From: Octopus bimaculoides | Lineage: Eukaryota | Direction: 5' to 3' | Length of the DNA stretch: 64,000 nt | Assembly: GCF_001194135.2 (NCBI RefSeq) | Contig: NC_068985.1 | Span: 119,224,310-119,288,309 of the forward strand | Notes under the pieces: model-generated | Databases searched by the model: none | What the model was told of the DNA's origin: nothing | Seen by the model: the letters and a program-made list of their open reading frames with translations, nothing else | Made by a program: the position numbers and the translations under genes | Part shown: one piece after another, positions 1 through 64,000 of the stretch | Position numbering within the stretch: position 1 is the first letter of the stretch | How the letters are laid out: each line of letters opens with the position of its first letter

Positions 1-200
1 TGTATATAAGTTCAAAAAAAGGTAAAAGACAAAAAACAACAATGTGAGGATGTGATACAGATTGTGTTACTAGATACTCGGGAAAGGAAAGAGAGAGAGA
101 GTATGACGTTTCGAGCGGAGCTCTTTGTCGGAAACAAGGAAAGTCCAAAGAAGGGAAAAACGGAGGAAGAAAAAATCACCACCGATGTCCACAAGGTTAT
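1..200 (-). mobile_element. Penelope-associated repeat end with degenerate hammerhead-like motif
   Basis: Minus strand of 105-135 reads GTTTC-CGACAAA-GAGC(TCC)GCTC-GAAACGTC, the layout of the minimal hammerhead cores described in Penelope-like elements. Confidence 0.4.
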
Positions 201-330
201 ATATATATAATGTACTTTATTTTATTGTATGTTATAGTAGGCTTTAAAATGATTATATTATTAGATTAGTATTTTGGATATAGCTTTCTATGTTTACTCC
301 ATAAAATAAGGTTGTCCTGAAATTGAAGTT

Positions 331-511
331 GTGGTCCTATTGGTAAAATCCCAAATTTGTAATAATATTATGTATTTATATGTATGTATATGTATATATA
401 TATATACATACACACATGCACAAACACACACACACACACGTGTGCACACACATGCACGCATGCACAACATACATGCATACGCACGCACACACACACACAC
501 ACACACACACA
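331..511. repeat. Compound (TA)n/(CA)n microsatellite
   Basis: Direct reading of tata/caca runs; source of several spurious ORFs. Confidence 0.95.
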
Positions 512-1789
512 TTCAGGTACACAAAGTAAACTGTAAGATCTGAGCAAAGTAGTGTTGGTATGCATCAGCAATTAGTGAGTTAGAAAAATGAAGGAAATTA
601 GGAGCAGATGTGCTGAATACTCATTCGATCCTTGTTTGCTTTACTTTTCTTTTTTCAAAAATGTTTTTGAATCCTATTTTCAACAGCAAAGATTACAACT
701 TTGCCCCCAAAACAGCTACTCAAAGTTTCAAATACATTGCCCCTTTTCCCACTCTTCCAAAGTTTTTTGTTTTTCATTTTCCACCAAGTTTTTCTTTGTG
801 AATTTCACATAGAAAGATATGGAGATTAAGATTCCGAGAGAAAAAATTTATTGTCTAAATTTCAATTCTTTTAAAATCCTTAACTCTCTCTCTCCTGACT
901 TTTGGAATACTCACCTCAGCCCAGTATCAACATTCTGGATGTTTTTAAACTTGATAACTTGTTTCCACATGTGTGGATGCTTATCGAACCAGCAGACAAA
1001 ATGAAAGAGCAGCTCAATATGGTCACTTGACATACTTGAAATAACAGCCAAATCTCTGAAAAAAATAATTTTTAATAAAATTTCGTTCTATTTTTATTTT
1101 TAAATGAACCCCTTATTTGGTTATTGGAATAGCAGTACCTCCCATGCATGCTTGGATGCCTGTTGAACCAGCAGACACAAAGGAGATCTTATTGCGGTCA
1201 TTTTGACATATGAGAACTGACTACCAAAACTCAAAAAACAATTTTTTCTTTTTAAATTTCACTTTTTTATATCATCCCTGGCTTTCAGAATAAGGTCACA
1301 TGCCTCATAGAAATATAAAATGTTTCCGTACAGTTGTTCCCACTTCTCAAACCAGCCTACATAAAAAAATAAACAAAATTTCTTTGCCCTACCTTCTTCA
1401 TTAATGCAAAGGTGAAATGAAGCATGTATTCATACAATGCTGCTTTCTTTGCATAGAGTCTGACAAAATTTTAAATGTCTCAAATCATTTCTAAAACCAA
1501 CATTTCAAAGCAGTAATTTAATGTTGTCCAGTGAAACTGTTCACCCTTCTCAGTAAAAAGTGGTAGTAGGCATTCATTATAAATAGACCTGTGTTGATAG
1601 CCATGTCAGTGCTGATGTAGTAATTATATTGTGATACTGAGTGGATGTTATAATGATCCAACTTGTTTAGTTGTACAGTGCCAGATAGAACCATTCTATC
1701 AATGACTTTGGAATATAACAATATCTGTTAAAGCGACAACTGTCGTCAAAAGACAGATATAACAGTGGTAAAAGACCACTTTAAAACAG

Positions 1790-3425
1790 TAGCGATGAGG
1801 AAAAACAAATTTACTTGGAGTGAGAAAAAAAAATCATTCATATGGAGAGCTTAAACTAATTCATGTGGAAAATTAAATACCGCGATAAAAAAGAAACAAA
1901 AATCTTATCGTGCAAACTTACGAAGATCGTAAAATATGGAAGATTGTTAGCTGGGATAGGATAGTTGAGTTACAAAACCAGCAACAACAAAAATTGTAGC
2001 AGCAAATGTTACACTTAATGAAGTTGATAACCAATGCAGAGAAAACATTTTCACCTGACCATGTTGCAAATTCCATAAGCTAATTCAAATATGACCCCGA
2101 AAAAGGAGTAAACTTTGAGGCTTACTTTCGAAGATATCAGCAAATTTTTGAAAGAGAATGTAAGGGTTGGACAGATGATATGAAAACGTGTCAAGTCTTA
2201 AGAAAACTAGAGACAGCAGAGCATGAGAAATATAGTAACTTCATACTGCCAAAAAAAGGGTCTGACATAAATTTCACCAACACAGATGACATTAACTCAC
2301 TGTTTGGTACTAGATGGAAATGCTTAAACAGAAAAGAGCGAAGATGAAGACTTCACTACTTATACAGGCAGAGTGAACAAAGAATGTGAGAGATTTAGGC
2401 TAGATATGCTTACTCCAGATTCTTTGAAGTGTTTGGTTTTTGCTCAAGGATTGACAAGTAGAAGGGATGCAGAAATCCAAATGAAAATTCTATCAAAACT
2501 GGAAATGAATCAGAATTTGACATTGCAGAAACTGTTGGAAGAGTATGACAGGATATTAGAATTAAGGCATGACACAGAAGAAATTCAACAGAAAGAATGT
2601 TTCCACATAAGACCAGTGCAAAAAAGTCATAAGACAAAGCGTTGCAGAAAAAACAGAAAATATATCGGCATATAGACCCATGTATGGTATGTGGTGGGAT
2701 GCACCTGAAAAAATTGTCTGTATAAAAAAGCAAAGTGTTTTCGCTGCGGGCTTACAGGACATATAAAATTGCACTGCAAAGCTAGAATGATAAGAAAATG
2801 GATCAAACAAGAACAAATAAATAGTTTGTCAGCAGGAAAAGTTGTGACTATAACAACAGAAAATTTGTGAATGTGAAAATTGAAAATACTAGGTTCAGAA
2901 TGCAAGTAGACACAGGAAGTGATATCACAATAATAAATAAGAAAACATGGGAACAAATGGGTAAACCAAAATTATGTAGTTAAAACAAAATAGCGTATGG
3001 TGTTATAAGAAGAAATGACAAATTTATGAATGAGATAAAAAGAGAGCTGTGATCGACAAAAGGAAATAAAGAAAGGTCTCATGTAAAGAACCACCAAGAT
3101 GTGAATGTGTACTCTATATGTGATGGTGTACTAATGTACACTCAGAGGGTCATCATACCATAGACAGTACAGAAGAGGATGCTAAAAGAATTCCATGTGG
3201 GACATCTAGGCATCTCTAGAATGAAAGCACCGGTGCGAAGCTTCGTATAATGGCTAAGCATGGATAAGGAACCTATAGAAGGCTGCAGAAGATGAGCGCT
3301 GGCAGCAAAAATACCTACTACAAAATGTGAACCTTGGCCAGAACTGAAAATACCATGGTCCCAATTGCATATTGATTTTGCAAGCCCAGTAAATAGATAT
3401 TATTACTTAATTGTAGTGGACAGAA
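1790..3425 (+). mobile_element. Ty3/Gypsy (K02A2.6-like) LTR retrotransposon relic: gag, Zn knuckles, protease, integrase; RT deleted
   Basis: PBS-like TAGCGATGAGG at ~1790. Gag FEAYFRRYQQIFE and the 2373 ORF; CCHC knuckles (CMVCGGMH, CFRCGLTGH); protease MQVDTGSDITII at ~2900; integrase EFHVGHLGISRMK and LHIDFASP..YYYLIVVD at 3190-3420. Many stops and frameshifts. Confidence 0.9.
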
Positions 3426-3559
3426 CATAAAGACGGAAGAAATGCCACTAAGTATTTTGCCCGGCTCGGTAACAATTGTGCTAGCTCGCCACCTTTGATC
3501 ATGTAATTATTACATGACACTACCTACGAATATGTATATATGTATGCATGCATGCATCT

Positions 3560-4422
3560 CTAGCTTACCATCTCTAGCTTACCTTCTTTGAAGCATTGAA
3601 CATTCTTGACCTTAAACTACAAGGGAAAAACATTGACATTCTCACATACCATGACACCATTCAAACCTTCGTGGCCAAACTTGACCTCTGGAAATGTCGA
3701 ATTCAGCAGGGAAATACAGTCAGTTTTAGTTACTTGGATTCTGCTCTCATTCACGGTAATCTTGATTCTGAGTTAAAGAAACAAATAATCACTCATCTAA
3801 CTGATTTGAAAACAGAATTCATCAGATACTTCTCAGATATAGATGAAAAAAAGCATGAAGCTTGGAAATTCATCAGGAACCCATTTCAGTGTGAAGTGAT
3901 TTGATGTTTTGGATGAAGTGCAAGAGGAGTTTCTTCAACTGAAGTTCAACTCTCCAGCTAAGGAAGACTTCAAAGAACTAGATCTTGAAATGTTCTGGAT
4001 CGAGTACCTTCCTGTTTACCCTCTGATCTCACATTAGGCCCTTCAGATTTTAGCTATGTTTGGATCCACGTATCTTTGTGAAGCTGCATTTTCCATGCTC
4101 ATTGCTGTCAAGACCAAAAGTACAAAAACAGGCTGAACATTTAAAGGGACTTACGTTATGCCCTCTTTGGCATTCACCCATGCATTGAAGATCTTGTAGC
4201 TCAGAAGCAGTGTCAAGTATCTCACTTTTTGTATAATGTGATTATATATAAACTTATACATATGTTGTATAATGTGACTAATTCATATTCAATAAAAAGA
4301 CTAAAAACATTTTAGATATTATTTAAAATCTGGGAGGGAATTTCATTCACAGATGCAAGGGAGCATGGAGAGAAGGACAAATTCCTAGGAAAGGTATAGT
4401 AGTAAAAAGGTTAAGAACCACT
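3560..4422 (+). mobile_element. hAT (Charlie/ZBED5-like) transposase 3' fragment with right TIR
   Basis: ORF 3596-3904 (LDLKLQG..AKLDLWK..FIRNPF), then the dimerisation domain FW..YLPVYP..FGSTYLCEAAFSML; ends in AAGGTTAAGAACCACT, a hAT-type TIR. Confidence 0.88.
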
Positions 4423-4442
4423 ACCTAACATGCTGTCATCTG

Positions 4443-4447
4443 TTTTT

Positions 4448-4479
<32 letters not shown>

Positions 4480-4510
4480 TATTTCTTTCTTTCTTTCTTT
4501 CTTTCTTTTT
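4443..4510. repeat. (TTTC)n microsatellite
   Basis: Direct reading. Confidence 0.95.
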
Positions 4511-4544
4511 GCAATTATTTATATTTAGATAAGTTAAAATTTTT

Positions 4545-5410
4545 GATCTTTCTGATTTCCAGTGGTTGCAGTATGGGTGGCAGGAGCTTCAATCAGTAAA
4601 ACTACTGAATTGTTTAATGTTTCAAGAAGTATAATCTCTAAAATCATGTTGGTATTCTAAAACCAAGGTAAAAACATTCTCTGGCAGGTGTATTTCTGGA
4701 GAGTAGGCAAAGGTCACAGAAAGGGATCACAGAATAGTGAAACATATTGAATCAAAAAATTATCAAACTATGGCAACAAAAGTAACAACAGCTAAACCAC
4801 TTGGCCAATCTTGTGTCAACCTAAACCATTCATTGCGTGCTCCATACAGCTGGATATCAGAAGAGGGTTACAATTGCTAAACATCTCCTGTCCTCCATCA
4901 ACATTGATAAGAGGGAAAAAATGGTGTCTAGACTATCAGAAGTGGTCTAGACACTCAGTGTAACAATGTTGTCTTCTCTGATGAATCAACATTCAATCTC
5001 TTTCGTACTTCAGTGAACGTTTATGGCTAGAGATAGCCCAAAGAAGCCTTCAGCCCTGACTGTTTGGCCCCTGCCATGAAGCATGGAATTGGGCTTGTGA
5101 GGGTTTTGGCAGTCATATCATGGAATCCCTTTAGTCGTTTACCAAGGCAGAGTTAATGCTAAGGATTATCTGAGTATTTTGGCTGATCATATCCATCCTG
5201 TATTGCAAACATTATTCTCTAATGGTAGATCAATCTTCCAGGACAATAATGTACCAATTCACACAATTAATGTTATTCAAAATTGGTACAAAGAGCACAA
5301 ATGTAAAGTAAACCACTTGGATTATCCCCAATAATCACTGGGTCTCAATATAATCAAACATTTATAGTGCATTCTGGAGCAGCAAGTGAGGTGCCACTTC
5401 CCTTCACCAG
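4545..5410 (+). mobile_element. Tc1-like transposase pseudogene
   Basis: HTH-type GASISKTTELFNVSRSIISKIM; catalytic VVFSDESTFNLF (~4970), FQDNNVPIH (~5236) and a decayed SPDLNIIEHLW motif (~5335-5370); disrupted. Confidence 0.8.
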
Positions 5411-5499
5411 CTATAATTGCAAATTATTTGTAACTGAAAATTAATATGCCAGTGTTAGCCAATTTTGACTCTTGTCTCACCATCTTATATTGATTCTCT

Positions 5500-6300
5500 G
5501 GGACTGACATACAGACATCCTTCAATGCAAGTCCCAGTGATATGCGCTGCACATTTTAGTTTCCCCATTGGTTACTTCTGGACCAAGCTCTTCTCTCATG
5601 TAATCCAGCTCTGTCCATAAACCATTACATCTCCAATATCCTTGTTCTCTCTAGGAGTTGTTAATGATTTATATATTTTCAGCATCATACTCTGCTCAAA
5701 AGCTTTGGAAAGGGCTTGCACATGTCCTGCTGCACAAGCCTAAGTTCCTTTACCGATTTCCAAGAAATGTGCACCTTCTTTACTGAGATCATTCATCATT
5801 TTTGGTTGCAGAAACTAATTGTATTTCTACACTCTATCAACTGAAGTATCACGTCTGAAGGAGGCAGCATGAACTGAGGATATTCACTTTCAAAATCAAT
5901 ACAGATAGCTTTGACCAATCGTTTCTTAGTCATCGTTGTGAAAGCAAAGATTGATTTATTGAACATTAGTTGCACTTTATGAAATGAATAGCTTATTGCA
6001 GCTGAATAGGTTCTTCATTTCAGAACCAGTTGTTTGTTAGGTGCCTTGTCACATTGCTTGTTTCTATTGCACATCATATGTAGTAATGGTGCTTCAGATG
6101 CCTTTGTTTTGGTTGTATTCAATGAAGAAATTTCCTATGATTTCAAACACATTTGATGAACATCACTTTAGTTGTGATTTTCAACAACTTTTTGATATTC
6201 TGTTCCCCCATCAGTGTACTTAGTAGGTTGACAGCTGTAATAACCATCACATCTTGCTCATCCATTATTTCAATATACAATCTGTATCTTACTTCCTTTT
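5500..6300 (-). mobile_element. Very degenerate CR1/L2-like LINE RT remnant
   Basis: Minus-strand KAICIDFEK (an IYxDFxKAFD-like RT motif) near 5890-5915 and a C-terminal MLKIYKSL-like segment near 5660-5690. Confidence 0.4.
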
Positions 6301-6329
6301 GAGACTATCTTGGAACTTTGTCCTTATGG

Positions 6330-6790
6330 CTAGCAGGAACACTGGCTTCAAATTTTGGTACTAGGCCAGTGATTTGGGGACAGAGAGGGAGAAAGTCAAT
6401 TACATTGACCACAGTATACAACTGGTCCTTATTTTATCAACCACAAAAGGATGAAAGCAAAGTCTACCCCAGCAGAATTTGAACTCAGAACACAAAGACC
6501 GACAAAATACTGCTAAGCATTTTCCCCAGCATGCTAATGATACTGCTAGCTCACTGTCTTAACTGGCAGGAATATTGGTTTTGAATTTTGGTATAAGGCC
6601 GGTAATTTTTTGAGAATGGGGACAGTCAATAATTATATCCACCCCAATATTTAACTGGTCTTATTTTAAAAACCCTAAAAATATGAAAGGCAAAGTTGAC
6701 CTCAGTAGAATTTTAAATCAGAACACAAAGACCGACAAAACATTTTCCCCAGCATGCTAATGATTCTGCCTGAAATCCACTTTAACTGGC
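6330..6790 (-). mobile_element. Two tandem degenerate tRNA-derived SINE copies (family B)
   Basis: Both carry GGATGAAAG(G)CAAAGT..ACC..AG.AGAATT, as in cleaner family-B copies at 38046 and 52300. Confidence 0.75.
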
Positions 6791-7208
6791 CGGAATATTG
6801 TCAGATATTTCCCTTTATCAACTACATCTTTCTTTGTGACTCCCATAATAAACCAGCAAACTCAGTGGCTAGTTCTATCAGGCCTGTTTCTATACACACA
6901 GTTGAGTTCTTGGTTACTGATGAACAAGATTCAGTTTCTACATCTGTTCATAGGTTATAGAGGCTTTGCACTTACATTACTCATGAAAAAAAAAGTCCAA
7001 AATGTCTTTCTTTCTGTTCTATATAGGGTTATAATTGAGTTCATCAACTGGGTTTCTATTTAATGCCATTTGCTTGACTTTAAGAAGAAAAAAAAAACAA
7101 AAAAAACATTGTGTGAGAAAGTAGAGCAGTAGCATTCATAGAAAGATGTGATTAAAATCAAGGAGTATAATATTGGAGGATATGCATTAAATCATTGAAA
7201 AGTGAATT

Positions 7209-7292
7209 ATGATGATTATAATGAAGATGATGACGACGACAATGATGATGATGATGATGATGATAACGACGACAACGACAACAACAACGATG
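7209..7292. repeat. (GAT)n/(GAC)n/(CAA)n trinucleotide microsatellite
   Basis: Direct reading. Confidence 0.9.
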
Positions 7293-7729
7293 ATAGCAGG
7301 CACAAAATGTTACCTTCAGCAGAGAACCTACAAATTAAAAATTGCATCTAATGACTTTAATCTTAAAGCATTTGTCAACTTGTTGATGTTCATGTGACAT
7401 GTCTTATTTATTCATATTTTGCTGTCATCAAGTCAGTAATGATGTCAGTATTCTGTGGTAATGAGATAATTAGCCAACAGATGACACCCATGATGACACG
7501 GGACTGGTAATAAAGGCACATACGTTTTTTTTAGGCTCTTTTGTTTATGCATAACATAGTAAGTTCTCCTTTAGAAGTAAATGTTAAATAAATAAATTTG
7601 TCATTGCATGTTGTGGGAAGAAAAAAAGATGGTAAATTAATAAAATACAATTCATATAGTTTATACATTGAGTTGTTTTATTACTGCACAAGGGGGAGAA
7701 CGATCATTGCTCATGTATTTCATCGACTG

Positions 7730-7868
7730 GTATATATATATATACATACGTACATACATACGTACATACATTCATACATACATACATACATATGCACGCA
7801 CACACACACACACACACATATGTATATGTATATATGCATGTATGTATGTATGTATGTATGTATGTATG
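7730..7868. repeat. (TA)/(TACA)/(CA)/(TATG) compound microsatellite running into an N-gap
   Basis: Direct reading. Confidence 0.95.
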
Positions 7869-8239
7869 NNNNNNNNNNNNNNNNNNNNNNNNNNNNNNNN
7901 NNNNNNNNNNNNNNNNNNNNNNNNNNNNNNNNNNNNNNNNNNNNNNNNNNNNNNNNNNNNNNNNNNNNTTTTTTTTTTTTGCCAAATAAACACATTCATT
8001 TATAATATATCTTTCATCACACATCTGTAACCTCTTCTGTCTTTGTGAGTGCTCTTGCACAGGCCACAGATGTGTGACGCAAGATTTCCAGACAATGGAT
8101 GTGAGTTAGAATAAGAACAGTAATAAATGAGTGAAGAATGACTAAATAGTTTGTGTTTATTTGGCAAAAGCCCCCCAAAAATGACCATCCTGAAATACAA
8201 TTTATATATACATATATACATGATATACATATATACATT

Positions 8240-8299
<60 letters not shown>

Positions 8300-8304
<5 letters not shown>

Positions 8305-8478
8305 TCATCATCATCATCATCATCATTGTTGTTTAACGTCCGCTTTCCATGCTAGCATGGGTTGGACGATTTGACTGAGGACTGGTGAAACCAGATGGCT
8401 ACACCAGGCTCCAATCTGATTTGGCAGAGTTTCTACAGCTGGATGCCCTTCCTAATGCCAACCACTCAGAGAGTGTAT
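8300..8478 (-). mobile_element. RTE-type 3' end or RTE-tailed SINE with (GAT)n tail
   Basis: GTTTAACGTCCGCTTTCCATGCTAGCATGGGTTGG..GGATGCCCTTCCTAATGCCAACC, near-identical to the copies at 47897 and 49830. The RTE assignment is by recognition only. Confidence 0.75.
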
Positions 8479-8507
8479 ATATATATGTATATATACACAC
8501 ACACACA

Positions 8508-8552
<45 letters not shown>

Positions 8553-8589
8553 TATATATAGATAGATATAGATATAGATATAGATATAT

Positions 8590-8905
8590 CAGGTTCAGTC
8601 CCACTGCATGGCACCTTCAGCAAGTTTCTTCTACTATAGCCTCAGGCCAACTAAAGCCTTGTGTGTGGATTTGGTAGACAGAAACTGAAAGAAGCCCGTC
8701 ATATATATTTGTGTGTGTGTGTATTTATCCCCTCCTCACCATCGCTTGACAACCGATGTTGGTGTGTTTACGTCCCTATAACTTAGCAGTTAGAATAGAA
8801 TAAGTACTAGGCTTACAAGCAATCAGTCCTGGAGTTGATTTGGTCGACTGAAGGCAATGCCCTAGCATGGCCACAGTCAAATGACTGAAACAAGTAAATG
8901 AATAA
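8590..8905 (+). mobile_element. tRNA-derived SINE family A, 5'-truncated
   Basis: B-box GGTTCAGTCCC, GCACCTT(C/G)(A/G)GCAAG core, internal (TG)n and 3' CAGTCAAATGACTGAAACAAG shared with other copies. Confidence 0.85.
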
Positions 8906-9010
8906 ATGAATATATATATATATATATATATATATANNNNNNNNNNNNNNNNNNNNNNNNNNNNNNNNNNNNNNNNNNNNNNNNNNNNNNNNNNNNNNNN
9001 NNNNNNNNNN

Positions 9011-9215
9011 TGTGTTTGCCACCTTGGAATCCTCTGTGTAGTTGGTTGATCCACTACTCAGGAAGAGACTATTCTAGAGTACGTCCTGTCTGGTCTTCGA
9101 AACGTCTGGATAGAATAGAGACAGCTGATGAAGGGATATTCCAAGGGGCTTTCCGTTTTCCTATGTGTTCGTTCCGTTGTCTGTAGTTTATTGTTCTAAC
9201 GTCCTGTACCCTGAT
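9011..9215 (+). mobile_element. Penelope-associated repeat with degenerate hammerhead-like motifs
   Basis: CTCAGGA (9057-9063)..AGAC/GTCT stem..GAAACGTC (9099-9106), then CTGATGA (9125-9131). Confidence 0.4.
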
Positions 9216-10358
9216 ATGCATGTATATACACATGTAGATGTAAGTATGTACATATATGTGTGTATACATGTATATATATTCTTTGTATTATATATATATA
9301 TATATATACATATATACATATACATATATATATATATCTATATATATATTTATTTGCACCTCTATCACTATCTGTCTGTCTGTCTGTCTATCTATCTCTC
9401 TGTCTATCTATCTGTATGCATGTATGTATGTGTGTATTTCATATATTCATATAAGACATATTTAAGATATTTCTATGTATGTGAAATACAGCACCACATG
9501 CACACGCATGCTTGTGTGTGTGCGTGCGCGCGTGTGTGTGTCTGTATGTTATGAAAACACAAGCTCTGTGGTGTTAACTCTACCACAACAATCAGCATCC
9601 GGCTCCAGAAGGCTTGCATCAGGCGTTGTTCATAAGTCACTGCTGTTAGCAATGGCTACGCACAGTTGCTCTAGTTGACTTTTGTTTGTTCCATTGGGTA
9701 TCAACATGTTACGTCACAATGTTAAATATAAAGAAAATGATACCATGGTTACGTCAGTGGAGGGAATAGCATGAATAAATTGGTGACTATTTTATTTTGG
9801 TTTATCTTACGCTCTCAGTAATCAAACAACCAGCCAACCAATCAACCAACAAACAACCTCCATCGCCTACCCCATCATCATTTAACTATTCATTCAATCA
9901 ACCATAGAATATATGAGTAAAACCGATAACCATAATATAGTTTCCAGCGATTGATTATTTTCATGCGGAATTTTGGCTGCTAGAAGTGTGATTTCATGTT
10001 TTCCACCCGAAATATGTAAATAGACAAGTTAAAGAAAAGAAAAGAAACAAGCAGATGAATAAGCCACATTACACATATAGTTATTAATGTGTTCACACAC
10101 ACTCACACACACACATACACACACACACATACTCATACACACATGTCTGTTTTTATCTCTTTGTGTATGTGGCATGTAAATTTTACATATGCACACACAC
10201 ATATATGTGTGTTATATACATATATATATATATGTATATGGATATAAATATATACATATACACACATACATATATATATAAATAATCCTCTATTTGCCTG
10301 ATATCAATGTCTCATTCTTTTGTTGTCACTTTATATATTCACAAAACGAATATATAAA

Positions 10359-10402
<44 letters not shown>

Positions 10403-10879
10403 NNNNNNNNNNNNNNNNNNNNNNNNNNNNNNNNNNNNNNNNNNNNNNNNNNNNNNNNNNNNNNNNNNNNNNNNNNNNNNNNNNNNNNNNNNNNNNNNNN
10501 NNNNNNNNNNNNNNNNNNNNNNNNNNNNNNNNNNNNNNNNNNNNNNNNNNNNNNNNNNNNNNNNNNNNNNNNNNNNNNNNNNNNNNNNNNNNNNNNNNNN
10601 NNNNNNNNNNNNNNNNNNNNNNNNNNNNNNNNNNNNNNNNNNNNNNNNNNNNNNNNNNNNNNNNNNNNNNNNNNNNNNNNNNNNNNNNNNNNNNNNNNNN
10701 NNNNNNNNNNNNNNNNNNNNNNNNNNNNNNNNNNNNNNNNNNNNNNNNNNNNNNNNNNNNNNNNNNNNNNNNNNNNNNNNNNNNNNNNNNNNNNNNNNNN
10801 NNNNNNNNNNNNNNNNNNNNNNNNNNATATATATATATATATACATATATATGTGTGTGTGTGTATATATGTGTATATG

Positions 10880-10945
<66 letters not shown>

Positions 10946-11309
10946 CATATATACACACACATGTACACACATCACATACACTCATTCACACACATGCATA
11001 CACACATAGATACACACATAGTAAACTCTAAACCCTAGATTCAAAGAACTAACAGCAAGGAAGATGTGCCTATTAATAGTCTATTAAACTGAAGGCAGAT
11101 TTGTGGTTATTTTGTAATTGTTTACCATGCTGGTCCTTTTTACTACATAAATCAGATATATCCACTTAAAATTTTATTAGCCTTAACTGAAGAAATCAGT
11201 CTTATAAACCAAACAATCTTTTGTTGAGAGATGTCATGTTTGAAACTATTTCTTGTTGAGAGATGTCAAGACTATTGAAGCAATGTGCTTTGCAGAACAT
11301 ACCAATATA

Positions 11310-11468
11310 AGCACAGGCATGGCTCTGTGGTAAGAAGCTTGCTTCCCAACCACTTAGTACCAAGTTCAGTCCCATTGAATGGGCACCATGGACAAGTGTC
11401 TTCTACTATAGTCTTGGGCTGACCAAATCCTTGAGTGGATTCGGTAGACAGAAACTGAAAGAAAACTG
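11310..11468 (+). mobile_element. SINE family A, 5' half
   Basis: A-box-like TGGCTCTGTGG, B-box-like AGTTCAGTCCC and family A body. Confidence 0.85.
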
Positions 11469-11483
11469 TCATTTATTCATTTA

Positions 11484-11522
<39 letters not shown>

Positions 11523-12821
11523 NNNNNNNNNNNNNNNNNNNNNNNNNNNNNNNNNNNNNNNNNNNNNNNNNNNNNNNNNNNNNNNNNNNNNNNNNNNNNN
11601 NNNNNNNNNNNNNNNNNNNNNNNNNNNNNNNNNNNNNNNNNNNNNNNNNNNNNNNNNNNNNNNNNNNNNNNNNNNNNNNNNNNNNNNNNNNNNNNNNNNN
11701 NNNNNNNNNNNNNNNNNNNNNNNNNNNNNNNNNNNNNNNNNNNNNNNNNNNNNNNNNNNNNNNNNNNNNNNNNNNNNNNNNNNNNNNNNNNNNNNNNNNN
11801 NNNNNNNNNNNNNNNNNNNNNNNNNNNNNNNNNNNNNNNNNNNNNNNNNNNNNNNNNNNNNNNNNNNNNNNNNNNNNNNNNNNNNNNNNNNNNNNNNNNN
11901 NNNNNNNNNNNNNNNNNNNNNNNNNNNNNNNNNNNNNNNNNNNNNNNNNNNNNNNNNNNNNNNNNNNNNNNNNNNNNNNNNNNNNNNNNNNNNNNNNNNN
12001 NNNNNNNNNNNNNNNNNNNNNNNNNNNNNNNNNNNNNNNNNNNNNNNNNNNNNNNNNNNNNNNNNNNNNNNNNNNNNNNNNNNNNNNNNNNNNNNNNNNN
12101 NNNNNNNNNNNNNNNNNNNNNNNNNNNNNNNNNNNNNNNNNNNNNNNNNNNNNNNNNNNNNNNNNNNNNNNNNNNNNNNNNNNNNNNNNNNNNNNNNNNN
12201 NNNNNNNNNNNNNNNNNNNNNNNNNNNNNNNNNNNNNNNNNNNNNNNNNNNNNNNNNNNNNNNNNNNATATATGATATATATATATATATATTTATGTGT
12301 ATATGTTTCTGTTTTTGTCCACTCACCATCACTTGACAACCACTACTAGTGTGTTTATGTCCCTGTAACTTAGCGTTTGGCAAAAGAGACCGATACAATG
12401 AATACAAGGCTTACAAAGAATAAGTCCTGGAGTTAAGGTGGTGCTCCAGCATGGCCACAATTATATGACTGAAACAAATAAAAAAGAGTAAAAAAAAAAA
12501 GGAATTCTGTTTTTTTGCTTTTTGAAGATATTTAACATTATTGCTGGAATAATCAGGTATAAGGAGGTGAATGTAAGTGGAGTAGTGGTTGTAGGATTGA
12601 ACAGGGTGAGTAAGCAAGGGAGTTCAACAAAGTGCAAAATAGGAGAGGGGAGGAAAAGGGGAGTGCAGGAAGTGGTAAACACAGATGTATAGGGGCGTAG
12701 CAAGATAGCAATGTTACAGTTGACAGCAGGAGAAGAGAGAGAGGGATGAAAAAGCAGCCTTGGGCTGCAGGAGCAGGGGATGGGAAGAGAGACAAGCATA
12801 GTGAATGAATATATATATATA

Positions 12822-12988
12822 AGCGCAGGAGTGGCTGTGTGGTAAGTAGCTTGCTTATCAACCACATGGTTCTGGGTTCAGTTCCACTGTGTGGCACCTT
12901 GGGCAAGTGTCTTCTACTATAGCCTCGGGCCAACCAAAGCCTTGTGAGTGGATTTGGTAGACGGAAACTGAAATAAGCCCGTCGTATA
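12822..12988 (+). mobile_element. SINE family A, 5' half (young copy)
   Basis: GCGCAGGAGTGGCTGTGTGGTAAGTAGCTTGCT..GGTTCAGTTCC..GGCACCTTGGGCAAG; near-identical to 35360. Confidence 0.9.
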
Positions 12989-13339
12989 TATGAATCTCGC
13001 ATCACACCACGCACACACTACAACTGACCAACTACTTTCTCCCTTTCTCCCTTCCCCATTTTCACACTACATACGTCAAGATCACCAGCATTCTNNNNNN
13101 NNNNNNNNNNNNNNNNNNNNNNNNNNNNNNNNNNNNNNNNNNNNNNNNNNNNNNNNNNNNNNNNNNNNNNNNNNNNNNNNNNNNNNNNNNNNNNNNNNNN
13201 NNNNNNNNNNNNNNNNNNNNNNNNNNNNNNNNNNNNNNNNNNNNNNNNNNNNNNNNNNNNNNNNNNNNNNNNNNNNNNNNNNNNNNNNNNNNNNNNNNNN
13301 NNNNNNNNNNNNNNNNNNNNNNNNNNNNNNNNNNNNNNN

Positions 13340-13390
13340 GTTATTTACACCACCTGTCCTCGTCTGTTGTTATTATTTGTATATTCTCCC

Positions 13391-13424
<34 letters not shown>

Positions 13425-13625
13425 ATGTGTTTGCGTGTCTGTGTTTGTTCCCCCAACATCGCTTGACAACCAATGCTGGTGTGTTTATGTCCCCGTAACT
13501 TAGCGGTTCGGCAAAAGAGACCAGTAGAATTAGGCTTCTAAAGAATAAGTCCTGGGGTCGATTTGGTCGACTAAAGGCGGTACTCCAGCATGACCGCAGT
13601 CAAATGACTGAAACAAGTAAAAGAG
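13340..13625 (+). mobile_element. SINE family A, 3' half
   Basis: GTAACTTAGCGGTTCGGCAAAAGAGACC..GGGGTCGATTTG..CAGTCAAATGACTGAAACAAGTAAAAGAG. Another 3' half lies at 12290-12485. Confidence 0.85.
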
Positions 13626-14169
13626 TAATATAATGATTAAATTGTATTTTATGCAGCATTTTGTGTTTTGTTATGTACCTGATCCCCCCAGTCTGTGGAA
13701 AAACTGTCTTACTTATAACCAAATTGTGGTGCTCAATTTGCACTTAATTAGCAGTGGTGTGATGCTCCAAAAGCAGAGTAGCCAGAGTAAAGATTAGATG
13801 GAAACAAAGAATTTTTCTGTAAGCATAAAGAGCAGAGTATATGATGCTTGTATACAAAGTGCAATAAAACATGGTAATAGGACATAGGCCTTGAATCCTC
13901 CTCCTTCTCATCGTCGTCAGCATCATCATCATCACTCTAAAGTCTATTTTCTATGTTGGCATGGGTTGGACAGTTTGACAGGGGCTGACTAGGCAGAAGT
14001 CTGCACTAGGCTTCACTGTTTGTTTTGGCAATGTTAAAACATGCTCAGAACTTTCCGGACAACCTAATAGCTCTCATACAGCACCAACTACTGCTAGTAG
14101 CCCAGTGCACAAACAAACCATTGTTGTCATTAACCCACAAACTCAGCTCTATAATAATGCCAAATTGAA

Positions 14170-17100
14170 CAAAAGTATCATTTCTTAGAGACTTTGCACA
14201 ACGAGAGAAACCTTGTACAGAGAGAAAAGACAATATGTGTAGCTCTAAGTGAAATGCACCTGACTGAAGACATATTGGATGCAGAAGTACAGATTATGTA
14301 CTACTCAGAACTGACCACAGAATACGGAAACAAGGAGAAATAGTGATCATCATCCAAGAAGACCTGGCCACAAATGTCCACCTCTCCCATTCCAATACAG
14401 TGTGTGATGCATTAATAATGTATGTGATTGACCTTAATTTGATCATAAGCATTATCTACTGTCTTCCTGATGCAGCTAACCATAGAGATCATTCAGAGAT
14501 GCTTTTTCACTCATAAGCCAAACCTCAAATGAGGCCAGCCCACAGGTCAATATACTTTTAGCAGGGGACTTTAATTTTCTGAGTCTCAGCTGGTCTAAGA
14601 GTTATATCCAACCTGAAATTATACAACTGGACAGGAGAGATATGAATGCTGTTTTCAATGCTACTAAAAGACTTCCTCCTGCAGCAAATCATTGCCCGTC
14701 CAGTTAAGGGAAAAAAGATACTCGACCTAGTCTCTACCATCAATACAAACTTCACTCACAATGTTCAGATCATTCCCACCACTATTTCTGACCACATTAT
14801 ACAATTATCTGTATATGGTTCAAAGAGGGCAACACACACAAATAACATCAAACATGGTTCACTCCTCATGAATTTCAGGAAGGCCAAGTGGAAGGAAGTC
14901 GAAAATGAAATCTTCGAAACAAACTGGTATCAGCACATTGGCAACCTCAATGTTAACGAGGGAATGAAGTTTCTGTACGAAGAGTTAATGAAGATCTGTT
15001 GAAAACATGCCCCATACAAACACGCCTATTCCTGCAAGCACTTGGTTCCACGAGATAGATGGATACTAATGTGTAACAGAACCAAACCAACAATGGATAC
15101 TAATGTGTAACAGAACCAAACCAACAATGTGTAACAATGTGTAACTAATGTGTAACAGAACCAAACCAACAATGTGTAACAATGTGTAACTAATGTGTAA
15201 CAGAACCAAACCAACAAANNNNNNNNNNNNNNNNNNNNNNNNNNNNNNNNNNNNNNNNNNNNNNNNNNNNNNNNNNNNNNNNNNNNNNNNNNNNNNNNNN
15301 NNNNNNNNNNNNNNNNNNNNNNNNNNNNNNNNNNNNNNNNNNNNNNNNNNNNNNNNNNNNNNNNNNNNNNNNNNNNNNNNNNNNNNNNNNNNNNNNNNNN
15401 NNNNNNNNNNNNNNNNNNNNNNNNNNNNNNNNNNNNNNNNNNNNNNNNNNNNNNNNNNNNNNNNNNNNNNNNNNNNNNNNNNNNNNNNNNNNNNNNNNNN
15501 NNNNNNNNNNNNNNNNNNNNNNNNNNNNNNNNNNNNNNNNNNNNNNNNNNNNNNNNNNNNNNNNNNNNNNNNNNNNNNNNNNNNNNNNNNNNNNNNNNNT
15601 ACTAATGTGTAACAGAACCAAACCAACAATGGATACTAATGTGTAACAGAACCAAACCAACAATGTGTAACAATGTGTAACTAATGTGTAACAGAACCAA
15701 ACCAACAATGTGTAACAATGTGTAACTAATGTGTAACAGAACCAAACCAACAAAACAACTAAAAAACCAACTCTCAACAGATGAGATTTAGAAAAGAAAA
15801 ATAAACATCGAGCTTGACCTGAAACTATCTCATGAAAAAGAAATTCCACTAAGTGAACAGCAAGCAGTGTAAAATATAAAATCTATTTCTGTGTTCTATT
15901 TGCACTTTGCTAACCAAAAATCAGCTACATATAACCAGATTGGCTATCTAATGTATAAAAATGGATCATATATTAATGATGCATCACAAATATGCATGTT
16001 CTTGAGTAAACATTATGACAGTGCATTTTCCCAACCTATAGTTAACAAAATAATATATGAGCCAAATGAATTCTTTGATCCGCAGAACTCAGCTAATGAC
16101 CTAGTCATTACAGTCAATGACCTAGATTCAAATTCAGCATCTGGATCAGACAGTATCTCAGCCATACTACTAAAAACACACAAAAACTGCCTCATGAAAC
16201 CATTAAAGATACTATTTCAAAAGTCATTAGAATTCCCCGAACTATTGAAAGACACAATAATGCTACCAATACACAAAGGAAGGTAGTGGGGCTGAAGCTA
16301 AAGATTACAGACCTGTTTCTCTCACATCTAAAATTATCAAGTGCATTGTCTGAAATTAGTACATACCTTGTTGAAAACAACCTCATAGATGACATACAGC
16401 ATAGTTTTTGGATTGGACGAAGTTGCTTTTCACAACTATTACAGCACCATAACACTATTCTTAATAATCTCTTGAGAGGGAAGGACATTGACTGCATGCA
16501 CCTTGATTTTGTTAAGATGTTCAACAAGACTGATCATGGAATCATCTGTCATAATTTAAGGAATCTTGGTGTCTCAGGAAAACAAAGAGAATGGCTCTTT
16601 GACTCCCTCTGTGGTAGGAGCCAAACTGTTACTGGAAATGGTTTCCTCTCTGCAAAGTCAACTGTAATAAGTGGTATGCCTCAGGGAATGGTTCTAGGAC
16701 TGTAATTATTTATCATCAACCTATCACAAGTGTACTCATCTGAAATACCAAGTTATGCCGATCATGCAAAAATATCCATGGCTATCCAAGCTCCAGAAGA
16801 TACTGTCCCACTCCAAAATGAGCTACACCTCATTTATATCAATAGGTAGATTAAAACAATATGAAATATAATAAATAAGATTTCAGATTCTTCGTTACAA
16901 AGAGAATAAACACAAATCACAATATTTGATGCCAAAATGATTCAGAGTGCTAATGATATATGGGACTTAGGAGTAATCATATCAAATGATGCATCTTTCA
17001 TTAGCCACATCACCAAACTGATCTCTAAATGCAGATATTTCATAGGATGGATCTTGCAAACCTTTAGGACAAGAGAGCCAATAGTTAGGCTAACTCTATG

Positions 17101-17630
17101 GAAAACCTGAGTTCTGAACAGGTTAGATTACGGCTCACAGTTTTGGTCTCCTAACTCGTCCACTCTCATAGAAATTGAAGGGTTACAAAGAACATTTACC
17201 AGTAAAGTACCTTTGGTTAAAAGCCTTAAATACTAGGAATATTTGAAAGTGCTGTGTCTCTACTATGTTGAATGCTGAAGACAGAGATATACTATCACAT
17301 GTGTATGGAAAATTCTGTTCCAAACTTCAACATTAGAGAGAATTTTAATGCACAAACTGTTAGATACTACAGTCAGCTTCCAAATATGCCACTTTCGAAA
17401 TCATGAGCAAAAACACTTTATTGTACCAGTCTGATATTAAGAGGTCCTCAACAGTTTAAGTGCCTGGCTAAAGTAATCAGAAATATAAAAGGAACTCTAC
17501 TGAAACATTAAACAAAACAACATTGGCTAAACTCCTAACAATAATACCAGACTAGTCAGCCATTCAAGGTTGCACTCAGAGGAGATCAGCTGCTCCCAAC
17601 TCAATCATAGACCAACTTCCTGCCATAAAG
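14170..17630 (+). mobile_element. CR1/L2/jockey-group LINE ORF2 pseudogene (APE + RT), interrupted by a minisatellite and a gap
   Basis: APE: ALSEMHLTEDILDAEV, KILDLV..TISDH. RT: HLDFVKMFNKTDHGII, SGMPQGMVLG, YADHAKI. C-terminus LDYGSQFWSP..IEGLQRTFT. Multiple stops and frameshifts. Confidence 0.9.
15061..15752. repeat. Minisatellite of 34- and 45-bp units built on AATGTGTAACAGAACCAAACCAAC (central gap 15219-15599)
   Basis: Units read directly on both sides of the gap. Confidence 0.95.
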
Positions 17631-17843
17631 TGACAAACTGCAAAATTGTGACATAAAAAAAATAACAAAGTTTTCATGTGGTTTATAAATGGGTGCATTT
17701 AAAAGTAAGAGTTACAATAAAATTAAAATTAAAATATAGTTTGTATCTAGTCAAAGGGTCTCTTGAAAGCCAAAAATGTAAAGTGAATGTTATACAAAAG
17801 TGGTGCCATTTTAAGTGAAAAAAAATAAAATTCAAATGTAAAA

Positions 17844-18620
17844 TCAATGTATTTTTCCACTCGACAATTTAAATTTCGCAGCGTATCTACAAGAATTTAA
17901 AAGTTCCAGCCTTTGGTTCAATCCTGAAAAAGGATGGAAAATTTTTTCAGTCAGGCACATATCAGACCTCATTGGGCCTCTATATGCTCCATGTTTATAT
18001 GGTGCTGCCCTCTCTAAGAGTGTCCAGCAGATTTTGAAAGGACGGGTATCACTTTCTTTCAACTGCCAGACACACTTAGCTAGACTTGTTGCTGTCCTAT
18101 TTTCAGGATATTTAAATGAATTTCGACGGGAATATAGCCTTGTCTTGAAGGAATTTTCCATGGCCCATGTACAAGTCTTTGTTTGTGAGCCATCTATTTG
18201 CACCTTAGCTTTATATACTATCCCTTTCTCCAAACAATTTCCTCTCAACAGACAGCAACTTTGGTCCTAACAATTACAATTCTGATTATATCCAGTACTG
18301 TGGTTATTCCCAATAGATTTTGCATTGTGCTGGTTAATTAAAGAGGTAAAGTTCTTGCAACAATAACAGCTAACCCTCAGCGTTCTCCTATTAAAAATTC
18401 TATGGTACTTATGGTTTGCTTGAAAGATCTTAGAAATTAGTTTCAAGAATTCCCTACCTATATTAGTTTTTACAGCAATATTAAATGTTGGATTAAACCA
18501 CAAAACTTTCCTAGTTCTAGTCCTATTTGCTCTATTATTGTTAGTTATGCTTTGACTATACTGGATCTTTTTTGGCCATCTTGGAAACTTCTGAACCACT
18601 TGTACACTGTGCATACACAG
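17844..18620 (-). mobile_element. Penelope-like retroelement 3' fragment: RT thumb, Cys linker, GIY-YIG endonuclease (Naiad-like)
   Basis: RKVLWFNPTFNIAVKTNIGREFL..IFNRRT..HN; linker CNC*DQSCCLLRGNCL; IVYKAKV..FKTR..SF..TSLAKCVWQLK..I.W..L..A..Y..MCLTEK..LNQRLELLNSCRY. Confidence 0.88.
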
Positions 18621-19059
18621 CAGAGTTCAAAGTCAATCTGTGCCAAGCGACTTCACTCTGCACGCTTTAGCTTCGTTACTATGGCAACAGTCCCAATACT
18701 AATTGATTAGACCTCGTACATACATATGTAGACACATGTACATGCAGAAAAATACATGCATACTTATAAAGAAATTCTGGAGTTATCTGCTCGGGGGAAC
18801 ATAGTAAGGCCACTTAGAGTGAATTATTCAGACTATTTATACTGAGTTTGCACATGTTTTACTAAATAGTGAATGCAACAATTGTTGTTTTGTTTGTTTT
18901 GAGAATACACCAGAGATGAATGAACTAAGACAGTAGTAGTTCTTATATACACATTAATAGAATAAAATGTTTAGTACTCTTGTTGTTAACGGTGGTGATG
19001 ATGAGAGAATAAGGAAGAAGCTGAAACTAAAGAAATAAAGACAGATGAAGTGGTTAGAA

Positions 19060-19290
19060 CAAAGTAAAATGACAGATTTCAAATTCTGGCACAAGGCATG
19101 CAGGTTTGGAGAAGAGAATAAGTCAATTTCATCGACCCCAGTACTCAACTGGCACTTATTTTATTGACCCTGAAAAGATGAAAGGGAAAGTGGACCTCAG
19201 TAGAATTTGAACTCTGAACATAAAGACAGACGAAAAACTGCAGAGCATATTGCTTGGCATGCTAACGATCCTGTCAGCTTGCCGCCTTAA
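19060..19290 (-). mobile_element. SINE family B
   Basis: ATCGACCCCAGTACTCAACTGGCACTTATTTTATTGACCC..GATGAAAGGGAAAGTGGACCTC shared with the family. Confidence 0.8.
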
Positions 19291-19859
19291 TAGTAGAATG
19301 ATAGATTGGAAGATAGATAAGAAATTAATTAGAATAGTGAAGTACCTGATTGCATATATATATATTCAAATGTGTTTAAATATTGTACAATAAATATTTA
19401 AGTTTCAATATGTTGCTGTGCATAATACTTAAGTGTTTCTAATTATGGTGCGACATTGCAATCCATGAAAAGACAGGAAGATTTCTGGACATTTGTGTAC
19501 ACAAGTTGATAGGTGCCTTGAAGGAAGTGTAGAGACCAAGTGTATCTGGTGCTGTTGTGAATAATTACTGTAGATAAAGCAAGTATGACAAGCTGCTAAA
19601 CACATTTTGGATGTGATGAAGTGAGTAAACTTCCTTTATTTTATTATTACTTAAGCAATACTGTATAAAGAGAAGAAAATAAATAGCTGAAAGCATAGTG
19701 CAGACAACATAGTCTGTGTTTCTTATTGAAAATGCCAGGAGAATATGGCAGATGATGTTACTGAAACAATGTTAGATTTTGCTGTGATATGATCAGGTGT
19801 CAGAATACATAATACCCACTGAACAGAAACCTTCATAATGACAAGTTCATTGTGCAGAA

Positions 19860-20360
19860 TATTCTTGACTTACTCACAAGATATGCTGATAGCATTGACT
19901 ATTTGATTCATAGTTAATTGCCTGTCATCCATCAGCATGTGATAAATACAACCAATGTTTTCCTCATTGGTGGCAGTTGCAGGATGTCCAGACCTTGGGT
20001 TACATCCAGGACTCTCTGTTCCCTTCCTAAATTCAGCTGCCCACTTTTGCACTGTTGATAAAGCTGGAGCATCATCCTCTAATGTAGAAACTATGTCAGC
20101 ATAAATGTCAGTGGGGGGGGGGGGGCTAAACCCTTTTTTTTTTGCAGGTATTTGATAACACCATGATGCCAAGTTTTGTCCATTTTAAACAAAAATCACT
20201 ACTAGTTACTTTTGAAGTATTCTTTTAACTGTCAGATATCAGTTTACCTGAAAAGAAACAATGCAGTTATTAATAAGAGTTGTAAACAATGCATGCAAGA
20301 TTTCATAGCTCTAGTATCACCGTTTCATAGTTAGGCTATGAACTTTTCAGCCCATCCTCA
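19860..20360 (-). mobile_element. mariner transposase N-terminal (HTH) fragment
   Basis: MDKTWHHGVIKYLQKKGL..DIYADIVSTLEDDAPALSTVQKWAAEFRKG..PRSGHP; TIR-like GATGGGCTGAAAAGTTCATAG on the minus strand near 20337-20357. Confidence 0.85.
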
Positions 20361-20776
20361 TTGATTTCTCACCAACGGAGAAACAGCTGGTTTCTGACCG
20401 GATACAAGGCATTTTCATTGGAATTTCCTATAACAACTATGTATATATGTGTCTCTACATGAGCAAATATCCATATTTTTGTTTTACATATGTGTACTCA
20501 TACATATAGTTGCATGTTTAAACATGTTGTGCATATGTGCTTATATACTAAACTTTTGTAAGGTTTTACATATGTTGACTGTTCCATTGATGGCTTATAT
20601 TTATACTCTTTTAATTAACTTTCTCCTTTTCTTCTTTCTAGTTTTGAGAGCCCTAATTTCTCCAGATTGGTGCAGAGGCATAAAAAGTAAATATAAAATG
20701 ACAACAATGAGGATGATGGTGATGATGATGATGGTGTGTGTGTGTGTGTGTGTGTGTATGCCTGTACAAATTAAAT

Positions 20777-21193
20777 AGGGTGGCTTATTAGCAATTAGAA
20801 CCTGAAGACAAAATTAATGGAGGTCACAAAAGTGACATACGGTACTGACTAGCACCGCTTTTTTAAAATTTGTTGTTTACACTTTTACTGTTTTAGAAAT
20901 CAGCACACATTTTCAACGGTTTTTCTTGTAAGACTGACAGAGGTAGTTGAGTTTAACCCTAGGCATTAAGAGCCATTGATGCGAAGATGGTCTACATGAA
21001 AATCCAGAATCACGATCCGGCTATGTACACTGGGGACTTACCTCCCTTTGTCAGACACTTAAGACAGTGCATTTGTGATTTGAGTTAGTTTAACTTTTAT
21101 CTTTAGCAAAAGTAGTGCTAGTCAGTACCCGCTGTCATTTTTGTGACCTCTATTAATTTTGCCTTCAGGTTCTAATTGCTAATAAGCTACCCT
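20777..21193. mobile_element. MITE with ~85-bp TIRs (Tc1/mariner-like termini)
   Basis: Left GGTGGCTTATTAGCAATTAGAACCTGAAGACAAAATTAATGGAGGTCACAAAA.. matches the reverse complement of ~21112-21193; no coding capacity. Confidence 0.85.
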
Positions 21194-21231
21194 TTTTAAT
21201 TTGTGGTATATATATATATATATATATATAT

Positions 21232-22115
21232 ACCAGGTGCAGTGAATATATTGTCATCTAAATCATGCAAAAATGAAAATAACACTGACATCTCATTTTA
21301 ACAGATATATTTACGAAAGCTACATTAAAAAATCTTGGAATACAAAAGAGTAAATTTATTCAATAAAATCGCCATTGGCTTCAACCATGGCCTCCAGATG
21401 ACTTCGGAATCTCCTACAACTCTTCTGGATGGTCTCCTTGTTTAAGTTGATGAATGCTGCCATAATCCTTGCCTTCAGTTCATCTTTGGTGTTACAAGGA
21501 ATCTTGTTGGTCTCTCACTCAACTGTGCCCCACACATAATAATCAAGGGGTTTGCAATCAGGGGTGTTAGGTGGCCAGATGTTAGGGGTGATGTGGTGCA
21601 GAAAACGTCTCACAGCTATGACTGGGTTCTCCTACTTGTGTAGCATGGTGCAGAGTCCTGTTGCCAGACATAGGGTCTTCCAACAGCCCCCCTCTTGACC
21701 CAGGGCAGCACTACCTCTTCCAGGTACTTGATGTAGGCCTCTGTGTTGAGTCTGAGGATGTGTGGGAAGATGAATGGAAGCATAATGTTCTCATCACAAG
21801 TGATCACTCCCAACACCATAATGTTGTCTGGATGTTTGATTTTTATCACTCTCAGTACATGTTTTGGGGACACAGCAAACTAACAGTTGTTCTGTGTGTT
21901 CACCATCTGCTTGTATTGGAGTTTCTGGAGTGAATGCCAAGTAGTACAGCATGTTGTTTGCAAGTTTCTTGCAGAGTGAAGTGTGTCATGGTGCTGTTTT
22001 TCTCACAGGCAGTACCCAACTGACCCTACTATACAGTGTAGTCAACAAAATTAAAAACAAACAATGCACATGCATGAAATTAAAATATAAAATGGCAACA
22101 ATTTACCCATATTAA
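21232..22115 (-). mobile_element. maT/DD37D-type Tc1-mariner relic
   Basis: KHPDNIMVLGVIT..YIKYLEEVVLPWV..PYVWQQDSAPCYTSRRTQ; homologous to the copy at 48560; TIR-like ends. Confidence 0.8.
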
Positions 22116-22437
22116 TCAATGAAATTCTAACCTAGTATGATTTTCTTGTTTAATATTTACAATCTTTACAATTTTACAATATTATATATTTATTGTGATA
22201 AAACTAGTACTTTTATGCATTACGCAATCATTAGGTTTATGTAGTAGTAGTAGTGACAGTCATGTTCCACAATTGACAACTGTAGTGAAATGATAAAATT
22301 TGTCTTTTAAATACCTTCTGATGAACCCAAGCAGGCTCAATCTTATGAACTGTATTTTAGAACTGTGGTTTAGATGTCATAGTTTGGCAAGTGCACCAAG
22401 TAAGTTCTAACTGTATTTTGACCAATCAGTATGTGGC

Positions 22438-23770
22438 TTAGAATATACTGTAAAAAGAGAATGATAATTTTATCACATATATAGGAACAGTCAACAGGTT
22501 GTGGGAAAATGTTAAACTTGAAGAACTTACACCTGAGATGTTCAAGTGTCTTATTTTCATACAAGGCCTTACAACAAGTGAAGATACAGAAATTCAGGCA
22601 AGAATTCTTTCTAAATTGGAACAAGCAAACCAAGATCTAATCTTACAGTCTATGGCAGAAGAATGCCAAAGGATGGTAAACCTGAAACACAATGTAGAAA
22701 AAATTCGAAAGGATTCCTCAAAAATACAGATATGCCGACCAGAAAAGTTCAACCAAACAAGAGCACCACGTCCTAATTCATGTTATGGATGTGGGAGCAT
22801 ACATTTCAGAAAAGACTGTCCATTTAAAAATCAAAAAATGTTACAGATGCAAAAGAATTGGTCACAAGAGTTCACACTGCAGAATAAAATTATGAAGGTC
22901 AAATGTTAAAAATTCTAGAGTGCTCTCAGCAGAAACAAAAATTGACTCCCAAATAAGAATATTCGTACACATAAAAATAAATGGAATAGATATTAAACTT
23001 CAGTTGGATACTAGAAGTGATATTTCAATAATAAATATGGACACATGGAAGAAGATAGGGAAACCTATGTTGAGAAAAAACACTGAAATCTGCTCGTAGC
23101 ATGATGGGCGACAAATTACATTTCATTGGCAAAATGTGGACTAATGTCACATTTCGAGGGAAAACATGCAAGGCGAATGTCGTCATTAAAAAATCCAACC
23201 GATCTGTTTGGTACAGGTTGGTTAGAATTATTTGATTTATGGGACCTCTTTATATATCTCTATTGCAAAAACATAAATGGTTATTCCTCTAAAAATAATT
23301 CATCTGAAGAGTTAAAGAGAAAATTTTTTTTAATGTTTCTACAAGTACTCTCAGACAAACTAGGTCTATGCACAAAGACTGAAGCGTGTTTTGAATTAGA
23401 TGATAACGTTACACTTCTGTTCAAGCCTAATAGGAAAGTGCCTTTTGTGGCAATAAAGCAAGTGGACAATGAATTGGACAGATTGGAAAAAAACCCAGAA
23501 TCATTGAAAATGTGAATTACACGAAATGGGAAGCTATGTATAAAAGAGAATAACAACAAAATTAGGTTGTGTGCCAATTTTTCGACTGGTTTAAATGACT
23601 GTTTAAAAATGAACCATTATCCACTACCGACCCCAGAAGATATTTTTACAAAACTAAATGGAGGAAAAATATTTTCAAAACTCACTCTGTCTGACACATA
23701 TCAACAAATCAAAGTAGATACAAAATGCTCAGAGCTGTTAATGGTCAACACGCACATAGGCATCCTAAAT
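22438..23770 (+). mobile_element. Ty3/Gypsy relic, part 1: gag C-terminus, Zn knuckle, protease, RT start
   Basis: FKCLIFIQGL..ARILSKLE; CYGCGSIHFRKDC; LQLDTRSDISII; RKVPFVAIKQVDNELDRLE; CANFSTGLND..YPLPTPEDIFTKLNGGKIFSKL. Confidence 0.9.
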
Positions 23771-23774
23771 TAAG

Positions 23775-23955
23775 TGGCAGCGTTAATGAAGATGTTACAC
23801 GTTAATTTAATGTGTTAAACTTATCTTTATTAATGTATATTGAATTATACATAGATCTGTACAAGATTTACACAGTTATAAGAGTTAGAACATGTGATCT
23901 GTTCGTGGACCTTTTTCTTTGGAAATTATTGCCCGCCACACTAAAAAGTTTCCCC
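23775..23955. mobile_element. hAT-type non-autonomous end fragment
   Basis: Ends in AAAAAGTTTCCCCACCCCTG, a Charlie-like TIR. Confidence 0.5.
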
Positions 23956-24230
23956 ACCCCTGATATAGAATAACACCAAACCCAAATACTAATTCAGGAA
24001 AATCCCCAGCAGAGTTAATGTTCACGTGTAAAATAAAATCGATCTTCTATAAATTATTGCCAGGAAAAAAATACATATAAAGGAAGACAAAAAATACATT
24101 TAAAGGAAATACAAGAAATATTACATAACATTTTGAAGTAGGAGATAAAGTTCATTTTAAAAATTACAAAAACGGTAAAAAAAGGTTGGGAGGATGGCTG
24201 TGTAATGAAAAGATTAGGTAACATAATGTA

Positions 24231-25131
24231 TTAGGTGGTCAAGAAAGTTCTTGCGGAATTTTAAATTTTGGTTTTAAATAATGTATTTTCAAATTAATTT
24301 TCATTAAATTGCTTCTGAATTAGACATAACATATACGACAATTTCCAACCACTTGAAAGAGATTAGAAAAACAAAAATACTTGAGAAATGGGTGCCGCAT
24401 GAATTGAATGACAAACAAAAAAGACGCTGTTTTAAATTGTTGTCTTCCTTTCAACAAGAACGACCTGTTTCTCGACCGGATTGTGACTTGCGATGAAAAG
24501 TGGATTCTTTACGACAACCGGCGACGCTCAGCTCAGTGGTTGGACGCTGACGGAGCTCCATGGCACTTCCTGAAGCCAAAGTTGCACCAAAAGAAGGTCA
24601 TGGTGACTGTTTGGTGACCTGCAGCCAGTCTCATCCATCACAGCTTTTTGGATCCAGGCGAAACCATTTTGGCGGAGAAGTACTATCAGCAAATGGATGA
24701 AATGCATAAGAAACTCCGACAACAACAGCCAGCATTGGTCAATAGAAAAGGACCAATTCTTCTCCACAACAACGCTCAGCCGCACGTCGCACAACTGATC
24801 CTGCAGAAATTGAACAAATTGGGCTACGAAATTCTGCCTCATCCGCCATACTTACCTTACCTACTGACTACCACTTTTTCAAGCATCTCGACAACTTCCT
24901 GCATGAGAAATGCTTCATAAACCAAGACGATGCCAAACATGCCTTCAACGACTTCATCACCATCAGAACGCAGGATTTTTATGCTACTGACATAAATAAA
25001 CTTGTTTCACATTGGCAAAAGTGTGTTGATTCTGATGGTGTTTATTTCGATTAATAAAGTTTTGTTTGAGCTGAGATATGGGCATCTGAATTTAAAGGTT
25101 AAAAACTGCAAGAACTTTCTTGACAATCTAA
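24231..25131 (+). mobile_element. Internally deleted mariner (DD34D class) with both TIRs and TA TSD
   Basis: TIRs TTAG(G/A)T(G/T)GTCAAGAAAGTTCTTGC flanked by TA. DRIVTCDEKWILYDN, KPKLHQKKVMVTVW, ILLHNNAQPH, HPPYLP..DYHFF. HTH region missing. Confidence 0.93.
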
Positions 25132-25140
25132 TATTTAATT

Positions 25141-25545
25141 AAAGGACAATATTTGGAACATAAGAGACACCTTAAACAGTCAAAGATGAGACATACAGAA
25201 GGACGAAGGGTAATACTAATGGAAGTCTTCTATGATATGTTTGAAGTGCCGACACTGAGAGATATTGAACCCTATAGAACTAGCTTCAGAAAACGAAAAC
25301 ACTGAATGTCTGGAAGTAATACCTGAGCGAAAAAGATATTAAATTTTCAAAGAAAAAAAAAAAAAACAAGCGCGCTTAGTACAGTGAAAAGAAAAAGTGC
25401 TATGTGCAATGGACAATACTACCCTTAAAAGTCAGGTAACAGTTAAGATACGACAGCTAAAAAAAAAAGAGGGAAAAGTGTTAGAAAGACAAAAAATAAA
25501 ATAAATTCCAGTTTCTTACAATAGTCAAAATCTCAAAAGGGGAGA
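25141..25545 (+). mobile_element. Ty3/Gypsy relic: integrase C-terminal tail, 3' UTR and polypurine tract
   Basis: KGQYLEHKRHLKQSKMRH..MEVFYDMFEVP (resembles the KRHxNQLRxR tail of K02A2.6-like integrases); PPT AAAAGGGGAGA at 25535-25545. Confidence 0.65.
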
Positions 25546-25812
25546 TGTGATGAGAGTTATGACGCCCTCTTGTGAGAGATAGACTGGTCCAAGTAAAGTA
25601 TAAATAGTAACGATCCGAATGAGTTCAAAAAGTTCAGAGTTTGGAGTCGAGTGAAGTTCGTGTTAGTTTGCAGTGAAGTCAGAAGGTGTCAGTTGGTCAG
25701 TTCACAAGGAATATTGATTGTTGGTTCATAAAGAGATTTGTTAGTTTGTTACATTGTTTTTACACTTGTCTAGTTATCTTATTTATTGTTTGTAACAAGC
25801 TATGTTGCAACA
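25546..25812 (+). repeat. LTR (267 bp, TGT...ACA)
   Basis: Starts right after the PPT, has TATAAATA at 25599-25606, ends ..GCAACA, and is followed by PBS-like TCAGGCAACAAGGA (decayed TGGCGACGAGGA) and gag. Confidence 0.75.
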
Positions 25813-25882
25813 TCAGGCAACAAGGATTTTGAAGCTCAAGTATGTTATTTAACAATTTGTTTGTGATACAACTTGTTAAATA

Positions 25883-26370
25883 ATGGAAGACCCATTAGCT
25901 TCCAAAGCACAGTTGCAAAAGCAACAACAAGAGGAGCAACAGGAGTTTCAGAAGCAACTATTACAACAACAACTGCAACAACAATTATTGGAGCTATATT
26001 CAAAGAAGTCCAAAGATGAGGTAAGTTCGTTTTTGCCAGATGGTATTTCAAACTTGATTAATGAATGCATGCATCATATTACTGAAGGTGGGAGAAGATT
26101 TTTAAGCAAGATTGCACATCATGGTCGGATGAACAAAAAGTGAGATTGTTATAGCGAAAATTAGCTCCGATAGAGCATGAATGCTACTGTGATTTCGTAT
26201 TGCCTAAAAAACCCAATGAAATTTGTTTTAAAGAAACAATAGAATTACTGTCTAACAAATTTAGTGATAAAACTTATTTATTTAACACTCGAATGGAATG
26301 TTAGAATATAACGAAAAAAGAGAATGATGATTTTATCACACATGTACGAACAGTCAACAAAATGTGTGAA
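25883..26370 (+). mobile_element. Ty3/Gypsy relic, part 2: gag N-terminus
   Basis: MEDPL..Q-rich..FLPDGISNLINE, then DFVLPKKPNEICFKETIELL..LFNTR..KRENDDFITH..VNKMCE; homologous to the gag at 1937-2370. Confidence 0.85.
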
Positions 26371-26639
26371 GCAGAAATCGAACAAACATATTGTTGCGAT
26401 GGGAGTTTTAATGCTAAAGGGCTAAGGTTCCAACTACTATTGTCATTGCCCTTGAGAGGCTGGCAATAGCAGAGATATTGATAAGAACTGAAGCTAAGGT
26501 TACTATAGTTACTAATAGAATTTAGCTACCAACAGAAATATTTCGGGTTGACAGTTTATGTATAATACTTTTTGTTCTAGCTGTGGACCCCCTTCAGCCA
26601 TGTTAAGGAAATACAAAAGCTACATGATAGGAGCTGTGG

Positions 26640-27960
26640 ATAAAAAGAAGATTAATTTCACCCATACCTTTTATTGTTGATGCACTTAAGTAGTACTTGA
26701 GTAATATTTATGACACTAAAAGTAATCAGAACTGGTTTCAGCATTCTCACTGGACATACGAATAGAGTTTGGGTTAGAGAAGTGTTCACATTTGGTAGTC
26801 AAAAGAGGAAAGATGGTTAGCTAGGCATGAAACAAGGGCACCAGTGATCTGAATATCAATGTTGCAAATACTTTTGAATCAATGAGAATACTACATATGT
26901 TGATGCTGTTAGTAAGGACAGAGCGACAAAAGAATAGTTCAGTAGGCTTTGGAAAGTATGGAGCATGGGGCTGTTTGTATTCAATAAGACTATATCCCAT
27001 AATGTTTTTCACTGTCCCAGTGCTAGGATTAATATTCGAAATCTTAGACTAGACACTTGAATAAATTCACAACTTGGACATCAAGACTATGAAGATACTA
27101 ACAATAGCTAGTAACTCCCACAACAAAAGTGACATTGTCTGGATCTATATTAAATGGAAGGATGGAGATAAAGGTCTAAGATCAGTCCACACAGACTTTG
27201 AGTGCCACATTGTATCACTCGGACAACACATACAGAACAGTGAAGAGAGAAATGAGTAAATGAGTAAATGAGTAAATGAGAAATGAGTAAATGCATATTC
27301 AACAGTGAAGGTAATAACATGAGATTAAATGAAGAACTCCTGAAGAAATATTCCAAGTTTACAGCTTCACCATGTAAACCAAAGGTCATTGGACAGACCT
27401 ACTTAGACAGAAACTTAGAAGAGAAATATTCATCATACCAGCAGAAAATTATGTCTGGGTATATGTATTCCACCTTCTAGAGAATGCCAACAACATTAGC
27501 AAGAATAGTAGCCTCTATTGGACCTGTAATTAGTACATCACATCTTGCCTATAAGTCCAAATTTTCACCAGGCTAAACATTTTCATTTGTTCTTATCATC
27601 ATAAGCATATGTATAAACATCAGATTGACAAAGAAACTTAGTAATGCTTGGATTATTTAAAAAAGAATAACACAAGCTGATCAGCATTCTCCAGATATAC
27701 TTGGTTAGAGGAACCATAAAAGTTTGTAAAACATTTCAGGAATTCTACTTTTGAGGTTTCTGGGTAAATATATGCAGGCAATCACATATATGTATGGAAT
27801 ATATATGTATGTGCACACATAAAAAGAGATGAAACTCACATTTGCATTCTATTGTAGTATGTACACTGATGACTGCAAGTTTATCCACATACACACATGC
27901 ATACACATATTTGCATACACCAACCAATTCAGGTAATGACAAACATTAAGAGCTGTCTTG
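26640..27960 (+). mobile_element. R4/Dong-like (RLE-type) non-LTR retrotransposon fragment
   Basis: LDIKTMKILT..HNKSDIVWIYIKWKDGDKGLRSV resembles the LDxKTRKxLT..HPxSDVxRLY..R..GGRGL post-RT motif; heavily decayed. Confidence 0.55.
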
Positions 27961-30479
27961 ATTTAAACAAAAGAGCTTTGTCATCTTGTTAATGACTGGT
28001 TTGAATTCTGCAAAGGGAAAAAGTAAAAAAAAATCCTCAAATAAGCATCCATCCATCCATCCATCCATCCATCCAAGCTTCTTTCAATTTTTGTTACTAA
28101 ATTTACTCACAAGGCTTTAGTCAGCCTGGGGTTGTAACAGAAGCCATTTGCCCAAGGTGCTGCACAGAGAGACTAAACCCATGCATACATACATGTATGT
28201 ATGCATGGATTTACATAAGCACACATATGCGCATGCTCACACCACACATGGAAATGTTGAAACAGTATGACCCAAAATATTTTGTGGTAGAGTAGTTACA
28301 TGTTAATAGTATAGTTAATAAATATAGGAACGCTTGATGTTCATGTTTTGAGAGGCAGCCTCAACTGGCATGTGTTGGCTGCTGCGCTGCCTAGTTCTCA
28401 TGGTTAGTATATTGTAAGGAAACCACTGACTCAACTACTATTCCTCACCACTCCCAATCATTGGTCTACTTTTTTTCAGTCACTTGCAGTAGGAGAATAG
28501 TTAAGTTCAAGTCTCACATTAGCAGTTAAGTATACAAAATACTGAATTACAGAATTGGGTGAGGTGTCAGTTGTATGGGAAAGTAATCTAAGTCTTGTAT
28601 AACTATAATTAACCATAAAAGATGTGAATGGTTAATGTGAAGGTTGTTTCAGTAAAATAATGTAAGAATTGCATAATGACTATGGTTACACCTAGGTTTG
28701 GGAAAGTAATTTAAGAAATTACGTAATGTCTATACTTAATCTGGAAAGATTTATTTAGTATTAACTGGGTTAATATTTCTAAAAATTATCTCAAGTATTA
28801 ATATAAACCAAGGTTTAAAAGAACTTTTGTTAATAAAAATTTAACAGAAGAAAATATAATTTTTTGGAAAGGGTATAGTTAGATAAACCAATGTTTCTAT
28901 TTGTCTGGTAGTTATTTAACAATGATGAATGATGAAGGCTAAAGTCCTCAGTGGTGAAAATTGAACTGAAAATGTAAAGAGTAAAACCAACATTGGTGAA
29001 GCTTCAGCTTAAATATAAAAGGATGAACTTAAAAATTAAAAGGCATTTTTGGTTAGTTCGCCATCCATCACATATGAAGATGAATAATTTCATATCGTTT
29101 TCTTTTCCTTGTATGTGTGTGTGTAATACATACCTAAATGTATGTTTGCCTATAAAAGTGTAATTATTTGGAAATAAAATAATTCTGAGCTTCCACCAGC
29201 ATGGTAAATGATAGATTGGTCAAGTGAGTAATAGAGTCTCGATGTATTCGCTCTTCCTGCTAGATACAGCAGTTGCTGTAACTGCCACAACTCACACCCA
29301 ACTTAAAAATGACAGGATGGGCATAGTTGGGGTACCTTTGAACATGGGTCTGCTTTATTGGAGTTGAATAGTGACTAAACACCAACATATTCATATACTC
29401 ACATACAAGGGGACAAAGAAAATGATTAAAATATTTTATTCTTGATTGGTTTTCACGGTTACTGAATCACAAGTTTGAAGATGATAAAGTAATCTCGATC
29501 AAAGTTCTCTAGAAAATAAATGTTATTATATACTTTCAACAGGCAGCATAAAATTTAAAATCGATGATTAAAAGACTTCAAAATCTAAACATTACTAACA
29601 TAACAACCAAGTAACCTTCTCCATGTTGGTTAGGTGTTGCTGTCTCATTATGTAACTTCATACAAAAGTGGTCTTTACCACAAAGCTGAGGGAGCAAAAA
29701 CAGCCAAAGTTGAATGTAAAACATGTGAATCATTAGCATTTATAAGAAATTGAAACTCTGCACATGTTTCCACTTCATTGAGCATCACCAGCAAAGTGAA
29801 GCGCCATCTTGTTACTTTGAAGGTGGCAAGTGCTTTGTTAAGTTGCATTCAGATACAGAGATATATATTTTCAACATAAAAATGTTGAGTTGTTTACAAA
29901 ATAAACAATTTGCAGATGAAATCTGCTTGCTAAAAATGTCACTAATAGTAGTGGTTCTTTACTACTACTACTACTACTACTACTTTTTTTAACACTGTAC
30001 TGCTGCAATTAAAAATATTACTACTAACTATAACTTTCTTTTGTAGTGATAGGGTGTGATTCAGGTAAGAATTGGTTGCCGTTTCCGACAGGTACACAGA
30101 ATTATTGTAGCATCTGACGACATGCTGGTGGTATTTAGTTTCGTTTTTTGCGTTCTGAGTTCAAATCTCACCAATGCCTCGTTGACTTTTATATTCAGTA
30201 GACGATAGAAAATAAATAACAAGTACTAGGTTGATTTATTGTTCCTATAAAAAGTACGAGGAATGTGAATGGAATTATAATAGAAACAAGCTATATAGTG
30301 CTGCGCTTATCAACCTTTGTCTAGTAGTTTATGAATTGTAAATTGTTTATGGATAAGTTACACAGTCATATAAAAGCATAGGAACCACAACATAATATTT
30401 ATTGTAAACAAAAAACTCATGGATATTTCAAGTATCAAACAGAAAAGCGCGATGCAGTAGAATATATTTTTGAAAAATG

Positions 30480-30925
30480 GGTCGCGAAAGATTATTGAAT
30501 TTGCCAAAACGGGTGGGAACCGCTGAGAGAAAGAGAAATAAAGAAGGAGAATGGGAGAAAGAGAGAGAGTTTCTCTCTGATGCGTGGAAACGAAGAGACA
30601 GGAAATAGGTGCATTTGGCTGGAGAGAATTGTGGCTTCTGATTGATGAAAATCTGCTGACGTCATAGAGTTAATTTGAGGCACGGTAGGATTGGCAGACT
30701 ATTTATCAATGAGTCGAAACAGTTATCTCAGTTGACTTCGGTGGAACTTAATTGAAAAGGCACTCAAGTAACTATTCGTTTGTTAGTAAATACCAAAAAT
30801 TAGTTTTTAGCTTTCGTATAAACACATCAAAAGAAAATAAAACACTTCAATAATATATTGTTTTATCCTCATTATACAAAGCGTTAAGTAGCTATTTTTT
30901 TTCTTCTACTTGGATTCACGCAACG
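30480..30925 (+). promoter_or_regulatory. Putative promoter and 5' UTR of the + strand gene
   Basis: Abrupt onset of CpG retention, GA-repeat tract, perfect CRE TGACGTCA at 30657-30664 and reverse CCAAT (ATTGG) at 30690-30694, ~235-270 nt upstream of the ATG. Confidence 0.55.
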
Positions 30926-30971
30926 ATGGAATTAAGACTAGGTCATATAATCTTTGTGGCTCTTCTGGTCC
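30926..30971 (+). CDS. Probable first coding exon: signal peptide MELRLGHIIFVALLV (phase-1 donor)
   Basis: ACGATGG start context, basic n-region plus hydrophobic core, donor C|GTAAGT. The link to the downstream exons is inferred. Confidence 0.6.
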
Positions 30972-33931
30972 GTAAGTATTTTGATAATTCATTCCATTAC
31001 AGTGTTATTAAAGATGTTTGCCCGTATTTATAAATACAGGTACATACTCTCATCTCTCTACCTATTTAGATTTTCTCACAAGAAATACTTCTTTACTCTT
31101 TCTCTGTCTCTCTCTCAAATATTTCATATTAATGTTTTTTATAACAGGTTTCTTGCATCATCGTTATTCCGAGGTCTGAATAATAAGACTCTGCTTCTAA
31201 TGTAAAATATTATCTAAATTCTACTTTTTTTGTTTTGAATATTTTTTTTCACGCTTGTAAACTCAAATGTTTATTTCCCTAATACATGGTGTGGTAGAAT
31301 CAAAATTGTCTTCATAAAAGTCCCTTTCTGTAATTCTTTGTTTTCTTTTCTCTTTTATGTAGTTCTTTTTTTCTTTTCTAATTGTCTACACTTGTAAGTA
31401 CCACTAATTGACTGATTTCAGGTTAACCGAAAGAGCTATACTAAAAGGTGTAACCGTAGCTATTCCGTCCTTGGTGCTAATGTAGTTAGAGTATTTAGGG
31501 AACGCATTACTTTTTTTCTCTCCTCAAAACTAGTTGTAATTTGAGGTTAACGGGAACTGCTATTTCAAGCATGCCTGTCGACCACGTTGTTTCCAGTTAT
31601 ATATGTCATTTTTATTATTGAATTTACATAATTTTGTAATGAAAACGCTAGAGTTAACTTAAAAATTTAAAGCAAAAGAAAATGAAGTTTTAAGGCTTTA
31701 GTAAAGTTTACTATTAATAAGGGACATTTTTTTTTTTCATTCACGTGAATCAATGGAAAACTGTCGGTATGACAAAATTTTGCTATCGAATCTCGATCTC
31801 AGCCAAACACCGAATCTTAATCCTTCGAAAATACGTGCGTATAGATTATCCTCCTCTGAAAGAAAGAAAGAAAAAGTGTCGGTTGAAATAAAGATTTATC
31901 ATTGGAAAATTCTCATAAGTTCAAGTTTGGTATTACTGCATTTTCGCTCGTCCATTCTTTTCCTTCTGCTCTTATCTTAATCTTTAGACTGATTAAAATT
32001 GAACTTCGGCGTCGGAAAAAAAAGTTACAGCTTAAAAATAAATTTTAGTAAAAATCGTTATTTGAAACAAGAGCATTTTTTTTTTTTTTCATTTAATTAA
32101 TAGCTTTTTTTTTCCTTGAAAGAAACTTTACGTATTAGGTAATTTTTAAAAAGATATTTTATGGTGAATAAAATTTTATTGGTGAATTTTTCATAGAAAA
32201 ATATCCTCCACTTATTAGTAAAACGGTATGAAATGAATTTTTTATTTAGGCAGCAAGTTTTCGAAGCTTTTTCGTCTGGAAATCTCAAAATTATAGTGTG
32301 AAAATATATTTAATAAACAAATTAATAAAGAAGTTACATTCCATTTACGCGAAAGAAATTATACAACTTCTGATAGATGAGGTTGAATTAAGTTTCGAAC
32401 CTCGGAGGAAGCCCTCTAGATTTTTTTTTCCATTAACGTTTGTGTTAAAGGTTTCAGCGCCATACAACTTCCATCTTAATTGTTTAGTACATCTAAAAGT
32501 GTACTAAACTAAGTGTCTGAGCGCGGTATCTTTGATAGTGAGTTTTGACGGACACAAATAAACCACGAACTCTTGCTTTGGCCTACTTGAAATCTTACAT
32601 ATTTTTCTATGTATTTATGTGTGTGTAAGGGGTGGGGGTAACAAGGCCATGCCTCTTTACAACTTAATCGCCTCGTTTATTAATTAAAGCATAATTTTTG
32701 TTAGAAATTTGTAGATTAAAATGTTAAGGAAGAAAAAATATTTATAAACAAAATAAATCGATTAGCATTTAAATATTGCACAACGTAATGTCATATATGA
32801 GGAATGGGACACTGCAGATTATTATGCAGAAATACTTTTCTTCGATCTCTATATAGTAGACTACTTTATTACTGCTTTGACTTGTAGAATAAACTAAACT
32901 CCAACTAGAAATTTATTTTTCCGTATATTTGTATTTCGTATTGGTATAACCAGGTTGTGATAGATCGTTTTCAGTGTTGTGCAGCGACCATGAATATATT
33001 ATTGAATGTTTGAAAAGGCATAAACTTTTCTGGGTGTAATAAAAAATGAAAACTTTTGATATAATTTTCATTGTATTTCCTTGAAATTTCATTTCATAAA
33101 AATGCATTAAAATGTGAGGAAAATGATCAGGGACACTACATACTAGTTATGTAAAACAAAAACTAACTTTTGTTTTGGTAAACCTTATTAGGCACTTTTT
33201 CGTTATGTGTCTATAAAATGACTGATGAGAAAGTGAAAAAATAAATGATAATCAGTAAAAAATACAATAATTTTTTTCTAAATTATTTAAGATAGGGTTG
33301 AACATTACAAACCCATAACATCTATGCATTGTGGCAAAAGTTAACTGATATGAGCTGATTGAAAGGAAATGTTCGCATGATAATTGGATGTGGATTATTG
33401 AATTTCTTGTATTGATGGAATTAATTCATAATTTAATCAAAATATAATTTGTACTACTTCTTGAATTCTAACAAACACTGAGAATTAAACGGAAATAAGA
33501 TACTTTTCGGTTTGAATTTGTGGATAAGAAACGATTATCAGTTTTTTTCTTTTCACTTTCAAAAGTCTTTTTGATGTTCATGTTGACCAGTTTAAATATA
33601 CTCACAACGTAAGAATACTCCTTATAATAGAATTTATGCATATCTATCAAAATATGTAACCGAAACTTTTCTGGCTCTTCCACTTATCACTTAGTACCCC
33701 CTCTCTAAACACCTCATACCTCACACTGCTTTCTGAAGTAGAAATAGCACCCAAATCTCCCTCAATTCATACCACATCGTAAATAAATACTCTAAATAAA
33801 CATTTTCATGGCTAGAATGCATTTCATCATAGTTCTGTTCTATGAACGCTGATCTGGAGCTAAACTAGTACTTTGAGCCAGCGAGGGAAAGCTATATTTA
33901 CGGGTTTTTACGGCCATTTGTTCTGAAAGAC

Positions 33932-34075
33932 CAGTGGTTCTCAACCTAGAAATTGTATGAAAAAATTAAAATATTTTGTGTATTGTAGAATTATAACCAA
34001 GTTATTGCACGTAAATCTTAACAAAATTTTATATGGGTCCCCAAGGGTCATATGGGCCCCAGTTGAGAACCATTG
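33932..34075. mobile_element. 144-bp hAT MITE
   Basis: TIR CAGTGGTTCTCAAC / GTTGAGAACCATTG; 8-bp TSD TGAAAGAC / TGATAGAC (7 of 8 match). Confidence 0.85.
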
Positions 34076-35139
34076 TGATAGACATGATAGCTTAATTTCT
34101 CTCGAATCGTATATCATTTTAAATAAGGCAAGAACACACCAGACTATATAATCATAATCTCTCTCTTGTATATGAGAAAGGGAGGCTTGCTTAGGACCAG
34201 CTTCCGTAAGCTCTGCTGCAAATTGCTGGTAGAATCTCGATGGGCATGGCCTAAGCATGAAAGCAAATAAATTTTCGAAAAAAAAAAAAAGAAAATAATA
34301 ATTGTGAGCAGATGTGAAAGGGAACAAAGAATTCTTTGTGGGTTTGGGACAATATTAAGGGCAAACATTCTGTACTTATTTGTTGGACAGATCAATGGGA
34401 CAGAAATTATGTTGGCTTCGTCATTGTTTAACTTTTGATAGATGACTCCGTTCGTTCCTTGTAGCTCATTTGGGGGAACTTAATCTCAACATTGATTTGT
34501 TCAGCACATTGGGGCAAGTTTTTCCAGAGTGGAGGCGTCATGATTGTTTTCCGTGTTAAGCTGCGTTCACTTGTGATGGTGATAATTGTGAAATCTTCCG
34601 GCGGAACGGTTATTGTGTTTGAACATAGTAACTTCTTTCCCATGGGAATTACCAGTTTCCCCAGCATGTATCACGTTCTTTTCAGCTTTAGAATGATAAG
34701 GAAGAGATGATGATCTGCAAATACTCGTTATTGAAATCGTTAACATTCGCCTTTTAGACTAGACTGCGATGGTGAACCTAAACATGCATGGCAGCAATGT
34801 CACATGGATTTTTTTTTAAGTGATAATACAATAGACTTTTGAGGAGAAAATCTCCTTGCAATATCAGACTACAAAATAGACTCGTTTACGATTTCACATT
34901 CTCTTAGTGATTGCGTGTTTTATCAAATAAGCTATTGTTCATCACTCTCCAATTTTATTTGATGACCTTCACGATAAAGACACCATTGAAAATGAGTTAG
35001 CAGTAATATTGTTAAAAAGTTAAGAATGAATACAGAAAATTAAATTCAGTGCTTAAATGCATGCAACTTCTGTTTGTCTTGAGACCTGATTCACGCCATC
35101 GGTTCAGTTAGCTTTTATTGCACGATATTGTCACCAGGG

Positions 35140-35335
35140 TTTATTCATTTTATTTTTCTTGTTTCAGTCATTAGACTGCAGCCATGCGGGGGGAGGGGGC
35201 ACCTTGAATTTTTTTTTTTTTTTAGTCGAATGACTCGACCCCAGTACTTTTTTTTTCTTTAAAGCCTGGTACTTATTTTATTGGTCGCTTTTGCCGAAAC
35301 ACCTGTTATGGAGATATAAACACAGACACACGCGG
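35140..35335 (-). mobile_element. SINE family A, 3' half
   Basis: GTTTCAGTCATTAGACTGCAGCCATGC..GACCCCAGTACTT..GCTTTTGCCGAA. Confidence 0.8.
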
Positions 35336-35359
35336 GGAGACTATATATATATATACATA

Positions 35360-35524
35360 GGCGCAGGAGTGGCTGTGTGGTAAGTAGCTTGCTAACCAAC
35401 CACATGGTTCCGGGTTCAGTCCCACTGCGTGGCATCTTGGGAAAGTGTTTTCTACCATAGCCTCGGGCCGACCAAAGCCTTGTGAGTGGATTTGGTAGAC
35501 GGAAACTGAAAGAAGCCCGTCGTA
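35360..35524 (+). mobile_element. SINE family A, young 5' half running into a gap
   Basis: Intact tRNA-like head with A and B boxes; CpGs retained. Confidence 0.92.
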
Positions 35525-36302
35525 NNNNNNNNNNNNNNNNNNNNNNNNNNNNNNNNNNNNNNNNNNNNNNNNNNNNNNNNNNNNNNNNNNNNNNNNNNNN
35601 NNNNNNNNNNNNNNNNNNNNNNNNNNNNNNNNNNNNNNNNNNNNNNNNNNNNNNNNNNNNNNNNNNNNNNNNNNNNNNNNNNNNNNNNNNNNNNNNNNNN
35701 NNNNNNNNNNNNNNNNNNNNNNNNNNNNNNNNNNNNNNNNNNNNNNNNNNNNNNNNNNNNNNNNNNNNNNNNNNNNNNNNNNNNNNNNNNNNNNNNNNNN
35801 NNNNNNNNNNNNNNNNNNNNNNNNNNNNNNNNNNNNNNNNNNNNNNNNNNNNNNNNNNNNNNNNNNNNNNNNNNNNNNNNNNNNNNNNNNNNNNNNNNNN
35901 NNNNNNNNNNNNNNNNNNNNNNNNNNNNNNNNNNNNNNNNNNNNNNNNNNNNNNNNNNNNNNNNNNNNNNNNNNNNNNNNNNNNNNNNNNNNNNNNNNNN
36001 NNNNNNNNNNNNNNNNNNNNNNNNNNNNNNNNNNNNNNNNNNNNNNNNNNNNNNNNNNNNNNNNNNNNNNNNNNNNNNNNNNNNNNNNNNNNNNNNNNNN
36101 NNNNNNNNNNNNNNNNNNNNNNNNNNNNNNNNNNNNNNNNNNNNNNNNNNNNNNNNNNNNNNNNTGGTGTTTGGCTCGATCAAGAGTTTTGAGAATGCTC
36201 TAAGTTTTAAGACCGGAATTTGTTTTTTCTTTTTTTATTTTTAAGAAGCTAGCTTTAAGATTCTTGAACAATATGCAACATGGTTCATACGGGATTTTAA
36301 GG

Positions 36303-37102
36303 GGGTCTTTCTAATTTGGCAGACGCCACTTGTTTTCTTAACGAAACACTTTCAAACTTGGGACACTGGTAGAATGTGTCATACGAAAAACATCTTTTAC
36401 TCTTAGTGTTATTGAGAAAATTTTATCTTTTTAAAGTTATTTCGTGTTAAGATTGTCGTATTTCGGCAATTTCAACCAATCACTGACGTCTATTGAGGTG
36501 AAAACAATACTGCTGTGAATTGTCAATAAAACGTTGTGCGGTGTAATGGGAATAAAATTAGTGCTGTTTGTCAACAACTATCGGCGGTACTGTAATGACA
36601 TCGTTCGTGCATTTGTATTGGTTTTAGGGTTAGGGTTCGGGTTTTCGAGTTAGGGTTATGAGTATTTTTGCCAAATTTGGTGAAAAATTTGTGGCAGTGT
36701 AATGAACAGATTTTCACCAAATTTGGCAAAAATATTCATAACCCTACCCTTAAAACCCTAAAGCTAAAACCAGTACAAGCGCACGAACGATGTCATAAAT
36801 AACAGTATCGCCGATAGTTGTTGTTGACAAACAACGGCACTAATTTTATTCAAGGGAAAAGATCCCATTACACCGCACAACGTTTTGTTGACAATCCATA
36901 GCAGTAATTATTTTCACCTCAATAGACGTCAGTGATTGGTTGAAATTACCGAAATATGACAACTTTTAACATGAAATAACTTCGAATATAAAATTTTTTC
37001 TCTGTTCTATAAGACAAAATATACAAGTATACGAAGTTTTAAAGTAGAAGACACACTAAATAAAACAAATAAAAAATGGTGCCCGCCAAATCAGAAAGAT
37101 CC
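36303..37102. mobile_element. 800-bp fold-back MITE with GG..CC termini and 8-bp TSD (Merlin-type)
   Basis: TSD TTTTAAGG at 36295-36302 and 37103-37110; 26-bp TIR (21 of 26 match); internal arms pair around a 24-nt loop at 36687-36710. Confidence 0.9.
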
Positions 37103-37493
37103 TTTTAAGGCCCTGTCTAAGTAGTTTTCTATAGAAAATTCAAAGAATTGGAGAAAACAACACAAAATAGATTTCACAGATCTGAAATTGTGTTGAATGG
37201 TTGGAGTCAAGAGATCTAGTAAATATGTTTGTCGAATTAAAATTTTATTTGAAAACCGAAACTTATTATACTAGAGGTAGTTTTAAAGGAAACTGAACGT
37301 GTACGAGTAATCTTGAATAAGCGTAAAGCTTTTGATTGTGGAATTGTATTCTCATAAATCTTGCAAAATGCACTCCTAGCCACTTAATGTGAAACCTTGT
37401 ACTAAGCACTAAGATCTATTAAAAGAAAGTTGTCTGTGAATAGCAGAAAGGATTAGAAGTCATTATCTGCAAGTCAAAACGAAAGATTATTAA

Positions 37494-37650
37494 GGCGGCG
37501 AGCTGACAAAATTATTGGCACGTGGGACGAAATGCTTAGCAGTATTTCACTCGTCGCTACGTTCTGACTTCAAATTCCACTGAGGTTGACTTTGCCTTCA
37601 GTCTTTAGGGAGTCAATAGTACCAGTCACACACTGGGGTCGACCAAATTT
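37494..37650 (+). mobile_element. SINE family B, 5' part
   Basis: AAGGCGGCGAGCTG..GAAATGCTTAGC.GTATTTC..GAGGTTGACTTTGCCTT. Confidence 0.8.
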
Positions 37651-37679
37651 CAGACCTTGTCTTTATAGTAGAAAGGATT

Positions 37680-38045
37680 ATTACCTCCGCCCTAGCGAAG
37701 GCAGAGATATGGTTTTCAGTCGTGTTTGTTTATCCGTGGACAAGATATCTCATGGACTGCTGGATGGGTTCATATGAAACTTTTAGGGATGTCTGGCCTC
37801 GTAACCGGCACGAACTGATTAGATTTTGGAATCGATCCGGTACCGGACAAGGATTCTGGATTATTTTTCCCTTTTTTTTATACTTAATATTTGAGAGTGG
37901 TTGGGTTCATTTTTGGTATTCTCGGCTGAGAGCAGTCAAGTTTATTTCAAATATTCTCATTTTAAAAATCATCTCTGGCTAACCGTAGAGAAGACGTTGG
38001 TGTTTCCTTGGCGGAGGTTTGCACTATTGAGTGCTCTCATTATTA
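37680..38045 (+). mobile_element. Helentron-associated non-autonomous element (HINE-like)
   Basis: Asymmetric subterminal IRs ACCTCCGCC (37683-37691) and GGCGGAGGT (38010-38018), followed by a 3' hairpin GCACT-ATTG-AGTGC (38021-38034). Confidence 0.75.
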
Positions 38046-38189
38046 AGGTGGCGAGCTGGCAGAATCGTTAGCACGCCGGGCGAAATGCTTAATGGTATTT
38101 CGTCTGACGCTACGTTCTAAGTTCGGATTCCGCCGAGGTTGACTTTGCCTTTCATTCTTTCAGGGTCAGATGAATACTGGTTCGATGTA
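38046..38189 (+). mobile_element. SINE family B (young copy)
   Basis: AAGGTGGCGAGCTGGCAGAATCGTTAGCACGCCGGGCGAAATGCTT..GACTTTGCCTTTCATTCTTTCAGGG. Confidence 0.88.
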
Positions 38190-39911
38190 NNNNNNNNNNN
38201 NNNNNNNNNNNNNNNNNNNNNNNNNNNNNNNNNNNNNNNNNNNNNNNNNNNNNNNNNNNNNNNNNNNNNNNNNNNNNNNNNNNNNNNNNNNNNNNNNNNN
38301 NNNNNNNNNNNNNNNNNNNNNNNNNNNNNNNNNNNNNNNNNNNNNNNNNNNNNNNNNNNNNNNNNNNNNNNNNNNNNNNNNNNNNNNNNNNNNNNNNNNN
38401 NNNNNNNNNNNNNNNNNNNNNNNNNNNNNNNNNNNNNNNNNNNNNNNNNNNNNNNNNNNNNNNNNNNNNNNNNNNNNNNNNNNNNNNNNNNNNNNNNNNN
38501 NNNNNNNNNNNNNNNNNNNNNNNNNNNNNNNNNNNNNNNNNNNNNNNNNNNNNNNNNNNNNNNNNNNNNNNNNNNNNNNNNNNNNNNNNNNNNNNNNNNN
38601 NNNNNNNNNNNNNNNNNNNNNNNNNNNNNNNNNNNNNNNNNNNNNNNNNNNNNNNNNNNNNNNNNNNNNNNNNNNNNNNNNNNNNNNNNNNNNNNNNNNN
38701 NNNNNNNNNNNNNNNNNNNNNNNNNNNNNNNNNNNNNNNNNNNNNNNNNNNNNNNNNNNNNNNNNNNNNNNNNNNNNNNNNNNNNNNNNNNNNNNNNNNN
38801 NNNNNNNNNNNNNNNNNNNNNNNNNNNNNNNNNNNNNNNNNNNNNNNNNNNNNNNNNNNNNNNNNNNNNNNNNNNNNNNNNNNNNNNNNNNNNNNNNNNN
38901 NNNNNNNNNNNNNNNNNNNNNNNNNNNNNNNNNNNNNNNNNNNNNNNNNNNNNNNNNNNNNNNNNNNNNNNNNNNNNNNNNNNNNNNNNNNNNNNNNNNN
39001 NNNNNNNNNNNNNNNNNNNNNNNNNNNNNNNNNNNNNNNNNNNNNNNNNNNNNNNNNNNNNNNNNNNNNNNNNNNNNNNNNNNNNNNNNNNNNNNNNNNN
39101 NNNNNNNNNNNNNNNNNNNNNNNNNNNNNNNNNNNNNNNNNNTAAAAGCTACCACTGACGTTCAATTTCATATATTTATTTTTCTCGCGTGTGCATATAT
39201 ATATGTATATGTATGTGTGTGTGTGTGTGTGTTATTTCTTTACTACCCACAAGGGGCTACACACAGAGGGGACAGACAAACGGATTACGTCGATTATATC
39301 AACTCCCAGTGCAGGTTATTTTTTGAGAAGCGTTCCCCACTCGGTGGTGTTTCGGAGCAAGTCGTCCATATTTGTTTCATTTTTCTCTATTATGTGCGTA
39401 TGTGCATCCGTAGATTTCTAATGAAGTAATAGGCAGTGAAGAGAAGCCGTCATAAGAAAACTTGTTAAAAATAACATGCACACGATATTTTTTTCTCAAT
39501 AGAAGTAAATTCCAAAGTAAACGTTTCTAGTAGAAAAGTAGAAGAGAACAAGCAAAAATAGGAATATACACGCACAGTTAAATATAGAAACTATAAAGGG
39601 TAGACTCGGCGCAGTCACCCTGTCCCTTCCCCAATAATTTTAAAATGTTAGCTTTCCGAAACTTTTTTTTCAATATTGCAAAAACACGAAAATTAATAAA
39701 CAGAGAAAAAAGTACACAAGTATATTTTACATACCTGTCGTATACGTCGGTTTTGTTTTTTCCCTTTTAAAGGTAGATTAATCCCAACAAAATAACATAA
39801 GTTTAGTCACTGTTTCAGTACGTGTTTGTGTTCTTCATTGATCTTATGTGAAATCTTGTATTAGTTAAGAATGTTTGTTTAAAAAAAAAAGTATGTTATG
39901 TATATATGTAT

Positions 39912-40799
39912 TTAAAATGTGTATTGCTCAGCAATTTGAGCAAAGAGGTGCTCAAATAGTCTAATAGAGTACCTCTTCCGCCACATGAATTCAATTAAAT
40001 ACGTGGGAAACAACTCGGATGAGGTACTATAAAGTTGCTGATATTTTCGCTTAGCATGCGCCCACATTCCTTCTACATGATTTGTGTGTACACCTGTGGC
40101 TTCATCAACAAATGAAACTGAATGGTTTACCGTTAAATGCAGGAACCCTTGCTGCTGCAAATTACGATAACGTGCCCATTCATCTGTGAAAATGATGCTC
40201 CCTGGACGGACATGTTGCCGGATAATGGATTCCAAGGAATCCATGAACCGGCTATTATCCGGCCATATAGATAAGAAGCAATTGGTGGGATTGTCCAATT
40301 CAACCCCACCCAAGTGCCATCGTAGTGCGCACCCCGCCGATACTTTTGGTGCATAAATTTAGACTCATCGATGGCAACTACGACATCAGGGCCGCCAATC
40401 ATTAATGGATTATCAATTAGGTGTTGTGCCAGAATATCTCTGCAGAAATTGGCTCAATCCACCACAGTGGACCAACTCGCAATTTTTAGCTCGTGCATAA
40501 TTTTCTGCAAGGGTTCATCAATGGAACACCAATACTGAAAGAGCAGCAGTATTACTATTTTGGAAAAACGATCCTTTTCTAATGTAAAAGCATTTTCGAC
40601 ACTGTCGAGCAGTGCACTTCCAACTATACTCATCTTGAAGTCACGGAAATTTCACAAACGAACGATTGTGGCCACAGTCACAGACATGAGCTTCTGCTAA
40701 AAGTCCATATGATTTCAGCCATTCAATTAGATGGTCCTGGTCACAGCTGATTCCAAACAAATCCAATAGGCGGAATGGAGGACATTGCATGATATTCAT
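39912..40799 (-). pseudogene. Merlin/IS1595 (ISXO2-like) DDE transposase pseudogene, near full length
   Basis: ATG at 40799: MNIMQCPP..WLKSYGLLAEAHVCDCG..WKC..QCRK; then [72 protein letters not shown]. Stops and frameshifts present. Confidence 0.92.
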
Positions 40800-41384
40800 C
40801 TTGAAACCTTCCAAAGTGGCAACGGAATAAATTTTAGTGTTGTAATTTCCTAAGTGGTAACAAAATAAATTTTAGCGCGATCTCGGGTAGAGAAAAAAAT
40901 TAAAGTGAAAATTTTGGGGTTTCCAGTTAGACAGTGTAAAGTAGATTTCACCAGTCCTCAGTTAAACGATGATGATGATGATGACGATATATATATATAT
41001 GGTAGTAAGTAAATGTTTTAAAGATTTTCAAGAAAGTCAGTTTGTAGGAAGAAATGTTTGACTGTCCATCGCATTTGGAAAAGACTGACAGGTATTTGTA
41101 TGTATGTATTTATTTGTATGTATGTGTGTATTTGTACGTATGTATGTGTGTGTGTGTATATATAATATATATATATATAGTAGTAAGTAAATGTGTGAAA
41201 GAAGATTTTCCCAAAACTCTATTGAAAAACCTCACGGTTTGTAGGGAATAAAAGTTTGTCAATCGCATTTATGTATGTATCCCTGTATATATGTGAGATA
41301 ATAGTTTCAGTATTAAAGTGAAACTGTCTGACATTAGAATAGAGGTTATTGTTTCACTTTTGACACGTAGTACTGCAATAGTGG

Positions 41385-41555
41385 AGATGTAATATTGCAC
41401 TGGGCTCGCACTAGGCAAGAAGTTAAAAAGTTTTTTCGCCTAAAACACCACCTGGACCCTAAGTAAGGCATGTGTAAAATTTGAATGAAACTGGTTGTGT
41501 AGTTCTCGAGTTTTAGGGACTCACACACTCACAGACACACATTCTCATCTTTATA
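41385..41555 (+). mobile_element. Possible Helitron-like non-autonomous 3' fragment
   Basis: Ends in GTGTAAAATTTGAATGAAACTGG..GTAGTTCTCGAGTT..ATTCTCATCTTTATATATGTAGA, a terminus seen in invertebrate rolling-circle derivatives; recognition only. Confidence 0.35.
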
Positions 41556-42209
41556 TATGTAGACTGATTAAGAAGCTTTCTTTGCAACCATGTAGTTTTG
41601 GGTTCAGTCTCACTATATGGTATCTTGTGCAAGCGTCTTCTACTGTAACCCTGGGGCGTCCAATACGCTGTGAGTGAATTTAGAAGACGGAAACTGTGTG
41701 GTAGCTCTTGTGCGTGTGTATTATGTATAAGTGTTGGTCCCTAGCCTACCGATTGACAACAGGTTTTTGTTTATGTTCCTGTAACCTGCCGACAGAATAA
41801 ATAAGCCAGGCTTAAAAATGAGTACTGGGGTTGATTTGTTTGACAGTACCTTAACATGGGTACAGTTCAATGATTGAAACCACCGATTACAAATTGCACT
41901 TCCATATCAATATTTTACAGTTAGATGTGTAATTATTTAAAAATGTTACGTGTATAAATAAACTTTCAGAAAATTTCAAATCTTTCTTTTATATGGTTGG
42001 TTATTGTATTTGTATAAAAGAGTGTCTTCAATTATATACCATAGTTATCTCGGTACAACACTTAAAATATTTGTAGATAAGTTAGATTTCTATGAAATTG
42101 TAAAATTAAGGATTTTTTTTCTTTCAGCATAACTGTACCTTAGTTGTTCTTCAGTTGTAATATGTCCCTGGTGCCTTAAGGTTCTCCATAGTTATTCAGA
42201 AATAGCTGC

Positions 42210-42330
42210 TAGATTTCCTCAGCTCACGTCTTAAACATGCACATTGACTTGTTGACATATATGGAAGTAGATTTCCTCAGCTCACGTCTTAAACATGCAC
42301 ATTGACTTGTTGACATATATGGAAGTAGAT
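42210..42330. repeat. Perfect 58-bp tandem duplication
   Basis: TAGATTTCCTCAGC..ATATATGGAAG occurs twice, with TAGAT microhomology at the junctions. Confidence 0.95.
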
Positions 42331-42584
42331 GACTGGATGGTCACAACAAAAGCATCATTATTCATAAGTCTTAGGGCATACTTAGCTGTAAACAATGATG
42401 ATGATACAAGCTTGAGTTAAAGGAAGCAGTTCATTGAAACCAGTTTCAACCACTAACACACCGATAGGCATTCATGCATGTATGCAATGGCTGGCAAAAG
42501 TGAGTATGTGGAAGGGGTACTTTTAAGAATGGAATGAAAACAGGTGTGTGGCTATGGCATGGAGATTTTACAGAGAGAAAAGGT

Positions 42585-42930
42585 TGGAAGAAATAATGGT
42601 TTCAAATTCTGGCACAAGGCCAGCAATTTCCGGGAAGGGCATATGTCGATTACATCGACCTCAGTGTTCAACTGGTTATTTTATTGACTCCGAAAGGATG
42701 AAAGGCAAAGTCACCCTTAGCGGAATTTGAACTCGTGATGTAAAACTGGACGAAATGGCATTAAGCATTTTGCTCGGTACGCTAACAATACTACCAGCTT
42801 GCTACCCAGATAATAGTAGCAGTAATCTTGTCTGCTAAAGGCACAAGGTTTGAAATTTCTTTTGGGTGGGTGGGGAGGACTAGTCGATTACATCAACCCC
42901 CAGTGTTTCACTAGTACTTTATTGACCCTC
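42585..42930 (-). mobile_element. SINE family B (one near-complete copy plus a partial)
   Basis: CGAAAGGATGAAAGGCAAAGTCACCCTTAGCGGAATTTGAACTC. Confidence 0.8.
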
Positions 42931-43329
42931 AAAGGAAAATGTGAAGAGCTGGATCTGGCCAATTTGAACATGAAACTGGTGGAATATTTGAGCTGGATAT
43001 GGCTAGTTTAAATGCTAAAGGGTTAATAAAGATAGGTTTTAAACTTGCCCAACACCAGAGCTATTTAGATGCATACTCTGAAGCTTGTTGGAACTGTTCC
43101 TATTATTGGGGCAAGAGTTGACTGAACTCATTGTCTCAGTCTGACACAAGTACTTGGCCCTTGAGGGTATTTAGTGGAATCTTTTGTTAAAAGCATTAGT
43201 ACCAGGTCTCTAATCTGATAATTATCCCTAATCTTGAAAGGTTTTGAAGTAGGTTGTGACTGTTGTCCTTCTTCCTCTTATTTCAGACCTCTAGGATTTG
43301 GTTAGTTGATGCCTTGTTTTCTTTCTCTC

Positions 43330-43562
43330 TTTGACCCTTTAACTTTCAGATTACTCTGTAAAATGCAATGCTTATTTATTCACATTATTTTGAAATCAAT
43401 TGTGCACTATCTTGTGATTTTGAGATGTCAATTATGTGATTGTTTATTTTTAGAATTGCATTATTAGGTAAGTGCGTGAGACCAGATCTGACTGGTTTGA
43501 ACATAAAACCGGTAGAATATTTGGGTTGGATATGGCCAGTTTAAATGCTAGAGTGTTTAACA
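43330..43562. mobile_element. piggyBac-like MITE (TTAA-CCCTT termini), degenerate
   Basis: Left TTGACCCTTTAAC, right AATGCTAGAGTGTTTAA; cleaner ends AATGCTAAAGGGTTAA lie at ~43010 and ~45408. Confidence 0.5.
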
Positions 43563-43994
43563 GCTAATGGGTGTCTTGAAGAAAATTTGATTGCTTGTTA
43601 TGTCATTACTTACAATAGTAGTTCCCAACCATAATAGTTTCCTTGGGAAATGTTTGATAAATTTTCATGTCAATTTCTTAACTATAAAACTTTTTCGTTT
43701 TTATTAATTGAACTGTAGACAGTATGGTAGATGAATCAATTGAACTAAAGAAAATGTGCTTTTGACTTAGTACATTAAATACAAACTGAGAAATTGGGAA
43801 AAGAGTTTAGTGAAATCAATCACAATTAAAGATGAAATTCAATGACTTAGTTCTTGGTTCTCATGACTTGTGCAACTTTCTTTTTGAATGTGATCAATGG
43901 GTCTGACTGTATATAGATTCTGTCGATTTTTAGATTTTGTCTTGAGTGACAAAAGAGAACTGAGTCCTGCGATGGAATGAGGACACAGTTATCT

Positions 43995-44295
43995 TCTACA
44001 TGTTTTAGTCATTTCACTGTCACCATGCTGGGCCACTGCCTTGAATTTTTAGTTGAATGAATCAACTCCAGGCTTTTCTTGTGTCAAACCCATTAAGTTA
44101 CAGGGACATAAACACACTAACACCAGTTATCAAATGGTAGAGTGGGGGACAAAGACACACACGACTAGCTTCTTTCAGTTTCTGTCTACCAAATTCACTC
44201 GCAAGGCTTTGGTTGGCCTGCAACTACAGTAGAAGACACTTGCCCAAGTTGCCACACAGTGGGACTGAACCCGGAACCATGTGGTTGGGAAGAAA
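43995..44295 (-). mobile_element. SINE family A
   Basis: Reverse complement of the family A body and B-box (GGGACTGAACCC). Confidence 0.85.
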
Positions 44296-44664
44296 AGCTT
44301 CCTCGCAAGAGTTTTATCTACATCTGCAGAGTAATAAAGTTCTTGATGTGCTTAGCCATTTTAGCAATTTCTGGCCCAATAAGAGCAAGTTGAAAAAGTT
44401 TTTGAAAAATGTTTTTATGTTACATATTTTCCTCTCTGGCAATACACTCCTTGAGAAAAGATGACTTTCATGGTAAAACTGACTTCTGGGAAGCACTGTG
44501 GGTGTACATATGTATATAGGTGCACAAATGGACACCTCATCCCCACCTCCACACCTGCCCATCTTTCCCACTGCAGCTACCCTTTCCGTTCCTCCAGGAC
44601 AATGTCAATGTATAAACATTAGTATTGTCGTCTACACTCCTATGACCACTAAATTCTATCCTCA

Positions 44665-44769
44665 TGCATCACACCTCTCTCTCTCTCCTTCTCTCTCTCT
44701 CTCTCTCCTTCTCTCTCTCTCTCTCTCTCTCTCTCNNNNNNNNNNNNNNNNNNNNNNNNNNNNNNNNTC

Positions 44770-44811
<42 letters not shown>

Positions 44812-44815
44812 CTCT
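44665..44815. repeat. (CT)n microsatellite with gap
   Basis: Direct reading; similar tracts at 46410-46545 and 51494-51595. Confidence 0.95.
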
Positions 44816-46419
44816 CCTGAAGCTGACCCAAAAACTTCATCTCTCATTTTCTCTCCCATGTCAACTGCATCATCATTACTATCCTGATGCTGTTCTCTTC
44901 TTGCATCCATCTATCTCCCCAATTCAGGCACCACTGGCAATCTCCACCCCCGCACCCACTCTTCCAACCCTAGCCAGTCCTTGCTAATGTTACCTTCCTC
45001 TCCTTCACCATACACTCTTGCAAATCCCCACTCGCTCCTAGTTTCTTTGTCCCTGCTAACTTCTCATACTTTGAGGTTCCACCTGGATGTCTCATTGCCA
45101 TTCTCTTCAGCTATTACTGATTCATTTCTGTCTCTTCTAAATGTGTGTAGCCATGTCGCTCCCTTATCACAAGAACCCACTCTGCCCCATTCATGCCTTT
45201 TCATTCCTTAACTCTTATCTGCTAACTTGAAACCTCTCCCATTGGGTTTTGTAGGTTTTCAAGCTGAATACTAGCCTTAGTAGTGCTGTTGGCATGAGAA
45301 AAGCACCCAGTACACACTGTTAAGTGATTGGCATTAGGAAGGGCGTCATAAGGCATGATTAATTCAAGACAATGATTGAATAAACATTTTATTGAACAGA
45401 ATAATCTGAATGCTAAAGGGTTAAAATCAACGAGTGAAAGCAATACACAGTTGGCAAGACTAAAAGTAATCAATTCACTCACTCTTTCTCTTTTCTTTCC
45501 CCCATGGTAGTGTGGTTAAAATTTTACTTCATACCCATATGGTTTTGGGTCCAGTACTACTATATGGTACCTTGTGCAAGTTGCCCCAAGCCAACTGAAG
45601 TTTTGCGATAGTTTGGTAGACACACTGAAAGAAGCCCATTACATCTGTGTGTCTCCTTCTCTTGATATCACACAGTAATTCATGCAAAAACATTGTCCTT
45701 TTTTTTTGTGTAAAATCCATTCAGTTGTTGATCAGTTTGTGTTTGAACAACTAGAAGAAAGATCACAATGTTTGGAAACAGTTGACGATAGGTAACATGA
45801 AGAGGATCTATCCATAGAAAATTTACTTCAGTGAATTTCATGTGACCTGTACAAGCATGGTAAAGCAGATATTTAACCAATGATGATGATGATGATGATG
45901 ATGATACATTTAGAGGCAATGTAGTAGCATGATTGTTAATATGGGTGGGAAAATTCTTCAGCTGAGTGTTTAGTATTCTATATATAGAGTAGGGTTTCTT
46001 GTATTTAAAATGGTCAGTTGAAAAACTTTAACTGCAATTACCTCAGTAGGCAAACAGCTTAGTTCTTTTAAATCAAGTGCAATGTAGCAATGACATTTAT
46101 AGCTACATGAATGAGGTCATTGTAGAACATTATAGTCACCTATAGACATTTGTTGCAGTAGCAAGGTACATTGCAATCTAACATATAAGCACATGATAAT
46201 ATTTGATGAATATCAGTGGCTGGCAACAAAATTATCTTTATAGAGAAAAAATTTTCAGTTTTTGACAGCTATGACTATTTGCAACATAACAGCAATGTCA
46301 ATCTTATATGACTAGTTTTGTTTTGTAATGTGAAGGTGTATGGTTTAGTGGCTTGGATGTTGAACTACAGTCATAAATTCATGGTTTCAATTCCATGACT
46401 TAAGTAGTATGCTCTCTCT

Positions 46420-46463
<44 letters not shown>

Positions 46464-46474
46464 ATCTCTCTCTA

Positions 46475-46543
<69 letters not shown>

Positions 46544-46904
46544 NNNNNNNNNNNNNNNNNNNNNNNNNNNNNNNNNNNNNNNNNNNNNNNNNNNNNNNNN
46601 NNNNNNNNNNNNNNCGTTACCAATATAGCATAAGAGCTTACCTTAGGAGATCATTAATTAGATTCCTTAAGGGTCGTTCTCACAGTTTATATTTATATCA
46701 TAAGATTTTTAAACTTTTAAATTTTCGAAGTCTACTAGAGTAGATGCAAGTGCTAATACATGATTTATAAAAACATGTTACATATTAATAAAAATCTGTA
46801 AATGTATAACCATCCAGATCTCCGAGTACCTTATTTTTTCTTATATATAATACCTGTACATCATCTCCAAACTTTTATTTATATATATATATATAAATAA
46901 ATAT

Positions 46905-47390
46905 GGATAAAGACCACCTTTGGTCATGAATGACCATGGGATTGCACCTAGAAAGTTACTTTCCAAAGCACAAATTCAGGCAAGTTTGTTTATGGAAGAC
47001 CAGCAGTTGCCCATGCATACCAGCCTCCCCACTCCATGCCACTGATTTTGTCCAAAGGAAAGGCAACTTGGCACAACTTCTACAACTCATTTCTACAGCT
47101 GACTGAACTGGAGCAACCTGGTCCAGGAATTGAACTTCACCATGAAGGTGCATGGTTCAGTGGTTAGTGTCAGGCTCTCATTCATGGGATGGTGTGTTCG
47201 ATTCCCAGACTGGGCTATGTTGTGTTCTTGAGCAAGATATTTTTTCTCATTGCTGCAGTCCACTCAGCTATAGAAATGAATTGCGACCTCTCTCATGCCA
47301 AGCTGTATCGGCCTTTGCCTTTCCCTTGGATAGTATCGGTGGCATGGAAAGGCGGCCTTTATCTTTTTAATATGTATATACTTGCTTAAA
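46905..47390. mobile_element. Two head-to-head fragments of a third tRNA-derived SINE (family C, CORE-like)
   Basis: 46905-47130 (-) shares CTTTGGTCATGAATGACCATGGGATTGCACCTAGAAAGTT with 50590; 47150-47390 (+) has head TGGTTCAGTGG..GTTCGATTCC and TGTGTTCTTGAGCAAG. Confidence 0.75.
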
Positions 47391-47896
47391 AGCTGCATTC
47401 TGTGTGGACTTTTAAGCTAGCTTCTGTGGAGGGTTAATTCAGCCTGCAGCCCAAAACTAAAGAGAGCTAAATAGCATGACTATAATAGATCTATAATGAC
47501 GATATGCTCCAGTGGTGTTTGATCAGAAGTTAAGGACAGATAAGAATTAGTTCTGAAATGCAATCATTCTATTCCTCTAGTACCAAGTTGAATTCCAACT
47601 GTCGGCCAACTTATCCCAAAGTTATTATCCCAATGTAAAATTAACAAAGCAAATGTCATTTATATCCCCTTTGATCTCTGACGTCATCTAACAAACACCA
47701 ACCAAGCTTTTCCTGCTAGAAATAGCCACCCAAAGGCTTTTAAATCAGATCCCAATGTTGCTTGTTTAAGAACCAAATGAAGGGCGAATTTTTCAATCCC
47801 AGTATCATACTGATTCCAAAAAGGTACGTCTATGAAGAGCAAATATAGGCTGAAATACAGGGGTCCTGGATGGACAGCATTTTGTGTTTATTCATC

Positions 47897-48110
47897 ATCA
47901 TCATCATCGTTTAACGTCTGCTTTCCATGCTAGCATGGGTTGGCCGATTTGACTGAGGACTGGTGAAACCGGATGGCAACACCAGGCTCCAATCTGATTT
48001 GGCAGAGTTTCTACAGCTGGATGCCCTTCCTAACGCCAACCACTCAGAGTGTAGTGGGTGCTTTTACGTGTCACCCGCACGAAGGCCAGTCAGGCGGTAC
48101 TGGCAACGGC
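47897..48110 (-). mobile_element. RTE-type 3' end or RTE-tailed SINE with (GAT)n tail
   Basis: Near-identical inverted partner of 49830-50150. Confidence 0.85.
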
Positions 48111-48559
48111 AGATATATATAGATATATATGGAGAACGAGAGAAAGAACTTCAGTTCACATTACTCCAGGTCAGTCAGCTGAGAATGAGTACTGGCAACA
48201 ACTAGTACCCGTGGCCTCCAGCTTGAGGGAGAGTATTTTACTTTCGTTTACTTATATCTTATGAAAACTGTGATGAACTAATTAGTGTATTGGCTTGTGA
48301 CAAGCCTAAGTTTTTTAATCATACTAACTCTTGTACTGTCTGTGTCTTTTTTAGGTATTATATCTCTTTTAGATCTAGCTGTGTTCATGCTAGCCTCACT
48401 CGGGCATTCTGGACCCACTTGTCTCTCCTTTCATCACTCTTGTGTCTAACCACCTTGCACTCTTTGAAATGTCTCTCTGAAATAACCTACTTATGGAGAC
48501 TACAAAGCCATTGCCAGCAGGAAGTGACATGGCAGGCATTCTGACTGCGTCCATGTACC

Positions 48560-49100
48560 AAAATTTATCCAACAACTGATGAACAAGACCTTAAGCTCAA
48601 TTCAGATGGCTATGAGAAGCTACTGGAAATTGTGGTCAAACGCTGGCTGGAGAGAGTTGCTTCTGGAACGGTATATGTGTGGCAGCAGGATTCTGTTCTT
48701 TGTTATACTTCTAGAAAGAGTCAGGAATGGTTGTTGGAAAAGTTCTGTGACTTTACCAGCCCCAGATTTTGGCCTCATAATTCCTCTGATTATAATCCCA
48801 TGGATTACTATGCATGGGGCATGGTTGAAAAAAAAGGTACAAACTGCTCTGCTTGCAACACCACGGTTGAGCATGTGGCCAAGGTCAATGTGTTCGAAGC
48901 TCTTCACAGGGACACAGTGAGGAAAGCATGCACCAGGTTCCAGAGCTGCCTTGGGGCTGTGGTGGAAGCTGAGGGTGGCTACTTTGAGTAAACTTATTTT
49001 TCATCCATAATCGAGTTATTTGTTTATTTTTTTTAATATTTTTATTTTTGGATGGGATTTTTTATTTTTTTATGCAAACTGTCAAATTTGACCCAAACTC
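48560..49100 (+). mobile_element. maT/DD37D transposase 3' fragment
   Basis: ORF 48632-48991: VYVWQQD-x37-D (WPHNSSDYNPMDYYAWG)..VVEAEGGYFE*; the 37-residue spacing was counted by hand. Confidence 0.9.
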
Positions 49101-49829
49101 CTTGTATATTTTATTCTGCATGTATTGACTTAATAATGGTTCAAAAAGTAACATTGGCATGAATCTCTTTGGTCTAAGAAAGCCGGTGGAGGTCATGGGC
49201 ATTGCTCCTTCCTCCAGACCCAGTTAATCGAAAAGAAATCTTGGTGATATTTCTGGTAGTTCATTTATTTTCAAATTTTTTATAATCCAACTGGTAAACT
49301 GTAGTATTGTGTCTAGGATTACAGTCGGTCAATTATACTGTAATGTTTCTGGTAGTAAATAGTGTTTGGAATGAAGGTAAGGGAGATTGTTTCATGTTGT
49401 GTACTAACAGTCTCCTTAAGTTAGAGGATTTTAATGATGACCTTCAAGTGTCAAGCACGACTGGGTAGAATTACTCTATTGATAATAGCTTGTTAGTCAT
49501 ATACTTCCCAACTTTCATTATAAAGCAAAACTTTCAACTAACTCCCTTCCATGGATAAAGAAACAAAAAAAGACAATTTTAAAAAATTCAGGACATTTTG
49601 CTGTGATTTAAGTCAGCAGTCCCATTTTTCTTTTTATTGGTTAGCCCATGATTTTTTCCAAACTGTTGTTCAGATCGATCCCTTTGACAGAGCATGAGTG
49701 TGGAAGATATGTCCATTGTCTTTTACAAAGTTCAAAATGAGTCAGCTAATTATATAATTTTCTTGGTTGGAAATCTATTGTGCATTTAGCAGCTGTTTTA
49801 AAATTTATTTGATTTATTGTTAAATTGAT

Positions 49830-50150
49830 TATGTAAACGTTGCCAGTACCGCCTGACTGGCTCCCGTAGGATTTTCGAGCGAGATCGTTGCCAGTGCCCC
49901 TGGACTGGCTTGTGCAGGTGGCACATAAAAGACACCATTTCGAGCGTGGCCGTTTTCGTGCGGGTGACACGTAAAAGCACCCACTACACTCTCTGAGTGG
50001 TTGGTGTTAGGAAAGGCATCCAGCTGTAGAAACTCTGCCAAATTAGACTGGAGCCTGGTGTTGCCATCCGGTTTCACCAGTCCTCAGTCAAATCGTCCAA
50101 CCCATGCTAGCATGGAAAGCGGACGTTAAACGATGATGATGATGATGATG
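49830..50150 (+). mobile_element. RTE-type 3' end or RTE-tailed SINE with (GAT)n tail
   Basis: Longer copy with internal sub-repeats, ending GGACGTTAAACGATGATGATG. Confidence 0.85.
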
Positions 50151-50247
50151 ATATTACTCCTTTACTAGTTAGCTTCAGTGGTGTGACCAGGGTATTTGCC
50201 TTCAAGGTTTTTAAGTTGATCATATCAGATATGGATAGAGATATATC

Positions 50248-50570
50248 AGGTTCAGTCCCACTGCATGGCACCTTGGGCAAGTGTCTTCTACTATAGCCTC
50301 GGGCCGACCAGAGCCTTGAGTGGATTTGGTAGACAGAAACTGAAAGAAGCCCGTCGTATATATTTATATTTTGTGTGTCTGTGTTTGTCCCCCCAACATC
50401 AGTTGACAACTGATACTGGTGTGTTTACGTCCCCGTAACTTAGCAGTTTGGCAAAAGAGTCCGATAGAATAAGCACGAGGCTTACAAAGTCCTGGGGTTG
50501 ATTTGCTCACTAAAAGACGGTGCTCCAGCATGGCCACAGTTAAATGACAAACAAGTAAGAGTAAAAGAAT
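50248..50570 (+). mobile_element. SINE family A, 5'-truncated
   Basis: B-box through the 3' tail. Confidence 0.9.
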
Positions 50571-50589
50571 AATGCATACATGCATGCAT

Positions 50590-50930
50590 ACTTTAAAAAA
50601 AGCCCCCCTTTGGTCATGAATGACCATGGGATTGCACCTAGAAAGTTCCCGATGAGGCACAAGTCCAGGCAAGTTTGTTTTATGGAAGACCAACAATCGC
50701 CTGTGCATGCTAGCCTCCCCTCTCCATGCCACCAATGTTTTCCAAGGGAAAAGCAAAGGGGCCGATACAGCTTGGCACCAGTGATGTCACAACTCATTTC
50801 TACAGCTGAGTGAATTGGAGCAATGTGAAATGAAGTGCCTTGCTCAAGAGCACAACACACAGCCTAGTCCAGGAATGAGACCCACAACCACATGATTGGA
50901 AGCCCAATGCTCTAACCACTGAGCCACAGC
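50590..50930 (-). mobile_element. SINE family C, near full length
   Basis: tRNA-like head at 50870-50930 and CORE-like GTGCTCTTGAGCAAGGCACTT; another piece lies at 54900-55100. Confidence 0.8.
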
Positions 50931-52224
50931 ATTTTAAAATGGTTTTTGTTTTAATTGTTTTAAAATCGTGATGTCCTTAATTATTGGTGTAGATCCTGTA
51001 ATTTTTTTTTTTTTTGTANNNNNNNNNNNNNNNNNNNNNNNNNNNNNNNNNNNNNNNNNNNNNNNNNNNNNNNNNNNNNNNNNNNNNNNNNNNNNNNNNN
51101 NNNNNNNNNNNNNNNNNNNNNNNNNNNNNNNNNNNNNNNNNNNNNNNNNNNNNNNNNNNNNNNNNNNNNNNNNNNNNNNNNNNNNNNNNNNNNNNNNNNN
51201 NNNNNNNNNNNNNNNNNNNNNNNNNNNNNNNNNNNNNNNNNNNNNNNNNNNNNNNNNNNNNNNNNNNNNNNNNNNNNNNNNNNNNNNNNNNNNNNNNNNN
51301 NNNNNNNNNNNNNNNNNNNNNNNNNNNNNNNNNNNNNNNNNNNNNNNNNNNNNNNNNNNNNNNNNNNNNNNNNNNNNNNNNNNNNNNNNNNNNNNNNNNN
51401 NNNNNNNNNNNNNNNNNNNNNNNNNNNNNNNNNNNNNNNNNNNNNNNNNNNNNNNNNNNNNNNNNNNNNNNNNNNNNNNNNNNNNNNNNNNNNCCTTCTC
51501 TCCCTTCCCTCTCTCTCTCTCTCTCTCTCTCCACCCCTTCTCTCTCCCTACCCCTTCTCTCTCTCTTCCCCTATCCCCCCCTCTCTCCCCTCTCCACTAT
51601 ATCCTGGGGGTGATCCTAATCTTGTGAGATAAATTTATTAGAATTTGTATAGCCTATTAGATCAGTGGTGCTGATAGTTTTACCCTTTCTTGTCTTAATT
51701 ACTGAAACAAATTGTCAACGCAATGTTGCTGAAAAGATTATTGTGTGTAGCTATAAATACATATTTCTTGACTCGGTGCTTCCCTAACACCAGAAAGCTG
51801 GTTATGTCAGCTAATTTGTTTGTATCCTAAACTGTTATCTAATACAGATTATTTACTAAAGCATAAAGAATTTTTTGCTCACAGCATTCAGTACATCATC
51901 CCTTGACTTATGCAGTGGCTGCTGCTATCTTTTATCTGTTGTTTAAATCATTGGACTGTGGCCCTTGCCTTCAAGGGCTTTTCATCTAACAAATTGAACC
52001 CAGCACTTTTTCCAAAGTTTGGTACTTCTGTCAGTCTCTTTTGCTGAACCACTAAGTTATGGGGACATTAACTAAAACCAGTTGTGAAGCATGCTCTCAT
52101 ACCCACACATGAGATTTCAATTTCTGTTTACCAAATCCACTCGCAAGGCTTTGGTCAGCCCAGAGCTGTAGTGGAAGAAACTTTCCCCCAGGCAGCTCCC
52201 ATGTGTTTGATAAGCAAGTTTCTT

Positions 52225-52380
52225 ATTTCTTTACTGTCCACAAGGGGCTACACACAGAGGGGACAAACAAGGACAGACAAAGTCGATATGATCGACCCCA
52301 GTGCGTAACTGGTACTTATTTAATCGACCCCGAAAGGATGAAAGGCAAAGTCGACCTCGGCGGAATTTGAACTCAGCTGC
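52225..52380 (-). mobile_element. SINE family B variant fragment
   Basis: ATCGACCCCGAAAGGATGAAAGGCAAAGTCGACCTCGGCGGAATTTGAACTC, plus AAGGGGCTACACACAGAGGGGAC shared with 39250. Confidence 0.8.
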
Positions 52381-53799
52381 ATTTTGTTGTGAATAGGAGC
52401 ATCATAATTTATAGGTTACCCAGGTTCAGTCCCACTGCGTATTATCACTTTGGGCATGTGTCTTCTTCTACTTCTGAGACTCTGGACTAACAGAATGGAT
52501 TTGGTAAACAGTAACTGAAAGAAGTCAAAATAAACACGCGTGTTATTGATTTGGAAAGTAAATTATAAACAGATTATATCATAATGAAGCAAGGACAGAA
52601 TTAAAGATAAGCGGGTTTTCATTTAATTATATATAGGACCTTATTTACTAATGAGATCATTTCAAAGACAGCATAGATGTAATTTAAAGATTTAGCTGTT
52701 ATTTCTAGCTGGTCTTGTGGAGCGACCACATAGCAGCCATTTTTGTTGTATTAATTTGAAGCTGTTTAATGATGTTAACTCTATGTACTTAACTACTACT
52801 AGCATTATCCTTAATATCTGTGCTTAATTATAAGCAGTAAATAATATTCTCCCCACCTCACTGCATTTCACTCTTGAGCTTTCAGAAGCTTCAAAGTTAT
52901 GTCTGACATTTCTCTTACATCACCATCTGTTCCCCTACCCTCTCATGCTTTTTGTATTGGGGAGCCTTTGATGTTGTTTATATTCTTTTAATCATAGTTG
53001 CAAGTTAGTTTGATTGTACAAGTCAATGTATGATTAAAGACATTTCTAGCTGTTTGTCCTATCCCCACTATTTTTCTTTCATGCTTGCTTGAGTGGTTAA
53101 CTTAACATTGCAATCAAGTAGTTTCAGGTTCAATCCCATTGTACGCCATCATGGACAATTGCTTTCTACTATAGCCTGAAACTGTAAAATAACACTTTGT
53201 GTGTAAAATTTGCATGTTCTAGTGTTTGTCTGTACTTTTTGCAATAAATCGATAAAAAAAAAAAAATTTGAAGAAAAGGAGACTAACTATTAAGGACAGT
53301 ATGATTGCCTGAAACCCTTTAAAGGCGATGTTCCAGTATGGTTACAATTCAGGGAAACTGGTAAAAAAAATAGTATTTTCAAAATTGTAGTTCTGTTTGA
53401 TTTGAAGCAGATTTAGCTGCTATTTCTAGCAGTCCAATATCTTTACTATTCAAGCACATAACTTTAATTGAAGTCATCATTTTTCATTCACTTTTCATCC
53501 TGGTATGGGTTGGATGTTTGACAAGATCCAACAAATCAGGATATCTTGCTCTTGTATCTTTTGTTTCAATATCCTTTCNNNNNNNNNNCGACGACTAGGA
53601 CTGAAAAGCATGTCTTACTGTCAGTAAAACTAAGAAGTCCTTGTAACTCTGTGTTGTCTCTACTTGATTTACCAACCACTTTAAAGAGTGTGCTTTTTAT
53701 CTTTCCAGTATTGATGAGGTCACCTTATGACTTGAGAAGCAAAATTCACTACTGGAAGACGGAATAAAAGAGAGGGGGGGGGGAATTATAACTTTAGGT

Positions 53800-54698
53800 G
53801 GATCTAGTTCAAAACGGGGGCACCAGTATTTTCTTAACGAAACACTAACGAAACACTATGAAACTTGGGACACTGGTAGAATGTGTCATATAAAACNNNN
53901 NNNNNNNNNNNNNNNNNNNNNNNNNNNNNNNNNNNNNNNNNNNNNNNNNNNNNNNNNNNNNNNNNNNNNNNNNNNNNNNNNNNNNNNNNNNNNNNNNNNN
54001 NNNNNNNNNNNNNNNNNNNNNNNNNNNNNNNNNNNNNNNNNNNNNNNNNNNNNNNNNNNNNNNNNNNNNNNNNNNNNNNNNNNNNNNNNNNNNNNNNNNN
54101 NNNNNNNNNNNNNNNNNNNNNNNNNNNNNNNNNNNNNNNNNNNNNNNNNNNNNNNNNNNNNNNNNNNNNNNNNNNNNNNNNNNNNNNNNNNNNNNNNNNN
54201 NNNNNNNNNNNNNNNNNNNNNNNNNNNNNNNNNNNNNNNNNNNNNNNNNNNNNNNNNNNNNNNNNNNNNNNNNNNNNNNNNNNNNNNNNNNNNNNNNNNN
54301 NNNNNNNNNNNNNNNNNNNNNNNNNNNNNNNNNNNNNNNNNNNNNNNNNNNNNNNNNNNNNNNNNNNNNNNNNNNNNNNNNNNNNNNNNNNNNNNNNNNN
54401 NNNNNNNNNNNNNNNNNNNNNNNNNNNNNNNNNNNNNNNNNNNNNNNNNNNNNNNNNNNNNNNNNNNNNNNNNNNNNNNNNNNNNNNNNNNNNNNNNNNN
54501 NNNNNNNNNNNNNNNNNNNNNNNNNNNNNNNNNNNNNNNNNNNNNNNNNNNNNNNNNNNNNNNNNNNNNNNNNNNNNNNNNNNNNNNNNNNNNNNNNNNN
54601 NNNNNNNNNNNNNNNNNNNNNNNNNNNNNNNNNNNNNNNNNNNNNNNNNNNNNNNNNNNNNNNAATGAAAACTGGTGCCCCCGTTTTGAAATAGATCC
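53800..54698. mobile_element. Second Merlin-type MITE (interior in gap) with perfect 8-bp TSD
   Basis: TSD CTTTAGGT at 53792-53799 and 54699-54706; TIR GGATCTA(G/T)TTCAAAACGGGGGCACCAGT (27 of 28 match); subterminal TTTTCTTAACGAAACACT..AAACTTGGGACACTGGTAGAATGTGTCATA shared with the 36303 copy. Confidence 0.9.
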
Positions 54699-55259
54699 CT
54701 TTAGGTATGGTGGGATGAGTGACTTTATTGTGAGAAAGTAAATGAGAAGGTACCAGAGCATATTCTCAAAGTAACATGTCCAAGGTAAAGTGTGCTGACT
54801 GAATACTCTGGAAGAGTGAGTGAAAATTACAAGAGGGCTATTCATCCCCTCCCTATCCAGGTATCATGATTTGTAGTTTAAAAAAAAAAAAAAAAAGTTG
54901 CCTTCTTGAGTCCTGTTGACTCTCCTCACCTGGATGGGATGCTGGTCTATCACAGGATTACTTATTTTTGCCAGCTGAGTGGACAGGAGCAATTGAAATG
55001 AAGTGTTTTGCTCAAGAACACAATGTATCACCTTTTCCAAGAATCAAAACCACACTCTTACAATCACGGGTCCTCACCACTAAGCCATGCGCCTCCACTC
55101 CTGATTTGGAAGGACAAAGGGAGAAATAGTAAGTGGTGGGAGTAGGTCAGTTCAGAATGCAATAGGTAAAAATGGAGAGAAGAGATGGTAGGGAAGCTTG
55201 AGGGTGTAGAATAAGCAATAGGCAGTGTCATGGGGGTACATTGTAGGCATTTCAACTAG

Positions 55260-55720
55260 TTTCTACAGTAGGTTCTGTCTTCTGCAACACTCATCAACCA
55301 ACATAGTCCTAGGTCATCTGTTTGGAGATTATTTTTTACCACCTCGTCTTGAGTCTTCCTTCATCTCCTTCATCCACAGATACCATTCGCTTTGAGCTCT
55401 TGTTATCCTCCATTTGCATCACATGCAATTTCCTCTCTTGCATACTACAGATGATTCCTCTTATACTTGGTTTTTCTTTTAGTTTATTTATACTTCATCA
55501 TTCATGCTCACTGACATGGTACATCTCATCTCATTTCTTGCTAGCTTTTCCAGTCAAGGAATTCATGGCCCATGTCTTGTTGCCTTGCAGTAGTGTACTT
55601 TGCCCATGCTATCAGCAAGATATTAGATGTGGCTATCATATCATTAGGAAGTGGTACTTTTTAATTTCTTTCTTGGCTCTTTGGAAAATGCTTCTGAAAT
55701 GTCTTCCACATTTCACTGGA
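55260..55720 (-). mobile_element. RTE-like LINE 3' remnant
   Basis: Minus strand HVMQMEDNKSSKRMV..GRLKTRW resembles the GHVMRM..RGRPKTRW C-terminus of RTE ORF2. Confidence 0.45.
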
Positions 55721-56079
55721 AACTGAATTTAATCTCATCATGAGACCTTCAACAATAAGAGCAACAAAAGCAAACTTGTAAGGGAGTTTTTATGGTGGCC
55801 TCTTATTTTTATTGTATAACTTTTGAAATCTATTTCTCTTTCTGCTCCACTCCCACTCAGCATGTTGTCTGAACATGTTTTAAGATGGGGGACATCATCA
55901 TCATCATCCTCTTTTACATCCATTCTGCCTTGCTGACATAAATAAGAAACTTCTTGAGGCAGATATATTCTATGGTAAGATGATCATCCTACTGTCGACT
56001 CTAGCTATTTTTCTAAGATATTTTTATTCCACTGGTCTTCACACATCAAAAGCTATGAAGTTGTTGAAACTACAAGTTT

Positions 56080-56471
56080 TGTTACTCTTTTACTTGTTTC
56101 AATCATTTGACTGTGGCCATGCTGGAGCACCGCCTTTAGTCGAGCAAATCGACCCCAGGTCTTATTCTTTGTAAGCCTAGTACTTATTTCATTGGTCTCT
56201 TTTGCTGAACCGCTAAGTTACGGGGACGTAAACACACTAACATCGGTTATCAAAGTGATGGTGGGGGACTAACTCAAACACACACACATACATATATATA
56301 CATATATACAACAGGCTTCTTTCAGTTTCCGTCTACCAAATCCACTCACAAGGCTTTGGTCGGCCCGAGGCTAAAGTACAAGACACTTGCCCAAGGTGCC
56401 ACGCAGTGGGACTGAACCCGGAACCATGTGGTTGGTAAGCAAGCTACTTACCACACAGCCACTCCTGCGCC
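56080..56471 (-). mobile_element. SINE family A, full length, young
   Basis: Complete head (GGCGCAGGAGTGGCTGTGTGG, B-box), body, internal (TG/TA)n and 3' tail. More decayed copies lie at 28070, 41560, 45490, 52000, 52420, 56570, 57330, 59240, 62100 and 63545. Confidence 0.93.
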
Positions 56472-57959
56472 TAGTGGAGAATGCAAACAAAGATATCATT
56501 CTTTTGCTCAGATGGTATTAATGAGGACATATGCAAATGACATTAACTCACTTGCTCATTTGCTTGTCTTCTCAGTTTCTGGATACCAGTTCCACTCACA
56601 AAGCATTGGTCAGCCTAAGTCTGTAGTGGAAGATATTTAAAGTACCACACAGTGGGGCTGAACCCAGAACCATGTGGTAGTTAAGCAAACTTCATAACCA
56701 CATGACCATGTCTTTACCGAGTCATGCTTACACCTGAGTTTAGGACACCATATCCTGCTTCAGTGTCTGTTCTTGTACTGTAGGTCTGCTAAAGCAAAAG
56801 GGACAAAGACTTGTTTTAATACTATAGGCTTATTGAACCAGAGGTGATATTGGAGAAAGGCTATATGTTTTCAGTAACATCTACAGTATCATGCTAATTA
56901 AGTTTCAGCTCTCTCTCACTCTCACTCTCTCTCTACCTCTCTCTCTCTCTCTACTAAAAATAGAAATCAAATTTCTCTAACAAGATCTTACCAGCTTAAA
57001 AGCAAAACAAAAAAACTAAAAAAAACTGAATAAATGTAGTTTTTTGTTTAATGTCTGTTTTTGCATACTAACATGGCTTAGACAGGAAGAAATTAAGGTA
57101 GGGTTTTTATGACAAGATGCTTTTGTTGTTATCAATCCTTACCTGTTTGTCAAGTTAGGGATTTTTTTTAGTTCTAGCAAAATTCAAAAGTACAGTGCTG
57201 GCAGACAATTTGTTGACAGAAAATATCAATCTAACATAATTGCTTGAGTTTAACCACAAACAATGGTGTCACCATGTGTAACCAAAGCTCAGTGTACTTT
57301 TGCAAAATTCATACACATCTGTGCATGTGTGTATGCATACATATTTACAAAGACATACTTAATGGGCTTCTTTCAGTTTCTATTTCAAAGACATTTCTAG
57401 TCTCAGGCATATTGAGCAGAAAACACTTGCCCAATATGCTGCACAGTGAGACTGAACCCAAAACTATATGGTTGAAAAGTGAAGTTCTAAAACACATAGC
57501 CATGCCTGGTTGCATTTTCTGAAAATAAGATGGAATGGTCATGGTTAGAATGGTTTTATCAAAGATTTTCCTATTCTGGGTTGATAATCTCTACAACAAT
57601 GCTATTGAAATAGAAATGATTTCCAGTAACCCCTTGACTACCAAGGGTGATATGTTCAAAAATCTCCTGTGATAAGTGAAAATCCACACAAAGTAGAAAC
57701 AGTACTGTATATTTTTTTCATTATTTTTATAATTTGTATATATTTATTTTATTATAAATGCGAAACAACACCACAGATGAAGTGATGTAAGCTTAAATAA
57801 TAAACTGCGATAGATGAACCGCAATATGGTAAGGGATTACTGTATTGTGAGGACTGTTTTTCCTAAATGTTATTTTTCAAGCATTGAAACATGGATGTAA
57901 AAACAAAAATCAGTTGAAATAAGAAAGACATTAAAGCAATTCTTTATATCTTTTAACAG

Positions 57960-58069
57960 GGCTATTCCAGAGTTCAAGGAATGTACCAGACCTATGTATA
58001 CTTCCTGTTATTTTGATAAAGTTGATGTGTATGGTGTCTTTGATTACATGTGTGGCCCAGGACGTGGAG
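57960..58069 (+). CDS. Internal exon (phase 2 to 1) of a Cys-rich secreted protein: AIPEFKECTRPMYTSCYFDKVDVYGVFDYMCGPGRG
   Basis: Acceptor TTCTTTATATCTTTTAACAG|, donor GAG|GTAATT, 110 nt, open frame continuous with the next two exons. Confidence 0.85.
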
Positions 58070-59579
58070 GTAATTAGTTGCTGTTTTGCTTTCAATAATT
58101 GACAAAATGTTTTTGCTGATTTTAGATTCATTTCTTTTTGCCGCTTGATCAGAGAAGGTGGGGCAGCATTAGTAGCTTATGTGCAGGGTCTCTGAGACTA
58201 GTCAAAGTAACTTAAGATTATCTTATTTTCAGATGGTAAACTGGTCTGAATGTTTATAATTGTTTGTAGTCTCCTGCAGTCACTGAAGGAGATTGTTAAA
58301 CCTGGCTATTTAGTCTGGATGCTTACAACAGATGAGGAGTTATGTGAGTTCCTAGATGGATGCCCCATGGGGCATTTGGCACTCCGTGTTCAAAATCATG
58401 TTGAGGCCAAGTATGCTTTCATCCTTTTGTAGTCAGTGTAAAAGAAAAAAAAAACCCAGAGCAGTGTATTAGTGGAACTGTAACAATGTTGGACCAGATA
58501 CCTTGTGGTATTTGTTTTGGCTCTTTGTGTTCTGAGTTCAAATCCCATCATGCCCTGCTTGGTTGTTAAATGGATCTTTGTTGGTTTCAGTGATGATTAT
58601 TTGGTTGTTTGAACAACTGAATTAGCTGCTTATTAAAATAGCTCCTCTTGGGAATTGCATACAGTTTAGTCTTTGAAGAAGCCAACAAGTGACTGGTGGG
58701 CAACTCAAGAGGATGTGCAAGAAAAATTAGGAAAACATTAAGTGCAGATTCACAAGGAAATGTGCCCTATGTGAACCATTAATAGATTGACTACAAGTGT
58801 GAAAACCACCAGCAGTACCTGGCCACTTTAAGATCTGAACATTGAGTACCTGGATACAGAGTATAAGAAGGCTGAGGGTAGTCATGGTTTAGGATGGGAT
58901 GCTCTGATCAAATTCAAATGGTAGTTCTTCATCCTCACCTACGTGTGAATAGATTGCCTTCATTGTGTTCATTTGTCTTTTAATCCATTTTTCATTCTGG
59001 TATAGGTTGGATTAGGCTCTATTTTGGGGCAGTGTTTTACAGTTAAATGCCCTTCCTATTAATAATCATTATTTTTTGAGCAAGTTTTTTTTTTTTCAAA
59101 TTTTGTTGCTCTTTGAAAACTGAGTACCAGTATATATTATTACCTGCAGGAAATGATAAACATGGCATCACTCTCTTTGCTCAAATGTAACATGCAGATA
59201 TAGGTACTAATGTGCATACAACACCCTGGCCCCATGATAGACTACTATATGGTTTCCATCAAATCAATAATTCCATTTACAAGGCTTTGACCAATCTGAG
59301 GCCAGTAGACACTTGACCAAGATGTCACATATTGGAATAGAACCTAAAACGTGGTTAGAAAGCATACTTCATATCTATACAGTCGTGTGTGTCCGTGTGT
59401 CCATTTACTTGTGTAACTTAAAATATGCTTCAACACATGAATTCACATAAAGAATCTTGCAAATCAAATACAAAAACGAAATCGTAATACAGGGTTGTCC
59501 ATAAATTACCATTACAATTTGAAGAATTCAGAAAAAGATGAAAAATAAGGATAGCTTAGAGTTTATTGGAAAAGCATAT

Positions 59580-59800
59580 ACAAGGCAGTGCTGAAAATTT
59601 CCTGGCTTTGGGTAATAAAAAAAAAAAAAAAATTCAGGCGGATGAGTTATGATTTTATTCAACATGTTCCCCTCTCAGATTCACACATTTGCAGTGGTCC
59701 TTCAATTATTCTAAGCCCTGTAAAAGAAGTCAGACAGCCAAGCCTCCAACCAGGTCTTTCATGCTAGCCTTTAAGCCAGGAACTTTTCATTACTCCCTCA
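59580..59800. mobile_element. mariner-derived MITE
   Basis: Imperfect TIRs GCTGAAAATTTCCTGGCTT and AAGCCAGGAACTTTTCA. Confidence 0.6.
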
Positions 59801-60270
59801 TATATATAATATATATATACATACATATATATGAAAACTTTAATATTTAACCTGCAAAGGAATTGATTGAGAGATCTCAACTTCAATAGATACAATAAAT
59901 TATGGAAGTTGTAAAGATAGTTTATGGATACCTTGCTGCATGCCTCATTTATAGCCCTGTATGTTTACTATTTGTGATATGTATGTATTAATGGGCCTTA
60001 TTGGCAAAATAAATGAAAGAATTAATCTATTGGTAAAAATCATTAAAGCACTGGACAAAATGCTTTGTGGTGTTTAGTTATCACCCTCTACTTCTGAGTT
60101 CAACTTCCAAGATTAATTTTGCTCTTCGTCCTTCCAGGGTCAATTAACAAGTACCAGTCATGTGCTGGGGTTGATTTGACTGTTCCCTCCTCCGTTTGAT
60201 GCCATGTGCCTATATTGAAAAGTATAAGGGCAGTTGATTGGCAGAGATGCTAGTGTCAGAATACTTTATA

Positions 60271-60507
60271 CAGAGTGTTCAAAAAAGTCTCTCTGCAGTG
60301 AATTTTTTTTCTCCAAGATGTATTTCAAAACATGTGTAGAAGAGTCAGCTTATGTATTGAAAATGGACGACACTTTCAACAATACCTCTTATAAAGTTTT
60401 CTAAAGTCTTGTAAAGTCTAATATATTCTTTTGTAGTCTTATATCATCTTATAAATATTTATTTTGCAATAAAACACTTACTGTGGAGAGACTTTTTGAA
60501 CACCCTA
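60271..60507. mobile_element. Tc1-like MITE with TA TSD
   Basis: TIR CAGAGTGTTCAAAAAAGTCTCTC / GAGAGACTTTTTGAACACCCTA, flanked by TA. Confidence 0.8.
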
Positions 60508-60641
60508 TATTTGTAGCAGCCCTTTACATTCTGAGTTCAGGTCCTACTAACCTTAACTTTGCTTTTCACCCTTATAAAGATGAGGTGGGGAGCAGGGCCA
60601 ATAAAATATCAGTCAAGTACTGGGATGAGTGTAATCAACTG

Positions 60642-60674
<33 letters not shown>

Positions 60675-61157
60675 GCACCCTGAATTTATGGCTTTGTATC
60701 TGTTAGAAACCTTTATTATTATTGGTGGTGGTGGTGGTGGGGGAATAACAGATTGTTGGATATTGGATTTAATGTATTTCTGTTTAGTTCTTTGCCACTA
60801 TGATTTAACCCTTTTGTTACCTTGTTTCAGTTGAAATATTCTGTTTAACTTTAAATTAAAAAAGAAAATTAAGACTATAGTAAAATAACTTGTCCTTATT
60901 AAGCTGATGTTTCAAAATATAAATTAACAGAACATTTTGATGTAGGGTTTGTACCATAGAACCAAGAGTGGTCTTGGTGCAGGTTGGTATCGAAATGGTT
61001 AATCTCAATTTCTTCAGGATTTGGCTTTATCATCTCTCCAGGGTCAATAGATTAAAATACATGAGTAAGCAGGGCATCTTTTGAAACTAATTCAACTGCA
61101 GTCTTTATCCTTTTGCCAGTGTAAGAAATCATTTTGTTTTATAATTTTTGTCTTCAG

Positions 61158-61275
61158 AGTTCTTGGAATATTCACAATGTTTCAACGATACCAACTATCT
61201 CAAAAAGTCAAAGACATGCAACCAGAAAATGAAATCTCAGCGCTTACATATACATAATATTGAAGACGTTTGTGA
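61158..61275 (+). CDS. Internal exon (phase 1 to 2): EFLEYSQCFNDTNYLKKSKTCNQKMKSQRLHIHNIEDVC
   Basis: Acceptor TTTTTGTCTTCAG|, donor GA|GTAAGT, 118 nt, open frame; N-glycosylation sequon NDT. Confidence 0.88.
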
Positions 61276-62334
61276 GTAAGTATAATTTGATTATAGGCTA
61301 GTTTTAATTGACCTTTTATTTTTGTGTGTGTGTGTGTGGAGGGGGGGGGGGGGGATTTTTAAATTTTTTTTTTTTGTTCAAGTGGCTGTCAAGATCAGCT
61401 ACTAAGGAGGTATGATATAGAGATCTTTCATTTTTCTTAGTTGCCACATGTTGTTGCTCTTAGGAGCACATTTAAAATGCTCTCCTGATATATTTGATGG
61501 CGTATAAGATGCACAGGCATATTAGATGCATTCCAATTTTAGCTGCGCATATTCAAGAAAATAAGATTTTTATGCATTAAAGCTTATGGGAGGCCAGACT
61601 TTGCATAGCACTTTTAGGTGGGGGGGAAAAAGCGTATCTTGTATCCCATCAAATAGAAAAGTTTTATGTGATAACCAATCATATACAATTGCAAACATTG
61701 ATCTAAGCACTTATTTACATCTTTTATGTGATTTTAAAAATTTTCTTGGTTTTGATAGAATCCAATGAAATGTTTTGAATGAAATTTAAAGATGTTTTAT
61801 AATGTAAAAGTTTGATGTTAACAGAAATATGAAAGCATTGCTACAGCGTGTATGGCTACCAAAATATTGGTTAATGCTATATAATTTCTCAATTTTCATC
61901 ATCCTAGTTTTAACACCAATTTATCCATGTTTGCATGGGTTAGACAGTTGATTGGGAGATATTTTCTACAGCTGGATGCCCTTCTTGTTGCTCACACTTA
62001 GCTGTTTCCAAGCATGGTAATATTTACCTGTGGCTAAACATGTTTTTGCAAGATATTGGGGATGAATGTCAGTTTGTATATCAATGATATTCACTTAGTG
62101 CTACCATGTGGTGTCAAGACAAGAAGACACACACACACATTTCTGTTTATCTAACCCAGTCACAAGTAATTGTTCATGCAAGGAAACACTAGCACTCACG
62201 CTTTTCAGTTTTTGTCTACCAAGTCTATTCATAAAGCTCTGGCAGAAGTCCCCTGCCCAAAGTACCTCATAGTGGGACTGCACCTGAAACAGTGGTTGAC
62301 AATGGTCTAATATCGAGAATGAATTATATTATAT

Positions 62335-63150
62335 ACAAGGTGGTATCAAAAGATTCTCGGATTAGTTATGTAAAATAACTTTACCTAACCATTTCCTTCG
62401 AAATAGTCACCTCATGCAGCAATACACAGATCCCAGCATTCCTGCCACTTTTGGAATCTGGTCTGGAAGTCGTTTTCCATAAACAAGTTGAGGACCTTCT
62501 GTGATTTACTCTGGATCTCGACAACAGTGTTAAAACAGCCACCTTTTGAACTGTCTTTTCATTTTGACGAAAAGATGGAAGTCTTCAGGTGCTAAATCTT
62601 GCGAATAGGGTGGGTGCGGAAGTGAAACCATATTTTAGGCAAGAAAGTTATGAGCGAGGAGAGCTCAGTGAAGAATCCGATTCTTCGTGCTCCACAGATC
62701 CGGTGGCTTTCATTGAATGTCCTCCCTCAAAAGCTTTGGCCATGACATGAATTCTCAATGCACAGTACCACATTTCCAAGGGTGATGCTTGTGGCAGGTC
62801 TTCCAGATCATTTATCTTCGAGATGTGCTTCCACTTTTGAAACGTCTGTGCGTACAATGACCCATTGCCTTGTGACTGTAAGCTTGCCAAAGCATGCCCA
62901 ATGTCTCTGTAGCAGACTTCCATAGTTTAATGCAAAATTTCATGTTTGCTCTTTGTTTCAACTTCCTGTCCATGACAAAAGTTGCAGACTACAACATATG
63001 CATGATCACAAAAACACAAATTTCACAACTTGCAAAGTAAACATAGTGATGTCACTCAGTACACTGCCTCATAAAGATCACTGCTAGCTCTCACTGCACA
63101 TGCATCCATGTGCTGGCATCTGTTGGTGCACTACAGAACTAGATGGAGAA
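62335..63150 (-). mobile_element. Internally deleted mariner relic
   Basis: C-terminal KGGCFNTVVEIQSKSQKVL..DFQTRFQKWQECWDLCIAA*GDYFEG; SGRPATS in the HTH region. Confidence 0.8.
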
Positions 63151-63940
63151 CTCTTTTATAGTGATTTGCATTATATTTAGTTTATTTTATTTTCTTTTTC
63201 TCTGTGTGCATGATTTTCACAGATTGTGCTGAAACCATTTTTGGGCCTACTTGTTTACCTATATGCTTGTCTGTGTCATGTGAGTATGGTGTGGGAACGG
63301 GGGTTTGTGTCACACTTAGATGCGACATTGTACGATAATTGTTTATAAGCAGTGGCTTCTTTTCATGTCTGTGAAAACTTGTCTGGTTATGGAGGAAATA
63401 TTACCTTACTTGCAATGGTTGGTGACAGGAAGGTCATCCAGCTATATAAACTTTGCCCCAACATCCCAACATGTCACTCAGAATTCTGGGTGATTCAAGT
63501 AAGCATGGATAAGTAATCATTAAAACAATGATGATGATACATATATGACGAGCTTTTTTCAGTTTCCATCTACCAAATTTACTCAAGGCTTAGAGGTTGG
63601 TTTGGGGCTGTGATAGAAGACACTTATGTTGTGCTAAATAAACTGTTTTTTGTTTGTTTCAGCATGGATGTCTGTTTTTTTTTTTATAACTTTTTGTTTC
63701 ATATTAGTATATATTTTTGTTGAGAAAGAAAGAAATAAGCATAGATTGTACTGTCAAGGCACATAGTTCCTTATTCACATGTACCCCTTCTCTAAATAAG
63801 GTGCAATGCAATGGTTTATGGTCATAGGGTTCATTTTTGTCGTTTATTACCTTAAGCTCAGTTAGTCTTTCTCTTTCATCTTTTTTCTAATTAAATAGTT
63901 TGATTGGTTAATTTGCATTATTCTTTTTATTTAATTTCAG

Positions 63941-64000
63941 TTTGGAAAAGGAAGTAAGGACCTGTGCATTGAACATTGCAGGTGAATGTAGTCCCGGTTC
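63941..64000 (+). CDS. Next exon (phase-2 start, continues past the window end): (D)LEKEVRTCALNIAGECSPG
   Basis: Acceptor ATTCTTTTTATTTAATTTCAG|; open in the frame required by the upstream exon; repeats the C-x8-C-x7-C spacing. Confidence 0.85.

What the first reader, a model, noticed from the sequence alone, without database searches (positions are those of the whole stretch)
57960..64000. Unannotated Cys-rich secreted protein built from a duplicated two-exon module
Seen: three exons absent from the ORF track splice in frame to xAIPEFKECTRPMYTSCYFDKVDVYGVFDYMCGPGRGEFLEYSQCFNDTNYLKKSKTCNQKMKSQRLHIHNIEDVCDLEKEVRTCALNIAGECSPG. The second half (C-DLEKEVRT-C-ALNIAGE-C) has C-x8-C-x7-C spacing. 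The first half fits the same pattern if the preceding exon ends in Cys plus 2 nt, and a phase-2 intron sits at the same position in both halves. Inference: an internally duplicated helical disulfide domain resembling DUF19/DUF1397-type invertebrate secreted proteins, possibly a lineage-expanded cephalopod family (skin, saliva, chemosensory or immune). The function is unknown.
Basis: partly seen in the sequence, partly recalled or inferred. Interest (0 to 1): 0.75.

Follow-up and report, generated by a model that had tools for sequence, protein, structure and literature searches.

The report
Octopus membrane protein with two cysteine modules
The three exons are real and belong to an expressed octopus gene that databases already list as "uncharacterized"; it encodes a small cell-surface membrane protein with two cysteine-rich helical modules that faintly resemble vertebrate neuritin and the first domain of repulsive guidance molecules.

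Summary
Exons 57960-58069, 61158-61275 and 63941-64000+ splice exactly as claimed. A 1063-nt spliced transcript contig (Logan, SRR32601320) matches the window at 100% across both junctions.

They are exons 3-5 of a six-exon gene encoding 219 aa. Exon 1 (signal peptide) lies at 30926-30971. Exon 2 is hidden in the assembly gap 51019-51493. The rest lies beyond the window.

The gene is not unannotated. It is Octopus bimaculoides LOC106882895 (XP_014789202.1), an N-truncated 150-aa model. The O. sinensis orthologue LOC115211861 is full length.

So is the duplicated two-exon module: intron phases run 1-2-1-2-1, with six Cys per module and a shared C-x8-C-x7-C core.

The protein is membrane-anchored, not freely secreted. 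It has a transmembrane helix at about 183-205 and a short basic tail.

Pfam gives no DUF19 or DUF1397 hit. The only hits are weak and below threshold: neuritin (E about 3e-4) and RGM_N. No paralogues were found. The protein evolves fast (dN/dS about 1), yet the frame, length and all 12 Cys are conserved.

The parts
30795..30925 (+). 5' UTR (at least this much; the transcript contig starts here)
   Evidence: L001 bases 1-131 are 100% identical to the window
30926..30971 (+). Exon 1 coding part: MELRLGHIIFVALLV + 1 nt (most of the signal peptide); donor GTAAGT at 30972; phase-1 intron
51019..51493 (.). Assembly gap (475 N) that hides exon 2 (127 nt, residues 16-58, ends TGT CG|)
   Evidence: Exon 2 is in transcript L001 178-304 but absent from the window. 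O. sinensis sequence flanking its exon 2 aligns to window 50778-50973 and 51497-52109.
57960..58069 (+). The truncated RefSeq model starts at ATG 57994.
58070..61157 (+). Intron 3 (phase 1), 3088 nt, with SINE-like and simple-repeat pieces
61158..61275 (+).
61276..63940 (+). Intron 4 (phase 2), 2665 nt; about 1.7 kb longer than in O. sinensis (991 nt)
63941..64000 (+). The full exon is 137 nt and runs 77 nt past the window end. Exon 6 (transmembrane helix, tail, stop) is off-window.

Best explanation
The region holds exons 3-5 of Octopus bimaculoides LOC106882895, an expressed six-exon gene for a 219-aa type I membrane glycoprotein.

Shown:
- Signal peptide, residues 1-19, with an A-x-A cleavage motif.
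- Two tandem six-cysteine modules, residues about 20-94 and 95-179. Each is encoded by an exon pair flanked by phase-1 introns and split by a phase-2 intron one codon after its third Cys.
- One transmembrane helix (about 183-205) and a 14-residue basic cytoplasmic tail.

Inferred, about 55%: each module is a disulfide-stapled three-helix bundle of the neuritin/CPG15 and RGM N-terminal-domain type. The shared framework is C-x(4-12)-C-x(17-27)-C-x8-C-x7-C-x(14-27)-C. The gene arose by duplication of an exon pair.

Inferred, weaker: it acts at the cell surface as a ligand or co-receptor that presents two helical binding modules. This follows the analogy of neuritin, a membrane-tethered ligand, and N-RGM, which binds BMPs. 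Fast change of exposed residues around an invariant core (residues 82-111) would fit a co-evolving partner.
For: Gene and splicing:
- The spliced transcript is 100% identical to the window.
- phmmer of exon A finds the 219-aa protein P0014.
- Its cluster contains XP_014789202.1 / LOC106882895. The O. sinensis orthologue P0017 is 79% identical.
- An exact six-exon model in O. sinensis has intron phases 1,2,1,2,1.

Topology: Kyte-Doolittle maximum 2.49 over residues 184-203, and one NDT sequon.

Selection: 219 codons without indel or stop in three species, 12/12 Cys kept, and a 30-residue invariant run (p=0.015).

Family resemblance:
- Pfam NRN1 E=2.8e-4 to 5e-4 with two stretches; RGM_N E=0.007-0.1.
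- hhalign, all in the Cys register: NRN1 P=0.009, M1 vs RGM_N P=0.015, M2 vs NRN1 P=0.033, M1 vs M2 P=0.065.
- 0 of 10 shuffled controls, including 6 with Cys positions fixed, hit NRN1 or RGM_N.
- The AlphaFold2 ectodomain model is all-helical, with three helices per module plus helices H62-70 and H74-83 between them, pTM 0.61.

Background: N-RGM binds BMPs (PMC8063088). Neuritin is a small GPI-anchored surface and soluble factor (PMC12877949).
Against: - Every family match is below Pfam's gathering score: NRN1 15.6-21.5 bits versus 27, RGM_N 7-17 bits versus 24.2.
- Module 2 alone hits nothing.
- The two modules show no significant residue similarity by Smith-Waterman (p=0.59).
- Foldseek of the model against PDB finds nothing, including the RGM N-domain entries (E>=1.7). 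The model has only medium confidence (pLDDT 63).
- PDB sequence searches give only spurious hits.
- The anchor differs: a transmembrane helix here, GPI in neuritin and RGM.
- dN/dS of about 1 is also compatible with weak constraint.
- No functional or tissue data are available.
Confidence: 0.55

Rival explanations
1. It is a taxonomically restricted octopod (orphan) cysteine-rich membrane protein. Its likeness to neuritin and RGM_N is convergent or due to chance: a common way to staple short helices, not common descent.
For: - All family hits are below the curated thresholds.
- Foldseek finds no match.
- No homologue outside Octopus appeared in 5.8 billion (word-indexed) or 1.84 billion (HMMER, exon 3 only) proteins.
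- Fast evolution (dN/dS about 1) is typical of young or lineage-specific genes.
Against: - NRN1 is the top Pfam hit in all three orthologues, and RGM_N (E 0.04-7.8) is also listed for each.
- Both families share the same six-Cys order with the identical x8/x7 core.
- The alignments include non-Cys matches, for example FC-A-x-x-x-F/Y-x-x-CT.
- Shuffles with Cys positions fixed lose the hit.
Confidence: 0.3
2. One reading: the protein is a member of the invertebrate DUF19 / DUF1397 helical disulfide families.
For: - There are twelve Cys in about 155 residues, arranged as two six-Cys halves.
- Human neuritin itself hits DUF19 weakly (E=0.0088, residues 39-111 to profile positions 10-83 of 157). 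DUF19 may therefore be a distant relative built from two such modules.
Against: No DUF19 (PF01579) or DUF1397 (PF07165) hit appeared for the 95-aa peptide, the full protein, the ectodomain or either module, even at E<=10.
Confidence: 0.08
3. It is a transcribed but functionally decaying locus, with neutral evolution and no protein-level function.
For: Pairwise dN/dS is 0.89-1.5 across three Octopus species. The RefSeq model in O. bimaculoides is truncated.
Against: - The truncation is an assembly artefact: exon 2 lies in a gap.
- The 660-nt ORF has no indel or stop in three species, although the neighbouring introns differ by 10-18% and carry many gaps.
- All 12 Cys, the signal peptide and the transmembrane helix are kept.
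- The invariant block at residues 82-111 carries synonymous changes at codons 83 and 104.
Confidence: 0.04

Closest known systems
Neuritin / CPG15 (NRN1, Pfam PF15056)
   Same: Small secretory-pathway protein tethered to the membrane. One six-Cys domain with spacing 9/24/8/7/27, against 7/27/8/7/14 and 12/17/8/7/23 in the octopus modules. It is the best Pfam hit (E 2.8e-4 to 5e-4, two stretches). hhalign gives 32% identity over 47 columns in the Cys register.
   Different: The score is below the gathering threshold. The octopus protein has two tandem modules instead of one. It has a transmembrane helix plus cytoplasmic tail instead of a GPI signal. It evolves fast, whereas neuritin is highly conserved (PMC12877949). 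It was found only in Octopus.
RGM N-terminal domain (N-RGM, Pfam PF06535; PDB 4UI2, 4UHY, 6Z3M)
   Same: Same six-Cys order with the x8/x7 core (spacing 4/22/8/7/21). Module 1 aligns at 31% identity, P=0.015, with the motif FC-(K/R)-A-...-CT. Weak Pfam hit at E 0.007-0.1.
   Different: There is no von Willebrand-D-like domain, no GDPH autocleavage site and no GPI signal. The score is below threshold. Foldseek did not retrieve RGM entries.
DUF19 (Pfam PF01579, nematode 12-Cys domain)
   Same: Twelve cysteines in about 150 residues. Human neuritin weakly matches the first half of the DUF19 profile, which hints at a two-module build like the octopus protein.
   Different: The octopus sequences give no detectable match to the DUF19 model. 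The family is known from nematodes.
DUF1397 (Pfam PF07165, insect haemolymph proteins)
   Same: Only the general idea of a secreted invertebrate cysteine-containing helical protein.
   Different: No Pfam match at any threshold tried.

Membership tests
Neuritin family (PF15056) | Match to the family HMM at or above the gathering score (27 bits) | tested here: not met
   20.6 bits (P0014), 18.9 (P0016), 15.6 (P0017), 21.5 (ectodomain). The E-values of 2.8e-4 to 0.019 are suggestive only.
Neuritin family (PF15056) | Six-Cys framework with a C-x8-C-x7-C core | tested here: met
   Human NRN1 (validated at 134 bits) has spacing 9/24/8/7/27. Octopus modules have 7/27/8/7/14 and 12/17/8/7/23.
Neuritin family (PF15056) | C-terminal GPI-anchor signal and a single domain | tested here: not met
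   Hydrophobic helix at 183-205 followed by the tail KQYKQKNAISHNRFY; two modules.
RGM N-terminal domain (PF06535) | Match to the family HMM at or above the gathering score (24.2 bits) | tested here: not met
   7.3-17.1 bits.
RGM N-terminal domain (PF06535) | Fold superposes on solved N-RGM (PDB 4UI2/4UHY/6Z3M) | tested here: inconclusive
   Foldseek of the pLDDT-63 two-module model gave no PDB hit with E<1.7. The model confidence is too low to count as a refutation.
RGM family | Following vWD-like domain with a GDPH autocleavage site, and a GPI anchor | tested here: not met
   The 219-aa sequence has neither. No RGM_C hit.
DUF19 (PF01579) | Match to the family HMM (gathering score 23.2 bits) | tested here: not met
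   Not listed even at E<=10 for the peptide, full protein, ectodomain or modules.
DUF19 (PF01579) | About 12 conserved Cys in about 130-157 residues (family description recalled from memory) | tested here: inconclusive
   The octopus ectodomain has 12 Cys between residues 21 and 174. A count alone is not diagnostic.
DUF1397 (PF07165) | Match to the family HMM | tested here: not met
   No hit at E<=10.

The most novel reading that the evidence does not exclude
The octopus protein would be the first protostome relative of neuritin. In this reading it is a transmembrane, tandem-module form whose module 1 is more similar to both vertebrate neuritin and the RGM N-domain than those two are to each other. 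It would thereby link neuritin, N-RGM and perhaps nematode DUF19 into one ancient bilaterian six-Cys three-helix superfamily of cell-surface ligand-binding modules. In octopods this module would be evolving rapidly, as recognition proteins do.
Probability: 0.3. Interest if true: 0.6.

Novelty: new variant of a known kind. Interest (0 to 1): 0.35.

Why it matters
The practical result is a corrected gene model. The RefSeq and UniProt protein for O. bimaculoides LOC106882895 lacks its first 69 residues, which include the signal peptide and half of module 1. The cause is that exon 2 falls in an assembly gap.

On the biology, neuritin/CPG15 is an activity-regulated plasticity factor whose receptor is still debated. 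I recall it being known mainly from vertebrates, and I did not check that here. A cephalopod membrane protein built from two neuritin/RGM-N-like modules would give an independent lineage in which to study this fold in a complex nervous system. It might also unite several 'orphan' cysteine-rich families. As it stands, the family link is weak and no function or expression site is known, so this is a modest lead rather than a discovery.

Tried and rejected
- Searches with the 95-aa peptide found nothing: Pfam, PDB sequences, and the word-indexed 5.8-billion-protein search. That last search returned nothing although the protein is in the collection, so its negative result was misleading.
Submitting the contiguous exon-A translation solved this.
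- I looked in the window for an upstream exon ending TGY+NN|GT and for a signal-peptide exon with a phase-2 donor. Both searches failed, because exon 2 is in a gap and exon 1 has a phase-1 donor.
- A Pfam scan of all plus-strand ORF pieces from 48.6 to 58.1 kb found nothing.
- Amino-acid composition and GC tests for coding potential were mixed: exon A at the 89th-97th percentile, exon B at the 23rd-34th, exon C at the 98th-99.6th.
- Cys richness alone is uninformative in this TG-repeat-rich window.
- Smith-Waterman comparison of the halves and of the full modules was not significant.
- The full-length AlphaFold2 model was unusable (pLDDT 47), and its Foldseek search was meaningless.
- The ectodomain model was better (pLDDT 63) but had no PDB match.
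- A PDB profile search gave only spurious G-alpha-s hits.
- There is no PDB entry for neuritin.
- A literature search for the SRA run numbers gave nothing relevant, so the tissue of origin is unknown.
Full report
OBSERVATION. The window is an AT-rich (GC about 0.35), repeat-rich draft assembly with 4917 N. The three claimed exons exist at the stated coordinates. Exon A is 57960-58069, with acceptor ...TTTTAACAG| and donor GTAATT. Exon B is 61158-61275, with acceptor ...TCTTCAG| and donor GTAAGT. Exon C starts at 63941 after ...AATTTCAG| and runs off the window. Joined, they read the quoted 95-aa peptide with eight Cys and no stop.

INTRINSIC EVIDENCE WAS ONLY MODERATE. Cys-rich open frames are common here because of TG-rich repeats. 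Composition tests were mixed: exon A at the 89th-97th percentile, exon B at the 23rd-34th and exon C at the 98th-99.6th. With a strict splice-site filter, only 22 exon-frame candidates per strand exist in the 64 kb, and exons A and B are among them. The exons are single-copy in the window. Searches with the spliced peptide found nothing in Pfam, PDB or the word-indexed protein collection.

IDENTIFICATION. The exhaustive HMMER search accepts only contiguous window translations. I therefore submitted the 36-aa exon-A translation. It found one protein, P0014 (219 aa, 100% identity at residues 59-94). P0014 contains the whole 95-aa peptide at residues 59-153. Its 90% cluster holds XP_014789202.1 / UniRef A0A0L8FJN0, named 'uncharacterized protein LOC106882895 [Octopus bimaculoides]'. 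That model has 150 aa and starts at the internal Met70 inside exon A. The cluster also holds a second 219-aa sequence, P0016. A full-length search added O. sinensis LOC115211861 (P0017, 219 aa, 79% identity) and nothing else. The gene is therefore annotated, as uncharacterized, and no paralogues were detected. A transposase ORF elsewhere in the window matches O. bimaculoides proteins at 91% identity, which fits that species as the source.

TRANSCRIPT AND GENE STRUCTURE. P0014 is encoded on a 1063-nt Logan contig from run SRR32601320. That contig is 100% identical to window 30795-30971, 57960-58069, 61158-61275 and 63941-64000, with the intervening DNA removed at GT-AG borders. Both proposed junctions are confirmed. 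One caveat: the run type is not known to me. A contig lacking introns of 27, 3.1 and 2.7 kb is most simply spliced RNA. P0016 comes from two further runs.

Bases 178-304 of the contig form exon 2 (127 nt, ending ...TTT TGT CG). They are absent from the window. O. sinensis sequence on either side of its exon 2 aligns to window 50778-50973 and 51497-52109, so exon 2 lies in the 475-N gap 51019-51493. This explains the truncated RefSeq model.

In O. sinensis an exact six-exon model reproduces P0017. Exon lengths are 46, 127, 110, 118, 137 and 122 nt, and intron phases are 1, 2, 1, 2, 1. The O. bimaculoides transcript aligns exon by exon.

THE DUPLICATION CLAIM. It does...AAFC|R|AIPEF. Module 1 (exons 2+3, residues 16-94) has Cys spacing 7/27/8/7/14. 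Module 2 (exons 4+5, residues 95-179) has 12/17/8/7/23. Each module is flanked by phase-1 introns and split by a phase-2 intron one codon after its third Cys. Residue-level similarity between the modules is not significant (Smith-Waterman p=0.59). hhalign gives P=0.065, but in the predicted register. The duplication is thus supported by gene architecture and Cys framework, not by sequence identity, which implies an old event.

PROTEIN ARCHITECTURE. The features are as follows:
- A signal peptide, MELRLGHIIFVALLVHANA|Y.
- A 162-residue ectodomain with 12 Cys and one NDT sequon.
- A strong hydrophobic helix at about 183-205 (Kyte-Doolittle 2.49).
- A basic tail, KQYKQKNAISHNRFY.

It is a type I membrane protein, not a soluble secreted one. 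The AlphaFold2 ectodomain model (three-sequence alignment) has pLDDT 62.8 and pTM 0.61. It is all-helical, with three helices per module and two short helices (H62-70, H74-83) between them. Module 2 is the better-defined half, at pLDDT 70-84. The full-length model was poor.

FAMILY. There is no DUF19 or DUF1397 hit for any construct at E<=10. The best Pfam hit is neuritin (NRN1): E=5e-4 for P0014, 1.8e-3 for P0016, 0.019 for P0017 and 2.8e-4 for the ectodomain, with two stretches. All are below the 27-bit gathering score. RGM_N follows at E=0.007-0.1 on module 1.

Its Cys spacing is 9/24/8/7/27. Real RGM N-domain sequences from PDB (6Z3M, 4UHY) have 4/22/8/7/21. All share six Cys in the same order with the identical x8/x7 core.

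The hhalign results, all in the Cys register, are:
- Octopus versus neuritin: P=0.009, 32% identity over 47 columns.
- Module 1 versus RGM_N: P=0.015, 31% identity.
- Module 2 versus neuritin: P=0.033.
- Module 2 versus RGM_N: P=0.17.
- Control, RGM_N versus neuritin: P=0.38.

None of ten shuffled ectodomains, six of them with Cys positions fixed, hit either family. Against this, Foldseek of the model found no PDB match, and PDB sequence searches were spurious. I rate neuritin/RGM-N-like descent at about 55%. Because the curated thresholds are not met, I do not file the protein as a member of either family.

EVOLUTION. Pairwise Nei-Gojobori dN/dS is 0.89 (O. bimaculoides versus the P0016 species), 1.04 (versus O. 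sinensis) and 1.5 (P0016 species versus O. sinensis). Yet the 660-nt frame has no indel or stop in three species, while the flanking introns are 82-90% identical and carry gaps. All 12 Cys are kept. Residues 82-111, which span the module boundary and the glycosylation site, are invariant (p=0.015) despite synonymous changes at codons 83 and 104. This looks like a constrained scaffold with rapidly changing surfaces.

MECHANISM. The shown parts are the expressed gene, its exon structure, its topology and its two six-Cys helical modules. The rest is inference. Each module would be a three-helix bundle held by three disulfides, as in N-RGM. The protein would sit on the cell surface as a ligand or co-receptor. 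N-RGM binds BMP ligands (PMC8063088). Neuritin is a GPI-tethered and shed factor (PMC12877949, PMC6006204). The partner, tissue and function are unknown.

VERDICT. 'Unannotated', 'secreted', 'DUF19/DUF1397' and 'lineage-expanded' are not supported. Interest is modest: a corrected gene model, plus a weak but testable link to the neuritin and RGM N-domain families.

Noticed in passing
window 51019-51493: A 475-N assembly gap swallows exon 2 of LOC106882895. This is why the public O. bimaculoides protein (XP_014789202.1 / A0A0L8FJN0, 150 aa) lacks its first 69 residues, including the signal peptide.
   Followed up: yes
window 61427-63346 (intron 4): Intron 4 is 2665 nt here but 991 nt in O. sinensis. 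About 1.7-1.9 kb has no counterpart in the O. sinensis locus. It looks like a transposon relic by eye (minus-strand ORF 62648-62923), but Pfam did not confirm a transposase and no clear terminal inverted repeats were found.
   Followed up: partly
window 39915-40313 (-): An intact 133-aa ORF with an ISXO2-like transposase domain (DDE_Tnp_IS1595, 73.9 bits). It is 91% identical to several O. bimaculoides UniRef proteins, which marks a multi-copy element and points to the source species.
   Followed up: yes
window 24648-24917 (+), 19873-20172 (-), 16286-16702 (+): Transposon relics in intron 1 and upstream: a mariner Transposase_1 fragment (25.6 bits), a Mos1-type HTH_48 fragment (22.9 bits, just below threshold) and a reverse-transcriptase fragment (RVT_1, 23.3 bits, below threshold).
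   Followed up: partly
protein residues 82-111 (window 58030-58069 plus 61158-61207): A 30-residue block spanning the boundary between the two modules and the only N-glycosylation sequon is invariant in three Octopus species (p=0.015). The rest of the protein changes at dN/dS of about 1. This block may be the functional core.
   Followed up: partly
tool behaviour, vs 27/34: The word-indexed protein search returned no hit for the 95-aa spliced peptide, although a 100% identical 219-aa protein is in the same collection. It was found later by HMMER and by a full-length query. The 'no hit' was therefore a false negative.
   Followed up: yes
human neuritin vs Pfam: Human neuritin gives a weak sub-threshold match to the first half of the nematode DUF19 profile (E=0.0088, profile positions 10-83 of 157). 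This hints that DUF19 could be a tandem pair of neuritin-like modules.
   Followed up: no
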